A stretch of 64,000 nucleotides of DNA, taken from positions 744,001 through 808,000 of the forward strand of contig OY253674.1 in assembly GCA_958009085.1 (NCBI GenBank), read 5' to 3'. Origin of the DNA: Protoeuglena noctilucae. Its lineage: Eukaryota. The position numbers were made by a program, and so were the translations under genes. Within the stretch, counting starts at the first letter, position 1. Each line of letters starts with the position of its first letter. Below the pieces are notes generated by a model. That model had not been told where the DNA came from. It saw only the letters and a list, made by a program, of their open reading frames with translations, and ran no database searches. This document shows, piece by piece, positions 1-64,000 of the stretch.

Positions 1-3000
1 GGCAGACTCCGTGCGCCCGGCCAGGGTTAGGAGCTGCGAGTACGGTGGCGACTCATTGTCAGAACACACACAGCCCGGAGCACAGGCAGAGTCTGGGCCA
101 TGCACATAAGACTAGTACTGGGCTACAGTGCAAGAGACTGATGCAATGGCGTCCATGTGTCATTTTCATTCGCGTATCTCACGTGGGCGGGCACTGGCTC
201 GCCCCCCTCAGTCTCTCTCCGCGCCTTCTCCGCCGCCACCCACTGCACGGCACGGATGGCCGCCTCGGACGCCACCTGCGCCCCGTCCCTCTGCGCCAAC
301 TCCATGACACTCGCAGCCGTCTGCTCCAGGGACCGGATGACACGCCCCACCAGCGACGCCAGCGGGGGGCCACGGCGGGGACCCGGGAGCCGCTCCACGT
401 CAGGCATGGAATTGCAGACGCACCAGCAGTGAGGCGGCGCCTGCAAGAGCAGCTCAAGACCCACCGCCGCTCGCTGCCACGCGTCGGTGCGGGCGTCGCT
501 GCTCTCGCTACCTGCCAGCAGGCCCGGGGCTGCCAGCAGGGCGTCCAGCACGTCCTGGCCGCACGTCGGCTCTGAATAGTCGCCGCCCTCCACCAGCCGC
601 CGGCCCAGGAACCCGAACCCCAGTGCCCAAAGCATCGCAGGGGTCGGGGGCCCGGCATCCCTCAGGGCCTTGGCGATAGCGGGCGCGAGGGCGAACTTGG
701 AGTCCTCGCCGCCGGGCTCTGCTCGCAGGCATGCCCGCACCCACCACAGGCCCCGGCAGGGCTGGGCAGGGGCCCCCTCCTCCGTCCCGGCTGCGGGCGG
801 CTGCCCCGCGTCCCCGCGGTCCCGCACCGAGTAGAGGGAGAGCAGCGACCGGAAGATGCGAAGGTAGGCGTGGCCGCGTCCAGTGGAGGGGTGCCGGGTC
901 ACCTCGATGTCCCTCACGATGGCGGATAGCGTGCCGGACGGGGATCGGCAAAGACACATAGGTGGAGACTGCCAGAGGAAAGCGAAGGGAGGTGATACAG
1001 GGTGGTATGACCCAGTCCCGCACACCAGGTCGGCGCCTGACTGGCGACATGGGTCGAGGCCGCTGACCATCGTTGCGCTCCCCGACCCTCACCTTAACCG
1101 CGGAGACCTCTGCCGGCTCGTCCAGAGGAGCAACGGTGCAATTTGTGCCACTTCCTTCTCTGACGAGTGCTAGCGCCACCTTGCCGCCCTCTGTGGCGAG
1201 CCGCACCGCAATCGCGGCCATGGGGTGCGTGCACCCAGGCCCAGCGGAGAGCGCCGTGGCCTGGACGACGAACCCCGACGGTCCGCGGAGCAGCGCGATG
1301 CCAGAGACGGGACAGGCGCTGACGGGCGCCATGGCTTGCGACACGCACGGGGCTTGCGTGGCGGGCACGTGCACAGGGACGTGCCAGGTCGCCACGCTCC
1401 CCAGCGCCGTCCCCGCGACGACCAGGAGCGCAGGCGAGTCGCCGCCGAGCGCAGCGGCGTCCACGGTCGTGAGGCCCTCCCCTGCCTCGCTAACTGCCGG
1501 GGTAAGGTACCCGGCGCTGAGCAGCGACAGACGCGTGGATAATCCCTCAGGACCTGCCCCACCCGCGGCGCCCTCGGCGCTGTCCCCGCCATCCACTCGC
1601 AGCACAGCCACCGTCCCGCAGCTTCCCACCGCCACCAGCACCAGCTCCCGCCCGCCAGGCCCATGGAGCCCCACCCACGTCATCGCCATGACCGTCCCCT
1701 GCACCGCCCTGCAAGACGCCGGGGCGCCCCATTCGAGGCCCACGGGCCCGTGAGCAGCAGGCACGACCGTCACCACGCCTGCGCGACTGCCCACTGCAAT
1801 GAAGGACCCCGCCGGCCGCGCTGCGTCGGGTCCCGCTTCTGGCCGACCCCCGTTCCCCGCTGCGGGTGCGCCAACGTGCCTCGCCGGAGACCACGCGACG
1901 CACGTGGCCTGCAGGAGACCCGCCCGCAACCCAAACACCCGCACGCGCTCGCGCGCAAAGGCGTTGGGGTTGACGCACCCCACCATAGGCGGCCGTGGCA
2001 CGGTCATGTAGCGCCCGGTGCCCACGACGTCCTCCGTCTCGGTCCCGAGCGCTCTGGCGATCAACTCCACGCGCGCGCCCCACGCCTCGTCCGTCGGTGG
2101 GTGCGCCGACTTGCGTCCTGAGGAAAACCGCCCCCCGCCACGCCCCCCGCCCCGCCCCCCACGCCGCCCGCCGCCCCTCCCCGCCCTGGGCTCGCCCTCG
2201 CCGCCCTCCCCCTCCCCCTCATCGTCATCCACTTCCATGTCCGCATCGCGGACGGCTAAGCTCCCCTGGCGGCGCCTTTTGGCCACTGGTGCTGCTTCCC
2301 CATCGCTGTCGCCGCTCCTCAACCCCTCGCCAGTCGCTCCTGCGAGCACAACCCCGCGCCAGGTTGCAAGGGTGAAGATGCAATGTACAGCTCCCGACCC
2401 GCACTAGCCATGCACGCGGCGCCTTGCAGTCGCTTCGCCGCTGGGCTACCCATGCCTCACCATCGCCCCTCCCACCGCCTCGTCCTGCCCCACGCCCCCT
2501 GCGCCCCCCACCCCTCCCTCGCCCGCCACCCCGCCCACTCCCGCCTGCCCCATCCGCCCTCCCGCTCTCTGCTCCCCCCGCGCCCCCAACGCTCCCATCC
2601 TCTCCCTTCAACACTATCGGCACTGCCGCCTCTTTCTGCCTCGCAGGCCCGGCCTCCTCACTCCCTTGGGCCGTGTCGGCCTCATCCGAGTCGCCCTGGC
2701 CGACGGTGCGACCTTTTCCGGACGCCCGGCCCTGTCGCCGCCCTGCCTCCTCCACACCCACCACCAGCGAACGGTCGCCGTGCACCCTGACGTCGCCCGT
2801 CGGTATCGGCCCCACGCCCGAGGGCGGGTCATCATCACCCACCACAGCTGGAGCGAACCAGACGCCGCCAATGCGCAGCGGGGGTGCCTTGCCCGCTCTC
2901 GCGGCCACCGCCCCCGCCTCGTCTGCCTCCACGTTCACCCACTCGGACTCTCCTGTGGTGTCGATGTTGTCCCGCCACTCGACCGACCGGCGCAGCTCTT

Positions 3001-4536
3001 TCGCAGACACCGTCAGCGTCTGCAAGCGGGAGGCGAGCGCTTGCATGTCGCGACGCCACTTCCACAGGGGGTGCCCTGGCCAAGCGTACCAAAGCGCCAC
3101 ATAGCATCTTACTACACATGCTGGTCGTCGGCCTCACCCTCTGGTACCCGCACAGGGCCACTTGCCATTTCCCTGCCGCATCGCCGGGTGCTGGCCCCAC
3201 CACCACGGCCTCCCACCAGGCGCCCTCCTGGCGGACGCGCACCCGGGCGCCACTCTTGACATCGGAGACCGCCAGATCCGTGCATGTCTGCAGTGAAGGC
3301 GGCCTAGCGGCACTCAATGATTGGCGCCATCACAGAAGAGACTGCCGGGGTGAACACGCCCCCCTGGGAATTCGGGCATGTCATGCCCGGCGGCTTCTGC
3401 GCTGTCAGGCGCAGAACAGACACACCTCAGGCGGCACGGGGCGGATGAGGCTGCCGGACCCCCGCAACTGGAGCGGGGTGCCCCGCTTGTGTGTCTTGGG
3501 CCGCTTGGTTTGGGACCCGGGCAGCGGCAGCCACTCGTCGGGCAGGGCGACGGCGCCGTCGTATTTGACCAATGCGAATCCGGAGGACACGGACGTCACC
3601 ATGGCGCTGCGCCAGGCCCCGCGCTCCCCCGGGGCGTTGTGCATGACCTCCACCTCCGCATCGCGGCGGAGGTCGCGGGGGACGCCAAGCGGGACGCGGC
3701 CGCCCCCGCGGAGCCGAAGAGGAGGACCTGCGATACTCGTTCGACAGCTCTCGCGCCGCAAAGCGCCGGGTGCTTTGAATTAGAGCACAGGCAGTCGCAC
3801 CGGACATACCTGGGGGCCCCGGGAGCGGGACGCCGACCCTCCACTGGCGATTTGTGAAGTGGGCCGCGATGTTCTCGGATAACAGCCTCTCCTGGTGCCA
3901 GGACAGGCCGTCGCGCCCGCGGACGAGCACGCGGACGGTGTTGTCGCTCCTGCACACGGCCAGCGCACAGGCCGAGCCCCCGCCCGAGCCCGGCGGGCCC
4001 CAAGAAACGCCAAGCACGCTTGAATCCGTTACATCGTACGCAAGGGAGTCCGCGACGTCCCTCTCCAGGCATGGCACGTCGAGGCTGGGGGACTCGAACA
4101 CCAACACCCCCACCACGCCCTCTTTCCCTGCGAAGAGCGAGATTTACGAGTCCGCGACGGACTGCTCTCGTATGACACGCCCTGAGCTAATCACAAGCGC
4201 GCGTCCGGCCGCGCATCGCGCGCGCACCGGCCTCCTCCAGGGTAACTGTGTCTCGTGGAGAGCTGAGGGCCGCGGCGTCCAGGATGAGGACGTTTGCCTC
4301 CCCTCCGACCTGCAGTCAGCGACAATTCTCCGATACGCGTCAGGGCGTTGGCCAAGCTCTTCGGGCCACCGTCTGGCTTGAACGGAGCTTCGAGCGCCTT
4401 GGGCGGCAAGGCCTCGTGGAGGGCCGCTCACCGCAATCAAGTTGCTCTCAGACCACGAAGCACACCCAGGATGTCTGACGGAGATCAGCAGCCGTTTTTG
4501 TCCCTTCAAGGACGAGTCCAGGACCGAAGAATTCAT
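1..4536 (-). CDS. Transcription factor IIIC 90-kDa (delta/GTF3C4)-like WD40 protein with two inserted Agenet/Tudor domains and RGG tracts; multi-exon, 3' end beyond window start
   Basis: The spliced N-terminus 'HPGCASWSESNLIA|VGGEANVLILD' and 'LGVSWGPPG..CALAVCRSDNTVRVL' resemble the plant TFIIIC_delta N-terminus (WSxxNLIAV; SWSPxG..GCLLAVCT). WD-like segments lie in ORF 508..2349. A GT donor at ~183 and an acceptor at ~34 show the gene continues past position 1. Confidence 0.6.
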
Positions 4537-4915
4537 GGGCTGGTGACGCGACTTGCCCGGGGAGGCCCGCGACGTCCCCTATGACCTGTCCATCGCGCGG
4601 AACGGTAAGTGGAGGAGCACACGCGATCGGCAGCGACGAATCCGTGTTTATATGAGCGTGACCTAGCCACAAATGCACCTTGCTCTGCCCGACTGCCTGT
4701 GCCTCATGGCACGACGGATAGCTTCATCAACGCATGCGGCATGAATCTCAGCGTCATTCGTCCAACGTTCAACGTTCCGGGGGTCGAATCCTTCTACATG
4801 TACCAGGGGCGTGCCAGTGTCGCTTCCGCACCCAACACAGGGGGCCCAAAACCCCGTCGAAACATTGCAGTAAAAACGCATTGCACTCGTCTCGCGCTCC
4901 AGCTATACCTGCGCC

Positions 4916-6218
4916 TCAGCGCTGCCACTGCCTGCGGTTGACGGCTCCGGCGTTGACATTCCGCGGGGTTGCGTCCCCATACGTGTATGACTGGCTGAGC
5001 GACCCATTCCCCACGACGGCGGCCACGTTCGCTCCCCCGGCGCTCGGGCTGCTCGCTTTGAACGTGCTGGACGGGGGAGGAGTGTTGGCGGGCGGAGGAG
5101 AGCCCACCGGCCCTGCACGGGCGGAGCGAGAAAGCCGTTTGGCGTGACTGCGGACCGCAGCCAGCATCATCACCACAAGGGTGGTGACGAAGGCGTCACC
5201 ACGTGGGGACCAAGCTCTCTCGCCACTCACCCATAGTCTGCCGCACGTAGCTCCGGTTCTGCTTGACGGGTGTCTGCCCACCCTTGCCGACTTCCATCAT
5301 CGCCGCCCACACCCCGCTGCTGCCCTGGGCGACCAGCGTCATCGCTTGCTGAATCGCCGCCATGGCAGCCTGCGGAGCATGTAGCACGAACTTCGTGACG
5401 CACAGCTGGCCCAGCGGTTCTCTCCTCGACAGACAGCTCCAAAACGGCACCAAGAGCAGCGCCACCGTGCTCGCCTTGGCCCCGTGCGTCTTGACCCACT
5501 CCGTCGTCTCGTCAATTTGCCTCTCGTGCTTCTGAAGCTGGGGCCGGATCACGCTTTCGTACAGAGTAAATGCGCCCTGCCACTTCGGGTGCCAGAGATA
5601 CACGACGAAGAGCATCTGCGACGGTTGGAGGGGCCGATGGTTTCTTGGCTCAGGGCTCCTGCCCGTGCAAGCCCACCACAAGCCCACAGCATTGCGTGCC
5701 AAACTCGCCTTCAGGACCAGGTAGAGCGGGAGCCAGGACAGCAACGTGTCCAGAAGCACCTCAGAAAAAGTGAAGGTCGCGATGACGATCCAGTACGTGC
5801 ACCATTTCGCGAGCGCGTCGCGTTTCCGCAGCAGGTCCTCTGCCGTCGCGCCGGGCTCTGAGGGGGGGGGCGCGACATCGCAGGCGATCAGCAGAACGAA
5901 TTGTGAAGATAGTCAGCATCGGCGCGCCGCTAGCCGACGCAGGGACCGCCTGGACCGTCGCCGCTGAGGCTGCCCCCACGTCGGCCCGCCGCGACGTGCT
6001 CGCCCGTGGTAACCGCCCACCCCGCTCTCTACCATGCAACTTGTGGTCGAACTAACAGAAAACGTCGTACCTGGTCTTAAAACACCGCCCGTACGGCCCC
6101 CGCATGCTAGACCTGCGTGGCGCTGATTGCACTCACTTAGAGGTCGCTCCAGCTGCTTGAAGCACATGTACCCGGGGTACAGGTACCCCAAACCCAACAG
6201 AACGAGTCGGCCCAGCAT
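4916..6218 (-). CDS. HVA22/TB2-DP1 (REEP-like) membrane protein, multi-exon
   Basis: Motifs 'LGYLYPGYMCFK', 'YWIVIATFTFSE', 'LLSWLPLY', 'FVVYLWHPKWQGAFTLYESVIRP..HERQID'. Two introns have GC donors (5708..5616, 5474..5370). The last exon boundary is less certain. Confidence 0.85.
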
Positions 6219-6862
6219 TTGGCCTCCCTGGCTGTCACCCTCCCCCGCGCAGTGGCGGTAGAGCTGACCACGCCGTCCTGGCCGCTTGCACCGGGTTCCG
6301 ACGCCTGCTCAGCGGTCTAGATGGCCAATTGAACTTCCAAGCGCTGTCGCTGGGTTCTGAGATGCGCTGCGACGGCGTTGTTACGCCGGGCCAACCCTGC
6401 AATGCTTTGGGCTCTCCTCTTGCCAGCAGTAAGAGTTCACGAGCACGAGGTGTCAATGCTGGCAGCTGAGAGCTGTCGTGTGACCGCGGCGTCGCCCCGA
6501 GGCAAAAAAAACTGGCACCAGGGTTCCCCCCGGAACGCGGGACCCGCGCCCCTCCTGAGGCCTCCGCGGCACGCCTGGGTCCTCAGAACGCAACGAAACC
6601 GCCTGGCCTGCACTGCATAGCCCGCGCACACCTCCCCTCTCGCTCAAGCTGGTGAAGGAGCACAGAGCGCTCTCCGCGACCTTTTTGACGGGCACCTGCC
6701 GTTGACGTGAGGTTTCGCCGTCACGGAGTAGTCGCTACCGTCCGAAGCGCCGGTATCTGCGTTCCGAGGGGACTCGTTTCACCGCGGGAGGGCCAGGGGC
6801 GCTCGTGCCCTCCTTCGCCCACTTGCGAGGCCCGCGCGGGCCCGTCGAGGCCGGGCGACGCC

Positions 6863-8097
6863 ATGCCAATCCTGGACCTCATTTTCGGGAAGAGGAAGAC
6901 CCCGGCGGAGGTGCTGCGGGAGAACAAGCGCATGCTGGACCGGGCCATCAGGTGGGTCGCGCGGGTACCCGAACGGGCCCTTCTGCGGGGTCGCGAGCCT
7001 CGCGTCGTCTTTCGTCCGTACCTGGGCTCTCACGCAGTCAGCTATACAGCTGCGCGAGCGCCTCGGTCTCTCGTCGCGCCGCAGGGAGCTGGACCGGGAA
7101 CGCAACGCGATGCAGACCCAGGAGAAGAAGCTCATCGCCGAGATTAAACAGATGGCCGGGAAGGGGCAGAATGACGCGTGCAAGATCATGGCCAAGCAGC
7201 TCGTGCGCAACCGTCGCGCCATCCAGAAGTTTTACCAGCTCAAGGTGGGACACAGAGTTTGGAGAAACCACTCGTCCCCGCCCGAGATGGCGGGAATAGG
7301 GACATCTTGATCCGTGGCACTGACTTGCTTCGCTTACGCCGAAGGAGCGGGTATCTGGGGACGGGTTGGATCGTAACCTGGGAGCGGACCGGTCCTTGCC
7401 CGCCCTCGTGACGCAGTCGCATCTGCAGGCCGTGAGCCTGAAGATCACGGCCGCCAAGAGCATGGACTCGATGGCCCATGCGATGGCGGGCGCCACCAAG
7501 GCGATGGGCGCCATGAATCGCCAGTTCAACCTCCCGGCCCTCCGTGGCATCATGATGGAGTTTGAGAAGCAGAACAACAAGATGGAGCAGACGCAGGACA
7601 TGATGGACGACGTCTTCGACGATGAGGGTGCGCCGCGCCTCGCATGCCGCGAGTGGGGTTGGCTGCCCACCGGCGCCGGCCGCGCATCGCCTTGCATGAC
7701 CGCCGACCCCGTCGCCCGCGCGTGCCGCAGGGGCGGAGGAGGAGAGCGACGAGATCGTGAAGCAGGTGTTGGACGAGCTGAGCATCAACCTGACCATGCA
7801 GCTCGGCAGCGTGCCCCAGGCGGCTGCTGACACGGGACCTCAGAAGGAGGCTGTGGCAGAGGTGAGCTCCGCGCACGGCCCCCCCAAGAGCATCTCGCGA
7901 CCGGAACGTTTCAGTTGGTTGCGCTTCCGGGGGCATGAGTGCCGCTGTATATTGTCGCCATCACTATCCCTCCGCAGGGCATGGGTGGGGCGGGAAAGCC
8001 CACCGGCGGCAGCAAACCGAGCGGCGGGGACGGGGGCGGCGGAGGGGGCCTCAGTAGCGATCTTCAGGCTAGGCTGGACAACCTCCGCAAAGGCTGA
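6863..8097 (+). CDS. VPS2: ESCRT-III subunit VPS2/CHMP2 (Snf7 family), 5 exons
   Basis: 'IFGKRKTPAEVLRENKRMLDRAIRELDRER..QEKKLIAEIK..KIMAKQLVR', 'IMMEFEKQ', and a C-terminal MIM 'DLQARLDNLRKG*' (TGA 8095-8097). Four GT-AG introns restore the frame. Confidence 0.95.
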
Positions 8098-8185
8098 GGG
8101 GTCTGGGCTGCACGGCAATGGCGCGCGGCAGGCCCATGTGGGAACGCGAGCGCTTGGCTTGCTGCACGATTGTCATTTGCATAGG

Positions 8186-10199
8186 CTACACGACGGGGCT
8201 ATCCCCACCGTCGCCGAGCAGCCCCGGCCCACCATAGGAGGGCAGCGGCGTGAGAAGCGCGTATTCGTCATCAATCATCGTCTCCACGTCCCGGAGGAAG
8301 GTCCCGTAGGCCACCGCCTCCAGCACCATGCGCCGCTGCGTCGCGGCGGTCATCGTCACCGTCTGCACCTTGTCCTCCACCACCGCCTGCTGGAGCTTGC
8401 GCACCAACTCCTGCATGTCAGCGATCTCGTTCATCTCCCCCACCGCCTCCTGCATCTCCCTGCAAACCAGCAAAGGGTGACTCTCATCGGTTGACAGAGC
8501 AGACCCTGCCGACCCAGCCGACCCATGGTGCGAGTCCCGCCCATGTCCATGGTCACAGGCAGGCACAGCGCCCCACCTCTGAAGGTCGGAAATCTTCCCA
8601 AACAGTCCGATTGTCTGCCTCTCCACGAGCGCCATGCCCTCCACCGACACGAGCCGCGCCGTCTCCTGCAGCGTCGCCTGGTCAAACCGCTCCATGTATC
8701 CCTTGAGCGTCGTGCGCGCGCTCGACTGTTCCCCCGGGTCCACGCGGGCCTCCCCCTTGCCGCCCCGCGCGCCCTGCGTCCCCTCCCCCGCGCCCTCGCC
8801 GACGGGCCGCCCGTCCTCGTCCACGTCGTCCTCCAAGTGCGTGCTCTTGAACAGCTTCTCCAGGCGCGCTGCCGCGTTGGCCACGCCCTGGTCGTCGAGG
8901 GTGCCCAGGGCCATGTCCAGCTGGAACCGCTTGTCGATGCGGCGGATGAAGTACCCGAACATGATGCTGGCGGCGTAGACCTGCGCGGCCTGCAGCTTGC
9001 CGAACTTGACGGGCGTGCTGCCAAACGCCTGCGACGCCGGGCCCATGACCGCCATCAGGTGCTCCTTGACCAGGTCCAGCGCCTCCTTGCTGTGCACACC
9101 CTCCGTCAAGAACTTGAAGTTTCCTGCGCATGGTGCGGCACAGGGGCGTTGTGAACGTGCTGCCAACACGCCGGGGCGCCTGTCGTGGCAAGTGCTGGCT
9201 TCGGAGATTCGCGACACTCAGCGGCGCGCCTCACCAGGTGGCAAGTCGACCATGCCGTCCAGCGGGGGGAGCAAGTCGACCCCCGCGCTCACAAACTTCT
9301 CCACCACACACAGGTACATCACGTCCTCCACGGAAAGCCTCCGCTCCGCCTCGCGCACCTCGCCCATGCGCTGGTACAGGACCAACTCGGACCCGCCGCT
9401 CTCCTGCGAACCGCGGGAATATCGAGAAGCATCTGCACGCACGCTGCCCCACGCCCGCCGAGCCCAACACCGCGTCATCCTCGCGTCTCCTCGCGCATGA
9501 CCCCATTCCCCTCACCTTGGCTTTCGACTTTAAGCTCGTCTCGTTCCTTCTCTCCGCCTTGATGCGCTCCAGCTGCCCCCGCACGGCCTCCTGGAAGAGG
9601 TGCGGCTGCTGGTCAAGGTAGTACTCCAACATCTCGCCCAGAGAGGACTTGGGTTTCGCCGGAGCCTGCGCACAGACGACGAAAGAGGCAGCGCTCGCGC
9701 GCTCCGCTCGTCCGCGGGCCTGACGGCGCGGGGCGCGACCCCGCTGACGCGTCCGCTAATTCACGCCGCTCCGCTCGCCCGGCGCGGGCCTGCCGGGGCG
9801 CCTATATCGGCGTCCCAAGCGCAAAACATCGATGAAGCCGATTGGACGACATAGGTCCATGTTACTGGCCCCAGAGGCCCAAAACCGCTCCTGCCAACCT
9901 CCAGGCTCCCGAGCGGCCACCCTGCCCAGGCCGCGCGGCGCTCTCCCGCGTCGGCAGCAAGGCCGATTCGATTGCGACACATAGAGATGGGACTGCGCCG
10001 AAACTGCCCACCGGATGGCTCCCTGCGGCCTCACCAGACGGGAGTCATCGCTTGCCCGGACCGCGACGCCGCGACGGCGGGCCAAGGCGCGCCCGCGCGC
10101 GACTGACGCATGGGGAATCACGACACGAACCCGACAGCCGCTTTGCGCGTGCGCGCACAGCGGCGCGCGGCGCGAGCTCGCGCCCAGAAGGTTCTGCAT
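8186..10199 (-). CDS. DUF760 / UV-B-induced At3g17800-like chloroplast protein, multi-exon
   Basis: Arg/Ala/Ser-rich transit-like N-terminus; 'HLFQEAVRGQLE', 'LYQRMGEVREAERRLSVEDVMY', 'GVHSKEALDLVKEHL', 'QVYAASIMFGYFIRR', 'MVLEAVAYGTFLRDVE'. Confidence 0.85.
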
Positions 10200-10423
10200 C
10201 TCTCCCGTCCCCTCCGATCCTTCACAACATCGGCAATGTCGCTCTGACTACGAGAGTTGAACAGGAAGTCGCTGGGACTGCGCGCTCGACCGCATGCGCT
10301 GGCAATTTCTCATCTAGGCCGCTACTGGCAAATTGCGCGCCACTACACATTGCTCCAAGCGAATCCGGAAGCGGCTAGCCGGGCTGCCACTTCGACTGGC
10401 TCCGCATCGCAGGGGCAGCGCGC

Positions 10424-13275
10424 CTAGAAAGGGCAGACCGCGCTGGCGATTTGGGTGAGGAAGCTGGGGCACATGGGCACCCGGTAAATCCAGTGGAGGT
10501 CCCGCACGTCCTCCCCAATGATGGCCCGCGCCACTTCCTCGACTGCGGGCCAGAGCGCGACCGCCAGGTCATGGAGGCCCCGGGCCCAGCTGCACTTTCG
10601 CCCGCCCCCCCGGCGCGGTGCGGCGAGTCACCTAACCGGTCCTGCCCGGACATGGGCGCTTCCAGGAGAGGGCTCGTGTGGGTGTGCCCGACCATGACCT
10701 CTAACGCCCCGCGAACGCCCGCCTTCAGCAGCGCCCTGTAGTACTCCTCGCTCTGGTCCAACGGAGCCGTCTTGTCCCTGTCCCCGTGCAGCAGCCACAC
10801 GCGCGGGTGGAACGCCGCGGCCCCCGCGTATGCTTCGCTCCGCAGCAGCCGCGCGGGCGAGTAGGCCTCCAGGTCCATCTCGCCCTTACGCGAGAAGATG
10901 CCCCTGCGTTAAAGGCCACAACAGTCGCAACCTCGCCACAGCAAGGCAGTCCGCTCGCGCCGTGAAAGGACTCGACTCGCACGTCGCCGATAGCTGAGCA
11001 CGGGCAACGCAAAGCGGGCCCAGGTCTCACTTGGTCAGCGACTCGTACATGCCGCGCTCGTTGAAGTGCGGCGCAGCTTTGACGATGTCGTAGACACCCG
11101 AGACCCCGATGAACGCCCGGACCTTCTCGATGGGCCAGCGTGGGTAGCTTGCGAAAGGCATCCGGTCCCGCTTGCTCCCTGCGGCCACGCAGTCAGACTC
11201 TCATTGCAGCGAGACGCATGGAGAGCTCCTCTGTCCCTGCACTCCGCAGCTTTAGCTGGTCGGCAGCAGCACACGCGAGTGCGCACCCTTGGTCGGAGCT
11301 GCGCCGTCCGGCCCCCCCGTCCGGCTGCCCTCCCGGGAGAAGAGCGCACGCCGGATCTCAGCGTGCGGGTTGTCGCAGTCCTGCAGCGGCATCTTTGGCG
11401 TCGAGGGGATGGGGGAGATGACGGACGGCGCCCCGTCGAGCAGCGGCGTGCCGGGCGTGGCGGACACCGTCGGCTGCAACCCCGCCTCCCGGTCGACCCC
11501 GGCCCTGCGGAAGAAACCGACGGCCCCACCATCAGCACTGCCTTATCGCCATAACAAGTGTCCCTCTGACCGGGCGCGCCGCCTCGGGATATGCCATGTA
11601 GGCTACGCCCGCCGCTCCGCCCCCGTCTCACCGCAACTCCCTCTCTGCCCGGCCCGTGTCGATGCTCAGGACCTTGCTCTGGACGCGGCTCGCCACGTCG
11701 TTCGCGTCCACCTGCCCCTGCGCCGCCGCCGCCGCGGACCAGGACGAGCGCGCCAGCCGTGAGGCCTCGTCGTGTGACTTTGCCAGGGCCTGGTGCAGCA
11801 CGCCCATCGCGCTCAGGTGAGCCCCCGCCGACTGCCCCACCACCGTGATGTTGTCCGGGTCCCCGCCGAACCTGCGGCAGAGCACGAGGCGGGCCGTGAA
11901 CGTGCGACGCCCTCCCGGGGCTGCCGCCCTCCCTCCCCGCACGGCCGTCTGCCACGTCCCTGCCCTGCCCGCGCTGCGCTAACTTGATTCCCATTCTGCC
12001 AGCACCCGCGCCTGCGCCAAACGCAAGAGCGCCCGTGCCGCTCACTTGCGGATGTGCGTGCAGATCCACCGCATGGCCTTGTTGAAGTCCTCCACCATGT
12101 CCTCCGCTGTGCCCTGGGGGAAGTTGCGGTAGTCCACGGAGCACACCAGGATCCCCCGCTGGGACAGGCGCCGCGCCAGCAGCGCGCCCCAGGCCTGCGG
12201 TGGATTGCCAAAAAGGTATTTAGTGGCAGTGAGTGCTTCCTCGCGCCAACCCAACCAACCCAAGGCAGCCGGCTGAGGCCGAGACCCGCTGCAGCGGGCA
12301 GCCACGCACCCGGTGTCCGATGATCCAGGCCCCTCCCGTGACGAACACGGCGACGGGGCGCGCGGGCGACTCCTTGAACCACTTGGCCCGGGGCACGTAG
12401 AGGTCCAGGACCTGCCGGGGCTTGCGACCGTACCGCACGGAGCGGATGCAGCGGGGGCTGAAGAAGTAGAACCAAATCATTTGCAGAAACCTGCATGCCC
12501 GGACGCAGTAGGGTTAGGTCGCGTGCGTGCCTCCGCCCTCCCAGCCCGCGCCGAGGCGCCGGGTCCTCACCCGGGTAACAAGAGCATAGAGAAGATGACC
12601 AGGCGAATGAATTGAACCAGCCACTTCCAGCCGATGCCCACGTAAGTCGAGAGCTGGACGGCAAGGAGCCAGTAGCGGGAAAGCTCCTGCGCGACGCCCT
12701 CCACGCCGCCCATGCCACTGCAAGCGCGGTGTATTTAATACCAACTATCTCCTTGTCACAGTGCCGACCAAATCAACGGCCCTTGGGCTCATCGCTCGGC
12801 GCATGTCGACGGGGCTCACTTGGTGGTGACCTCGACGCCATCTAGAACCTCGTCGTCGTCTAAGATCGTCACGAGAGCCGCCGACGGCACCACATAGTCA
12901 TGATCAGGCGCCCGCGACGCCCCGCTGCGACGGCAGTGGCGAGGCGGAGGTCGCAAGCATGCTCTCCCGGCATCCCCACCACTGCATCGCTCGCCGCACC
13001 GAAACGCATAGGGGTCCGCGGGATCATTCCTATCGATAATTTCGTCAGATGCAGCGTCCTCTCGCAAGAATGTACCGCAGGAGCAGCGCATTTGGGGACC
13101 ATGTGTCCCGTGGCCCTCCAGCGTGAAATTCGCAGCGCGCAACGAGCCGAACGTGCCTGACGCTGTGTACCCGTTGATGGAAGGAGTGCGTGCTGCTGAG
13201 GGAAGCCTCTTCAGCGGTCCTGCTCGCGGCCGGGGAGCTCGGCGTGGTCGCATCGTTCCTGTCATCCGCTCCCAT
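10424..13275 (-). CDS. ICME: Isoprenylcysteine alpha-carbonyl methylesterase (ICME/PCME; alpha/beta hydrolase), multi-exon; start codon tentative
   Basis: 'VRYGRKPRQVLDLYVP', 'VFVTGGAWIIGHRAWGALL', 'VDYRNFPQG', nucleophile 'VGQSAGAHL', 'FIGVSGVYD', 'LLHGDRDKT', 'GHTHT', and the conserved C-terminus 'ASAVCPF*' (TAG 10424-10426). Confidence 0.88.
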
Positions 13276-13583
13276 GCTCGCGCTCCCCCCTGCCGAGGCG
13301 TCCTGCCCGCTCGGAGCTTACACAATGCCGAGGCTGTTGCACGATTGACTGGAAGTCGCGAGAGGACGCGTGCAGGCCCCTGCTGTGATGACAGGAGCTC
13401 AATCGGTGCCCAAACAAGGCTAGTGCACACGACCGACCTCGACAGATGCACGTTGAAGCAGACCGAGCAAGCCAGGCACGTTCATCGACGAGCAGCAGCA
13501 TGACACACGCGGACTGTCGCACGGGCGTGCAGCCCGAAGCCCAATACACCCTGCTCTCCAAAACCTAGTCGGCGCCTCCAGCC

Positions 13584-16500
13584 TCAGTCATCAAACCATC
13601 GCCGGAACGTCTCCCTGGCCGCCTTCTTGTCGCCCATCCCAAAAAGCTTCTTCGAGTACTGCTCGACCAACATGTCCACGCTGTCCTTCTCCTCCCAATT
13701 CCGCTTCCGCACCTTCCCTCCGCTCCGCACCGGGGCTCCCCCGTCGTCCCCGCCCGCTAGCCGCTCCAGCTCCTGCTCCCCCCGACGCTTGCGGTCCCGC
13801 GCCCCCCTCTCCTCCCGGCCCTGCCTCGCCTGCGAGGCCGCACGGTCACCCGCCCGCCCTTTCCCTCCCGGCACCGTCCCGTTCGGCTCCTGCTCCCTCC
13901 CATCCCTCTTATCCCGCTTCGCCCGCTTGCCGGGCCGGGCATGGGCTTGCGCTCCCGCATCACCCGCCCCCCCTGCCGCAAGCCCCGTCCCATCACCCGG
14001 CCGGCCCCGCTTCTCGGGACGTTTGGCTGCTTTGCCCTTGGCCAATGCTGCCGAGCCCGGCCCCGCCCCCGCACCTGCGTCGCGTGCACCAGCCCTCTCA
14101 GCGCCGCCAGTGCCGCCCTCCGCTGCCGCTGGACGGTCGCCCGCCTCTCTTCCCTTCCTGCGAGCGGCACAAGCATGCAAATCACCGGCAGTACCACTCC
14201 CATGGCACAACACCACTACCACCACCCCTGCCGTGCCGCAGCACAATCCCGACACAGTCTCCAAGCACCTAACGCAACTCACTTCTTCTGCTCCCGGAGC
14301 TCCTGCTTCTTCTGCTGCCGCTTCTCCTTCCACGCCTCGTACTTGGCCTGCTTCTTGCTCTTGGCAGCCTCGCCCCCCGCCTCGGCCCCCGCCTGCCCCC
14401 TGTGCCCCCCCGGCCCCGACTTGCGGAGCTTGGCCTCCCGCATCTTGAGCACCTTGACGTTCTCGATCGCAAACTCGACGATCGGCCTCCGGTCGCGCGT
14501 GAACGCCTCGGGGTTGTTGTTCAGCTCCCGCAGCGCGCACACCGCGTGGTCGTGGCTGTCAAACTCCACGAAGCCGAGTCCCTGCGCGCGGCGACGTCGA
14601 TCCATCGAACGCACCTTCGAACCGGGAGCGGAACACCGGCCCGCACGCTTGCACTGACTCGGCGCTGTGAAGAGCTGCGAGGGACCGTGTGCCTCGGCCT
14701 CACCTTCGACCTCGGGGCTCCGTCCTTGTCCCTTTTCTCCTCCTCGTACAGAATCTTGACCTGCTTGACCACGGGCTTGGCGGTGCTCGCCCTCCGCTTG
14801 ACCGCCGCCACGAACGCAGCCTTGAGCGCCTTCTCGTCCCACCTGCACACGCGGTGCGCAACCCATACGCCTTACGCAGCCGCACACCCGCGAAACAGAC
14901 GGTCACTCAGCAGCGGGCATCGACACATGCAGAGTCTTCAATCCTCGCGTCCCCAGCAGCTCACGTGTAAGGGATGTTGCGCACGCTGAGGCGTGTCGGG
15001 GATACCATGAAGTTGGGGCTCTTGAGCTTCAGCTTCCGCTCTTTCTCGGCCCGCTGGCGCTTCAGGCGGTCGCCGTCCGACATGTCATCCCACGCTTTAG
15101 TGCCCTGCTCGATCTTCCCCTCCTGCAAAGGGCGGACAGCCGTGCACCGTCACGCGCCGCGCCGGCCCCATGGCTTGCGTCTCTCGCACCAGGCCAAAAC
15201 TGTAGCGTGAATCACCTCGGCCAGATACAGGTTGCGCTTGTCCTTGTGGCGCACGGCGTCCTTCTTCCGCTCAATCTGCTGGGCCAGCCCCCGGGCGCCG
15301 TCCTGAGTCAGGGCGTGCACGACGGTCACCTCGGAGCCATCCACCGTGATGCTCGGGCCCTTCCCCGCCCTCGCACTCTGCAAAACACGATACACAGCCC
15401 TTCGTGTTAGCAAGATGCAGGGTGCAGGGCCCCATGCACGGCTGCACATGAGCAAGATTGCGGGTCCACGCACCGCACCGCACTGCATCGCATTGCCTCG
15501 CAGGCACACACCTCCGAGGCGTCCACGGCCTTCTGCGCGGCTTCTGGCGTGGCGAAGTCGACGAAAGCGACGCCCTTGCTCTTCCCCGACACCTTGTCCA
15601 GCACCACTCGGCAGGACTTGACCTCCCCAAACGCCGACAGCCGCGCCTGCAGAGCCACGAACTTGGTGTCCAGATGCAGCCCCCGGACGAAGACTGTGCG
15701 CGGCAGCTCTTCCTTCGACGGATCCACCTTGCGACCCTTGTCCTGTGGCCGCAGCAAGATAGTATCACTACCTTAGTCTCCTGGTCTCGTGGCGCCTTGC
15801 CCTGCGCTGTTGGCGTGCACAGAGCCCGCACAGAGCCCACAGATACGCGCGATGGGTTAACAGCAACGACCCTGCACCCACTCGCACCTTGCTTTTGGCA
15901 ACTGGCTCCTTCTCCTTCCCCGTTCGCTCCTTCTTGTCGGTCTTCTCTTTGCCGTCCGCTCCCTCAGCCCCCTCCTTGGAAAACTTCTGGACAATGGCCG
16001 ACGCGATGCCCTTCTGCGCCCACGAAACGCTCTCCACGCTCATTTCCAGGGCAGCCCTTTAGACAGACTGCGGCTGCACTTACAAAGCACGCCCTCTCTC
16101 ACCAGCCGCGCTGCGTCCCTTCCCTCGTCGTCCTCTTCGCCTCCCACGTCCAGTCCATCGCTGCCACTCTCGTCCTCCTCACCCTCCTCGTCCCCGAGCG
16201 CATCCGTGTCGTCATCGCCGCCCTCGCTCCCCACCGTATCATCGCTCTCCTCCACTGCCCCATCCGAATCTGTGCTCATGCCCTCTTCATCCTCAGATCC
16301 CTCCTCGCTACCCTCCGTCGATGCCTGTCCATCCGATGCATCGGACGCGCCGTCCTCATCCGATGCTCCGTCCCCACCATCGTCGTCCCCATCGTTGTCG
16401 CTCCCGGCGCCCTCCCCGTCGCTGTCGCCCCCCTCAGACGCCGAGTCGGGCTCCTCCCCTACGCCGCCGCGATCGTCGTGCGTCTCGGTCCACTCCCGCT

Positions 16501-18005
16501 TCGACACCGCCCAGTCCACCGCCACTGGGCGCCCACCGACCTTGACAGCGTTAAGCAAGGCCACGGCAGCCCCGGCGTGCGCCTTGCACGTGAAGGTCGC
16601 GAACGCGAAGCCGCGACTCTTGCCGTCCGGTTTGCGCGGCACCCGGACGTCCCACACGAAGCCGGCCTTGGCGAAGATCCGACGCAGGGCCTGCAGAGAG
16701 GCAAGAGAGCGCTCACACCGGGTTGCGCCGCGTCGCTGCCGTGAAAGCGGAAAAGCCACGGTAAAAGCGGCAGAGATTGCGAAAGGATGAAATGCTGACG
16801 AGCAGGCTCGCACATCACCTGGGCTGCGGTCGAGAAGGGTAGGTTCCGCACAATGACGCGCCAGCGCTTGGTGTGCTTCCCCTCCCCACCCAGCTGCCGG
16901 CACCACACGCGCTCCGTCGACCCCATGTTGTCCTCCGCTTTCTTGTCCTCCGCCGTCTTCCCCGGCAGAAGCTGCCAGTGCAGCTGCTGCACGGCGTGAA
17001 GCGCTTGCTTCACTGCGTTAAGGAAACAAACCCGACGTAGGCCCGAAATAGCCCATGGCGCCCGGTCCTGATGCACCGTTACTCGCACTGCAGCGTCGGC
17101 GGATCAGTCACGGCCCTCGGGCGCCTCGGTTTCCCTCGCATCTGCAGCCCCACCTGTGCGGTACGTGACGAGCGCCACCTGCCCCGTGCACCCGTCCTGC
17201 TTCAGCTTGCCCGCTTCCTGCTCCTTATCGTCCACCGGGAATCGAACCTGCACCACCTCTCCGGCCTTCCTTGCCGCGTCCAGCACCGCCTTGGCCGTGG
17301 CGTCGCTCAGGTTGCCAACGGCCACCGTGCGCGCCCGCAGCTGGTACTTGGAGGCATCCACCTGCTGCGGCCAGGGTCCCGAGAGGTGCGCATGAAGGGG
17401 CCGCAAAAGAATTCCGCGCGCGGGGGCGTCGAGGGGCGCGCGCGTGCCTGTTGCTTGTTGCTCCCGGCCGCCTTGGACACCACTTTGTCGCTCCCGTGCC
17501 CTTCGGCTGGCGCCGCCGGGTCCGGCTTCGCCGCATCAGCTGCCTTTTGTCCGTCCTTGACTTTGAGATTCGCAATCTCCACCTGCCGGCCCAGAAAGCC
17601 ACGCGGCATCACCGGTGCTGCTGCCCGGGGTAATGTGGACGCGTGCATTCCATGCCAAAGCAAGTGCCCTCACCAGAAGCTTTTTGCCGTCAAGTTCATG
17701 CCCGTTGAGCTTGTCCGCCGCGGCAGCCGCGTCCTCGCGGAGGGAGAAAGTCACGAACCCGAAGCCCTTGTGCTTCTCCTGCCCTTTGTGCTTAATGAGG
17801 ATGACCTTTTTCACGGGCCCGAGATCTCCAAATACTTCCTCGAGCTGCGCGAGTGCGAGGGAGGCGCGAGTGCGCCAGGACGGCGACGCGAGCCGCAAGA
17901 CTGCCGCCATTTGGGTAAGGACGTCTTGCGCGTCACCTTGGCTTCGTCAACCGTAGGTGCGACACCCCGCACAAAGAGGGTGTTGGGATCTTTGCGCGAC
18001 GCCAT
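13584..18005 (-). CDS. RBM28: RBM28/NOP4-like nucleolar RNA-binding protein (multiple RRMs, acidic linker), multi-exon
   Basis: RRMs 'TLFVRGV..HKGFGFVTF', 'WRVIVRNLPF..SRGFAFATF', 'TVFVRGL..SKGVAFVDF' and 'GLGFVEFDSHDHAVCALRELNNNP..RRPIVEFAIEN'; also 'DKRNLYLAEEG' and C-terminal 'RRWFDD*'. Confidence 0.88.
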
Positions 18006-18567
18006 CTCGCCAGCCCCCACCCCCCCTCGTCGACGAGTGCCAGCCCCTGCCCCGCCTCCTTGCAAGGGCGCCCTGTTCGTCGCCGCGACGGCTTGTTGAC
18101 CACTGCCTACGGCACGGCGTGCACGTGTGTATACTAAACGTGCGCTTTCACCCGCTTGCCGATGCTCTCGCGTTGAGTAGCCGTGACTTTATGTGCAGCA
18201 CATGTTCAGGGAGCTGGGACAGCCAAGCGCGATGCCCCGATGGCGTTGTTGGGACTTGCAGGAGCTGGTCGTCGCCGTAACCCTCGCTGGCTTCGACCCT
18301 GACAAAGTGCCAGAATCGTCTCTCCCGGGCAGCAGGGCGCAAGCCGCTGCAAACCCCTCTGCCCCCTCGCTTCGTACATAAATCGTGCACCCATCGGAGC
18401 GCGTTCTCCACCCCGAAGTGCCCGACGGATCGCAGTTGCGCCCCACCACGCCCCACGCCGCGATTGCTCCATTTCGTTCAGGCGCGCGCTCTATCTCCGC
18501 TTCTAGTTGGCACTAGGAAGGTCCCGGCGTGGCGGCTGCGCGTCTTGGATGGTTTAGGGGACGCTGG

Positions 18568-21500
18568 ATGTCCGACGAGGAGATGGCTTCCGGGGGAGTT
18601 TCGGAGCGAGCCGACAACTCGAGCCTCCTTGTCTTTGGAAGCAATGACTCGTGTCAACTCGGCCTCGGCCCAGGTGCGGCCTCCCTTGCTCGCGCGGAGC
18701 TGGCATCGCGGAGGCAACACGCCCAGCGCCGCTCATCGTGCCAATCCCGCCCGCGCCCGCCCCTCGCTTCGCAGGTGCGCCGGACCTCGTGTCCCTTCCT
18801 TCGGACCTCTCGTCGAAGCTCCACGTGCGCGCGGTGGCCTTCGCGGACTCGCACGGCGCCGGGCTGACTCCGGACGGCGAGCTCTACACTTGGGGCGCCA
18901 ACTTCGCCGGGCAGATCGGTCGCGGGGCCGTGTCCTCCGCGCGGACGGAGGAACACGCCACCCCCGCGCGCGTGCAAGCCCTGGAGGGCTGGAACGTCAG
19001 CTCTGTGGCGTGCGGGGCGGAGCACACGGTTATCAGCGCGGGAGCCGCGGTGTTCTGCTGGGGCAACAACGAGGAGGGGCAGGTGAAGCAGTTTTGGAAC
19101 TCTGAGAGTGGGGCGGATGCGCCGTGGGCCGCGCACGCGGGAGACGCGGGAGTGGAGTCCTCACGCTGCCCGTGCTTTGCGCTCCGCAGTGCGGCATTGG
19201 GGACGACGCGCCGCTGCAGTGCCCGAAGCCCCGCCTGCTCAAGGCCCTCCGCGGCGTGCGCGTGGTGCAAGTGGCTGCGGGCGGGCACCACTCCATGGCG
19301 CTTTCATCCGCGGGCGTCGTGTTCACGTGGGGCGGCAACGCATTTGGGTAGCTGGGCCACAACGACACCAAGACGCGCTTCATCCCCGTCGCGGTGGACG
19401 GCCTCTGGGGCATCCCCGTCACCGCCATTGCGGCCGGCGAGGCCCACAGCCTGGCCATGTCCGCCGCTGGGCTGCTGTACGCCTGGGGCCGCAACCGCAC
19501 CGGGCAGCTCGGCCTCATGCCCTCCTCCCAGCCGGCCGCGCCGGCGTCCACGGGCAGGACCAACATCCAGCTCACGCGCAAGGGTCCCGTCAACCAGCAG
19601 TATCTCAGCGCATTGATGGACATGGGCATCGAGCGCCCGGTGGCTGAGGCTGCGCTGCAGGCGACCGGGAACCAGTCGGTGGAGAGCGCCGCCGAGTACA
19701 TATTCGGCGGACACGTGGCCGCGGGGGGCGCGGGCGGCAGCGGAGCAGCTGCCGGGGCAGAGGCGGGGGCTGCAGAGGACGGCGCAGACCGTGGGGGCAC
19801 GGACCTTTCGGACAAGGTGCTGGTGCCGATGCGGCTGCACTTGCGGGACGTGACGCAGGTCTCTGCGGCGGGCAACAGCTCCGGGTGCGTGAGCCGGGGG
19901 ACGGCTTTCACGTGGGGCGAGGGCCGGTGCGGGCAGCTGGGGCACGGGGGTTTCGAGTCGGAGCGCGTGCCGCGGGCCGTGGAGGCGCTGGCGTCCTACA
20001 CGATGCACGAGGTCGGGTGCGGGCGGGAGCACACGCTGTTTCTGACGACGTCGGGGACGGTGTTCGCGGCGGGGTCGACAGAGCTGGGGCAGCTGGGGTC
20101 GCTGGCGGGGCTGGGGCAGCGGGTGCCGACGCCCGTGCAGCTGCAGGGTGGGGTGACGGCGGTCGTCGCCGGGGGTTTCAGCTCTGCGATCGTCGTGGGC
20201 GGTGCGCGGCGCCCGGCCACCGCAGCCCTGTTTGAGGGCTGCCTGGACGGCATGGAGGCAGCGGCGTCTCAGATCCTCGCACACAAGGCGCGGCCGGACG
20301 TGCAGACCGCCCAGGCAAGCATGCAGCACGTGGCGCAAAGGGGCACTCTTGTCAATGTGCTTGCACAGCTTGACAACGCAGCAGCACACAGTGGCCTCAC
20401 ACTTTGCGACATCGTCCCACCTGCAGGTGCAGGGGGACATCGCAAACCAGGTCAACCACCTCGCCTCGATCATCGACGAGGTTTTTGCGGCACCCACGGC
20501 AGGCTATATGCTCTTCACCCAAGCTGCGCCCAACGCGGTGGGCGCCGCGGACCGCATCCCTGACTTCGGTGCGTGCATAATTGGTGCTTTGATGCCATGT
20601 TGTAGTAAGCCCTTGCGTCGCATGCGTGGTGGGCCGCGGCATCATGTCAACATCCTACACCCTCCCGCAGCTATGCTGGAGGGCCTGTACAAGCGGCTGC
20701 TGGGTACCCTGGAGAACGGCGTCGTGGAGGCTCTCTTGCGTGCCCAGAACAGTCTGCTGGAGGGGATGGACCCTCACCTGGCATCGCTCGTGGGGACCGA
20801 GCGTGTCGCTGCCCTCGTGCCGCTCCTGGTCTCGCCCCTGCTGGGACAGGTGTGACTCGGACACGATGCTGCTGTGGACGTTGGTTGTCACCGTTCAATC
20901 CATGTTTGCCTCTGCATTGCTCGGTTGGCGTGTGTTGCGAGCACTCGTATCTCTCAGCCTGCCTCATGCTTATGCTTATGCAGGTCGCCCTGGGCGCCAA
21001 GCTCTTCCCGATGCTGGTCAAGTATCTCGTGGCGCTCCCCCAGCCCGGACGGGAGCTGATGCTGCAATGGCTGACGCAGGTTTGAGCCGCCTCAGCTACC
21101 CCGCCACCCATCGCCTCATGCCCAGCACATCATGTGGGTCCGAGCTTGCGATGCACAATGTGCTCTGTACCTTACGCAGGTGCCCGTGGACGTGCTTGCG
21201 GCCCGCCTGGTGCGCCCGTGCCAGCAGTTCATCACGCAGCGTATGCAGCGCATCGGGGCGCTGTCGAGCGAGGTGGTTCTGGCCATCGAGATGCTCGCGA
21301 TGGTCAACGAGGCGGAGATGCGGAAGGCCCCGGAGGCCCGCATGCCGGTGATGGAGCTCTACAATGACTTCATTTCGGAGCACATGGACGTGCAGGACCA
21401 TTACAAGGCCTGGCGGCGCCACGGCACGCACCGCGGGAGCGGGCAGGTGGACTTCTCCTTTTGCGACTTCCCCTTCCTGCTCAACAGCTCCGCCAAGAGC

Positions 21501-23901
21501 AAGGTCCTGCGGATCGAGGCCCAGATGCAGATGGCCGAGACGGTCAGCCAGTCCAGGGCAGAGCACCTGCACAAGATGCTGGGCTTCCCGACCATGACGC
21601 AAGGGCTAGACGACCGCGTGCTGCCCATGCGGCGCAAGCGGCGCCTGGGGGCCGACGCGGACAGCCCCAGGGGCGGTGCATCGGCGTCTGTCACGTCCAC
21701 GCAAGAGTCGCCGGCGCCAGAACACCGGGTGTTTCGCGAAGAGGGGCTCGGTGGTCTGCTGAATATGCTGCTGCCAGCGGGGCTCAACTTCATGGGCGTG
21801 CAGATGGCGGTGGTCCCGTTGGGGAGGCCGGCCGGCGCGTCGCAGGGTGGTTCGCAGGGTGGGGAGTCCATGGCAGAGGCGCGGGGGGGTCCCAGCGGTG
21901 CGGAGGAGCGCATGAGCGCGGGGGGCGGCCTGCCCCCACCGGACCAGTGTGGGTTCCCCGGCACTCACGTGGACGCGTGTTTGATACGCATCCGGCGCAC
22001 GCATCTCGTGGAGGACGCGCTCGAGGCGAGTGTCGCGGACGCGGAGGGTTTCTTTTTTATAGTGTGTGATCAGCATGTGTCTCGTGTCGATTGCCAACAG
22101 CGGTAGGCTGGTGGATCCGCAATGCGCCGCCAAATATCGAGGATAGCGCCATCGGTACTTTCAGATGACCTGGCTCTGATATGGTCCCGCACCTTCGATG
22201 GCTTGGCTGCAGGAGATTGCGCGGCAGCGCGTGCGTGACCTGGCCAAGCCCCTCAAGGTGCACTTCATCGGGGAGGAGGGTGTCGACGACGGGGGCCTCC
22301 GCAAGGAGTTCTTCCAGCTCCTCGTACAGCAGCTGCTGCACCCGGACTACGGTGAGGGCCTGTGGATGAAACAGGCGTTACGCAGGCGCTTTGCTTGGTG
22401 GCACATGGTGGCTGCGGCTGGAGACTCCTTCTTAGCATCTTTGTGGCGCTTGCCGTCTTGCATTATGAACCAATGCCGGCGCTCTTGGTAAGTGCATGAC
22501 AGACCACCCCTATCTCGGCCCTCAGGCATGTTTGCGTATCAGCCAGAGACGCGCACCTACTTCTTCAGCCCTGTGCTTTTGGAGAATGACCACGAGTTCC
22601 TCTTGGTGGGACTGGCCATTGGACTGGCCGTGTACAACGGGGTGCTCCTCGACCTCAACTTCCCCCAGGCGAGGCTGTGACTAAGCATCTTGGCATAGCG
22701 CATCTGCGCACGGGACGGTGCTGAGCCTTATGTAGCACGTGCCTCCCCCGCAGGCCGTGTACAAGAAGCTGCTGGGCATGCCGGTGGGACTGAGTGACTT
22801 GGAGGAGATGTCTCCGTCGGTGGGCAAGTCATTGAGGGCTTTGTTGGAGTACAGCGGCCCAGGGACGGTGCAGGACGTCTTCTGCCTTACCTTCGCTGCC
22901 GAGGTGCACCGCTTCGGGGAGGTAGAGGAGGTCGAGCTCAAGCCGGGCGGGAGCAGGATCGACGTGGTGAGCAGGCGACGTCGTCTGCACTTGATTGTGG
23001 GTTTGTCAAGTCGTCGCGAACATCGCTTGCGGTGGCGCACTCGTGCTCACGCCCGCCCATGGTGTTTGGCGATCGTTTCGACATCGTGCGATCGCAGACG
23101 GAGGACAACCGCGCCGAGTACGTGGAGCTCTACGTCGACCACGTGCTGAACAAGTCCGTGGCCAGTCGCTTCGACAGCTTCCGGAGGGGCTTCCTCATGC
23201 TCGCGGGCGGGTTCGCCCTGCAGCTGTTCCGGTGAGTGTAGTCCACTCTACCATGTAAACGCTGCGTTGGCATGGGCCTGCTGGGGGCCACTCTCTGTGA
23301 CGCAACACTGCGACACAGTGCACCACTCAGATGGTTTCTCCTGGAGTCAGCTACCTCCAACTCCAACTCATCGCTTCCTCTGCAGACCGGAGGAGCTGGA
23401 GATGATGGTGTGCGGCACGCCCCACCTGGACTTTGGGGCGCTGACGGCGGCGACGAGGTACGAGGGGTACACCCCAGACAGCGCGGTGGTGCAGTGGCTG
23501 TGGAGCATCGTGGAGGGAATGTCCATCGAGGAGAAGAAGCGGTTTCTCAAGTTCTTCTCCGGTGAGGGTTCAAGCTCTGGCTGGGCTTGGTTACTGTTGC
23601 GAGGTTGTCGACATGCTCAGTTACGACCTCTCATCAAAGATTCACTTCCTTCACGGATAATTTTATCGTTTTTTGAGCGAGCAATCGACGCGCTGCGCGT
23701 GCAGGGTCAGACCGGGCGCCCGTGGGCGGCCTGGGCAAGCTCCGTATGATCATCCAGCGCGACGGGGGCGACACGCACCGCCTGCCCACCTCCCGCACAT
23801 GCTTCAACGTCCTGCTGCTGCCAGAGTACTCCACCAAGGACAAGCTCGCCAGCCGACTGATCACCGCCGTCAACAACGCCGAGGGGTTCGGGCTTCAGTA
23901 G
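18568..23901 (+). CDS. RCC1-repeat + UBA + HECT E3 ubiquitin ligase (small-HERC-like), ~14 exons; contains an in-frame TAG at 19349-19351
   Basis: RCC1 repeats (WGxNxxGQLG, 'ACGAEHT', 'AAGGHHS', 'CGREHT'); UBA '[31 protein letters not shown]'; HECT '[21 protein letters not shown]', 'YKKLL', '[23 protein letters not shown]'. Confidence 0.88.
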
Positions 23902-24015
23902 CGCCACTCGTTGCGCCGCCATCCCACGGCCCCATGTGCATGTCGCAGGCACACGTGTGCTGCCCTAGCACCCCGCCACCCGCGCCCGTCCCGCGCCCTC
24001 TCGCTCCCTCTGCCG

Positions 24016-26451
24016 TCACCATGCCTTCTTCTCGTAGGCGTGGAGGTCATGGACGTTGCCCTCGGCCAGCGCGGCCCCCGAGCGCACCTCCATGCGCATC
24101 TGGCCGCCGTAGAGCTCGGTCCACGCCTCGGGCAGGCTGCGGACCCCCAGGTCTTGGAACCCCTGCCGCACGGCCTGGGCTAAGAAGGGCACCTGGTTGA
24201 ACACGCTGCCTTTGTCCTTCACCACTCCGCTCACGCCCTGCGCAATCTTGAGGTTCTGAGTGTCAGAGAGGTACCGCGCCTCCGACCCCTTCTGCATCGC
24301 CTGCGGGAACCCACGTCGAACGAATGGTGTCAACACGTTGCTCACATCCCAATCACTGCTTGTGCACCCGCAAGCCGCCGCGCGACATGCACACCCCCGC
24401 GACACGAGCGCGGTGCCGCTGCCCCATCTGCCCCTCGGTTTCTCACCTCCAGAGACCCCATGCCCCGGTACTTCTTGACTCGCGCCCCGTTTAGCTCAAA
24501 GTAGTCCCCAGGAGCCTCCCACGTCCCGCTGAACTTGGACCCACACATGACCGCCGAGGCCCCCAGCGCGAGCGCCTTGACGATGTGACCCGAGTTCTGA
24601 ATGCCCCCGTCCGCGATGATCGGCACCCCGTGCGCGTGGCCCATGCGGGCCGTCTGGTAGACGGCTGTCGCCTGCCCCCGCCCCACCGCGCACACCTCCT
24701 GGGTCGTGCAGATGGACCCAGAACCCATGCCGACGCGGAGACCGTCCGCGCCCGCCTCAATCAGCCTGAAAGCGCGCGGTAAGCGAGCCAGTGAGTCTCA
24801 GTGCCGCCAGCATCTCATCACGGGCCCCGCCGCTGCAAGGGTGACTGCATTCCATCACATGCCCCAACCAGCCCCACCTGCGGGCCTGTCGGCTGGTAAC
24901 CACGTTGCCGGCGATGACGTCGACCTCCGGGTGCGCCCGCTTGACGTGAGCGATCATGTCCAGCTGGTAAGTCGAGTCGCCTTGGGACGAGTCGAGGATG
25001 ACGGCGTCGATGCCCTCTGCCGCCAGCGCCGCCACGCGATCCCGGTCGCCCGGGCGGGTGCCAATGGCCGCGCCGCACAGCAGCCGGCCCCGCGCGTCCT
25101 TGGAGGGCTCGCCGGCGCCCGGGAAGAACATGTGGGCTTTGGAGTGGTGGCGTGTGGCGAGCGCAACCAGGCACCCGTCTGCGTCCACCACGGGCAGCTT
25201 GCCCTTCTTGGACTTTTGCAGCACGTCGAAGATGCGGTCCTTGTTCGCCGTGCTCTGCGGCAGAGTGCAGGAGAGGGAAAGGTGGTCACCAGGCGCTGCA
25301 TCGCCTTGATGCGCTGGGTCAGCAGTGAATGACTGGTAAAGGGCCTGCGTTGCTAGATGATCGCATGACCACTTGAACATACCAAACCCACCTCGACTGT
25401 CACGAGGTCGCGGGTCATGACGTCGCTGACGGAGGTGAAGCGGTCGTTGACGAACTCGATGTCGCGCGTGGTGACGATGCCCAGGAGACGCCCGCCCAGC
25501 TTGCCTGTGTCCGTGATGCACACGGAGCGGTGGCCCTGCAGTCAGGGAGACGCAAGACATGGCGACAACAGGGCGGCCGGAGCCAGGCACGTGCGATGGC
25601 TGCTGCGGGCGCGTGTGCGGCACCTTGGTGGCCTTGAGCGTGTCCAGATCCTTGAGCATCGCGTCGGGGCCCATGACGGTGGGTGCGTAGATGCAACCCT
25701 CCTTGTGAGACTTGACCCGGCGCACCCAGGAAGCCTGGTCCTCCACCGTCGCGTTGTAGTGCAGGAAGCCCATCCCGCCGAGCGTCGCCATCGCAATCGC
25801 CATCTGAAGGGGCAGAAGCGGCGACGGTGACAACCGGCGGGGGTCGGCAGAGGGCTGCGGCGCGGCAAAGGAGCGCGGCTCGCCTCGGCCTCCGTGACGG
25901 TGTCCATGGGAGACGAGACGATGGGGACTCGGAGCCGGAGGTTGCGCGACACGTTGCCGCTCAGGTCTACCTCGTGCGCACCGAAGTTGATGTGGCCCGG
26001 GTGGAAGATGACGTCGTCGTACGTGTAGCAGACGCCCTGGGTGAACACCTGCGCCGCCGCGTGGCCTGCGCGGGACGGTGCAGCGAGTGCGAGGTCAGAG
26101 AACAACCGAAGACGCAGCAGCTGTCACGGGGAGGCGGCCACGAGCGGCGGTGGGCGCGGGCGGCGGGTGGCTGCCGGCCCTCATGCCGTGGCTTGCGTGA
26201 GGGCGGCGCTGGGACCACGGCTGGCCCCGAGAGCGTAAGCGGATCGTTCATGACCTCAGAATCGTCGGACTCCGATGCGCGCGCGTCAGTTATATCGCGC
26301 CCCTGGTGCCCTAGCGGGACGCGCAGTGCTTCAGAGGGCGGGACGGCGAGGGGCGGCTCTGCAAAGGCCCTGCGCTGCGAGCCCGGTATCTGAAGCGACC
26401 GACATTCTCACCGTCAGCCAGGCTCGCATCGAAGTCCATCCGGAACGCCAT
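24016..26451 (-). CDS. IMPDH: Inosine-5'-monophosphate dehydrogenase with CBS (Bateman) domain, 7 exons
   Basis: Exon 1 '[14 protein letters not shown]' joins '[23 protein letters not shown]'; '[12 protein letters not shown]', 'LDSSQGDS', catalytic '[14 protein letters not shown]', 'IIADGGI', 'KYRGMGSL', 'AQGVSG..DKGS', 'EGNVHDL'. Confidence 0.96.
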
Positions 26452-26862
26452 GGCCCACTCGCGCGACGTCGACGCAGGGCGATCGACGAATCAAAACGCA
26501 GAGATGGAGGAGCCGTAGTGGCGACTTGGAGGGAAGGCGGGGACGGACGGGGACCGCCGCTTCCTGACTCAGTGCGGCCGGCAGCGCTGGAGTTTACTCC
26601 TCAAGCTCTCCCCTCTCGCCAGGCGGTTGCTTACAAGCGCTCTGCTGCTTGCCGGCCGGTGCCTCCATCTGTAGCCGCGTTGCTGTCGGGGGAAGCCCAC
26701 GCATTCGTTCAAATCTGCGACTCGCATCCAGCGGTCGCGGAGATCCGCTGCGTGTGGCTGAGGGTCGCGCGGAAAAGGGACCGATTTCAGGAGTCCCACG
26801 CGGCCCTCGAGCGGGCGCCAGGCGCTGGGTGGGCCACGTTGGCGGTTGGAGGGGGAGCCAGG

Positions 26863-28138
26863 ATGAGCCGGGTGCTCCTGGGGACATCCAAGGAGACGGC
26901 CAAGCTGGTCGATTTGCTTGCGAAGAGCGTAGACAGCTACTTTGAGGACCATGCCGTCGGGGAGCACGAGTACGCCAAGGTAAGCCAGGACGAGGGACGC
27001 AGCGGCCCCGCCGCGCGCCTGGCGAGCGATTTGCGCCATTCTCGCTGGCAACTGTGACGTCGATATCATATTGATGCCATCATGCATATCGTGCCTCCTG
27101 CGACGCGACCGGACGCATGCTCTCGCCCCCCGACCTTTCGCAGATGTTGGCGCAGCAGTTGCGGGAGCTGCCGGAGCACATCTCCGGGCCGCTGGAGCAC
27201 CTGACGGCAGGTGGGAAGGCATTGCGACTTGGAGTAGCGGACGCAGGCCAGGGGGAGCCGCGGGTGGGGAGGCAAAGTGCCACACTTCCTCCCCGCAGTG
27301 GCCGCGAGCGACGTGGACGCCGGTCCAGCCGCGGCGACGAGCTCGTCGAAGCCGCTGTCGGCGGACGCGCTGAAGCTGGAGCAGGAGATCCAGGACATCG
27401 CGCGGAGGCTCGTGGAGCGCCGGCAGTCGCTGCCCTCCCGCCTGGCCCAGATGGTCGCGGAGGGGATGGAGGCGCTGCGGCCGCGCGCCGAGGCTCTCTC
27501 GGATCTCCTCGACGCCGAGGCGCCAGGGGCCCCGGCGGAGGCGGGGTGCGCGCCCGCGGAGGGCCCCTCAGAGATCAAGGCACGTTTCGCAGGCGTCTCT
27601 GGCAAGCTGCCGGGCCTGCGGACGCGGCTGGAGCGCGTCGTACAGCGGCTGGAGCGGAGCTTAGCCGCCGTGGAGGCCGAGCGGGGCGCGCGGAAACCAC
27701 CAAGCGAAGGCGGGGCGTCCCGGCAGGTGACTTGTCGGGTTTCCACTGCGGCCCTGGGGCAGTGAGGGTGCGTTGGCAACGACCAACCACGTTACCGCGC
27801 AGCTCCGCTCCGATGTGCCCCGCAGGAACCCCGCCGGGCGTCCTTCAACCCCCTGGCCAGCCCGCCGGCCCAGGCAAGGGCTGCGACAGACGATGACCCC
27901 CGGACGCCGCCCACGCGGGGCGCAGAGCCGAAGCGCGCGCGGGACGCGCAGTTATCGCCGGCGTTCCAGGTGCGTGCGATAGTGTGGCGAGGCAGGTGCT
28001 GGCTCTTTGTGGGAATGGCTAAGGCTGAGGATAGCGGCCATGCGTCGAGATCATCATCGTCCTATGTCTCAGGAGGCGATGGAGTCCGGGAGGATCACGA
28101 CGCGCAAGAGGTCAAGGACGTCGCCTCCAGGGCCTTGA
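26863..28138 (+). CDS. Coiled-coil protein, candidate kinetochore Nsl1/Mis14-like, 5 exons
   Basis: Spliced ORF from 'MSRVLLGTSKE' to TGA 28136-28138. The core 'LKLEQEIQDIARRLVERRQSLPSRLAQ...FAGVSGKLPGLRTRLERVV' resembles the Mis14 pattern (RRxxP ... LPxxxxKLERA). The family call is weak. Confidence 0.5.
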
Positions 28139-28269
28139 CTGAGCCTGACGTGCTTTGCATCATGGCAAGGGTGACGCTAGCGGGCACGTGAGCAGCCCAC
28201 CCTCTGCTGGGTGATTCCAGGCATCTTGCAATATTTCCTGCAGCTATCGAGCTTTTAATGCTCCCTCTA

Positions 28270-30851
28270 CTACGACGCGCGTGGGCGTCCGCGCCCCCGC
28301 GGCACCAGGCCCGCCCTCCGGGCAACGTCCGTCCGCACCGACTGCTGCAGCGCGTAGCGCAGATCCAAGCGCCCCGCCGCCATCAGCTCCTTGTCGGAAG
28401 GCACTGTCCAACCCTCCCGCAGCGCCGTCTGCGGGCCAGGCGCGGGGCACGCGTGCTCGGCTCTTCCACGTCTGTGCATGCCGCACGCTCCTGCTGCTGC
28501 CCGCACCTCCTTCAGCCTGGCTGCCGCCTGCGCCAGTGCCTCCCTGTCGGAGTGACCCTCCGTCAGACCCCGCGTGTCGACGCCCCGCTGCCCCGCGACG
28601 AAAAGCAGCACGCCCCACGCCACGCGCTCCTCGTCGTCCCAGTAGCCCTTCTGATTGCGGATCGTCTTCATCCCGAGGGAACTCGCGACCGCCGCCGCGC
28701 CTCCGGCCCTGGAGATGGCTTTGGCCACGTCTGCCCTCCCAGCTTCGACCAGCATCGGCGTACTCGGCAGCGTGCCCTGCAACCACGGCACACCCTCCCA
28801 CCCTCTCCACGGCACCTGCCGGAGCCCTCCTGCGACTCGCAGCACGCGTTCCCTCACCTCCGGCAGCCCGTTCTCCTCCGCCACCTGCTCCAGCGCCGCC
28901 ACGACCCTCTCGTGGTCCCGCCCCACGTCCACCCGGGGCCACGACGGCCGCCGGTCGAGCATCCGGGCCACCTCCCGGTAGCCCCCCGCGCGCACGATCG
29001 CGTGGTGCAGGTCGTAGCGCCCCGCGGCCCGGAGGCTCATCTCGGACGGCATGACGCAGTCCTCGTCGTCCTCGATCCACACGAACGAGCCCTCATCACC
29101 AATCGGGATCTTCGTGGGGGCCTGGGGCTCCCCGAACCGGACCTGTCCCGTCACCGAGTTGTAAAAGTACGTCTCCCCCACGGCCCCGTCCACGCCCTCC
29201 TCCGTCAGCTCCACCCAGCTCGCCGCCACGAATCGACTGATCTCCTCCCCCAACACCTCCTCGTTCTCCCAGTACCCCGCCGGCCGGCGACATGCGCGCA
29301 GGTGCAGCAGGGACGCCGTCTGCAGGTGGCCCCCGCACCTCTGCGGCACAGGGGCGGTCGAAGCGATCAACTGCTATGCACAGCCCTGTCGCCAGGCTAT
29401 AAACAGCTCGCGTCTGGCGCCGCGCCGCTCGCCTGGATTGCCGCCAGAATGTCCTTCCTCCCGGCGCGCTCGAGGACGCCTTTGCTGGGCATGCCCGGCA
29501 CAGGCACGGGGCCCTGCCCGGGACCCGGCAGGCGTAGATAGGGCCGCAGCGCGACGCGCAGCCACCGCACGAGCAGTCGCCGGCGGCCGATGTCCAGAAG
29601 TCCCTTGGGGAGGTCCACGACGACAACGCGTGCGTCGACGTGCACCGCGCACACGATCTCCGGCACCAGGGGGACCAAATGCTCCACATCCTGTCTATCT
29701 TGCTCGCCGTCCTCGACCCACTCGTCGCCCACCCACCGCCCCGAGCCCTCCCCGCCGCCCTCCCATGCCCCGTCTTCGTCCTCTTCGCCCTCAACACCCT
29801 CCCCAGACTCCCTCATCAACTCCATGTGCGCCCTGAGCACCGAATCGTCTCGATATATCAACAGAGGCTCCCCTCTGCCCCCCACGACGTCAACGTCCTC
29901 CTCCCACTCCTCCTCGGACAGCTCCTCGCCCGCGTGCCCCGCTCCCTCCTCCACCATCAGGCCCTCGAATGACACCCCCTCGCCCGGCGATGACCCCTCC
30001 ACGTGCGCCACATGCTCGACCTCTCCCGCCTCCCCCGTGGCCCTCTCTTGACCGCTATCTGACAAGTCCCGACGTCCGGACTCGAGGATCGCCTCGGCCA
30101 CCTGCATCACCTCGTCCGGCACCGTCGGCAGCGATGCCAGCACTTGGCGCTCCGCCTCCGCGTAGTCCTCGACCACTCTGCGACGTGGGGCGGCAGGCGG
30201 CGCCGTGGCTGCCAGCTGCATGGCGGTGCGCGCGTATGGGGTGGCCCTAACAGCGCACGCTCGCCTCAGGAGCCCCAGGAAGGTTCCAGCAGGGGTTGCT
30301 CCCTCATCTTCGTCGTTCGCGAAGGGTGTGAAGCCATCCACGACGCCGACCAGCGTCTTAGATTTGCGCTGGACGACCCTGCCGGGCAGGGGGGGGGCAC
30401 AGCGTCGCCGCTGCGAGCTATAAACGGTCGTCCCGCAGCAAGCAGCTGCTGCAGCTCACTTGAAACCCTCCAAGCGCTCTATGGCGCGCTGCCGGTGCTT
30501 GCGTAAGAAGGCATCCAGCGTGAATGATGACGGGCGGGGCGCGCTCCCTGCTCTTTGCGCGCGGTTCCCCCGTGTCGCCTGTCGCGCTTTGCTTTCCTCG
30601 TGACGGACGACCCGGGCGGGGCCACGCTCGGCCGCGACCCGCTGAGGCGCCGCGGAGCCACGGGTCACCGCGTTGCTGCGTGGTTCGTGGGATTCCTGCG
30701 TCCCCTGGTCGGCGTCCCAGGCGCGGTGGCACACGAGCGACCGCCTCACGCTCCGGGCGACCCAGGGCCTCCGAAGGAACGCGCACGCGCAGCGTTGGGG
30801 TACGATTGCCGGACTCTGTCCCTCGCAAGGCGAGCTCGCCCTGCAGGACAT
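28270..30851 (-). CDS. Putative plastid protein with a split RimM-type PRC barrel, GYW/'MP-S-x-GR-x-D' repeats and a WW-like motif; multi-exon, start tentative
   Basis: Transit-like start 'MSCRASS..RRPWVARSVRRSLVC'; 'LEGFKVVQRKSKTLVGVV' ... 'HLVPLVPEIVCAVHVDARVVVVDLPKGLL' (RimM C-terminal barrel); repeats 'MPSKGVLERAGRKD', 'RRPAGYWEN', 'MPSEMSLRAAGRYDL', 'QKGYWDD', 'VPSDKELMAAGRLDL'. Confidence 0.65.
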
Positions 30852-31041
30852 CTGCGTGAACGTGTCCTGCTCTGCGGAACCTTCCTCGTCACCACTCTGT
30901 GCGGGGCGGTTGGACCACGGCATCTTACTCCCCCTGGGCAGGGAGCACTGGCAGCGTCCGTACCCTACTGGCGAGGGCGCGGCGCGACACAGCTCGTGCT
31001 GGGTTTGTCTCCCGTCTGTCTGCCTGCGACAATCGACGAGG

Positions 31042-32063
31042 ATGGCTGGACAGGGCGTGGTCGCTCCCGAAGGGCGACAGCGCGGCGGAGCGCTCGTCAG
31101 CCTCCTGCTGGGGGCTGCGGCGGCCATGTGAGATCCCATGAGATAGCTATACATCCTTGATCGCAACAAAGGCAGTGCAGTGGATGCGCGGGACGGCGCC
31201 TGGCACTCTCTTGCCGGCGCTCTGGGGATCCCACACGGCAGTCGATTGCTTGGCGTTTTGCAATCGCGCTGTCCGCCTCTGCACCCCGCAGCGTCGCGAC
31301 GCAGCTGTGGGAAGCGATCAAGAGGCGGCGGAAGACCAGGCGACGCGAGGGTCGTCGCCAGCCGCCCAAACTCGAGTTTGTCCAGGCGGCCAGCTCCGAG
31401 GTGGGTGCCGATGAGGCGGCGGAGGAGCGGGCGGCGGGCTCGGAGGTGGCTCAGATCCTGGGCAGGTCACCCCCGCCGGGCCGGGAGGCGGGCGGCTCCG
31501 CCAGTCGTCCCAGCTCCGTGGCGATACGGCGTATCACCCCCGAGACGCTTCGGGAGGTCTTGGAGGTCCAGTCCCGCGGCCACCCGCCCGACCTGCACGA
31601 GCCTCCCGAGGCCCTCGAATCGCGCATGTCGCTTCCGGGGTCGCTCGCCCTGGGCGCCTTCGCCCCGACCGGGGATGACCCCGAGGGTGGTGCGGGGGAC
31701 ATGCTAGGGTATGTCATAGGGCATCCGTGGGCCGGTCCCAGCCCGCCGCCCCTCGGGGAGCCCGTGAGCGAGGTCCCCGCTCCCGCTCCTGACCACGCTG
31801 TGCTGCACGACCTGTGCGTGGTGCCCGAGGCACAGGGGATGGGCCTGGGCCGGATGCTGGGGGAGGAGTGGATGAGCGCGATGGCGGAGGCGGGGCTAGA
31901 CGCGCCGCGGCTGGTGGCGGTGGCGGGGAAGGAGGGGTTCTGGCGCCGGATGGGCTTCGTGCCGGTCGCCGACGATGCCGCACAGAAGGCGGTGGCAGAG
32001 GCGTACGGGGCGGGGGCCATGCTGATGGAGAGGCGGTCTACAGTGCCCGACGCACCGCAATGA
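31042..32063 (+). CDS. GNAT-family N-acetyltransferase with N-terminal membrane anchor, 2 exons
   Basis: Exon 31042-31127 plus intron 31128-31291 (GT..AG) gives 'ALVSLLLGAAAAIVATQLWEAIKRRR'; acetyl-CoA motif 'LHDLCVVPEAQGMGLGRML'; 'LVAV..GFWRRMGF'. Confidence 0.85.
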
Positions 32064-33577
32064 CGCGCGGGGCAAGCGATGTGATCTGCGCAAGTGGTTG
32101 CGAGTCAGGTGCCGTGGACACCCCGCCTCCGCCGCAGGGCCGCGGTGTGGCGGGGGCGGGGGCGGGCACGTCAGCTGCGGCTGCTGCCCAGCGGGCAGGG
32201 AGTGCGGTGAGCGCTGTGACGGAGGAGGCCGCCCCTCGTCCCTACGAGGAGCTGCTGTCTGCCCACCGGGAGAGGCTGAGTGCTGCGTCGCTCTCTGCGG
32301 CCTACGACCGCCTCGGCAGCGACTTTGAGGAGACGGGGCTCGACCTGGTGAGTGCGGAGGAGTAGCTTGAGAGCAAGCTTGAGAGCTAGCAACGTGGCAG
32401 TGCGGGTGTCTACTGCTATCATCCGAGGGGGACGCGTGGCTGCGCATTGCTCGCATGGACCACTTGGCAATCCATCGCTGCTGCCATCGCCCACGCAGGC
32501 CTTCATTGAGGACCTCCGCCCGCATTACGGGGGCCTGCGGGAGGAGATGGAGGGGCAGTCGGTGCCCCTCCCATGGCCTCGAAACTATGCTAAGCTGGGG
32601 GCCAAGTCACTGGCGAAGGCGAGGGAGGGCTGCACCGCCATGCGAGCGATGCCGCACCTCGTGCCCTGCCCTCAAAACCTCGCCATGACGTTCCACTACG
32701 CAGGATGCGGTGCGGCTGCTGGTGGCGCCCCTTGCGCAGCCGTCCCCGGAGGCGGGTCACGCCGTGGCGCGGCTGGCCAAGCTGGCCGCCGACTTCCACG
32801 CCGCCTTCTTCCCGCCGCCCTCCGAGGTGTTCGTGAACCCCCGCCAGAAACTCCACGTCACGCTGTTTTTCTGCTCCCACCCCTCGGACCCTCGCCCCGA
32901 CCCCTTCGCGCCCCGTGGAGGCCTCGCCTCTCTCACCATCCCGCCAGAGGCCCGACCTGGTGCGACGGCGGATGTTGTGGCGAAGGAGGTGGCGGCGCTG
33001 CGGGTCATGGGCGCGGAGTCTCTGGACCCTTTCGTTCTCGAATTGGACCGGATCGTGCTGGCCAGGTGCGGGGTGGGAAGGGCAAGGGCGATGCGGGATG
33101 CAGGAGAGGTCGCGCTGGGAGCGCAGCCTGACCTGCCCGCGTCGCGCTCTGCAGGTCCGGCGTGCTGCTGGCCCTGTGGCGAGAGACAGATGCAGAGGGT
33201 CAAGAGAGCGACGTGACGGCCACCATCCGCGCCCAGTGCCGCCACTTCATGCCGGGAGCCAGCACTCGCGAGCCGAGCATTATCCACTCCACGCTGCTGA
33301 GGGTGCTGTCCCGTGAGCACACACGCAGCTGTCAGTCTACGTCTACTGGTGTGCCCTGAGACGCGCACCCTGACACCACGCACCCTTCGCTTTGTCTGCA
33401 GCAGTGCAGGTGGCCCCTGTCGATCGCGAGAGGGTCGTGGAGTGGTGCCGGGCAGCCACGGAGGAGCTGCAGGGGATGCGCATCCCCGTCACGGAGCTGT
33501 GGTACGTCCGGGAGGAGCTGTTCTCGTGCATCGAGGGGCCCGTGTCGCGAATCCGCATCGGAGACGGCCAGCGATAG
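32060..33577 (+). CDS. 2H-phosphoesterase superfamily protein (two HxT motifs), 5 exons; may be fused to the upstream GNAT
   Basis: 'QKLHVTLFF' and 'IIHSTLLRVL' catalytic-type motifs; 'LELDRIVLARSGVLL', 'TELWYVREE'; stop TAG 33575-33577. The first in-frame ATG after the GNAT core (32060) overlaps the GNAT TGA. Confidence 0.72.
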
Positions 33578-33948
33578 CATGTGGTAGCGTGACTGACAGC
33601 TGGGGCTGTCGGAACAAACATAAAAGTGGATCGGCGTCACAATCGTGTTCAAGGTTTGTCTGGGTGCAACAGCTAGCTTTGATAGAGCAACTAGTGAAGA
33701 GGGCACGGAATGATCACATATCACAGCATGGGCATCGCAGCATGGGCTCGTAGCCTCGCGCTCTGGGGGGCCCTCTGGGAAGTTTATGGTTCATGCAAAA
33801 AAGAAAACCCGAGGTGCAACTGGGCGCAAATTCGACGCTCCACTCTCACTGACAAGAGAGGGGTTGATATACAGACTGGAAAGTGGATACACATTGGAAA
33901 ACTGTCATCATGATGTCATGCCAACCCAGCTGCCGACTCCCATATCCG

Positions 33949-36900
33949 TCACGTGCCGCGCCCATCGGCATCCCCGCGCCCCTCCGGCAGAGCCGCGGGC
34001 GCCCACAGCGCTCGCTCCAACTCCGCCACCTCCCGGAGCAGCGACTCCACCTCCCGGACGTGTTGCATCCCCGGCCTCGCGTCGGCCGCCAACGCCGCGC
34101 TCGCCTGCTCCCGCACCGCCGCCAGCTCCGACACCTTGCGCTGCAGCGCCGCGCGCGTCTGCGCCAGCTGCTCCGCGCGCCGCCGGGCCTCCTCTGGGTC
34201 CTCCTTCTTGCGGCCCGTGTCGATGGGGCGCCCTGTGATGGGATCTATGTCATCCTCAGGCCCCGGCCCCTCCTCGGCCTCCTCCGCGTCCCCCGCAGCG
34301 ATGCCCTCCCGTATCGCCTCTACCAGCTCCCGTTGCACGTGGCTGTTGTAAGCCAGCACCCCCAGCAACACTTGTGCCACCGCCCGCCCCGCCGTCTGCG
34401 CCTGGGCCTTGGTGTTCATCTCCGTGGCCTCCGCCACCACTGCCGCCGCCGCAGATTCCGAGAGCTTCGCCTCGTTGCCGACCAGGAACTGCGGCATCAC
34501 GGAATACTGGTCGGTGAGCCATCAATGGCCGTGGATGCCTATTGCAGCATTCGCGCCCAGGCAGATGTCATGGTGAGGTGACAGCCACGCAAGACATGAG
34601 ACAGCCTCGGCATCGCGTCCTCACCGCCAGTCGGTCGGCCTCCATCGGGCGAACGAGGATCTCCGCCAACGCAGCGACGAACCGGTCCGGGTCCGCCAGC
34701 GCCTTGCGGCCCTGTAAGATGCGCTGGGGCCGCCGCACCGACGCGGAGGCCAGTCCCGTGGAGACCGCCACCACGTCCAACACGCCCTGGGCGATACCCG
34801 GGCTCATGCGCAGGGACAGCAGCCACGGTCGGCCACTGTCGCTCCGCCGCCGCGCCTCCGCCGCCGCGCCCGTCACGGCGTCCTGGGCCTCGATGGGCAC
34901 GGCCCCGAACCACACCGCCTCCTTCACTTGCTGCAGCGCCTCCTCCGCTGTCGCCGCGCGGTCCGTGGCGCCGGGAGACGCACCCTTCTTCGCACGCCCC
35001 CGGGGTGCCGCCGTCGCTGCGGGTGCCCTGCCCCGGCCCCGGGACCCACCCCGCCCGCGCGAAGCCCCGCGGCCGCCCCGGCCCGGCGACGCCCGCGGCA
35101 CCGGCGACTCCACGCCGCTCCTGTCGAGATCGCTCGACTCGTTCACGTCCGACGGCGTTGGCAACGCCCGGGCAGGCGAGCGCCGCTGCCGGTTGGACCC
35201 CGGGCTCACGCCACCGGGCGACGATGGGTGGCGGCGGTTGCCCTGCTCCCACGCCCCGCTCGCGCCGCAAGAGGGCGAGGCGGCGGGCGACGGGGTCGGG
35301 AAGTCCATTGCACGCTCGCTGCTTGCGTCCACGTCGTCGAGCAGCCAAGGATCCAGCGACCCCTCATCCCCCGCTGCAACCGGCCCAGCACCGCCAACCC
35401 TCTTCCCGCCCCGCTCCCGCTCCCGGCCTTGGGACTCGCGGGCGTTCCTCGTCTGGGTCCCAGGGGCCGAGTCCACTGGAGCAACCCGGTCAGTCACTGC
35501 AGGGCCTGCGAGCCTCGACCGCGTGCCGGGAGGGACAGCTGCCTGGCGCTGCTGGGGTGAGTTGGGACCCGAGGTGGCCAGCGCCCGACCCGTCGCAGCA
35601 AAGGGGCGCTGTCCGGGTGAGGGCGCGGCCAGGGACGGCCGCTGGGATGCAGCACCGCTCTTCACGTCGAGAGTGGCCCTTGGCTGGACGGGGCTGGGCG
35701 CGGGTGCCGGGCGGGCTGGCACCGTCCCTGGCCTCGGGGTGCCCTGCGACGGCGACCTCGCGAGGCCCTGCGTGGGCGATGGCTGACCGGGGACCTTCGC
35801 CACGACGCGAGGGTGGCGCGACGGCGACGGGGGCTCCGGGGAGGAAGCGACCTCTCGCGCCGCGTTGCCACGGTCACTGTTGCCGCCCTTGCGCGTCGCC
35901 TGCCCTGGTGGGGAGGCCAGCCCGCGGGCGGCGGGGACCCGCGGCGCCGCCCTCGGTGGCGGCAAGGGAGGCGATGGCGGGCCGGGTGCAGGCGGTGACA
36001 CCACAGGCGAAGAGGCGCGTGCCCTGGCCGCCGCCTTGGCTTCCTCCCGTGAGGCCTCGCGGTGCTTGGCGACCAACGCGGCCCTCTGCACGGACAGCAA
36101 CAGGCAGGTGCTCTACTGGAACCCCACCAACATCAATGCTTGAGTGCGACTGTGCGTGCATCGCTGTGCCGGGTCTCACCTGCCCGCGCTCGTACTCCGC
36201 CAGCGCCTGTGCCGCGGCCGCCTGCTCCTCCAACTGCGCCACCTCCTCTCTCAGACTCTCCGTCTCAGCACGGAACCCGGCCGCGTTCTTCCTTGACACC
36301 CCCAGCTGGTACTTGAGCCCCTCGATCTCTCGCAGCAGCCGGCGCTGCTCGGCGAGGCCCTGCTCCCGCATCTGTGCCACGGCGGCCGCGTGGGCGACCG
36401 ACGTCGATGCCTTGCCCTCCTTGGACGCCGCCTCCAGCTCCGCCACTCTGCAGGTAATCAGCAGGCACATGAGCAGGTACATATAGAAGCCTTTGTCGGA
36501 GAAATCGTTGGTCGCTGTGGTTGGACCATACGGAAGCCTGGCAAGCTAGGACGGATCGTCGCCATGGGCATTGACCCAGCAACACTCACTGCCGACGCTC
36601 TATGCCCAGAGCTCCCCACCTGGCCTTCAGCCGCGCGATCTCCTCCCTCGCCGCCGATTCGATGCCCGCGGCCCCGGACAGCTGCCGCCCCAGCTCCTCC
36701 GCCGCAGCCAGCGCCCTGGTCATCTGCGCCTCGGCACGCCCCAATCGCTCCCGCATGTCCTCCGCGTCTCGTCGAGCGCTGTCCGCCGCGGCCTTGGACG
36801 CCGCGAGCGCCTCGCGGGCCGCGTCGAGGTGCCGTGCCTTGCGCTCCGACCGCCGCTTCCACGCCTCACGCTGCAGGATGACGTCCGACACCTCGGCATG

Positions 36901-39900
36901 CAAGTTGCGCCAGTCGGACTCGAGCTTGATGACCTGGCCGGCCAGCGACTGCGAGAGAGAAGGCATTTGCATAGCTAAGAGAGCCGCAATGTCAGCTGCA
37001 GAGGTGGGGCGACAGGTGAAGGGATTGGGGCATATACGCACCTCGCGCTCCCTCGCTGCCGTCTCCACGGCCGCCTTGGCCGCGGATCGCGCCTCCTCGG
37101 CCTCCCGCAGCGCCGCGTCGCGCTCCCGGGCCAACGCCCGCGCCACGTCCTCAGCAGCCGCCAGTTGGTCCGCCGTGCGTGACGCGCGCTCGCGCTCCTG
37201 TGCCGCACGCCGCTGCTCGTCGGCGATGCGCGCCTGCATCGACTCCACCTCCGAAGCCACCGCCTGCGGGTAACAGGGAGCCAAAAGCGTGGCCGTCTGC
37301 CTCACGCATCTCCCTGATATGTGCAGGATGAGCGCTCCAGCAACGCTCAATGTCAGACGGGCATGGGCAGCCCCACCTCCAGCTCCGCGCTCAGGAGCGC
37401 CGCGTGCCGCTCGGCGCCCGCGCGCGATGCAGCCGCCTGTCGCGCCTCGGCCTCTGCCGCCGCCTGGGCTCGCTCGGCGCTCTCCAGTCGCTGCTCAACC
37501 GTCCCTTTCTCGGCCGTCACCCGCGCGAGTCGATCCTCTAAGGATGCGACGGTCGTGCGCAACGCCGCCTGTGCCTCCGCAGCTGCTGCCTCCTGCTCCC
37601 GCAGACGCCGTGACAGGGCCCCCACCTCCTCGGTCGCAGGGCCGGCGCGAGCTGCCGCGCGGCTCAGCTCGGCCTCGAGGCTCTGCACCTGGCGCTCCAT
37701 CTCAAGGACCAGGCGCCGTGCGTCGTCCGCCGATCGCGTCGCCTGCGCAGCCTCCCGTTCCTGGGCCATGGCCCGCTCCTGCGCACTCTGCAGCTCCCTG
37801 CGCAGCCGCTCCTCTGCCGCCGCCATCCCCGCGCTCTGCGCCTCGGCCTCCGCCACCGCAGCTGACGCTCGCGCCTCCGCGGCCAGACCCCGCGCTTCGG
37901 CCGCCGCTGCTGCCGCACGCAGACGCTCTGCCTCCTCTCTCGCCCCGTCTAGCGCCGCCTGCAGCTCCTGCGCCCTCTGCGCTGCAGACTGCATCTGCAG
38001 TTATAAAACCAGGTGCATGCTCAGGGAATGAACATTCACCCAGCACTGCCTATGGGGGCGCCATGACCGCAGTGCTCCACTAAAGACTCCGCAGCGCCCA
38101 CAGCACGCACCTTTGCATCCAGAGCGGCGCGCTCAGCTGCCCTCTCCCGCTCCGCCGCCTCCGCTGCGCCTCGCAGCTGCGACGCCACCGCTTCGGCCTT
38201 CGCCGCAGCCTCGCGCTCCCGGGCCACCTCGCCCCTCAGCCGCTCCGCCTCGCTTTCCAAACGCTTGGCCTCGCTCGCAGCGGCACGCGCCTCCCGCACC
38301 GCTGCGTCGCGCTCCGCCTCTGCCCGCGCCTGGCGCTCGCCGCCACGTGACAGCTGCTCCCGCAGGGTCGCTGCCGTCGCCGCCTCCGCCGCCGCCTGTG
38401 CCCGCGCCGCCTCCGCCTCCCGCGCTGCGCTGGCCGCGCGCTCCCTCGCCTCTCGCTCCCCCGCAGCCGCCCTCGCGGCATCTCGAGACGCCGCGTCCAC
38501 TCGCTGCCGCGCCGCGCCCGCCTCGGCCCACGCCTCCTGCGCCCGCTCCGCCTCCCGGTCCGCCCTGAGCATCGCTGACCTTGCGTCGGCCTCGGCTTGC
38601 TCCGCTCGCCTCTCTGCCGACGCCGCCCTCTGCCCCAGCTCTGCTGCCCGGGCATCCGCGGCGACGACCCTCTGCTCTAACTCTGCTGCGCTCCGCTCCA
38701 GCTCTGCTGCCCTGCCCTCTGCTGCAGCAGCCCTCTCCTCTGCTGCAGCGGCCCTCCGTTCGGCATCCGTGGCCCGAGTCGCCGCCTCCGCCGCCCAGCT
38801 CTCTGCCCGGCCCAAGGCTTCCCTCAGGCGAGCTAGCTCCTCCTGCGTCTGGTCCTCCTCTCTGACGCGCGCCGGGCTGCTTAGCTCCCTCCCAGGTTCG
38901 CCGGCCCTCTCGGTATGGCGGGTCTGCAGTTGCTGAACCTCAGATGCGGCCGCCTCGGCGCGTCGCTTCCAATCGGCGCGCTCTCCCTCCAGCCTCGCCA
39001 CCTGCGCTGCGAGGTCCTCGACCTCATGGGCCCTGGTGGCCAATCGCTTCTCCAGCGTTGCGACTTGCGATGACAGCTCCGCCGCCCGCGCGTTCGCCTG
39101 GGCCCTGGCCTCTGCGCTCTCGCTGGCCTTCCGCGTCACCTGCGGGGGTGCTTATTAGTGCCATCAATTAGATGGGCGTGTGACAGTGAGACTGGAGACA
39201 GAAGCGGGCTCAGTCCAACATACGGACAGCCGCTCGCAGTGTGGTTGGCAATGTACAGCACGCACCTGTTCCAACGCAGACAGCGTTTCCCGCCACCGCT
39301 CCTCGTAGCCGCGCGCCTCCGCCAACGCCACCTCCAGCTCAGCTGCCTGGGTCCGGAGAGCGTTGCTGTCGCGCTCGGCGTCCCGCAGTCGAGCCCTGGC
39401 CGCGTCCTGTTCCTCGACTGCCCTCTCCAAGAGACCCACCACGGCACTGGCCGCCGCAGACAGCGAGGTGGGGTCCCCACCATGGCCCACCGCCCCTGCC
39501 GCCCCCAGCATCGCTAAAGCGGCACTGGCGTCTTCCTCTGCCTTTGCCAGGGACGCCCGCGCCTCCGCAGCCTCTCGCTCGGCTCGCTGTGACGACGCCC
39601 GCGCCTCCGCAGCCTCTCGCTCGGCTCGCTGTAACGACGCCCGCACCTCCGCAGCCTCTTTCTCAACTCCCCTCCCCGCGTCAGCCATCTCAGCCAGGTC
39701 CGCCTGCGCCTGACCCAGGGCGCCCCGCAGCTCCTCTGCCTCCCGCGTCGCCACCCGCAGCGCCTCCTTTGCGTCGCTCGCCTCCCGCTGCCGCTCCGCC
39801 AACGCCTCGCGCAGCGCCTGGATCGACAGCCGCGTGCCCCGCACCACCTCCCTCGCCACACCCACATTGTCATCAACTAGCTCCGCTTCTGTGTCACCCA

Positions 39901-42900
39901 GCCCCGCCCCCTGCACCCCCCTCTCCGTCGCAACGGCAGCGTCGACAACGCCCGCGCCCCTCGCAGCCTGCGACTCCTTCAGCCCCTCGACCTCGTCCAC
40001 CAGTACCCGCACCAGAGCATCAAGCTCGTCCCGTGACTCCCGTGCCGCCCCCAGCTCCTCTTCCAGGGAGGCAACGCGATTCTCCAACTCACGCGCACGA
40101 GCCCGCACCTGCTCCTGGCCCCCCAGCAGCCACAGATCCGACTCCGCAAGCCGCCGCGACAGATCGTCCGCCCTGCTCTCGTCCGCACCGTGGCTCGCGG
40201 CAGGGGCTGGGTCGCCTGCCACCCCGCTGGGCTCCGCAACGGTGCCGATTATCGCCTCATTCGCGACGACCCCAGAGTGGACCGGTGGGGCCTCCGCGGG
40301 CTGCTCGGCCACTGACATGTCAAAGGCGGTGGCGTCTTGCGCCTCCGCAGCGCCATCTGCGGCCGCCTCTGCAGCCCCGCTTCCCCCAGCGCTGCCCGCC
40401 AAAGCCCCCGTCGCGTCGCTGTGGTCCTGGGTACCTGACGCCCCCACGCCAGCACCACTGGCGTCCCCTGACTGCGCCTCCCTCCGCACGGACGTGTGCA
40501 GGTCGAGCAAGCGCTGCGCCGTCGCGTGACGCTCCGCCAGCCGCGCCAACTCCGACTCCCGCCGCTCCAGCGCCGCCCGCGCCTCAGACAGCGCCCGGCC
40601 CCGCTCCTCCTCCTTTGCCCTTGCCTCCGCCAGCGCCGCTGCCTCGCGCGCCATCGCCGCAGCCAGCTCCTCCCGGTCGGCCAGCATCCGTGCCGCCTTG
40701 TCTCGCAGCTCCTCCGCCTCCTCTGCCGCTGCTGCCCTGGCGGACTCCGCCGCAGCCACCCGGGCCTCTAAAGCCGCGCACTGCGCCTCGAGGCTCTCGC
40801 GCTCCTGCGCCAGCTGCGCCACGCGGCCCTCCAGGTCTCGCACGAGGGGCGAGAGGTCCTCTGCCGTCGATGCCTCCGACGAAGGGGCTCGCTGGGCATC
40901 CAGGGCCGCACGGAGCCGGGCCATCTCCACCTGCAAAGCGGAATGTGCTGACAAACTGACTACCCGCAGCCCCGCGTGAGACATGAGACCACATCGCAAG
41001 TCTTGCAGCTGCAGCCGCATCGACCAAGTGCTCGCCTGTCGCACACCCACGCCCCTCACCTGTGCCTTGCTGGCCTGGTCCGCCAGCCTGTCGATCTCCG
41101 CGTCCTTCTCGTCAATCATGTCGTAGAAACGGTCCCGCATTCGCTCCAGTCCCCTTACTTGCACACGAAGGTCCTCCACCTCACGCCGCAGCTCCTCCGC
41201 ACCCTCGCCCGCCGCGCTCCCCTCCTCGCCCGCGTCCTCGCCGTCAGCCCCGGCGTCCAACTCCTCGCCGTTCCCGTCCCCGCCGTCAGCCTCGCCCTGA
41301 CTGGCCGCCTCATCCTCCGCGTCCGGGCTTGCCACGTCCCCACTCCCCGCCACGTCAGCCACCTCGGCCTCAGATCGACGCAGCTCCGATCCCGACTCCA
41401 GCGAGGACCCCTCGCTGTCCGCCTCGCTGGGAGGGTAGTCCAAGGCAGGGCGCACGCTGCGCTCCCCTGTACGCTGACGCGTCAACGCCCCAACCGACGC
41501 CTGCCCATTGACAGCCCCCAAGGCGTCGCCGACTGCTGGCTCCGAGAGATCCTCGCCCAGCATGTCAGGGACACCACCCCTGTCCATCGCAACCGAGCCA
41601 TGGAAGGGCAGGTCTGAGGGACGATGGTCGTCGGCACTGGGGCTGGCATTGGCCACTGCACTCGCTGCCTTGCTCGGTGCGTCCTGGGCCTCCCCACCGG
41701 GGCCACCCTGGGACAGCCTGCTCTCCTCGCCCTCCAGCTCCAGCAGCAGCGAGTCGAGCTGAGAGTGGATGCGGTCAGACGGGGCGTGCATGGAGTGGTC
41801 CAGGCTCGCAGCCCAGGGCGCATCACCCGCATCAGCAGACGAGCCGCGCAGCTGGGGTTCCGCCGCGGTGAGGGACGCGCGATGCTCTGCTTGCTCAGCC
41901 CTGGCCTCGGCCTCAGCAAGCCTGGCCTCGGCATTCTCTGCCCTAGCCTCAGCCTGCTCAGCCTGACTCTCCAACTCAGCCACCCGCGTCTCCGTCTCCG
42001 CAGCCCTGGCCTCGGCATCTGCAGTCCTCAACTCGGCTCGCTCAACGTGACCCCGCAGCTCAGCCACTGTCGACTCCGCCCCCGCAGCCCTCGCCTCCGC
42101 TTGCTCAGCCCGACTCTCCAACTCAGCAAGTCTGGCCGCGACCTGCTCAGCCCCGGTCTCGGCCTCCACAGTCCTGGCCTCGGCCTGTTGAGCTTGGCTC
42201 TTCACCGCAGCAAGCCTGGACTCCGCCCCATCAGCCCTGGCCACCGCCTCAGCCACCCTGGCCTCAGCCTGCTGAGCTCTCAACTCGGCTTGCTCGGCCC
42301 GGCTCTCCAGCTCAGCCACCCGTGCCTCTGCTTGTTTAACCTGGCTCGCCAGCTCAGCCATGCTCGACTCCGCCTCAGCGGCCCTGGCCTCAGCCAGCTC
42401 AGCGCGACTCTCCAGCTCAGCCACCCGTGTCTGAGCTTCCGCAGCTCTCGACTCCGCTTGCTTAGCCTGGCTCTCCACCTCAGCCATGCCCAGCTCCGCT
42501 AGCTGAGCCCTGGCTTCGGCTTGCTCGACGCGGCCATCGAGGTCAGCCGCCCTAGCCTCAGCGTGCGCAGCTCGGCCCTCCAGCTCAGCCAGCCGTGTCT
42601 CCGCTAGCTCAAGCTGACCCTGTAGCTCAGCAACCCTGGCATCAGCCTGCTCCAGCTGACCCTCCAGCTCGGCGACCTGCGTCTCTGCTTGCTCGGCCTG
42701 GCTCTGCAGGTGGGTTACTCTCGACTCGGCCTCAAGAGCACTGGCCTCGGCCTGCTCAGCCCGACCCTCCAGCTCAGCAGCACTGGCCTCAGCGTCAGCA
42801 GCCCTGGCCTCCGCTTGCTCAGCCCGACCCTGCAGCTCGGCTATCCTTGATTCTGCATCAGCAGACCTGGTCTCAGCCTCAACAGCCCTGGCTCCGGCCT

Positions 42901-45900
42901 GCTGAGCTCTCGCCTCCGCTTGCTCAACCCGGCTCTCCAGCTCAGCAGCCCTGGCCTCTGCCAGCAAAGCCCGGCTCTCCAGCTCAGCAGCCCTGGCCTC
43001 GGCTTGCTCTGCGGAAGCGACCGCCCCAACGTCGCTGTCCAAGGCCTCTGCAGCCCCCTCGGCCTCCGCGCCAGGATCCACACCACGAGCTCCGGATACT
43101 GGATGCCCTGCGTCTGCCGCGGCAGCGCTCTCCTCTGCCGCAGCAGCGCGTTCCTCTGCCGCAGCTGCCCTTTCCTCTGCCGCGACAGCCCTCTGCTCCA
43201 GCTCTACTGCGCTGGCCTCTGCTGCTGCTGCTGCCCTCTCCCCTGCGGCAGCTGCCCTTTGCTCCAGCTCCGCCGCCCTCTCCTCTGCCGCAGCTGCCTT
43301 CTCCTCTGCTACAGCAGCCCTCTGCTCCAGCTCTGCTGCCCTGGCCTCCGCGTCGCCCTTCGCCCGCGTGACCGCCTCGAGGCCCGCCCGCGCCGACTGC
43401 AGCTCCTCCCGAGCGCCGTCCCTCTCGACGCAAGCCTCGTCCAGCTGTGCGCGGATTGACTCAGTCTCCGCCGTCAACTCGCTCAACCGTTCCTCCAGAG
43501 CCTCCCCACGCTCGACCGCCCCGTCCCTCTCCTCTCCCACCCTCGCCAGCTCGTCCCGCAGCCCGTCTTCCGTCTCCCGCGCCCTCGCCAGCTCATCCGC
43601 CATGTCGTCCCTCTCCTCCCCCCCCCGCTCCAAGTCGTTCCGGAGCCCATCCGCGCGCGCCTGGGCACTGTCCCTCTCCCCCCTCGCCCTCGCCAGCTCG
43701 TCCCGCGCCACTGCCAACGACGACTGGGCCACCGCCAGGTCCGCCGCCAGCAACTCGCACTCCCGGGTCAGATGCGCGATCCGCGCATCTTCCTCTTGTA
43801 CCTGGGCACCGGCGACCCCACTCTGCGCGGTGGCGTCAGCACTCGCCAACTCGGCCCCCACGCCGCGCCCTTCGCCGTCCGCCGCTTCAAGCCCAGCCCT
43901 GCCCGCCCCGGGAGCCTCCCCCGCAGCACGCGCGGACTCCAACTCCGCCTCCAGCCACTCCGCCCGCTCCCCGCTCTCCTCCGCGCGCCTCTCTGCCTCC
44001 CGCCTCCCCGCCCGTTCCGTTTCCACCGCCGCCGTCGCCTCCGCAAGCGCCGCCCCCACCGCCTCGGCCTCTCGACGCGCCTTGGCCAGCTCCTCCGCCG
44101 CCACCTGCGCCTCGCCCTCCAGCTCCCGCACCCGCGACTCGAGCGCGTCTGCCCTCGCATCCACCCTCGCATCGCCAGCCGACGACTCTGGCCGTGACCC
44201 CGACCCTTCCGCGCCTTGCCCCACGCCCTCGTCTTCTCCCTGGAGCTTCAGCACCTCCACCTCTCCCTCGAGCGCCTGCACCCTGTCCTCGTAGTCCACC
44301 AGCGTCATTTCCAGGACGTCCACGAGACCCTGCAAATGGTCCCGCTCCTGTTCCAACGAGGCCACCGCCTCACGCGCCTCGCGAAGCGCCGCCTCCAGCG
44401 CCGAATGGGACTCCCGCGCCCCGGCAAGCTCGGCCTCCAGCGCCTCGCGGGACTGACGCGCCTCGGCCAGTTGCGCCTCCAAGGTAAGTCGCGACGCCCG
44501 GGCCTCGGCTAGCTCAGCCTCGACCCGGGCCATCGCCTCGCGTGTTTCGGAGGGCTCGGCGTCCAGCGCCGACAGCGAGTCGGAGGAACCAGGGAAATGC
44601 GTCCGCGATGACCCCCCGGACACGCGAGACCCAGCGTGAGACCCAGGCGCAGCAGCCTGAGGCTCCTCAGCCTCGAAGACCGCGGTCCCAGCCACTGCAG
44701 CTTCGGCCCCCGCAGCGTCAGGCACTGCGGTCCCAGCCACGGCAGCCTCAGCCACCGCCCCGTCTGCGCCGTGATCTGCCGTCGACCCCGCGAGGCTCAT
44801 GGCAGCCTCGCCGCTCTCCGGGAGCGCTCCAACGCGCAGCTCTTGCGGTGCCTGCACGGCCTCCAGCGATGACACCGACTCTCGTGCCTGGGCCAGTTCC
44901 GCCTCTGTCGTTGCGAGCGCCTCCCTGGCCATCTGCAACTCTGACTCTAACATTGCTCGCTTCTGTTCGGCCTGAGCGAGCTGAGTCTCCAGTCCTGCTT
45001 GTGTCTCCTCCGCTTGTGCGAGCCGAGACTCCAGCACCGCTTGCTCCTCTCCTGCTTGCGCGATATGAGACTCAAACGACGCTTGCTCTTCTCGTGCTTG
45101 AGCGAGCTGAGACTCCAGTCCTGCTTGCGTCTCCACCGATTGCGCAAGCCGAGACTCGAACGATGCTTGCTCTTCTCGTGCTTGGGCCAGTCGCCCCTCC
45201 AACGAGGCCCGCGCCTCCTCCGAACGTTGGAGCTCCGCCACCAAAGCGTCTCGCTCATCCCTCGCCTGAGCCAGCTCCACCTCAAGCCCCTCTCGCTCAT
45301 CCCTTGCCTGAGCCAGCTCTGCCTCAAGCCCATCTTGCTCATCCCTCGTCTGAGCCAGCTCTGCCTGCAGTGACCCTCGCTCTCCCCGCGCCTGCGCCAG
45401 CTCCCCCACCAGCTCCTCGCGCTCTCCCCGCGCCTGCGCGAGCTCCCCCACCAGCTTCTCTCGCTCCTCTCGCAGGCCACGCAGCTCCTCCTCAACAGTC
45501 GCCTGCCCCTCCCTCGCGCGCTCTGCCTCCTCCTCCAGGCCCCACCGCGCGTCCCTCGCTTCCTCAACCTCCACCTGCAGCGCCGCCAGAGCCTCCCGGG
45601 CCCTCGCTGCCTCCGCACGGTGGCCCTCCACCTCCGAACGTGCTGCGTCGCGGAAACCCTCCGTGGACGCCAGCGCCGCCTGGGCCTCCTCGACCGCCAC
45701 CTCCAGTTCCCCGACCCGCGCAAGCAGCGAGTCGCGCTCTGCGATTACCGACTGCCGCTCGCCCTCCAGCGCCTCGCAGCGCTGCTGCAGCGCCGACAAC
45801 GCGTCGGCCGTGGATTCCGTCCCTGCCTCTACGGCCTCTGCCGTGGATCCGTCCGCGCCGCCCATGCCCTCGCTTCCCGCAACCTCGCTCCCGACGCCCT

Positions 45901-48900
45901 CGTCCCCACCAGCCCCAGCCCCGCTCGCCCCTGCCACCTCTGCGGCCTCGTCCGTCCCCGCAGATGCCACGGGCCCTGCCCCCCTCGCGGCCTCTACCTC
46001 GGCAGTCAGCTCCGCCAGGCGCCTCTCCAGCGCCCGGTTGCGATTCCCGAGGCTCTCTGCCTTCTCCCTCCACAGCGCCACCTCCTCCGCTCCCCGCAGC
46101 ACGTCCTCCGCTGCCACCCGCGCCGCCAACTCGACCTCCTCCTCCAGCGCCCGCGACCGCTCCGCCAGCGCATCGCGCTCCCGGGTCACCGCATCAAGCT
46201 GCCCCCGCAGCTCCGCCTCTTCCGCCTCCAACTCGGCCACGCGCTCCCGCAGGGCCCCAAGCTCAGACGCCGAGGCTTCCTGTTCTTCGTGTTCTTCGAC
46301 TTCGTCCGTCCCTCCGGGCGAGAAGAGCTGGTTCATGGTGACGACGGAGACCCCACGGTCCCCCGCGTCGTCCTGGGCAGAGGCGTCGTCCGATGCCACT
46401 TCTTCAGGGATCTCTCCACTGACGAAAGCGTCAGCCCTTGTAGCCTCGGCCCTCGCGTCGCCTACGCTGCTCCCAGGGCTGTGCTCGCCCTGACCCCGTG
46501 AGGCAGCTCTTTCCAAGCGCATCCGCGCCTCCTCGCGCTCGCCCACCACGGCCTCCAGCTGCGACGCCACCCGCTCCCTCTCCGCGTCGGCTTCTGCCAA
46601 CGCGACCGCCAGGCGCGCCCGCTCCTGCATCGCATGCCCCAGCTGCCCCTGCAGCTCCGCGACCTCCGCCTCCTTCCCACGCACGTCCACCTGAGAGGAG
46701 AGACAACGCGCGAGTGAGCTCATCACTAGTCCACGTGAACAGAACACTGTTAAGACACATGCCTTTGCGGCAGGCAGCCCGTCACAGCTCGCTGCACCCG
46801 CGCCCTCGCGGCCAGGCAGCCTTACCCGCAGCCGCGCCAGCCGCTCTCGGTACCACGCACGCATGACGCCTGGCGCGCCTTCGCTGCTCCGGGGGCTCGA
46901 CGACGCCCGGGAATCCCTCTCAAAAGGCGTCCGATCTGCGCTACCGTGTGTGCCGTCCGCATGGGGGGTCGCTGCGACACCCACACTGCGAGCCGCCGGC
47001 GTCGCGGGCGTCGTCGCCTCAGACGCCGTGGCTTGTCCGTGCCCTTGCGGCTCCATCAACCCCAGCCGGATGGCGGCCTGGGACTCCAAGTCCCGCCTGA
47101 GGCGCTCCTGCACGCAGCCAAACCCACGGCACATCGGCACACAAGCCACCACTGGCGCACCCATCGACGCCCAACCACGTTCGCTGCAGGGCAGCATGCC
47201 ACAAGCGCCTTGCTCATGTCATCGCGCCCCACTGCATCTGATCCTCGCCTGCAAGTGGAAATTCTCCTCCTTCACTTCCTGGATTTCCTGAGCAGCAGCG
47301 TGCAAATCGTCCTCCAAGTGACGCCTCTCCTCGTTCGCCTCAGCCAAAGCGTCCCGGCAGTCCTGAGAGTAAGCGATGCCATGCCATGTGCATGCTGTGG
47401 GTCCAGTCGTGCGCATGGACGCGCTGCCACTAACAGTTGCAGCAACGGCTACGTACAAACAACTGCGGCCACCGCTCCTCACCTGCAGCTCCGCAGCAAG
47501 GCGTGCGGCCTCTGCCTCTGCGGCCTCCAGGGCACTCAGCGCCTCTTCGGCGGCGTCCTGCAGGGCAGCCTCCCTTTGGGTCGCCTCTCGGCGCTCGCCC
47601 TCCGTCGCCGCGCGTGCCGCAGCCTCTCGATCTGCCGCCCCACGCACGAGCTCGGCCGTGCCCACGTCGCCGCGCGTAGCCATTGCCAGGGCCTCAAGCT
47701 GCTCTTGCATGCGCTGCACGACCTCCAACTTGGCCACCAGGTCCTCCTGACACTTGGCAAGCTGCAGGCAGACAGACACACCTTACACAACGTCGTTACA
47801 ACAAGACCTGGCCTTCAGAACACAGAGATACAACAACCGAAGCCCTGCTTTGCGGGCCTTGGCTTGATAAGCGCCCGTTACGCAAAGCCGGCGCCTGAGC
47901 TCTACGAGAGCCGAGCCACGCCAGGCTAGCGCTACGCCGCCGGGATGCTAGGCGGCTGGTAACGCGCCCAGGCAGCTGCGTGGCACCTCAGCGGCCTTGG
48001 CTTGCAGGGCTTTGTCCAGCGTCGCCGTTCGCTCCTCTCCCTCGCGAAGGAGAGCCGTGAGCCGGGCCACCTCCTGCTCCGCCGACGCACGCTCGTCCCC
48101 GCCGAGCCCAGACGGCTCCCACGATGCGCCACCCCGCCTGCGGCCCCTCAGCGGCGGTAACCCGCGGCCCTGAGACCCCGATGCCGCATCGCTGACCCCG
48201 GGGGACTCGGTGTCTACAGAGGGCGATGCCGGACGAAGGCCACCGAAGGACGATGGGCTGGTTGGGGTGTCACCATCACCCCCGGCAGCGCCCGAGGGCC
48301 TCGCTGCCCCCGCGCCAGACGCAGGGGTGTCATGGTCCTCCGGTGGCGTGAGGTCGATTGCCTGCGGGCGCGTCCCTCGCGGACCCTGGCTGTCGTTGAC
48401 GGGGGCGCCTGCTGGGGTCCGGTCCACCGCCCCAGGGAAGGGCGTCGGGGGGCCAGCCCCCGGCATCGTCGGCGTCGGCGCCTCTCGGTCCTCGGCCTCC
48501 GTTGACGGTGACAGGGGCCCGCGCGTGGGCAGCATCGGGGTGGCGGCGTCGATCGCACCATGTTCGGGCAAGTCGGCCCTGGCAGGGCTGCGCGGCTGCG
48601 GAGATGGCGTGGCCGGGTCGCCCGAGCCTGCAGGGTGGCTCTGCGCGTCAGGGAACGGCGTTGGCACGTCGGTCAGGTGGCCATCTCTTCGCGAAAGGAG
48701 GCATCATTACTGCAAGCGCATGCACATCGCACGGGCAGTAGCTCGGCACCTCGGACCACGCCTTCAGGAGGCGCTGCTCGAGATCCGCCACCCGGACCGC
48801 CATGGCATCCCGCTCCCTCAGAGCGTCGGCCAGGCGCGCACGCGTGTCCACCTCTAACCGCTGCGTTACGTCCGCCACGCCGCTCGCGTCCAGCATCGAC

Positions 48901-50390
48901 GAGTCGTCGAGCGTGAAGCTCGTGCCGCTCCGCTCCTCCCGCGCCGTCGCCAATGCGCGCTCGAGCTCCCGCACACGCGCCAGGGCGTGCGCCAGCTCGC
49001 CCTCTCGCGCCTCCAGCTCCCGCTTCACCCGCCGCGAGTGCGACTCCCCGTCTTCCACCTCCTGCTCCAAAGCGAGGTCCATCGCGGCCAGCTCGCGTCG
49101 CGCGTCCTCCAGGGCAGCGACGGCCACGTCCCTGTCCTTCCGTGCCGCCTGGGCCTCGGAGTGCGCGCGGGCCAGCTCATCCTGGAGCCGCTGCGTCTCC
49201 GCCTCCGCCGCGCGGAGCCGCTCCCGCAGCGTCTGGGTGCGCAGGCACCACGCTCGTCGGTTGGTACGGGGAAAGACCGGCATGCATCCGCAGCCACGTT
49301 GGGCTGGGCACCAACCTGGTCATCGCTTCGCTGGCTGCCGGACGAGTCCGTCCCGGCGCGGGGCTGTCGCTGGAGAGCCTGCTCTTCATGCGCCGCCGTG
49401 GCCGCGTCCAAGCGCCTCCGCCACGCGACACGCTCCTCGGCCATCTCCGCTCGCAGCGCCGCCTCCGCCTCCCTCGCCCGATCCTCTGCGGAGACGGGTG
49501 CTTCACTCATATGGCAGCCGAGACGCGCACCGCCGCGAGAGGCTGTACCCACTCCTGCAAGGGCCGTCCTCTCACCTCGCTCCCGGGCCTCCCGCCGCAG
49601 CCGCGCCAAGGTCGCGTCGCGGTCGTCTAGCAGCGCCCTCATGCGCTCAGCGTCCTCCCGCAAGGCGTCGACTTCCGCAGAGCTCGTCCGCGGCCCGGAC
49701 ACAAGGACCTGCAAAGCCTGAATCTGCGCGTGCCCTGCCGCGAGCTCTGCTTCCCGCCTCTCTGCGGACTCCACCAGCTGCTCAATCCGCTCCTGGAGTT
49801 CTGACACCTCGCTCTGCGGTCATTGGGATTCGGTAACGTGCGCAAATTCCCTGATGAGGCGCGGCAACGCCCCAGGCGCGGCAACCCCCGAGGCGTGCAC
49901 AAGGCCCTGGGATTCGCTCATCCTCACCTCGTGGTCACCACGCATTTGCGCCAACGAGAGCTCGAAAGCATCACGTTCCGCCTCGGCGGAGGCGCGTGCC
50001 TCCGTGGCTTCGCGCACGCGGGTCTGGAGTGTTCGGATGTTCTCCTGCAACCGATCCACGGTCGCCTGAAGCTCCAGGTAATCATCTACCTGTCGCTTGA
50101 TGATGCCCTGCGATGAAAACACGGCGCGCTGCGCTTCAGCCCCCACGCCAGCCGGTGAGGACGACGGCAAAACGGAGAAACATAGAGAAGCGCCCATGGC
50201 ACCCCGCGGAAGCCCGGGGCGTCGAGCTCCCACGAGCGTGTCGTTGCTGGCATGCATGATATCGATATGACGCCAGCCACACCTGCATCTGCTGCTCCTG
50301 TAGCGAGGCCGGGCGAGCAGGGCTCCCAAACAGGGCGCCCCGCAGGAAGCCCCGCCTCGGGGGGGTGCCGTCCGGAGGCTGCACTGACAT
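33949..50390 (-). CDS. Giant (~4,700-4,800 aa) Ala/Glu/Arg-rich coiled-coil protein of unknown function, ~18 exons
   Basis: ORFs 50136..50390, 49820.., 49025.., 48648.., 47948.., 47219.., 39164..47197, 38036.., 37353.., 36586.., 35874.., 34568.. and 33949.. can be joined across short introns (for example 50282..50109, 47248..47108, and one starting at ~34625). Heptad repeats dominate. I did not verify every junction, so it could be two genes. Confidence 0.7.
39552..39659. repeat. Near-exact 42-bp tandem repeat (~2.6 copies) inside the coiled-coil gene
   Basis: Unit gacgcccgcgcctccgcagcctctcgctcggctcgctgt(g/a)ac at 39552, 39594 and 39636 (partial); it encodes 'QRAEREAAEARAS'. Confidence 0.9.
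41880..43360. repeat. Degenerate 21/42-bp coding minisatellite (AELESRAEQAEARA-type 14-aa units)
   Basis: Recurrent ccagctcagc / ccctggcctc / gcttgctcagcc words; the translation repeats 'AEQAEARAAELESR'. Confidence 0.8.
44880..45470. repeat. Degenerate 42/84-bp coding tandem repeat (LAQAREEQAxLExx units)
   Basis: The translation repeats 'ELAQARGE/ELAQARDE' and 'LAQAREEQASFES'; the DNA word gcttgctcttctcgtgcttg is duplicated 84 bp apart. Confidence 0.8.
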
Positions 50391-50768
50391 CGAGATACTC
50401 GGCCGCGCTGCTGGTGGAGGGTCCCCGGTCAGGTCTGAGCGACGCGGGCCTCGCTGGCCGCCGCGTTGTCAACGCCACGAAGTTGAAATGAGGGGCATGG
50501 TGAGCGTCACAACACCCCCAACTGCCATCCTGCGCGGAACCGTTTGCGGCGAGGCTGCGTCGCGGAGGGTGGATGGCACCCACCGGGCCGTCCACGTCTT
50601 TCTGACACCCAAAGCGGCCCGATCTCGGCATAACCTTCAGCGAGACCGGTTGCCAGGACCTCAAATTTATCTATATTGAGTGGTTGCCGCGTCAGAGGAC
50701 GGAATTACTACTCGTGTCGATTGGCCCTTGGAGACTTCAAACGTCAGGTCGCCCGCTCTGTCGCGGCC

Positions 50769-51692
50769 ATGCCGACAGGAGGCGGCAAGATGTCTCCTAA
50801 AGCTCATCTCGACACAATGGCGGCTCATGCGAAGCGCTTGCGCATGGCTAGGCTCGAAAACGAGCTGCAGACCCCCTCCCAACGATGGGGGTTGCGCCTG
50901 CTGGGCACGGACAACTCGCTGCCCCACAGCACCGCGAAGGTGAGCACAGTGCCGCACAGCCAAGGCCGTGTGCGCTTCTCTCCTGGACCGACCCCCTCCC
51001 GCTGGAGCGTGCCCAGAGCCTGCTGACGGCCTTCGAGGCCGCGCCGGGGTCGGTGAAAGGGTACGTGTCGATGGAGCACATCCCCGGCATCATGGCAGCG
51101 ATGGGGCTGGAGATGAGCTCCGTGACGACGCGCAACGTGCTCGCCACAGCCCCCGAGTACAGGTTAGCTTGGTCGCACACACCCCCTGCATCGCACTGTG
51201 CGGCACCTCCTCGCCCGCCATTGTTTCGGCCCGTGCCCGCAGCTCCTTCCACGACAAGGCCCGCATGACCTTCAAGGACCTGCTGCTCTACTACGCCGAC
51301 CACTACCAGCTGGTGGACAAGTGGGGCGAAGACCACACCAAGGCGAGTGTCCCCGTGCGCGGCATGCAAGGGTCAGGCAGACGCCGCATCACAGCGCTGC
51401 GACGTGCGTAGCCGAGCCGCACCCGAGCGTGCCGCCGGGGCAGCGCAGCAACCCGCCTGCGTGTCGCGTTCCGCAGGCGTGCGAAACCATCGACGTGGAT
51501 GGGGACGGCGTCGTGGCGGCGGAGGAGCTGGTGCGCTGGCTGCGCCTCCTGAATATGGAAGTGACGCTGGAAGAGGCCACCAAGTTCCTCAAGGCAGCCG
51601 ACGTGGACGGCAACGGGGTGGTGGACTACCTCGAACTGTCTCGGGCCATCGCCTTCCGCGGATCCAGCCTCATGAAGCACAGCCGCAGCTGA
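50769..51692 (+). CDS. Calmodulin-like EF-hand protein, 4 exons; start at 50769 or 50790
   Basis: Canonical C-lobe loops 'DVDGDGVVAAEE' and 'DVDGNGVVDYLE'; the N-lobe is degenerate; intron 51343..51476 is GC-AG. Confidence 0.75.
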
Positions 51693-51745
51693 AGCGCAAC
51701 CGCCGTCTCGCTCCCCGACAGGGGTGCGCCCTCGCCCATATCCCG

Positions 51746-52393
51746 TCATCGGTCGGGGACGATCAGCTCGTCGACGTTCCAGTCCTCGTAAGAGCCGTCC
51801 GGCAAGAAGCGCCGAATGGTAAAGGGGATCTTCTTCTCCATGAGCTCCTGCGGCACGGTAGCTGGCGAGCAGCGTGTGGCTGGGAGCACGCAGCCATAGG
51901 CCTGGGTGCGGCGCCGAGCCTAGATGCGAGCACCCTCGCCTTCATTGCGATGTCGAGTGGGTCCGTCATGCCCTCGGGGTCCACCCGGAGCGGCGCGTTC
52001 ATGGAAATCTGCAGAGCGCGCGTGCCCAGGATGCGCGCACGCTCGTACTTCGTCATGTACCTGCACCGAGCATAGATTGAGGCTGTCTACTGACCAGCGT
52101 TGAAACGTAGTCACCGCATAACTCTCTGCGTTCTGTAACGTCACCTCGTCGTGATGCGGGGGCGCTCCCCGGCCCCTGCCGTCGGGTTTTGCAGGACCTG
52201 CACGCCCTGCTCCACATCCTGGCTGCCCTGATCCACGTCCATGTCTTCCTCACCGGCATCCCTGCGACAGGCGCGAGCACCAGGGTCAGGCGGGGCTCCA
52301 AAGAGACGCCGTCGCGCCGCACAACCGGAGAGGGTCCATGGGGCGAGCGGCCGGGTCGCCAGCGCACCCCTCCATCTCCGGATCATCCTTCAT
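51746..52393 (-). CDS. RPB6: RNA polymerase I/II/III shared subunit RPB6 (RPABC2), 4 exons
   Basis: '[64 protein letters not shown]'. Confidence 0.97.
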
Positions 52394-52727
52394 GTTCGCA
52401 GCTTCCGACCAACGCGCCCAGCGGCGCCCCAGAGGCCCCTCCCTGCCCCAAGTGTCGCAGACGTGCGCAACGAGTGAAAGGTCGGTTCAGGGCCAGATAC
52501 AGCGCCCCCGGGGTAACAATTGCTTGAGTGCTTCCAAGCTCTTCAAGATGATGGCCACGCCGGACCCTGGGAGTGGCTTTCGCTCCGGCGGCCGAAACCG
52601 GGTAGGGCAAGGCAGGGGCGGGTCCGACGCACTCTCCGTCGCCCCGGCGGCGCGTTTGCCGATCAGTGTAGCCGGGCGCCGCCTCGTAGTTGCCACGTGC
52701 GCCAGCCTCGACCCGACAGGAAGGGCG

Positions 52728-55700
52728 ATGGCGCCCGAAATCAAGATTTGGGGCCAGGGGTCCCGCCTGCTGCTATGCCGGATCGTGGCTGCTGCAGGTG
52801 AGACTTTTCGGCGCGAGGCATCGATGGCGTGAAGATGACGCACGGGCGCCCGCGTTCGCGACCGCCGTGCCGCGTGCCAGCCCCAAGCTGACCCGGCCGC
52901 TCCTGCGCTGGATTCCGGCCCTGCTCGCGTCGCGGGGGGTCTCCTGCACGCGTTGCCTTGCCGAGGGGTGTCGCGAGGGCCCGGGCCGCGATCCGCGATC
53001 CCCAGCGAGCGGAGCGCCCCTCCTGCGCCCGCAGCTGGGGTGGAGCTTGACGTCCGGCCCTTCAAGATGGGGGTCACCAACAAGACGCCCTGGTTCCTGG
53101 AGATGAACCCAATTGGCAAGGTGCGTGGAGATCTGCGCCTGCTGCGGCGCCCCGGCGGTGCTGCGGGGATCGACTCCGTGCGCGCTTTTGCGGGGGTCTC
53201 GCGCGGCGCGGCGGGGGGTATTCCTGGGCCCTCGCGCACGCGAGCGTTGATTAACACGCCAGAAATGCGCCGGGTGCTGCTTTCTGCGCCACCGAGGGCC
53301 CAACGAGCGTGGCGTGGCTTCCCTTGCTGTGTCGCAGATTCCCGTCGTCCTCACGCCGGACGGCCCGCTCTTCGAGTCCTCCGCCATCTGCAAGAACTTC
53401 TGCGAGATGAAGCAGGTGTTTGCGCTGGGTCGGCAGCGCCGGCTGGGGATGTGACCGGCATCACGCCATTCCCCCTCACCAGGCTCCCTTGGCCGCCCCT
53501 CGTTGCTGCAGTCGCCCCTGTACCCCGCCGACAACGCGGTGCGGACGCACATCGACTCGTGGATGGACTTCGCCAAGAGCCTCGGCCCGATCTCGCGCAC
53601 CACGGGCTACGCCGTGGTGGGGTGGGCCGCGTTCAACGCTGACGACTTTGCCGACGGCATCGCCGCGTACAAGCGGGCGTTGGACGGCCTCGAGCGGCAC
53701 CTCGCGGGCCGGGAGTGGCTCGTGGGGTCGTCCATCACCCTGGCGGACGTGCTGGCGGGCATGGAGCAGGCCCTGCTGTACATGTGCTTCTTCGAGAAGG
53801 ACATGCAGGCGGCCTACCCGGCGACCGCGCGGTGGTTCGAGCGCGTCTACAACAGCGACGTCGTGCAGAAGGTCGTCGGGTGAGACGCCGGCGCGCCTTG
53901 GAACCCCATGCGATTCGCAGCCTCTGCGCCTGCGACGAGCAAGCCGTGCTGGATCTGACCCCTCCCCAGGGCCCCCGTGCGCGCGCCCGAGGCGGCCGCC
54001 CAGCACGGGCAGGCGGTGTACGCCCAGGTCATGGGTCCCTTCATGGCCGCCGCCCGCGGGTCGCGCCCCGAGTGGGCCGGCGACGTGGTGCGCTCGACGT
54101 TCATCGAGTTCTTCCAGACCAAGCTGCACACCGCCTGGCCCTCGTCGCCCGTGGTGCCCGTCAACGACCCCACGCTCCTCTTCACCAACGCGGGCATGAA
54201 CCAGTTCAAGGCCATCTTCCTCGGCAAGGCCGACCCGGCGTCCGAGGTGCGAGACGTGGCATGACCGACCCACCGGGGGCTCTTGTCGTGACGCGATTTG
54301 GGGCGGCGAGGCGGTTGCGAAGGTGGCCGCGGAAGTGGCACCTGGCCGGCGGCTGCGTGCAGTCCACTTGGCGGCCCGTCTCGATGTGGCTGAGCCGGCC
54401 GTGCACTGCGTGCCGCGTCAATGCAGCTGCCCACCCGGCACATGTCGCCTCCGCGCGAGTCGTCCCTTCCTCTCCTCCTCCTCAGCTCGCCAAGCTGGTG
54501 CGCGCGGCCAACTCCCAGAAGTGCATCCGTGCGGGCGGCAAGCACAACGACCTGGACGACGTCGGCAAGGACGTGTACCACCACACGTTCTTCGAGATGC
54601 TGGGCAACTGGTCGTTCGGGGACTTCTTCAAGGAGGAGGCCATCGCGTGGGCCTGGGAGTTGCTGACGCAGGTGTACGGCCTGGCCAAGGAGCGCCTCTA
54701 CGCGACGTACTTCGGAGGCGATGCCAAGCAGGGCCTCGAGCCCGACGAGGAGGCGCGGCAGATCTGGCTGCGCTACCTCCCCGAGGACCACGTGCTCCCC
54801 GGGAGCGTCAAGGACAACTTCTGGGAGATGGGCGACCAGGGGCCGTGCGGGCCGTGCTCGGAGATCCACTACGACCGCATCGGGGGCCGCAACGCCGCCC
54901 ACCTCGTCAACATGGACGACCCCAACGTCCTCGAGATCTGGAACCTCGTGTTCATCCAGGTGAATGCAGTGCCCGGGTGTGGGAGACGCGCTGCGGGTGC
55001 CCCTGCCATCACACCGCTGTTGCTCACTGGTGTTTGGTTGACGAACCCGACGATGCGTTGCCCCGCTTGACACTGCACCCCCATTGGCAATGACAGTGTG
55101 CAATGCTGCATGCCTTCACAACCTCGTTGTGGTCCCCTGCCCCCGCAGTTCAACCGTGAGGAGGACGGGTCCCTGAAGCTCCTCCCCGCCAAGCACGTGG
55201 ACACGGGCATGGGCCTGGAGCGCATCACGTCCATCCTGCAGGGCAAGATGTCCAACTACGCCACCGACGTCTTCATGCCCATCTTCGACGCCATCCAGCG
55301 GCTGTCCGGGGCGCAGCCCTACACGGACAAAGTGGGCGCAGAGGACGTCGGGAGCAAGGACATGGCTTACCGCGTCGTCGCCGACCACATCCGCACCCTC
55401 TCCTTCGCCATCGCCGACGGCGCCCGGCCGGGCAACGAGGGCCGCGACTACGTCCTCCGCCGCGTGCTGCGCCGCGCCGTGCGCTACGGCTGCGAGAACC
55501 TCGGGGCGCCGCAGGGCTTCTTCTCTCAGCTCGTGGACCGCTTCATCGCCCACATGGGCGGGGCGTACCCGGAGCTGGTCCGCTGCCGCGACGTCATTGC
55601 CGAGGTCATCCGGGAGGAGGAGGAGTCCTTCTCGCGCACGCTGACCAAGGGCCTGCAGCGCTTCAAGGCCATCGCGGACGCCTCCACGTCCGGCCTCGTG

Positions 55701-57585
55701 TCCGGCGACGACGCGTTCCAGCTGTGGGACACGTACGGCTTCCCGGTGGACCTCACGCAGCTGATGGCGGAGGAGCGGGGCATGAAGGTGGACATGGGCG
55801 GGTTCGGGACGGCCATGGAGCAGGCCAAGGAGCGCTCGAGGGCCGGTCAGAAGAAGGGCGAGAAGGCGCTGCTCAAGTTCGAGGCGGAGGCCACCGGGTG
55901 GCTGCAGAAGAACGGCGTCGAGCGCACCGACGACTCGCCCAAGTACCAGCGCGCCAACATCAAGGTGCGGGGACACCGTCCCCGTCTGCTGGCGCTTGTT
56001 GGCTTGCCATGGGTTGCACTTGTGCTGGGCCGTCCGTGACGTCGCGCGGATCCCTTCCCCGCAGGCCAAGGTGCTGGCGATTCTGACGCCGGAGGGCTTC
56101 GCGGAGAAGGCGGAGGAGCAGGACCCGGTGGGCGTGGTGCTGGACCGCACCTCGTACTACGCCGAGCAGGGCGGTCAGGTGGCGGACTTCGGCGGCCTCA
56201 AGGGCGCGCGGTGCGCCGTGACCGTGTCCGACTGCCAGGCGGCGGCCGGGTACGTGCTGCACATGGGCAGCGTGGCCGGGTCGCTGGCGGTGGGCGACGA
56301 GGTCGAGTGCTGCGTCGACTATGTCCGGCGCGCGGCCATCGTCCCGAACCACACATTCACGCACGTGCTCAACTTCGCCCTGCGTGAGACGCTGGGGGAC
56401 GGCGTCGACCAGAAGGGCTCGATCGTCAAGCCGGACATGCTCCGCTTCGACTTCTCCCACCGCCAGGGGTGTACCACGGGTGAGTCGGCGCTCGTGTGCC
56501 CGTCCCGTCCACATCGGTGCCGCGCTTCTCATCCCACTTTATCTTCTCATCGCATCGTCGCGCTTCCCGCCTCACCCCATCTCTTCCTCACCCGGTCTCT
56601 CCTCCGTGGCCCTCTCCCCGCAGACGAGCTGGCCAAGGTGGAGGCCATCTGCCGCGACCACATCGCGCGCGCCATGCCTATCTTTTCCGCCGAGGTTCCC
56701 CTGGCCCAGGCCCGCGAGATCGAGGGCCTGCGCGCCGTGTTCGGGGAGACGTACCCGGATCCCGTCCGCGTGGTGTCGGTGGGGCGGTCGGTCGACGACC
56801 TGCTGAGCAACCCCAAGGAGGCGTCCAACCGGGGCTTCTCGATCGAGTTCTGCGGCGGCACGCACCTCTCCAACACGAGCGAGGGCGGCGCGTTCGTCAT
56901 CCTGTCCGAGGAGGCGGTGGCCAAGGGCATCCGCCGCATCGTGGCCGTCATGGCCCAGGACGCTGAGGCCGCCATGGCGCGCGGCGCGGAGCTCGAGGCG
57001 CGGGTGACGGCGGCGGAGGCCTTGGACGGCCCGGCGCTGGCCGAGGCGTGCGCGGCGCTGCGGGAGGCGGTGGACACGGCGACGGCGTCGGCGGTGGTCA
57101 AGGTGGCGCTTCGGGAGCGCATCGCCGCCATGGGCAAGCGGGTGGCGGCCGCGGCCAAGGCGGCCGCCGCGGAGGCCAAGCGGCGCTCGGCGGAGGCGGC
57201 GCTGGCGGCGGCGGCCGAGGCGCAGGGGCGGGGCGAGTGGTTCGCGGTGGTGCGGCTGGCGGACGAGGCGGATGGCAAGATGCTGGTCGACGCGTGGACG
57301 GCCGTGTCCAAGGCGCACCCGTCCTTTGCCATGGCCGTCGCCAGCCGCGACCCGACCAAGCAGAAGGTGCTGGTGCTGACGGGGGTGACGGACGACCTCA
57401 AGGCGCAGCTGGACGCCGGCAAGTGGCTGCAGGCGGCGCTGGACGTGCTGCAGGGCAAGGGCGGCGGGAAGCCCAACGTCGCGCAGGGCCAGGGGACGGT
57501 CGGGTGGTCGGACGAGGACGCTGCGGTCCTGGGCCAGGCGATGGAGGCCCTGACGCAGGCGGCGCAAGAGAAGCTCAAGATGTAA
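52728..57585 (+). CDS. AARS: Eukaryotic alanyl-tRNA synthetase carrying an N-terminal EF1B-gamma-type GST domain, 9 exons
   Basis: GST part: '[37 protein letters not shown]', 'HIDSWMDF', '[11 protein letters not shown]'. AlaRS part: '[15 protein letters not shown]', '[13 protein letters not shown]', '[15 protein letters not shown]', 'DTGMGLER', editing motifs 'NHTFTH' and 'EFCGGTH', C-Ala 'GKGGGK'; stop TAA 57583-57585. Confidence 0.93.
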
Positions 57586-57803
57586 TGACGGGAGCTCCCG
57601 CTTTTTCGGAGCTGTCGTCAGACTCGCTTTTTTAGCGCTTTCGTGTCGTTGATGTGCATCTGGCTGGGGATCACGCTGTTGAATGCGAAGCTGTTGATGC
57701 GAAGCCGACCGACGTGCAGCTCGAGCGAGCAAGGTTGTGCGCCTTCGCTCTCGCGCTGTGAGATCGGGGTGACGAGGGGCATGGCCGAGCCCATGGGGCG
57801 AAG

Positions 57804-58983
57804 ATGAGCGGGTTTCGGTACGTGCCGTTCGGAGAAGGTCCCGTGCGCGCTCTGTTGGCGGAATCCTTCGCAACTGCGGCTTGCGATCTCATGTCATGAA
57901 GAGGATGAAGAGGTTGAGCTGTGTGTCGGGACCCAGCTCGCTCTCTGCCAGCGCAGGGAGAGCATCGACCGGTGGATCCGTCTCCTCCCCCCCGAGGAGC
58001 GGATGAAGGCGTCTCTGGCCGCCGCTAGCGTCCTGTCGTCTTCTTTATCAAAAGAGGAGGTGCTCGCGAAGGTTTTGCCGGGACACTGGAAGGACTTCGT
58101 CGCGTGGCGGCAGTCCTCGCTGCAGGTCTTACAGCTCGACCCCAACGTCTCTGCCCGCGCGCGCCGTCTGCATCTCCGAGCTGCCTACGCGACGGACAAA
58201 ACGCTGCTCTCCCCCGTCGCGACGGTTCAGACGGTGAGAATTCATGGACGGCGACTGGGGAAAGGCTTGACTCTGCACCGCAGTGTGAGTGTCCCCGCCC
58301 GCACTGGTCTCCCCACCCGTGCAGGCGCCGCTGGAGCAGGCCAGCACGACGGCGACGGTGCGCTTGGTGGGGCTGCTGAACGACGTGGATCCCCAGGGCC
58401 GCGTGGGAGGCATCGCCGGGAGCCTGCGGGGCGCGCTGTGCCGACGGGCGGCCCGCCTGCGCACGCTAGAGCAGGCGACGCTGGCGACGACGCGCCTGGC
58501 TGTGCGGACACACAGCCAGCTTAAGGAGGTACAGTCTCAAGTGGCGGTGGTGTACAGGTGGGCGTGCAATGCGTGCAGAGAGTGCGACGTGTGCCTGGGC
58601 CAGACTGTGAGCCACGACGGGGTGCGAATCGGTCTTTGGCGTCGCAGGGAGCAGCCGTGCACGCTGTGTCGCGAGCCGGTGCAGAGCAAGCCCGAGGGAC
58701 TGGCGGTGTATGCGTGCGGTCACGTCTTCCACGCCCCATGCCGAAGCAAGGCGGCCAAGGTGGGTCAGTCTGTGCACCAGGCTGCCATTGCTGTCGCTTT
58801 CGATAACTTGGCGACGCTCGATCGACGGAGTGCGTGCAGGAGGTGACGGGCGTGGACGTGGTGGGGCTGGGGAACGAGTGCCCGATGTGCGGAGAGGGTG
58901 CCATCCGGCGAATCACGGCGGGCTTCGGGCCTGCCTCGTCGACGGAGGCCGAGGTTGCTTTGTGGGACACGCGGCCCAAGTAG
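57804..58983 (+). CDS. Short (~259 aa) Vps18/Pep3 C-terminus-like protein with RING-H2 finger, 5 exons
   Basis: Exons 57804-57817, 57957-58233, 58325-58557, 58648-58759 and 58840-58983 sum to 780 nt; 'VAVVYREQPCTLC..VYACGHVFHAPC..NECPMCGEGAIRRITAGF..W'. Confidence 0.62.
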
Positions 58984-59676
58984 ACGCAGCCACTGGCCTT
59001 GCTCGTTGGGCCTGGCGTCCCGAGGAGCCCTCAGCGCGCTGAAACCATGAAAAAGTGCCACCCAGTGATGGACACCGGTGTACTTTGGCTGTCCGGCATC
59101 CTGTCCCATCCTGTCTTGTGACCAACCAGGCCCTGCTTTGGCCCGTGGGCGTGCGTTTTGTGCCAGTAGCACGTGTCACCCCGCCTTTCGAGCGAAGCCG
59201 TCCAAGCCGAATGTCCGCAGTCGCGGATCTTCGTGGGCCCGCTGCGCTTCGGATCGTAGGGTAGATGACCAGCGTTTTGTTACGAGTGGCCTCCGGCTGC
59301 TCGTGCAGCTCGAGCGAGCCGCAGGGGACGCGGCCCCGGAGAGTGGTGGTGAGCATCCGGCGTGGGGTATGTTTGGAAGCCAGCATGCGTCCCGCACGGT
59401 CCTGCTCGAGGCCTCTGCGGCGCGCTGGCTCCTTATCCACGCGGCTTCGCCACCGGCATGTACAGTCGCCTCCCGTGGCCTCTGCTTTCCGCGGCAGCTT
59501 CGTAGTCCTTATAGCGTGCGAGCGTGCGGCGGCCGTTCGTCCTCGGACATCGCCTGGCGCTCCGATGGCCAGCGGCGCGCCCACCAGCGGTCGTAACGAA
59601 GACCACCGCGTCGCCCGGCCCGCGCGCCGGTCCCCGCCGGCTTGGCCTGATCGACTGTCCTCTTCGTTGACCGCAG

Positions 59677-62159
59677 CAGCGGCAGGTGGCAGTGCGGAGC
59701 AGCCGGCAGGCACGCCGTCCGCGGGTGGGCCAGGCGCTCGTATGCCGCGTGTCGTCGCTGACCCGCGAGAGCCTCGCGGGGATGTCCCCCGAGGACATCC
59801 AGGCCCGGCTGGAGCCCATGGGTTCCCCGCAAAGGCATCCGCTGGAGGACCGGGCCTCGAAGGTCCCCGCGTCGCACGTGCGCAACTTCAGCATCATCGC
59901 CCACATCGACCACGGCAAGTCGACGCTGGCGGACCGGCTGCTGCAGAAGACGGGCACCGTGGACGACCGGCAGATGACGGAGCAGTTCCTGGACAATAAC
60001 GAGATCGAGCGAGAGCGCGGCATTACCATCAAGCTCCAGAGCTCGCGCATGCGCTACGAGGCCAAGGATGGCCAGGTCTACTGCCTCAACCTCATCGATA
60101 CTCCCGGTGCGGCGCTGAGCGCGAGCGCAGCAGGCGTGCGTTGCATGAAGACCCGACGATGCCCCGCGCCCACATCGGCCATCGATTCAGATGCTGTGCA
60201 GCACTGCCGGCCGCCTTCATGTCCCGTCTCGCTCTTGCACGCAGGCCACGTGGACTTTTCGTACGAGGTGTCCCGGTCCCTGGCGGCCTGCGAGGGAGCG
60301 CTGCTGGTGGTCGACGCGGCACAGGGCGTGGAGGCACAGACGCTGGCCAACGTGTACCTCGCTTTGGAAAACGACCTAGAGGTGACATGAGAGGGCAGTG
60401 AGAGAGAATTCATGTGCCACGTGCGATTTACCCCAGGACTGATTCCAGGGAGCGAATCGTGCCTGCCGGCGGCGTGCACATGGATACGCGTCCGCACCCC
60501 GCAGATCATCCCTGTGATCAACAAGGTGGACCTCCCTGCGGCGGACCCCGAGCGCGTCATGCGCGAGATCGAGGAGGTGATTGGCCTGGGCTGCTCCAAC
60601 GCCGTCCTCTGCTCGGCCAAGAGCGGCCTGGGCGTCGGGGACGTGCTGGAGGCGGTCGTGAAGCGCGTCCCGCCTCCCAAGGACACGAGCGACCAGCCCC
60701 TGCGCGCCCTCATCTTCGATTCGTACTATGACGAGTACCGCGGCGTCATTGCCTACTTCCGTGTGGTCGACGGCGTCCTGAAAGCGGGCGACGCCATCCG
60801 CTTCATCAACACGGGATGCGAGTACGACGTCACGGAGCTGGGCGTCCTGTCGCCCTTCCAGACGCAGGCGAGGACGCTGACGCCGCCGCTGCGCTCGCTC
60901 CCTGACACCGGCTGTCACGGCTACTGCTATGTGCTCTATGCTGTGGCTTGGAGAGCACCCGGCCGCGTGTGAGGTTCGCCGCCCACAAACAACCTGCCGC
61001 TTCGTCGCCCTCAGGTCCCGGAGCTGAGGCCCGGGGAGGTGGGGTACCTGGCGGCATCGATCAAAACGGTGGCGGACGCGCGGGTGGGCGACACGATCAC
61101 TCTGAAGAAGCAGCCGGCGAGTGAGCCGCTGCCGGGGTACGAGGAGGCCCAGCCGATGGTTTTCTGCGGGATGTTCCCCACGGATGCCGACGATTTCCAG
61201 GACTTGCGCGAGGCCCTGGGCAAGCTGCAGCTGAACGACGCAGCCCTGCAGTTCGAGCCGGAGGTGTCGTCCGCGATGGGCTTCGGGTTCCGGTGAGCGC
61301 CGCGCAGCAGCCGCACTGGGTGGCAGCTGCGCACACCGGCGCTGCGCACACCGGCGGCATGGCGTGGCATGACGGTGACGCCACCCTCGCACGACTCGCA
61401 GGTGTGGCTTCCTGGGTCTGCTGCACATGGACGTTGTGAAGGAGCGCTTGGAGCGGGAGTTCGACATGGACCTGGTCATCACGGCGCCCACGGTGGTCTA
61501 CCGGTGCACCACCACAGACGGCGAGGTTCACATCATCCGCAACGCCTCGGAGCTCCCCGATGGCTCGAACAGGGAATTCATTGAGGAGCCCTTCTGGTGA
61601 GACGACATAAGTTACCGGCTGCTTGTGCGTTTTTTTTGTCACCGGCGGCTGCATGTGACGGACATTCGGGGTCTCTCACCCATGCCGCCCCCGCTGCCTG
61701 GTGCCGAGCTCTGCGCGCGTCCTGTGCTGCAGTTGGCTTGAGATGATCACGCCGAAGGACTACGTGGGCCCTCTGATGGACCTGGCCCAGACGCGGCGCG
61801 GGGAGCTGGTCAACATGGTGTACCTGACCGAGGAGCGCACAAGCCTGGTGTACAACATGCCGCTGGCGGAGGTGGTGACGGATTTCTTCGACGAGCTCAA
61901 GTCGCGGTCGCGCGGCTACGCGTCGATGGAGTACAAGCTGACCGACTACCGGCGCAACGACCTGGTCCGCCTGGACATCCGCATCAACCAGGAGCCCGTG
62001 GAGCCCCTGGCCCTCATCTGCCACCGGGACAACGCCTACCGCGTCGGCAAGGCGCTCGTGAACAGCCTGAAGGAGCTCATCCCGCGCCAGATGTTCCGCA
62101 TCCCCATCCAGGCGTGCGTGGGGAGCAAGGCCATCGCCTCGGCGGCCATCCAGCCCTTC

Positions 62160-62197
<38 letters not shown>

Positions 62198-62339
62198 GTC
62201 GCGCAAGAAGAAGCTCCTCAAGAAGCAGGCCGAGGGCAAGAAGCGGATGAAGCAGTTCGGCAAGGTCGAGGTCCCGCAGGAGGCCTTCATGGCCGTCCTG
62301 CGCGTCAGCAAGACGACCGAGGACGCAGGGGAAGCGTGA
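59677..62339 (+). CDS. LEPA: Translation factor LepA/GUF1 (EF4), probably chloroplast; 5' exon unresolved (likely upstream, ~59370-59590)
   Basis: '[21 protein letters not shown]', 'ERERGITIK', '[23 protein letters not shown]', 'NKVD', 'GFGFRCGFLG', '[31 protein letters not shown]'. Confidence 0.95.
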
Positions 62340-62398
62340 GCGGCGCACGTGCGTTTCGATACCGCGCCTTTAGAGTTCTATTGAAGTCGGATACAGCA

Positions 62399-63392
62399 TC
62401 AGGTCCCCATGCGCTGGGTGACGTTGTCGTACATTTGCGCGGCTCGGTCGAGCTGGGCGTCTGTGACGCGGGAGAGGTTCCCCATCCAGAAGATCTCGGC
62501 GGCCCGACTGTAGAGGGGCCCCAGGCCCCGCAGACTCAGGGTGGACCTGCGAGGATGCAACCGGTTGCATCCTACGGTGAGCTGTGACCCGTGGCAGCGT
62601 CGTCCATGCACCACCAGGCCCTCAGGCAGCTCGGAAAGGCGGCCTCACCCGAATACAAAGATGCCGTCCGCCTCGTGCTCCTTTGCAACGAGCTCTGTGA
62701 CGGGCGAGCCGAGCTGACGTCTCGAGGGATTTCAAAGCTGTGCGTGGAAGGCGCTCGCAGCTGCATGCGGCTTAGCTCACCAGGAAACCTCCCAGCGTCG
62801 CGGGCTTCTGGGAAAGAGCGGATGAGCTCGCAGACATGCTCCAAACCCGACGCCTCCGTGGAGACCGCGGCTCGCCCGCCGGAGACGCGCTCGATGTCGT
62901 CCACGCGCGATCCGTGACGATCATGAACGCGAACCTGTTGCACTCCCTTGCTCCGCGCCCATTTCAGCACGCGGCTGAGCCCCTCGAGCGTCCTCTCGTC
63001 CCACGCGTTGTGCGCGTCCTGCGCGGTCGAGCAGCCGGGTTCGCCGAGCGTTGGCGGCGCGTTGGATTGCATGTTACATATGGGATATGTAAGTGCATGT
63101 TCCATCCTTAAAAGCGGCGAGAGCTGGGCGAACTCCCGAGCGCACGCACCTCCGGCAGGATTACGCACAGGTTGCGTAGAGGCGGGGGCCGCGACCCCCT
63201 CTTCGGGCCTTCTCTCTTAGGTCGAAGCCCAAGCAGCGCCTTGACGTCCTGCCAGGCGCTCCGGCAGAGAAGCAGAACGGTGACGACCGCGAGCAGCACC
63301 CAGGCGACGAGCCCCGTCAGCGCTGCCGGCGCGGGCGATCGGGAAACGGTCGACGCAGCTTTATTGTCCGCGTGGGACTCCCTTGCGGCCAT
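62399..63392 (-). CDS. NUS1: NUS1/Nogo-B receptor-like cis-prenyltransferase subunit, multi-exon
   Basis: N-terminal TM segment; 'LRNLCVILPE', 'LSRVLKWARSKGVQQVRVHDRHG', 'ADGIFVFG', 'RAAEIFWMG', and C-terminal RxG 'QRMGT*'. Confidence 0.75.
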
Positions 63393-63659
63393 TCACGTCC
63401 AGTGGACAGCCCGGGAAGGGACCTCCCACGTCCAGCGCAGGCGCGGTGGAGCGGGAGCAAAGCTGTTCCTGCTTCAACCGCAGCACTGAACCAAACGGCG
63501 CGAAGCCTGGAAGTGGGCGTGTGCGCTTCTCGCTTCCGCATACGTCGCATCCATCCAAAGCCGCTGACGCTGCCCTGACCGCACTCATGTCAGCTCCGCC
63601 TCGCCAGAAAGACAGCCAGAACTGATGCCGAGCCTGGTGCGCCGCATTCATGTCCATGT

Positions 63660-64000
63660 TCATGCAGGAGCTCCCTCGGCACCCCCAAGCCGCGGCAGGG
63701 CCTCCATCTCGACGTCCGCGTCGTCCGGCACCGCAGGCGCCCGCGCTGCCCTCGAGAACCACCGCAGTTTGCCTTCGCCTGCGCGTCCCGGTGGCTTGCC
63801 CTCCTGCCCGCCGCCCTTAGCCACCCCTCCTCCCGTCGCCAGCTCCCGCATGATGGGCGCCCCCGTCACGACCTCCCCGGGCACCTCGCCTCCCTCCCCC
63901 GCCGCCGCCCCCGCCATGCCAGGGCCCCTGGCCGGCCCTCCCTCCTTGGCCGCCTCCACCACCGCTGCGACCTTCGCCGCCACCTCCGCCGCCTTCGGAG
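63660..64000 (-). CDS. 3' end of a hypothetical protein (gene begins beyond the window end)
   Basis: An open frame runs from the window edge to TGA at 63660 with GC3-rich, Ala/Gly/Glu coding-like composition; no recognisable domain. Confidence 0.5.
   Translation of the reverse strand, partial: PKAAEVAAKVAAVVEAAKEGGPARGPGMAGAAAGEGGEVPGEVVTGAPIMRELATGGGVAKGGGQEGKPPGRAGEGKLRWFSRAARAPAVPDDADVEMEALPRLGGAEGAPA

Follow-up and report, generated by a model that had tools for sequence, protein, structure and literature searches.

Alanyl-tRNA synthetase joined to an eEF1B-gamma-type GST domain in Protoeuglena noctilucae and in many other green algae

We analyzed a 64,000-nucleotide stretch of Protoeuglena noctilucae DNA (contig OY253674.1, positions 744,001 to 808,000; here called the window) and found a gene in which a GST domain is joined to alanyl-tRNA synthetase (AlaRS), a fusion that is confirmed at the RNA level. 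Our preferred reading, to which we assign an overall probability of roughly 60%, is that of a nuclear cytosolic-type AlaRS whose mRNA joins an eEF1B-gamma-type GST domain to a full AlaRS, which is orthologous across green algae, goes back to one old fusion followed by losses, and whose GST domain would act as a non-catalytic docking module on eEF1B or on a synthetase complex.

The locus is a nuclear gene for the cytosolic-type AlaRS of a high-GC marine green alga. Its nine exons (52728-57585, + strand) encode one protein of 1181 aa, with the stop codon directly after residue 1181, and all eight introns are of the GT..AG type. The features are as follows.

52683 to 52727, + strand: 5' untranslated stretch, covered by RNA contigs; its left limit is where contigs start, as opposed to a mapped transcription start.
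52728 to 52797, + strand: exon 1, start codon (ATG 52728) and first GST strand and helix, followed by donor GT 52798.
53035 to 53120, + strand: exon 2, GST N-terminal subdomain with the motif [18 protein letters not shown]; flanked by RNA joints.
53338 to 53415, + strand: exon 3, closing part of the GST N-terminal subdomain, with cis-Pro and FESSAI; RNA joints, alignment and a weak GST_N match.
53512 to 53879, + strand: exon 4, GST C-terminal subdomain; Pfam GST_C 3.3e-9, GST_C_2 2.2e-7, GST_C_3 3.5e-5.
53880 to 53969, + strand: intron 4, 90 nt, at the boundary of GST domain and linker; starts GTGAGA, ends CCCCAG, absent from spliced RNA.
53970 to 54246, + strand: exon 5, low-complexity linker and start of the AlaRS catalytic core; tRNA-synt_2c positions 2-50, 1e-18.
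54486 to 54959, + strand: exon 6, AlaRS catalytic core; tRNA-synt_2c 3.3e-69, RNA joints.
55149 to 55964, + strand: exon 7, AlaRS catalytic and tRNA-recognition part; tRNA-synt_2c 1.1e-84, RNA joints.
56065 to 56479, + strand: exon 8, middle part of AlaRS; RNA joints 55962/56063 and 56478/56623.
56624 to 57585, + strand: coding part of exon 9, end of the tRNA_SAD editing domain, DHHA1/C-Ala and stop; tRNA_SAD 1.1e-14, DHHA1 2.6e-8.

The boundary at 52683 was derived from record lengths together with piece coordinates (X1 record 2, X3 record 7) and from the coverage depth in bin 52621-52827, while the X2 contig of the same transcript begins near 52720. An upstream in-frame ATG pair at 52548/52551, which would add a 60-aa extension rich in Arg, Ala and Ser, was considered and found to be unsupported; contigs of the fusion gene, which do not map transcript starts, begin near 52683, and the stretch ahead of that point is covered only by a divergent Rpb6 transcript. 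The end of exon 5 was placed at 54246 with its donor GT at 54247, a small correction that agrees with the end coordinate of the initial annotation.

The encoded protein begins with the GST-like domain (residues 1-201), followed by an Ala/Pro-rich linker of about 33-35 aa (residues 202-234) and a complete AlaRS with tRNA-synt_2c, tRNA_SAD and DHHA1 domains. Upon splicing of intron 4, codon 201 (GG|G) runs in frame into the linker and then into the AlaRS start '[15 protein letters not shown]'. Exons 5, 6 and 7 together cover positions 2-460 of the class IIc AlaRS core profile tRNA-synt_2c, with residues 40-88 of exon 5 corresponding to its first matched part, and exon 9 contributes the end of the editing domain and C-Ala. 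The AlaRS part comprises catalytic core, editing domain and C-Ala and is complete.

In three of three metatranscriptome runs (X1, X2 and X3), 100%-identical RNA contigs show the splicing of all eight introns, the one at 53880-53969 included; the runs come from one study with two samples and were evaluated as assembled contigs. The joint between exons 1 and 2 (52793/53031) was present in all three runs, as was the joint 53878/53969 that skips the 90 nt of intron 4 with GT..AG borders and that did not occur in the one DNA run inspected (X8); contigs of that DNA run likewise contained no other splice joint of this gene. A single contig, X1 record 2 (3678 nt), spans from upstream of the ATG to 57668 and carries GST and AlaRS exons together. 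The initial annotation had proposed that the 90-nt intron joins the two parts in frame and had suggested looking for RNA across this junction; such RNA was found in each of these three runs in the form of contigs, and the proposed in-frame joint is borne out.

The fusion is far from restricted to P. noctilucae. Using a profile search, an N-terminal GST domain was found on 57 of the 120 best AlaRS relatives. Fused examples come from Chloropicon, Volvox, Gonium, Trebouxia, Tetraselmis, Pyramimonas, Bryopsis and Mesotaenium (partial model), and individual records include Chloropicon primus P0244 (1215 aa), Gonium pectorale P0185, Pedinophyceae sp. YPF-701 P0198 and several from Volvox spp. and Trebouxia spp. 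MMETSP transcripts of Pyramimonas, Pterosperma, Tetraselmis and Polytomella also contain it, and ORFs marked as complete carry the fusion. Further, it is found in Chlamydomonas incerta and C. schloesseri. Most of these orthologues are 1131-1230 aa long, have the same domain order as the window protein (GST_N/GST_C, linker, tRNA-synt_2c, tRNA_SAD, DHHA1) and align with it end to end at 53-58% identity. None is more than 58% identical overall, and because no fused orthologue is closer than this, the window represents a separate lineage; its AlaRS core lies nearest to a pedinophyte protein (FastTree, support 96). Word-index searches with exon 4 and with residues 1-230 of P0001 had returned only P0001, but the apparent rarity was an index limit, as the profile search revealed. 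Judging by these records, many green algae usually have their AlaRS in the GST-fused form, and such fusions have already been deposited, mostly under the labels alanine--tRNA ligase or hypothetical protein. The suggestion that it is peculiar to one lineage can therefore not be upheld, and neither can the novelty of the architecture, which is widespread and already annotated. The window contributes one more orthologue of an automatically annotated family and is by itself ordinary.

The GST part is assigned by its sequence to the eEF1B-gamma type, without the EF1G domain. Pfam GST_C matches exon 4 with 37.3 bits against a cut-off of 20.7 (3.3e-9), while the GST_N match of exon 3 alone is weak and stays below threshold (0.022, 15.5 bits against 20.9). 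The N-terminal subdomain is recovered by alignment, with the joined residues 1-80 aligning to the GST_N regions in P0001, P0002 and P0046, all of which pass Pfam GST_N. Among the best 150 of 2454 matches in an exhaustive search, 50 carried EF1G and three carried AlaRS. Residues 1-208 of the window protein align with the full GST domains of all 50 EF1G-bearing proteins, with a best match of 3e-33 (in a small database) and 29-37% identity among the 12 best-scoring matches listed. The first four exons encode a complete GST domain, as originally described. This domain and the EF1G-bearing proteins have motifs in common, namely [20 protein letters not shown] and FESxAI, including the exon 2 motif given above. 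For the GST part of the homologue P0001, the best solved relative is 5dqs, the GST domain of human eEF1B-gamma (6.8e-15, residues 6-211), which again favors the type proposed at the outset. The EF1G domain (PF00647) had been described as missing; no match to it was found in the window protein, an EF1G query matched none of the AlaRS-bearing matches, and there is no room for it, with the linker at residues 202-234, the Pfam AlaRS match starting at 241 and all 1181 residues occupied. Because PF00647 is absent, the window protein is not eEF1B-gamma itself.

A tree of the GST domain against eEF1B-gamma, which had been suggested as a check, groups the fused domains in a single clade that neighbours the GST domains of eEF1B-gamma. 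In the 100-row FastTree analysis, based on a domain of only about 200 columns, all 47 fused GST domains and two short fragments fall into one set with a support of 98, and one change of the fused label suffices when five ambiguous rows are left out. The fused clade adjoins or sits among EF1G rows in the trees, all of which are FastTree or quick-search trees. An earlier quick tree with five fused rows gave a support of 89, unstarred, with one EF1G row inside the group, and is superseded by the 100-row tree. On the AlaRS-core tree, fused and unfused enzymes interleave in a manner that tracks the tree, and only three changes are needed for 39 named rows (22 fused). This pattern fits one old fusion followed by losses in Chlorellales, Sphaeropleales and most streptophytes. 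Repeated loss in several lineages shows that the GST domain is dispensable, a point against the preferred reading. Since the appendage is expressed, of eEF1B-gamma type and conserved across many green-algal classes, it is under selection and must have a function.

We propose that the GST domain would be a non-catalytic docking module that attaches AlaRS to eEF1B or to a synthetase complex networked by GST domains, by analogy with animal ValRS, MetRS, GluRS and Arc1p. Ala-tRNA would then be made beside the factor responsible for its delivery to the ribosome. According to the available text of one review, ValRS requires its GST-like domain to bind eEF1B (PMC4394549), and by this analogy a tether between AlaRS and either eEF1B or an algal synthetase complex, as initially suggested, is plausible. 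A bolder version, which we regard as rather unlikely, holds that green plants ancestrally had GST-AlaRS as their cytosolic AlaRS, that this enzyme sits on eEF1B via its GST domain and that it was lost later in Chlorellales, Sphaeropleales and land plants. It would be an independent counterpart of the animal ValRS-eEF1H complex and hence a second channelling machine between synthetase and elongation factor, serving the amino acid that GC-rich algal proteomes use most.

The residues conserved in the GST domain bear on whether it could instead be functional in binding glutathione or in sensing redox state, and so regulate or protect AlaRS, for instance during oxidative stress. Some eEF1B-gamma proteins are reported to have activities that depend on glutathione, and the window copy retains both the cis-Pro and the E65-S66 pair of the glutathione site (FESSAI). 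Across the family, however, residues that keep the fold (cis-Pro 54, G51, W95 and A156-D157) show at least 91% conservation in fused forms, and P54 is 98-100% conserved, whereas just 71% of 45 fused sequences retain E65-S66, against 89% and 86% in EF1G proteins. Near residue 12, where a catalytic residue would normally sit, the position is variable (S, T, P, G) and lacks a conserved Ser, Tyr or Cys. This pattern leans towards a non-catalytic domain, and its nearest relatives are eEF1B-gamma domains with a known role in assembly, making a glutathione or redox function improbable in our view. We give a similarly low likelihood to the idea that the domain homodimerizes AlaRS by a classical GST-GST contact, or assists in cis with folding or with the handling of tRNA, without any connection to eEF1B or a multi-synthetase complex. 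GSTs of the classical kind form dimers, as PMC4394549 also states, and AlaRS is not among the synthetase-complex members named in the available parts of a complex map of plants and Chlamydomonas (10.1101/815837), an absence that also counts against the preferred docking reading, but the GST-like domains of other synthetases use heterotypic contacts as far as the available texts describe them (PMC4394549, PMC9136112).

The least probable alternative, largely refuted as an account of the main output, is that of two products, a GST protein of about 200 aa ending through intron retention at TGA 53881-53883 and an unfused AlaRS from the in-frame ATG at 54031, with the fusion being a minor form or else an artefact of assembly or read-through: no RNA contig of the three runs covers intron 53880-53969, the RNA depth in bin 53863-54069 drops exactly as predicted for 90 nt spliced out, and many other species have uninterrupted fused ORFs, transcriptomes included. 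The idea that an unfused AlaRS begins at a conserved internal start was rejected because the Met pair ahead of the core is not conserved, the internal Met being missing in P0158, P0152 and P0011. Contigs cannot show transcript ends and lose rare isoforms, so a minor intron-retaining form yielding a GST-only product may still exist.

The literature on GST-bearing synthetases is in line with the initial statement that AlaRS classically lacks such a domain. The AARS Online table, in the part available, lists CysRS, GluRS-E, MetRS and ValRS as carrying GST domains, without AlaRS (PMC11580382), and AlaRS is likewise absent from the GST-bearing synthetases in the available portions of reviews (PMC4394549, PMC7373986). 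Reviews treat it as a free enzyme without a GST-like appendage. In the literature searched, which covered few subscription papers, we came across no account of an AlaRS with a GST domain, and we found no studied function for the deposited GST-AlaRS records; the role of the fusion has apparently never been studied. Its occurrence in close relatives of Chlamydomonas makes this genus tractable for testing the proposed docking.

A GST fold has likewise been added to the translation proteins MetRS, GluRS/EPRS, CysRS, AIMP2, AIMP3 and Arc1p, where it makes heterotypic contacts according to the available texts (PMC4394549, PMC9136112, PMC7373986), but these are more distant in sequence and none was found among the best 60 of 143 solved-structure matches. 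The nearest family is eEF1B-gamma, which differs by the EF1G domain that follows its GST domain and from which the fused algal domains are set apart as their own clade. In animal ValRS of the ValRS-eEF1H complex, an N-terminal GST domain of eEF1B-gamma type likewise sits on an otherwise free-standing synthetase. ValRS, however, is a class I enzyme and its fusion is found in deuterostomes, whereas the algal protein is a class II AlaRS of green algae, and the two fusions are therefore independent. Green algae would provide a second, independent case of coupling between a synthetase and the elongation factor if AlaRS does dock on either eEF1B or a synthetase complex.

A GST-like domain and an alanyl-tRNA synthetase (AlaRS) are joined in the window by nine exons on the plus strand, whose spliced reading frame comprises 1181 codons. 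With a G+C content of about 68% throughout and short GT..AG introns, the window is thus eukaryotic DNA.

Features of the fusion gene and its neighbours in window positions (Pfam scans of the fusion gene searched exons singly)
51766-52552, minus: RNA polymerase subunit Rpb6 gene (RNA_pol_Rpb6, 8.8e-7)
52728, plus: start codon ATG
52728-52797, plus: fusion-gene exon 1
53035-53120, plus: fusion-gene exon 2
53338-53415, plus: fusion-gene exon 3 (GST_N, 0.022 for the exon alone, below cut-off)
53512-53879, plus: fusion-gene exon 4 (GST_C, 3.3e-9, above curated cut-off)
53880-53969, plus: fusion-gene intron 4, 90 nt
53970-54246, plus: fusion-gene exon 5 (tRNA-synt_2c)
54486-54959, plus: fusion-gene exon 6 (tRNA-synt_2c)
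55149-55964, plus: fusion-gene exon 7 (tRNA-synt_2c)
56065-56479, plus: fusion-gene exon 8
56624-57585, plus: fusion-gene exon 9 (tRNA_SAD and DHHA1)
58289-58843, plus: ORF with a RING-finger match in region 57586-58850 (zf-RING_Vps41, 5.1e-6, below cut-off)
59671-62336, plus: multi-exon gene for a GUF1/LepA-type translation GTPase (GTP_EFTU 1.5e-38, EFG_C 2e-17, LepA_C 9.5e-48)

Exons 5 to 7, scanned one by one, cover positions 2-460 of the tRNA-synt_2c profile. If intron 4 is not spliced, the reading frame ends at TGA 53881-53883; its removal completes codon 201 (GG before and G after the intron) and leads through an in-frame linker of 33 aa, rich in Ala, Pro and Gln, to '[15 protein letters not shown]'. 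Exon joining reproduced all coordinates, intron borders and the frame of the initial annotation, which had been made from sequence alone. Two ATGs in frame upstream of the GST start (52548 and 52551) would extend the protein by 60 aa with an Arg/Ala/Ser-rich, targeting-peptide-like stretch (52548-52727); both lie outside the fusion-gene RNA contigs of the runs examined, and contigs do not map true starts.

A public-run search listed 15 runs. Of the words sampled from 53338-54959, four metatranscriptome runs (one study, two samples) contained 48-68%, approximately the exonic share of this segment, and four runs labelled 'organism A' contained all. Three RNA runs (X1, X2 and X3) and one 'organism A' DNA run were compared over 52000-58200, where none of the listed RNA contig pieces differed from the window in any letter. 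Each RNA run showed all eight introns as GT..AG joints; the DNA run showed none of the eight and covered the stretch as one unbroken piece. The RNA joint 53878/53969 skips exactly the 90 nt of intron 4, and contig depth in this bin falls by the amount expected with the intron uncovered by any contig. In X1, a single 3678-nt contig begins at about 52683, 5' of the ATG, takes in the GST exons, the linker and every AlaRS exon, and ends at 57668; in X2 and X3 a contig of about 1 kb spans exons 1 to 5 and reaches exon 6. RNA across the intron 4 junction had been suggested as a check of the fusion, which contigs from three runs now support; separate GST and AlaRS proteins, as the TGA of the unspliced frame would yield, are very unlikely to be the main product. 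The RNA evidence consists of contigs from one study, which lose rare variants and do not map transcript ends, and a minor isoform retaining intron 4 may accompany the fusion. In the C-terminal region of AlaRS, X2 and X3 contigs carry 14 other letters instead of the Ala-rich stretch 57068-57149 (depth 17.7 and 3.7), and several loose contig ends cluster at 57042-57190 in RNA and DNA runs alike; this discrepancy may reflect low-complexity cross-matching or a variant form.

The divergently oriented Rpb6 gene contains two introns, which each of the three RNA runs shows as CT..AC joints (52058/52143 and 52260/52367). Rpb6 contigs reach to about 52552 and leave some 130 nt to the start of the AlaRS contigs, which suggests that both genes have a short promoter region in common. 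Downstream, the AlaRS contig of X2 and X3 passes the stop codon to 57816 and, across a GT..AG joint (57816/57956), enters the plus-strand region that follows, either because the UTRs of tandem genes overlap or because the 3' UTR contains an intron.

An exon 4 search for longer proteins returned one 1188-aa protein (P0001) with GST_N, GST_C, tRNA-synt_2c, tRNA_SAD and DHHA1 domains. The best solved relative of its GST part is the human eEF1B-gamma GST domain (5dqs/5jpo, 6.8e-15, residues 6-211), with bacterial GSTs ranking close behind. An exhaustive search with this part gave 2454 matches (E<=0.001); among the best 150, 50 carry EF1G, the C-terminal domain of eEF1B-gamma, three an AlaRS core and 97, many of them fragments, neither. 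The spliced GST part of the window matches all 50 EF1G-bearing proteins, with 29-37% identity over nearly the whole domain in the 12 best-scoring matches. Both carry the motifs [20 protein letters not shown] and FESxAI that the initial annotation had pointed out. Based on the closest solved match, these protein matches, the shared motifs and the absence of EF1G from the window protein, the domain is of eEF1B-gamma type without the gamma C-terminal domain; eEF1B-gamma has the same type of GST and carries EF1G, and the window protein is not an eEF1B-gamma. Two other arrangements were seen: a fourfold eEF1B-gamma repeat of tandem GST plus EF1G units in one protein (P0003, 1852 aa), and P0137 (546 aa), where a WHEP-TRS domain comes after the eEF1B-gamma-type GST.

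Using a profile built from four fused sequences, 8000 candidates were scored and the best 120 listed, of which 57 carry a GST domain N-terminal to the AlaRS core in a local check. The core begins at about residue 190-300 in fused proteins and at most about 100 residues from the N-terminus in the others, with few exceptions (e.g. P0262 and P0268). Named fused records come from Haematococcus, three Trebouxia strains, Astrephomene, Gonium, Pleodorina, Coccomyxa, Edaphochlamys, [Myrmecia] bisecta, two Volvox species, Chlamydomonas incerta, C. schloesseri, the pedinophyte Pedinophyceae sp. YPF-701, Bryopsis, Caulerpa, Symbiochloris, Elliptochloris, Tetraselmis, Pyramimonas, Pterosperma, Polytomella and Chloropicon primus (labelled 'alanine--tRNA ligase'), and a partial gene model from the streptophyte alga Mesotaenium is also fused. 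Several are transcriptome ORFs marked complete, so the architecture is backed independently at the RNA level. Unfused AlaRS of about 950-1020 aa occur in the same list for Chlorella, Micractinium, Auxenochlorella, Prototheca, Parachlorella, Monoraphidium, Tetradesmus, Chlorokybus, Closterium, mosses and flowering plants. In a protein atlas, AlaRS of 1180-1194 aa represent three clusters (50-84 members each), one having GST_C in 84% of members. Aligned over its full length, the window protein is 53-58% identical to the fused proteins (GST part 29-40%, 25 best matches), and no closer relative was found among the best 120. Three environmental unfused AlaRS of 941-947 aa (P0196, P0197 and P0199), standing for large clusters (105 and 307 members), lie inside an otherwise fused environmental clade, with cores 78-81% identical to the homologue P0158; they are either gene calls truncated at an intron or real recent GST losses.

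In a GST-domain tree (100 rows, FastTree), all 47 fused domains and two fragments of about 190 aa form one set (support 98), and the fused label needs one change when five ambiguous rows are omitted. EF1G-bearing proteins and two GST-only Botryococcus models are found in the adjoining group; in a previous quick tree limited to five fused rows, these rows grouped more loosely (support 89) and enclosed one EF1G row. The Botryococcus braunii models (P0007 and P0163; Bobra.0036s0031 and 0033) are near-identical with neighbouring locus numbers, and the P0163 tail resembles the P0001 linker; they may be truncated GST-AlaRS models or genuine stand-alone copies. An AlaRS-core tree of 100 rows, from which 21 listed rows had been removed (20 mostly flowering-plant and P0194), branches according to algal classes with fused and unfused proteins interleaved. 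The fused state requires three changes among 39 named rows (22 fused) and 12 among all 100 (58 fused), part of the latter probably due to truncated gene calls on environmental contigs. The pedinophyte protein is nearest to the AlaRS core of the window (96), and fused environmental proteins join Closterium among streptophytes (99), consistent with the fused Mesotaenium model. The simplest reading of these sequences would be one old green-lineage fusion followed by losses, both trees being unrooted fast searches that do not formally distinguish gain from loss.

The GST-AlaRS fusion is thus confirmed by sequence and RNA contigs. The interpretation in the initial annotation is supported in part: its reading of the domain as an eEF1B-gamma-type GST without EF1G holds. 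Measured against the novelty criterion of that annotation, the architecture occurs widely and has annotated database entries, so it is not a peculiarity of this lineage; the window gene is an ordinary orthologue in an under-described but database-known family. No mention of a GST domain on AlaRS was found in the full-text literature searched, most subscription journals lying outside it, or in the available passages of PMC4394549, PMC7564348, PMC11580382, PMC7373986, PMC9136112, PMC13495499 and 10.1101/815837. In the AARS Online domain table (PMC11580382), GST is given for CysRS, GluRS-E, MetRS and ValRS only.

The GST domain is expressed, stays in frame with AlaRS and is conserved. Across 45 fused sequences, conservation reaches 91% or more at the residues that hold the fold (G51, cis-Pro 54, W95 and the capping box A156-D157). 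Only 71% retain the glutathione-site pair E65-S66, compared with 89% and 86% in eEF1B-gamma, and the usual catalytic position of GSTs is variable. Judged from this pattern, a structural or interaction domain fits better than an enzyme. We favor the reading that the domain would dock AlaRS on another protein, to which we assign a probability of roughly 0.5-0.6; docking specifically to eEF1B is a tentative and rather unlikely refinement, on which the interest of GST-AlaRS, as a proposed AlaRS-eEF1B coupling in green algae, would rest. Loss of the domain in several lineages weighs against docking, as does a plant and Chlamydomonas complex map, in whose available passages AlaRS is not mentioned among the members of the plant synthetase complex (10.1101/815837). 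A glutathione- or redox-sensing module, which the E65-S66 pair kept in the window's copy would suit, is improbable, and a homodimerising or cis-acting domain is equally doubtful. For docking, excerpts of earlier work describe heterotypic GST-like contacts in the assembly of MetRS, GluRS, Arc1p and AIMP complexes (PMC4394549, PMC9136112, PMC7373986). The nearest precedent is animal ValRS, a synthetase that, like GST-AlaRS, carries an eEF1B-gamma-like GST extension, described in the part of PMC4394549 available as indispensable for eEF1B binding.
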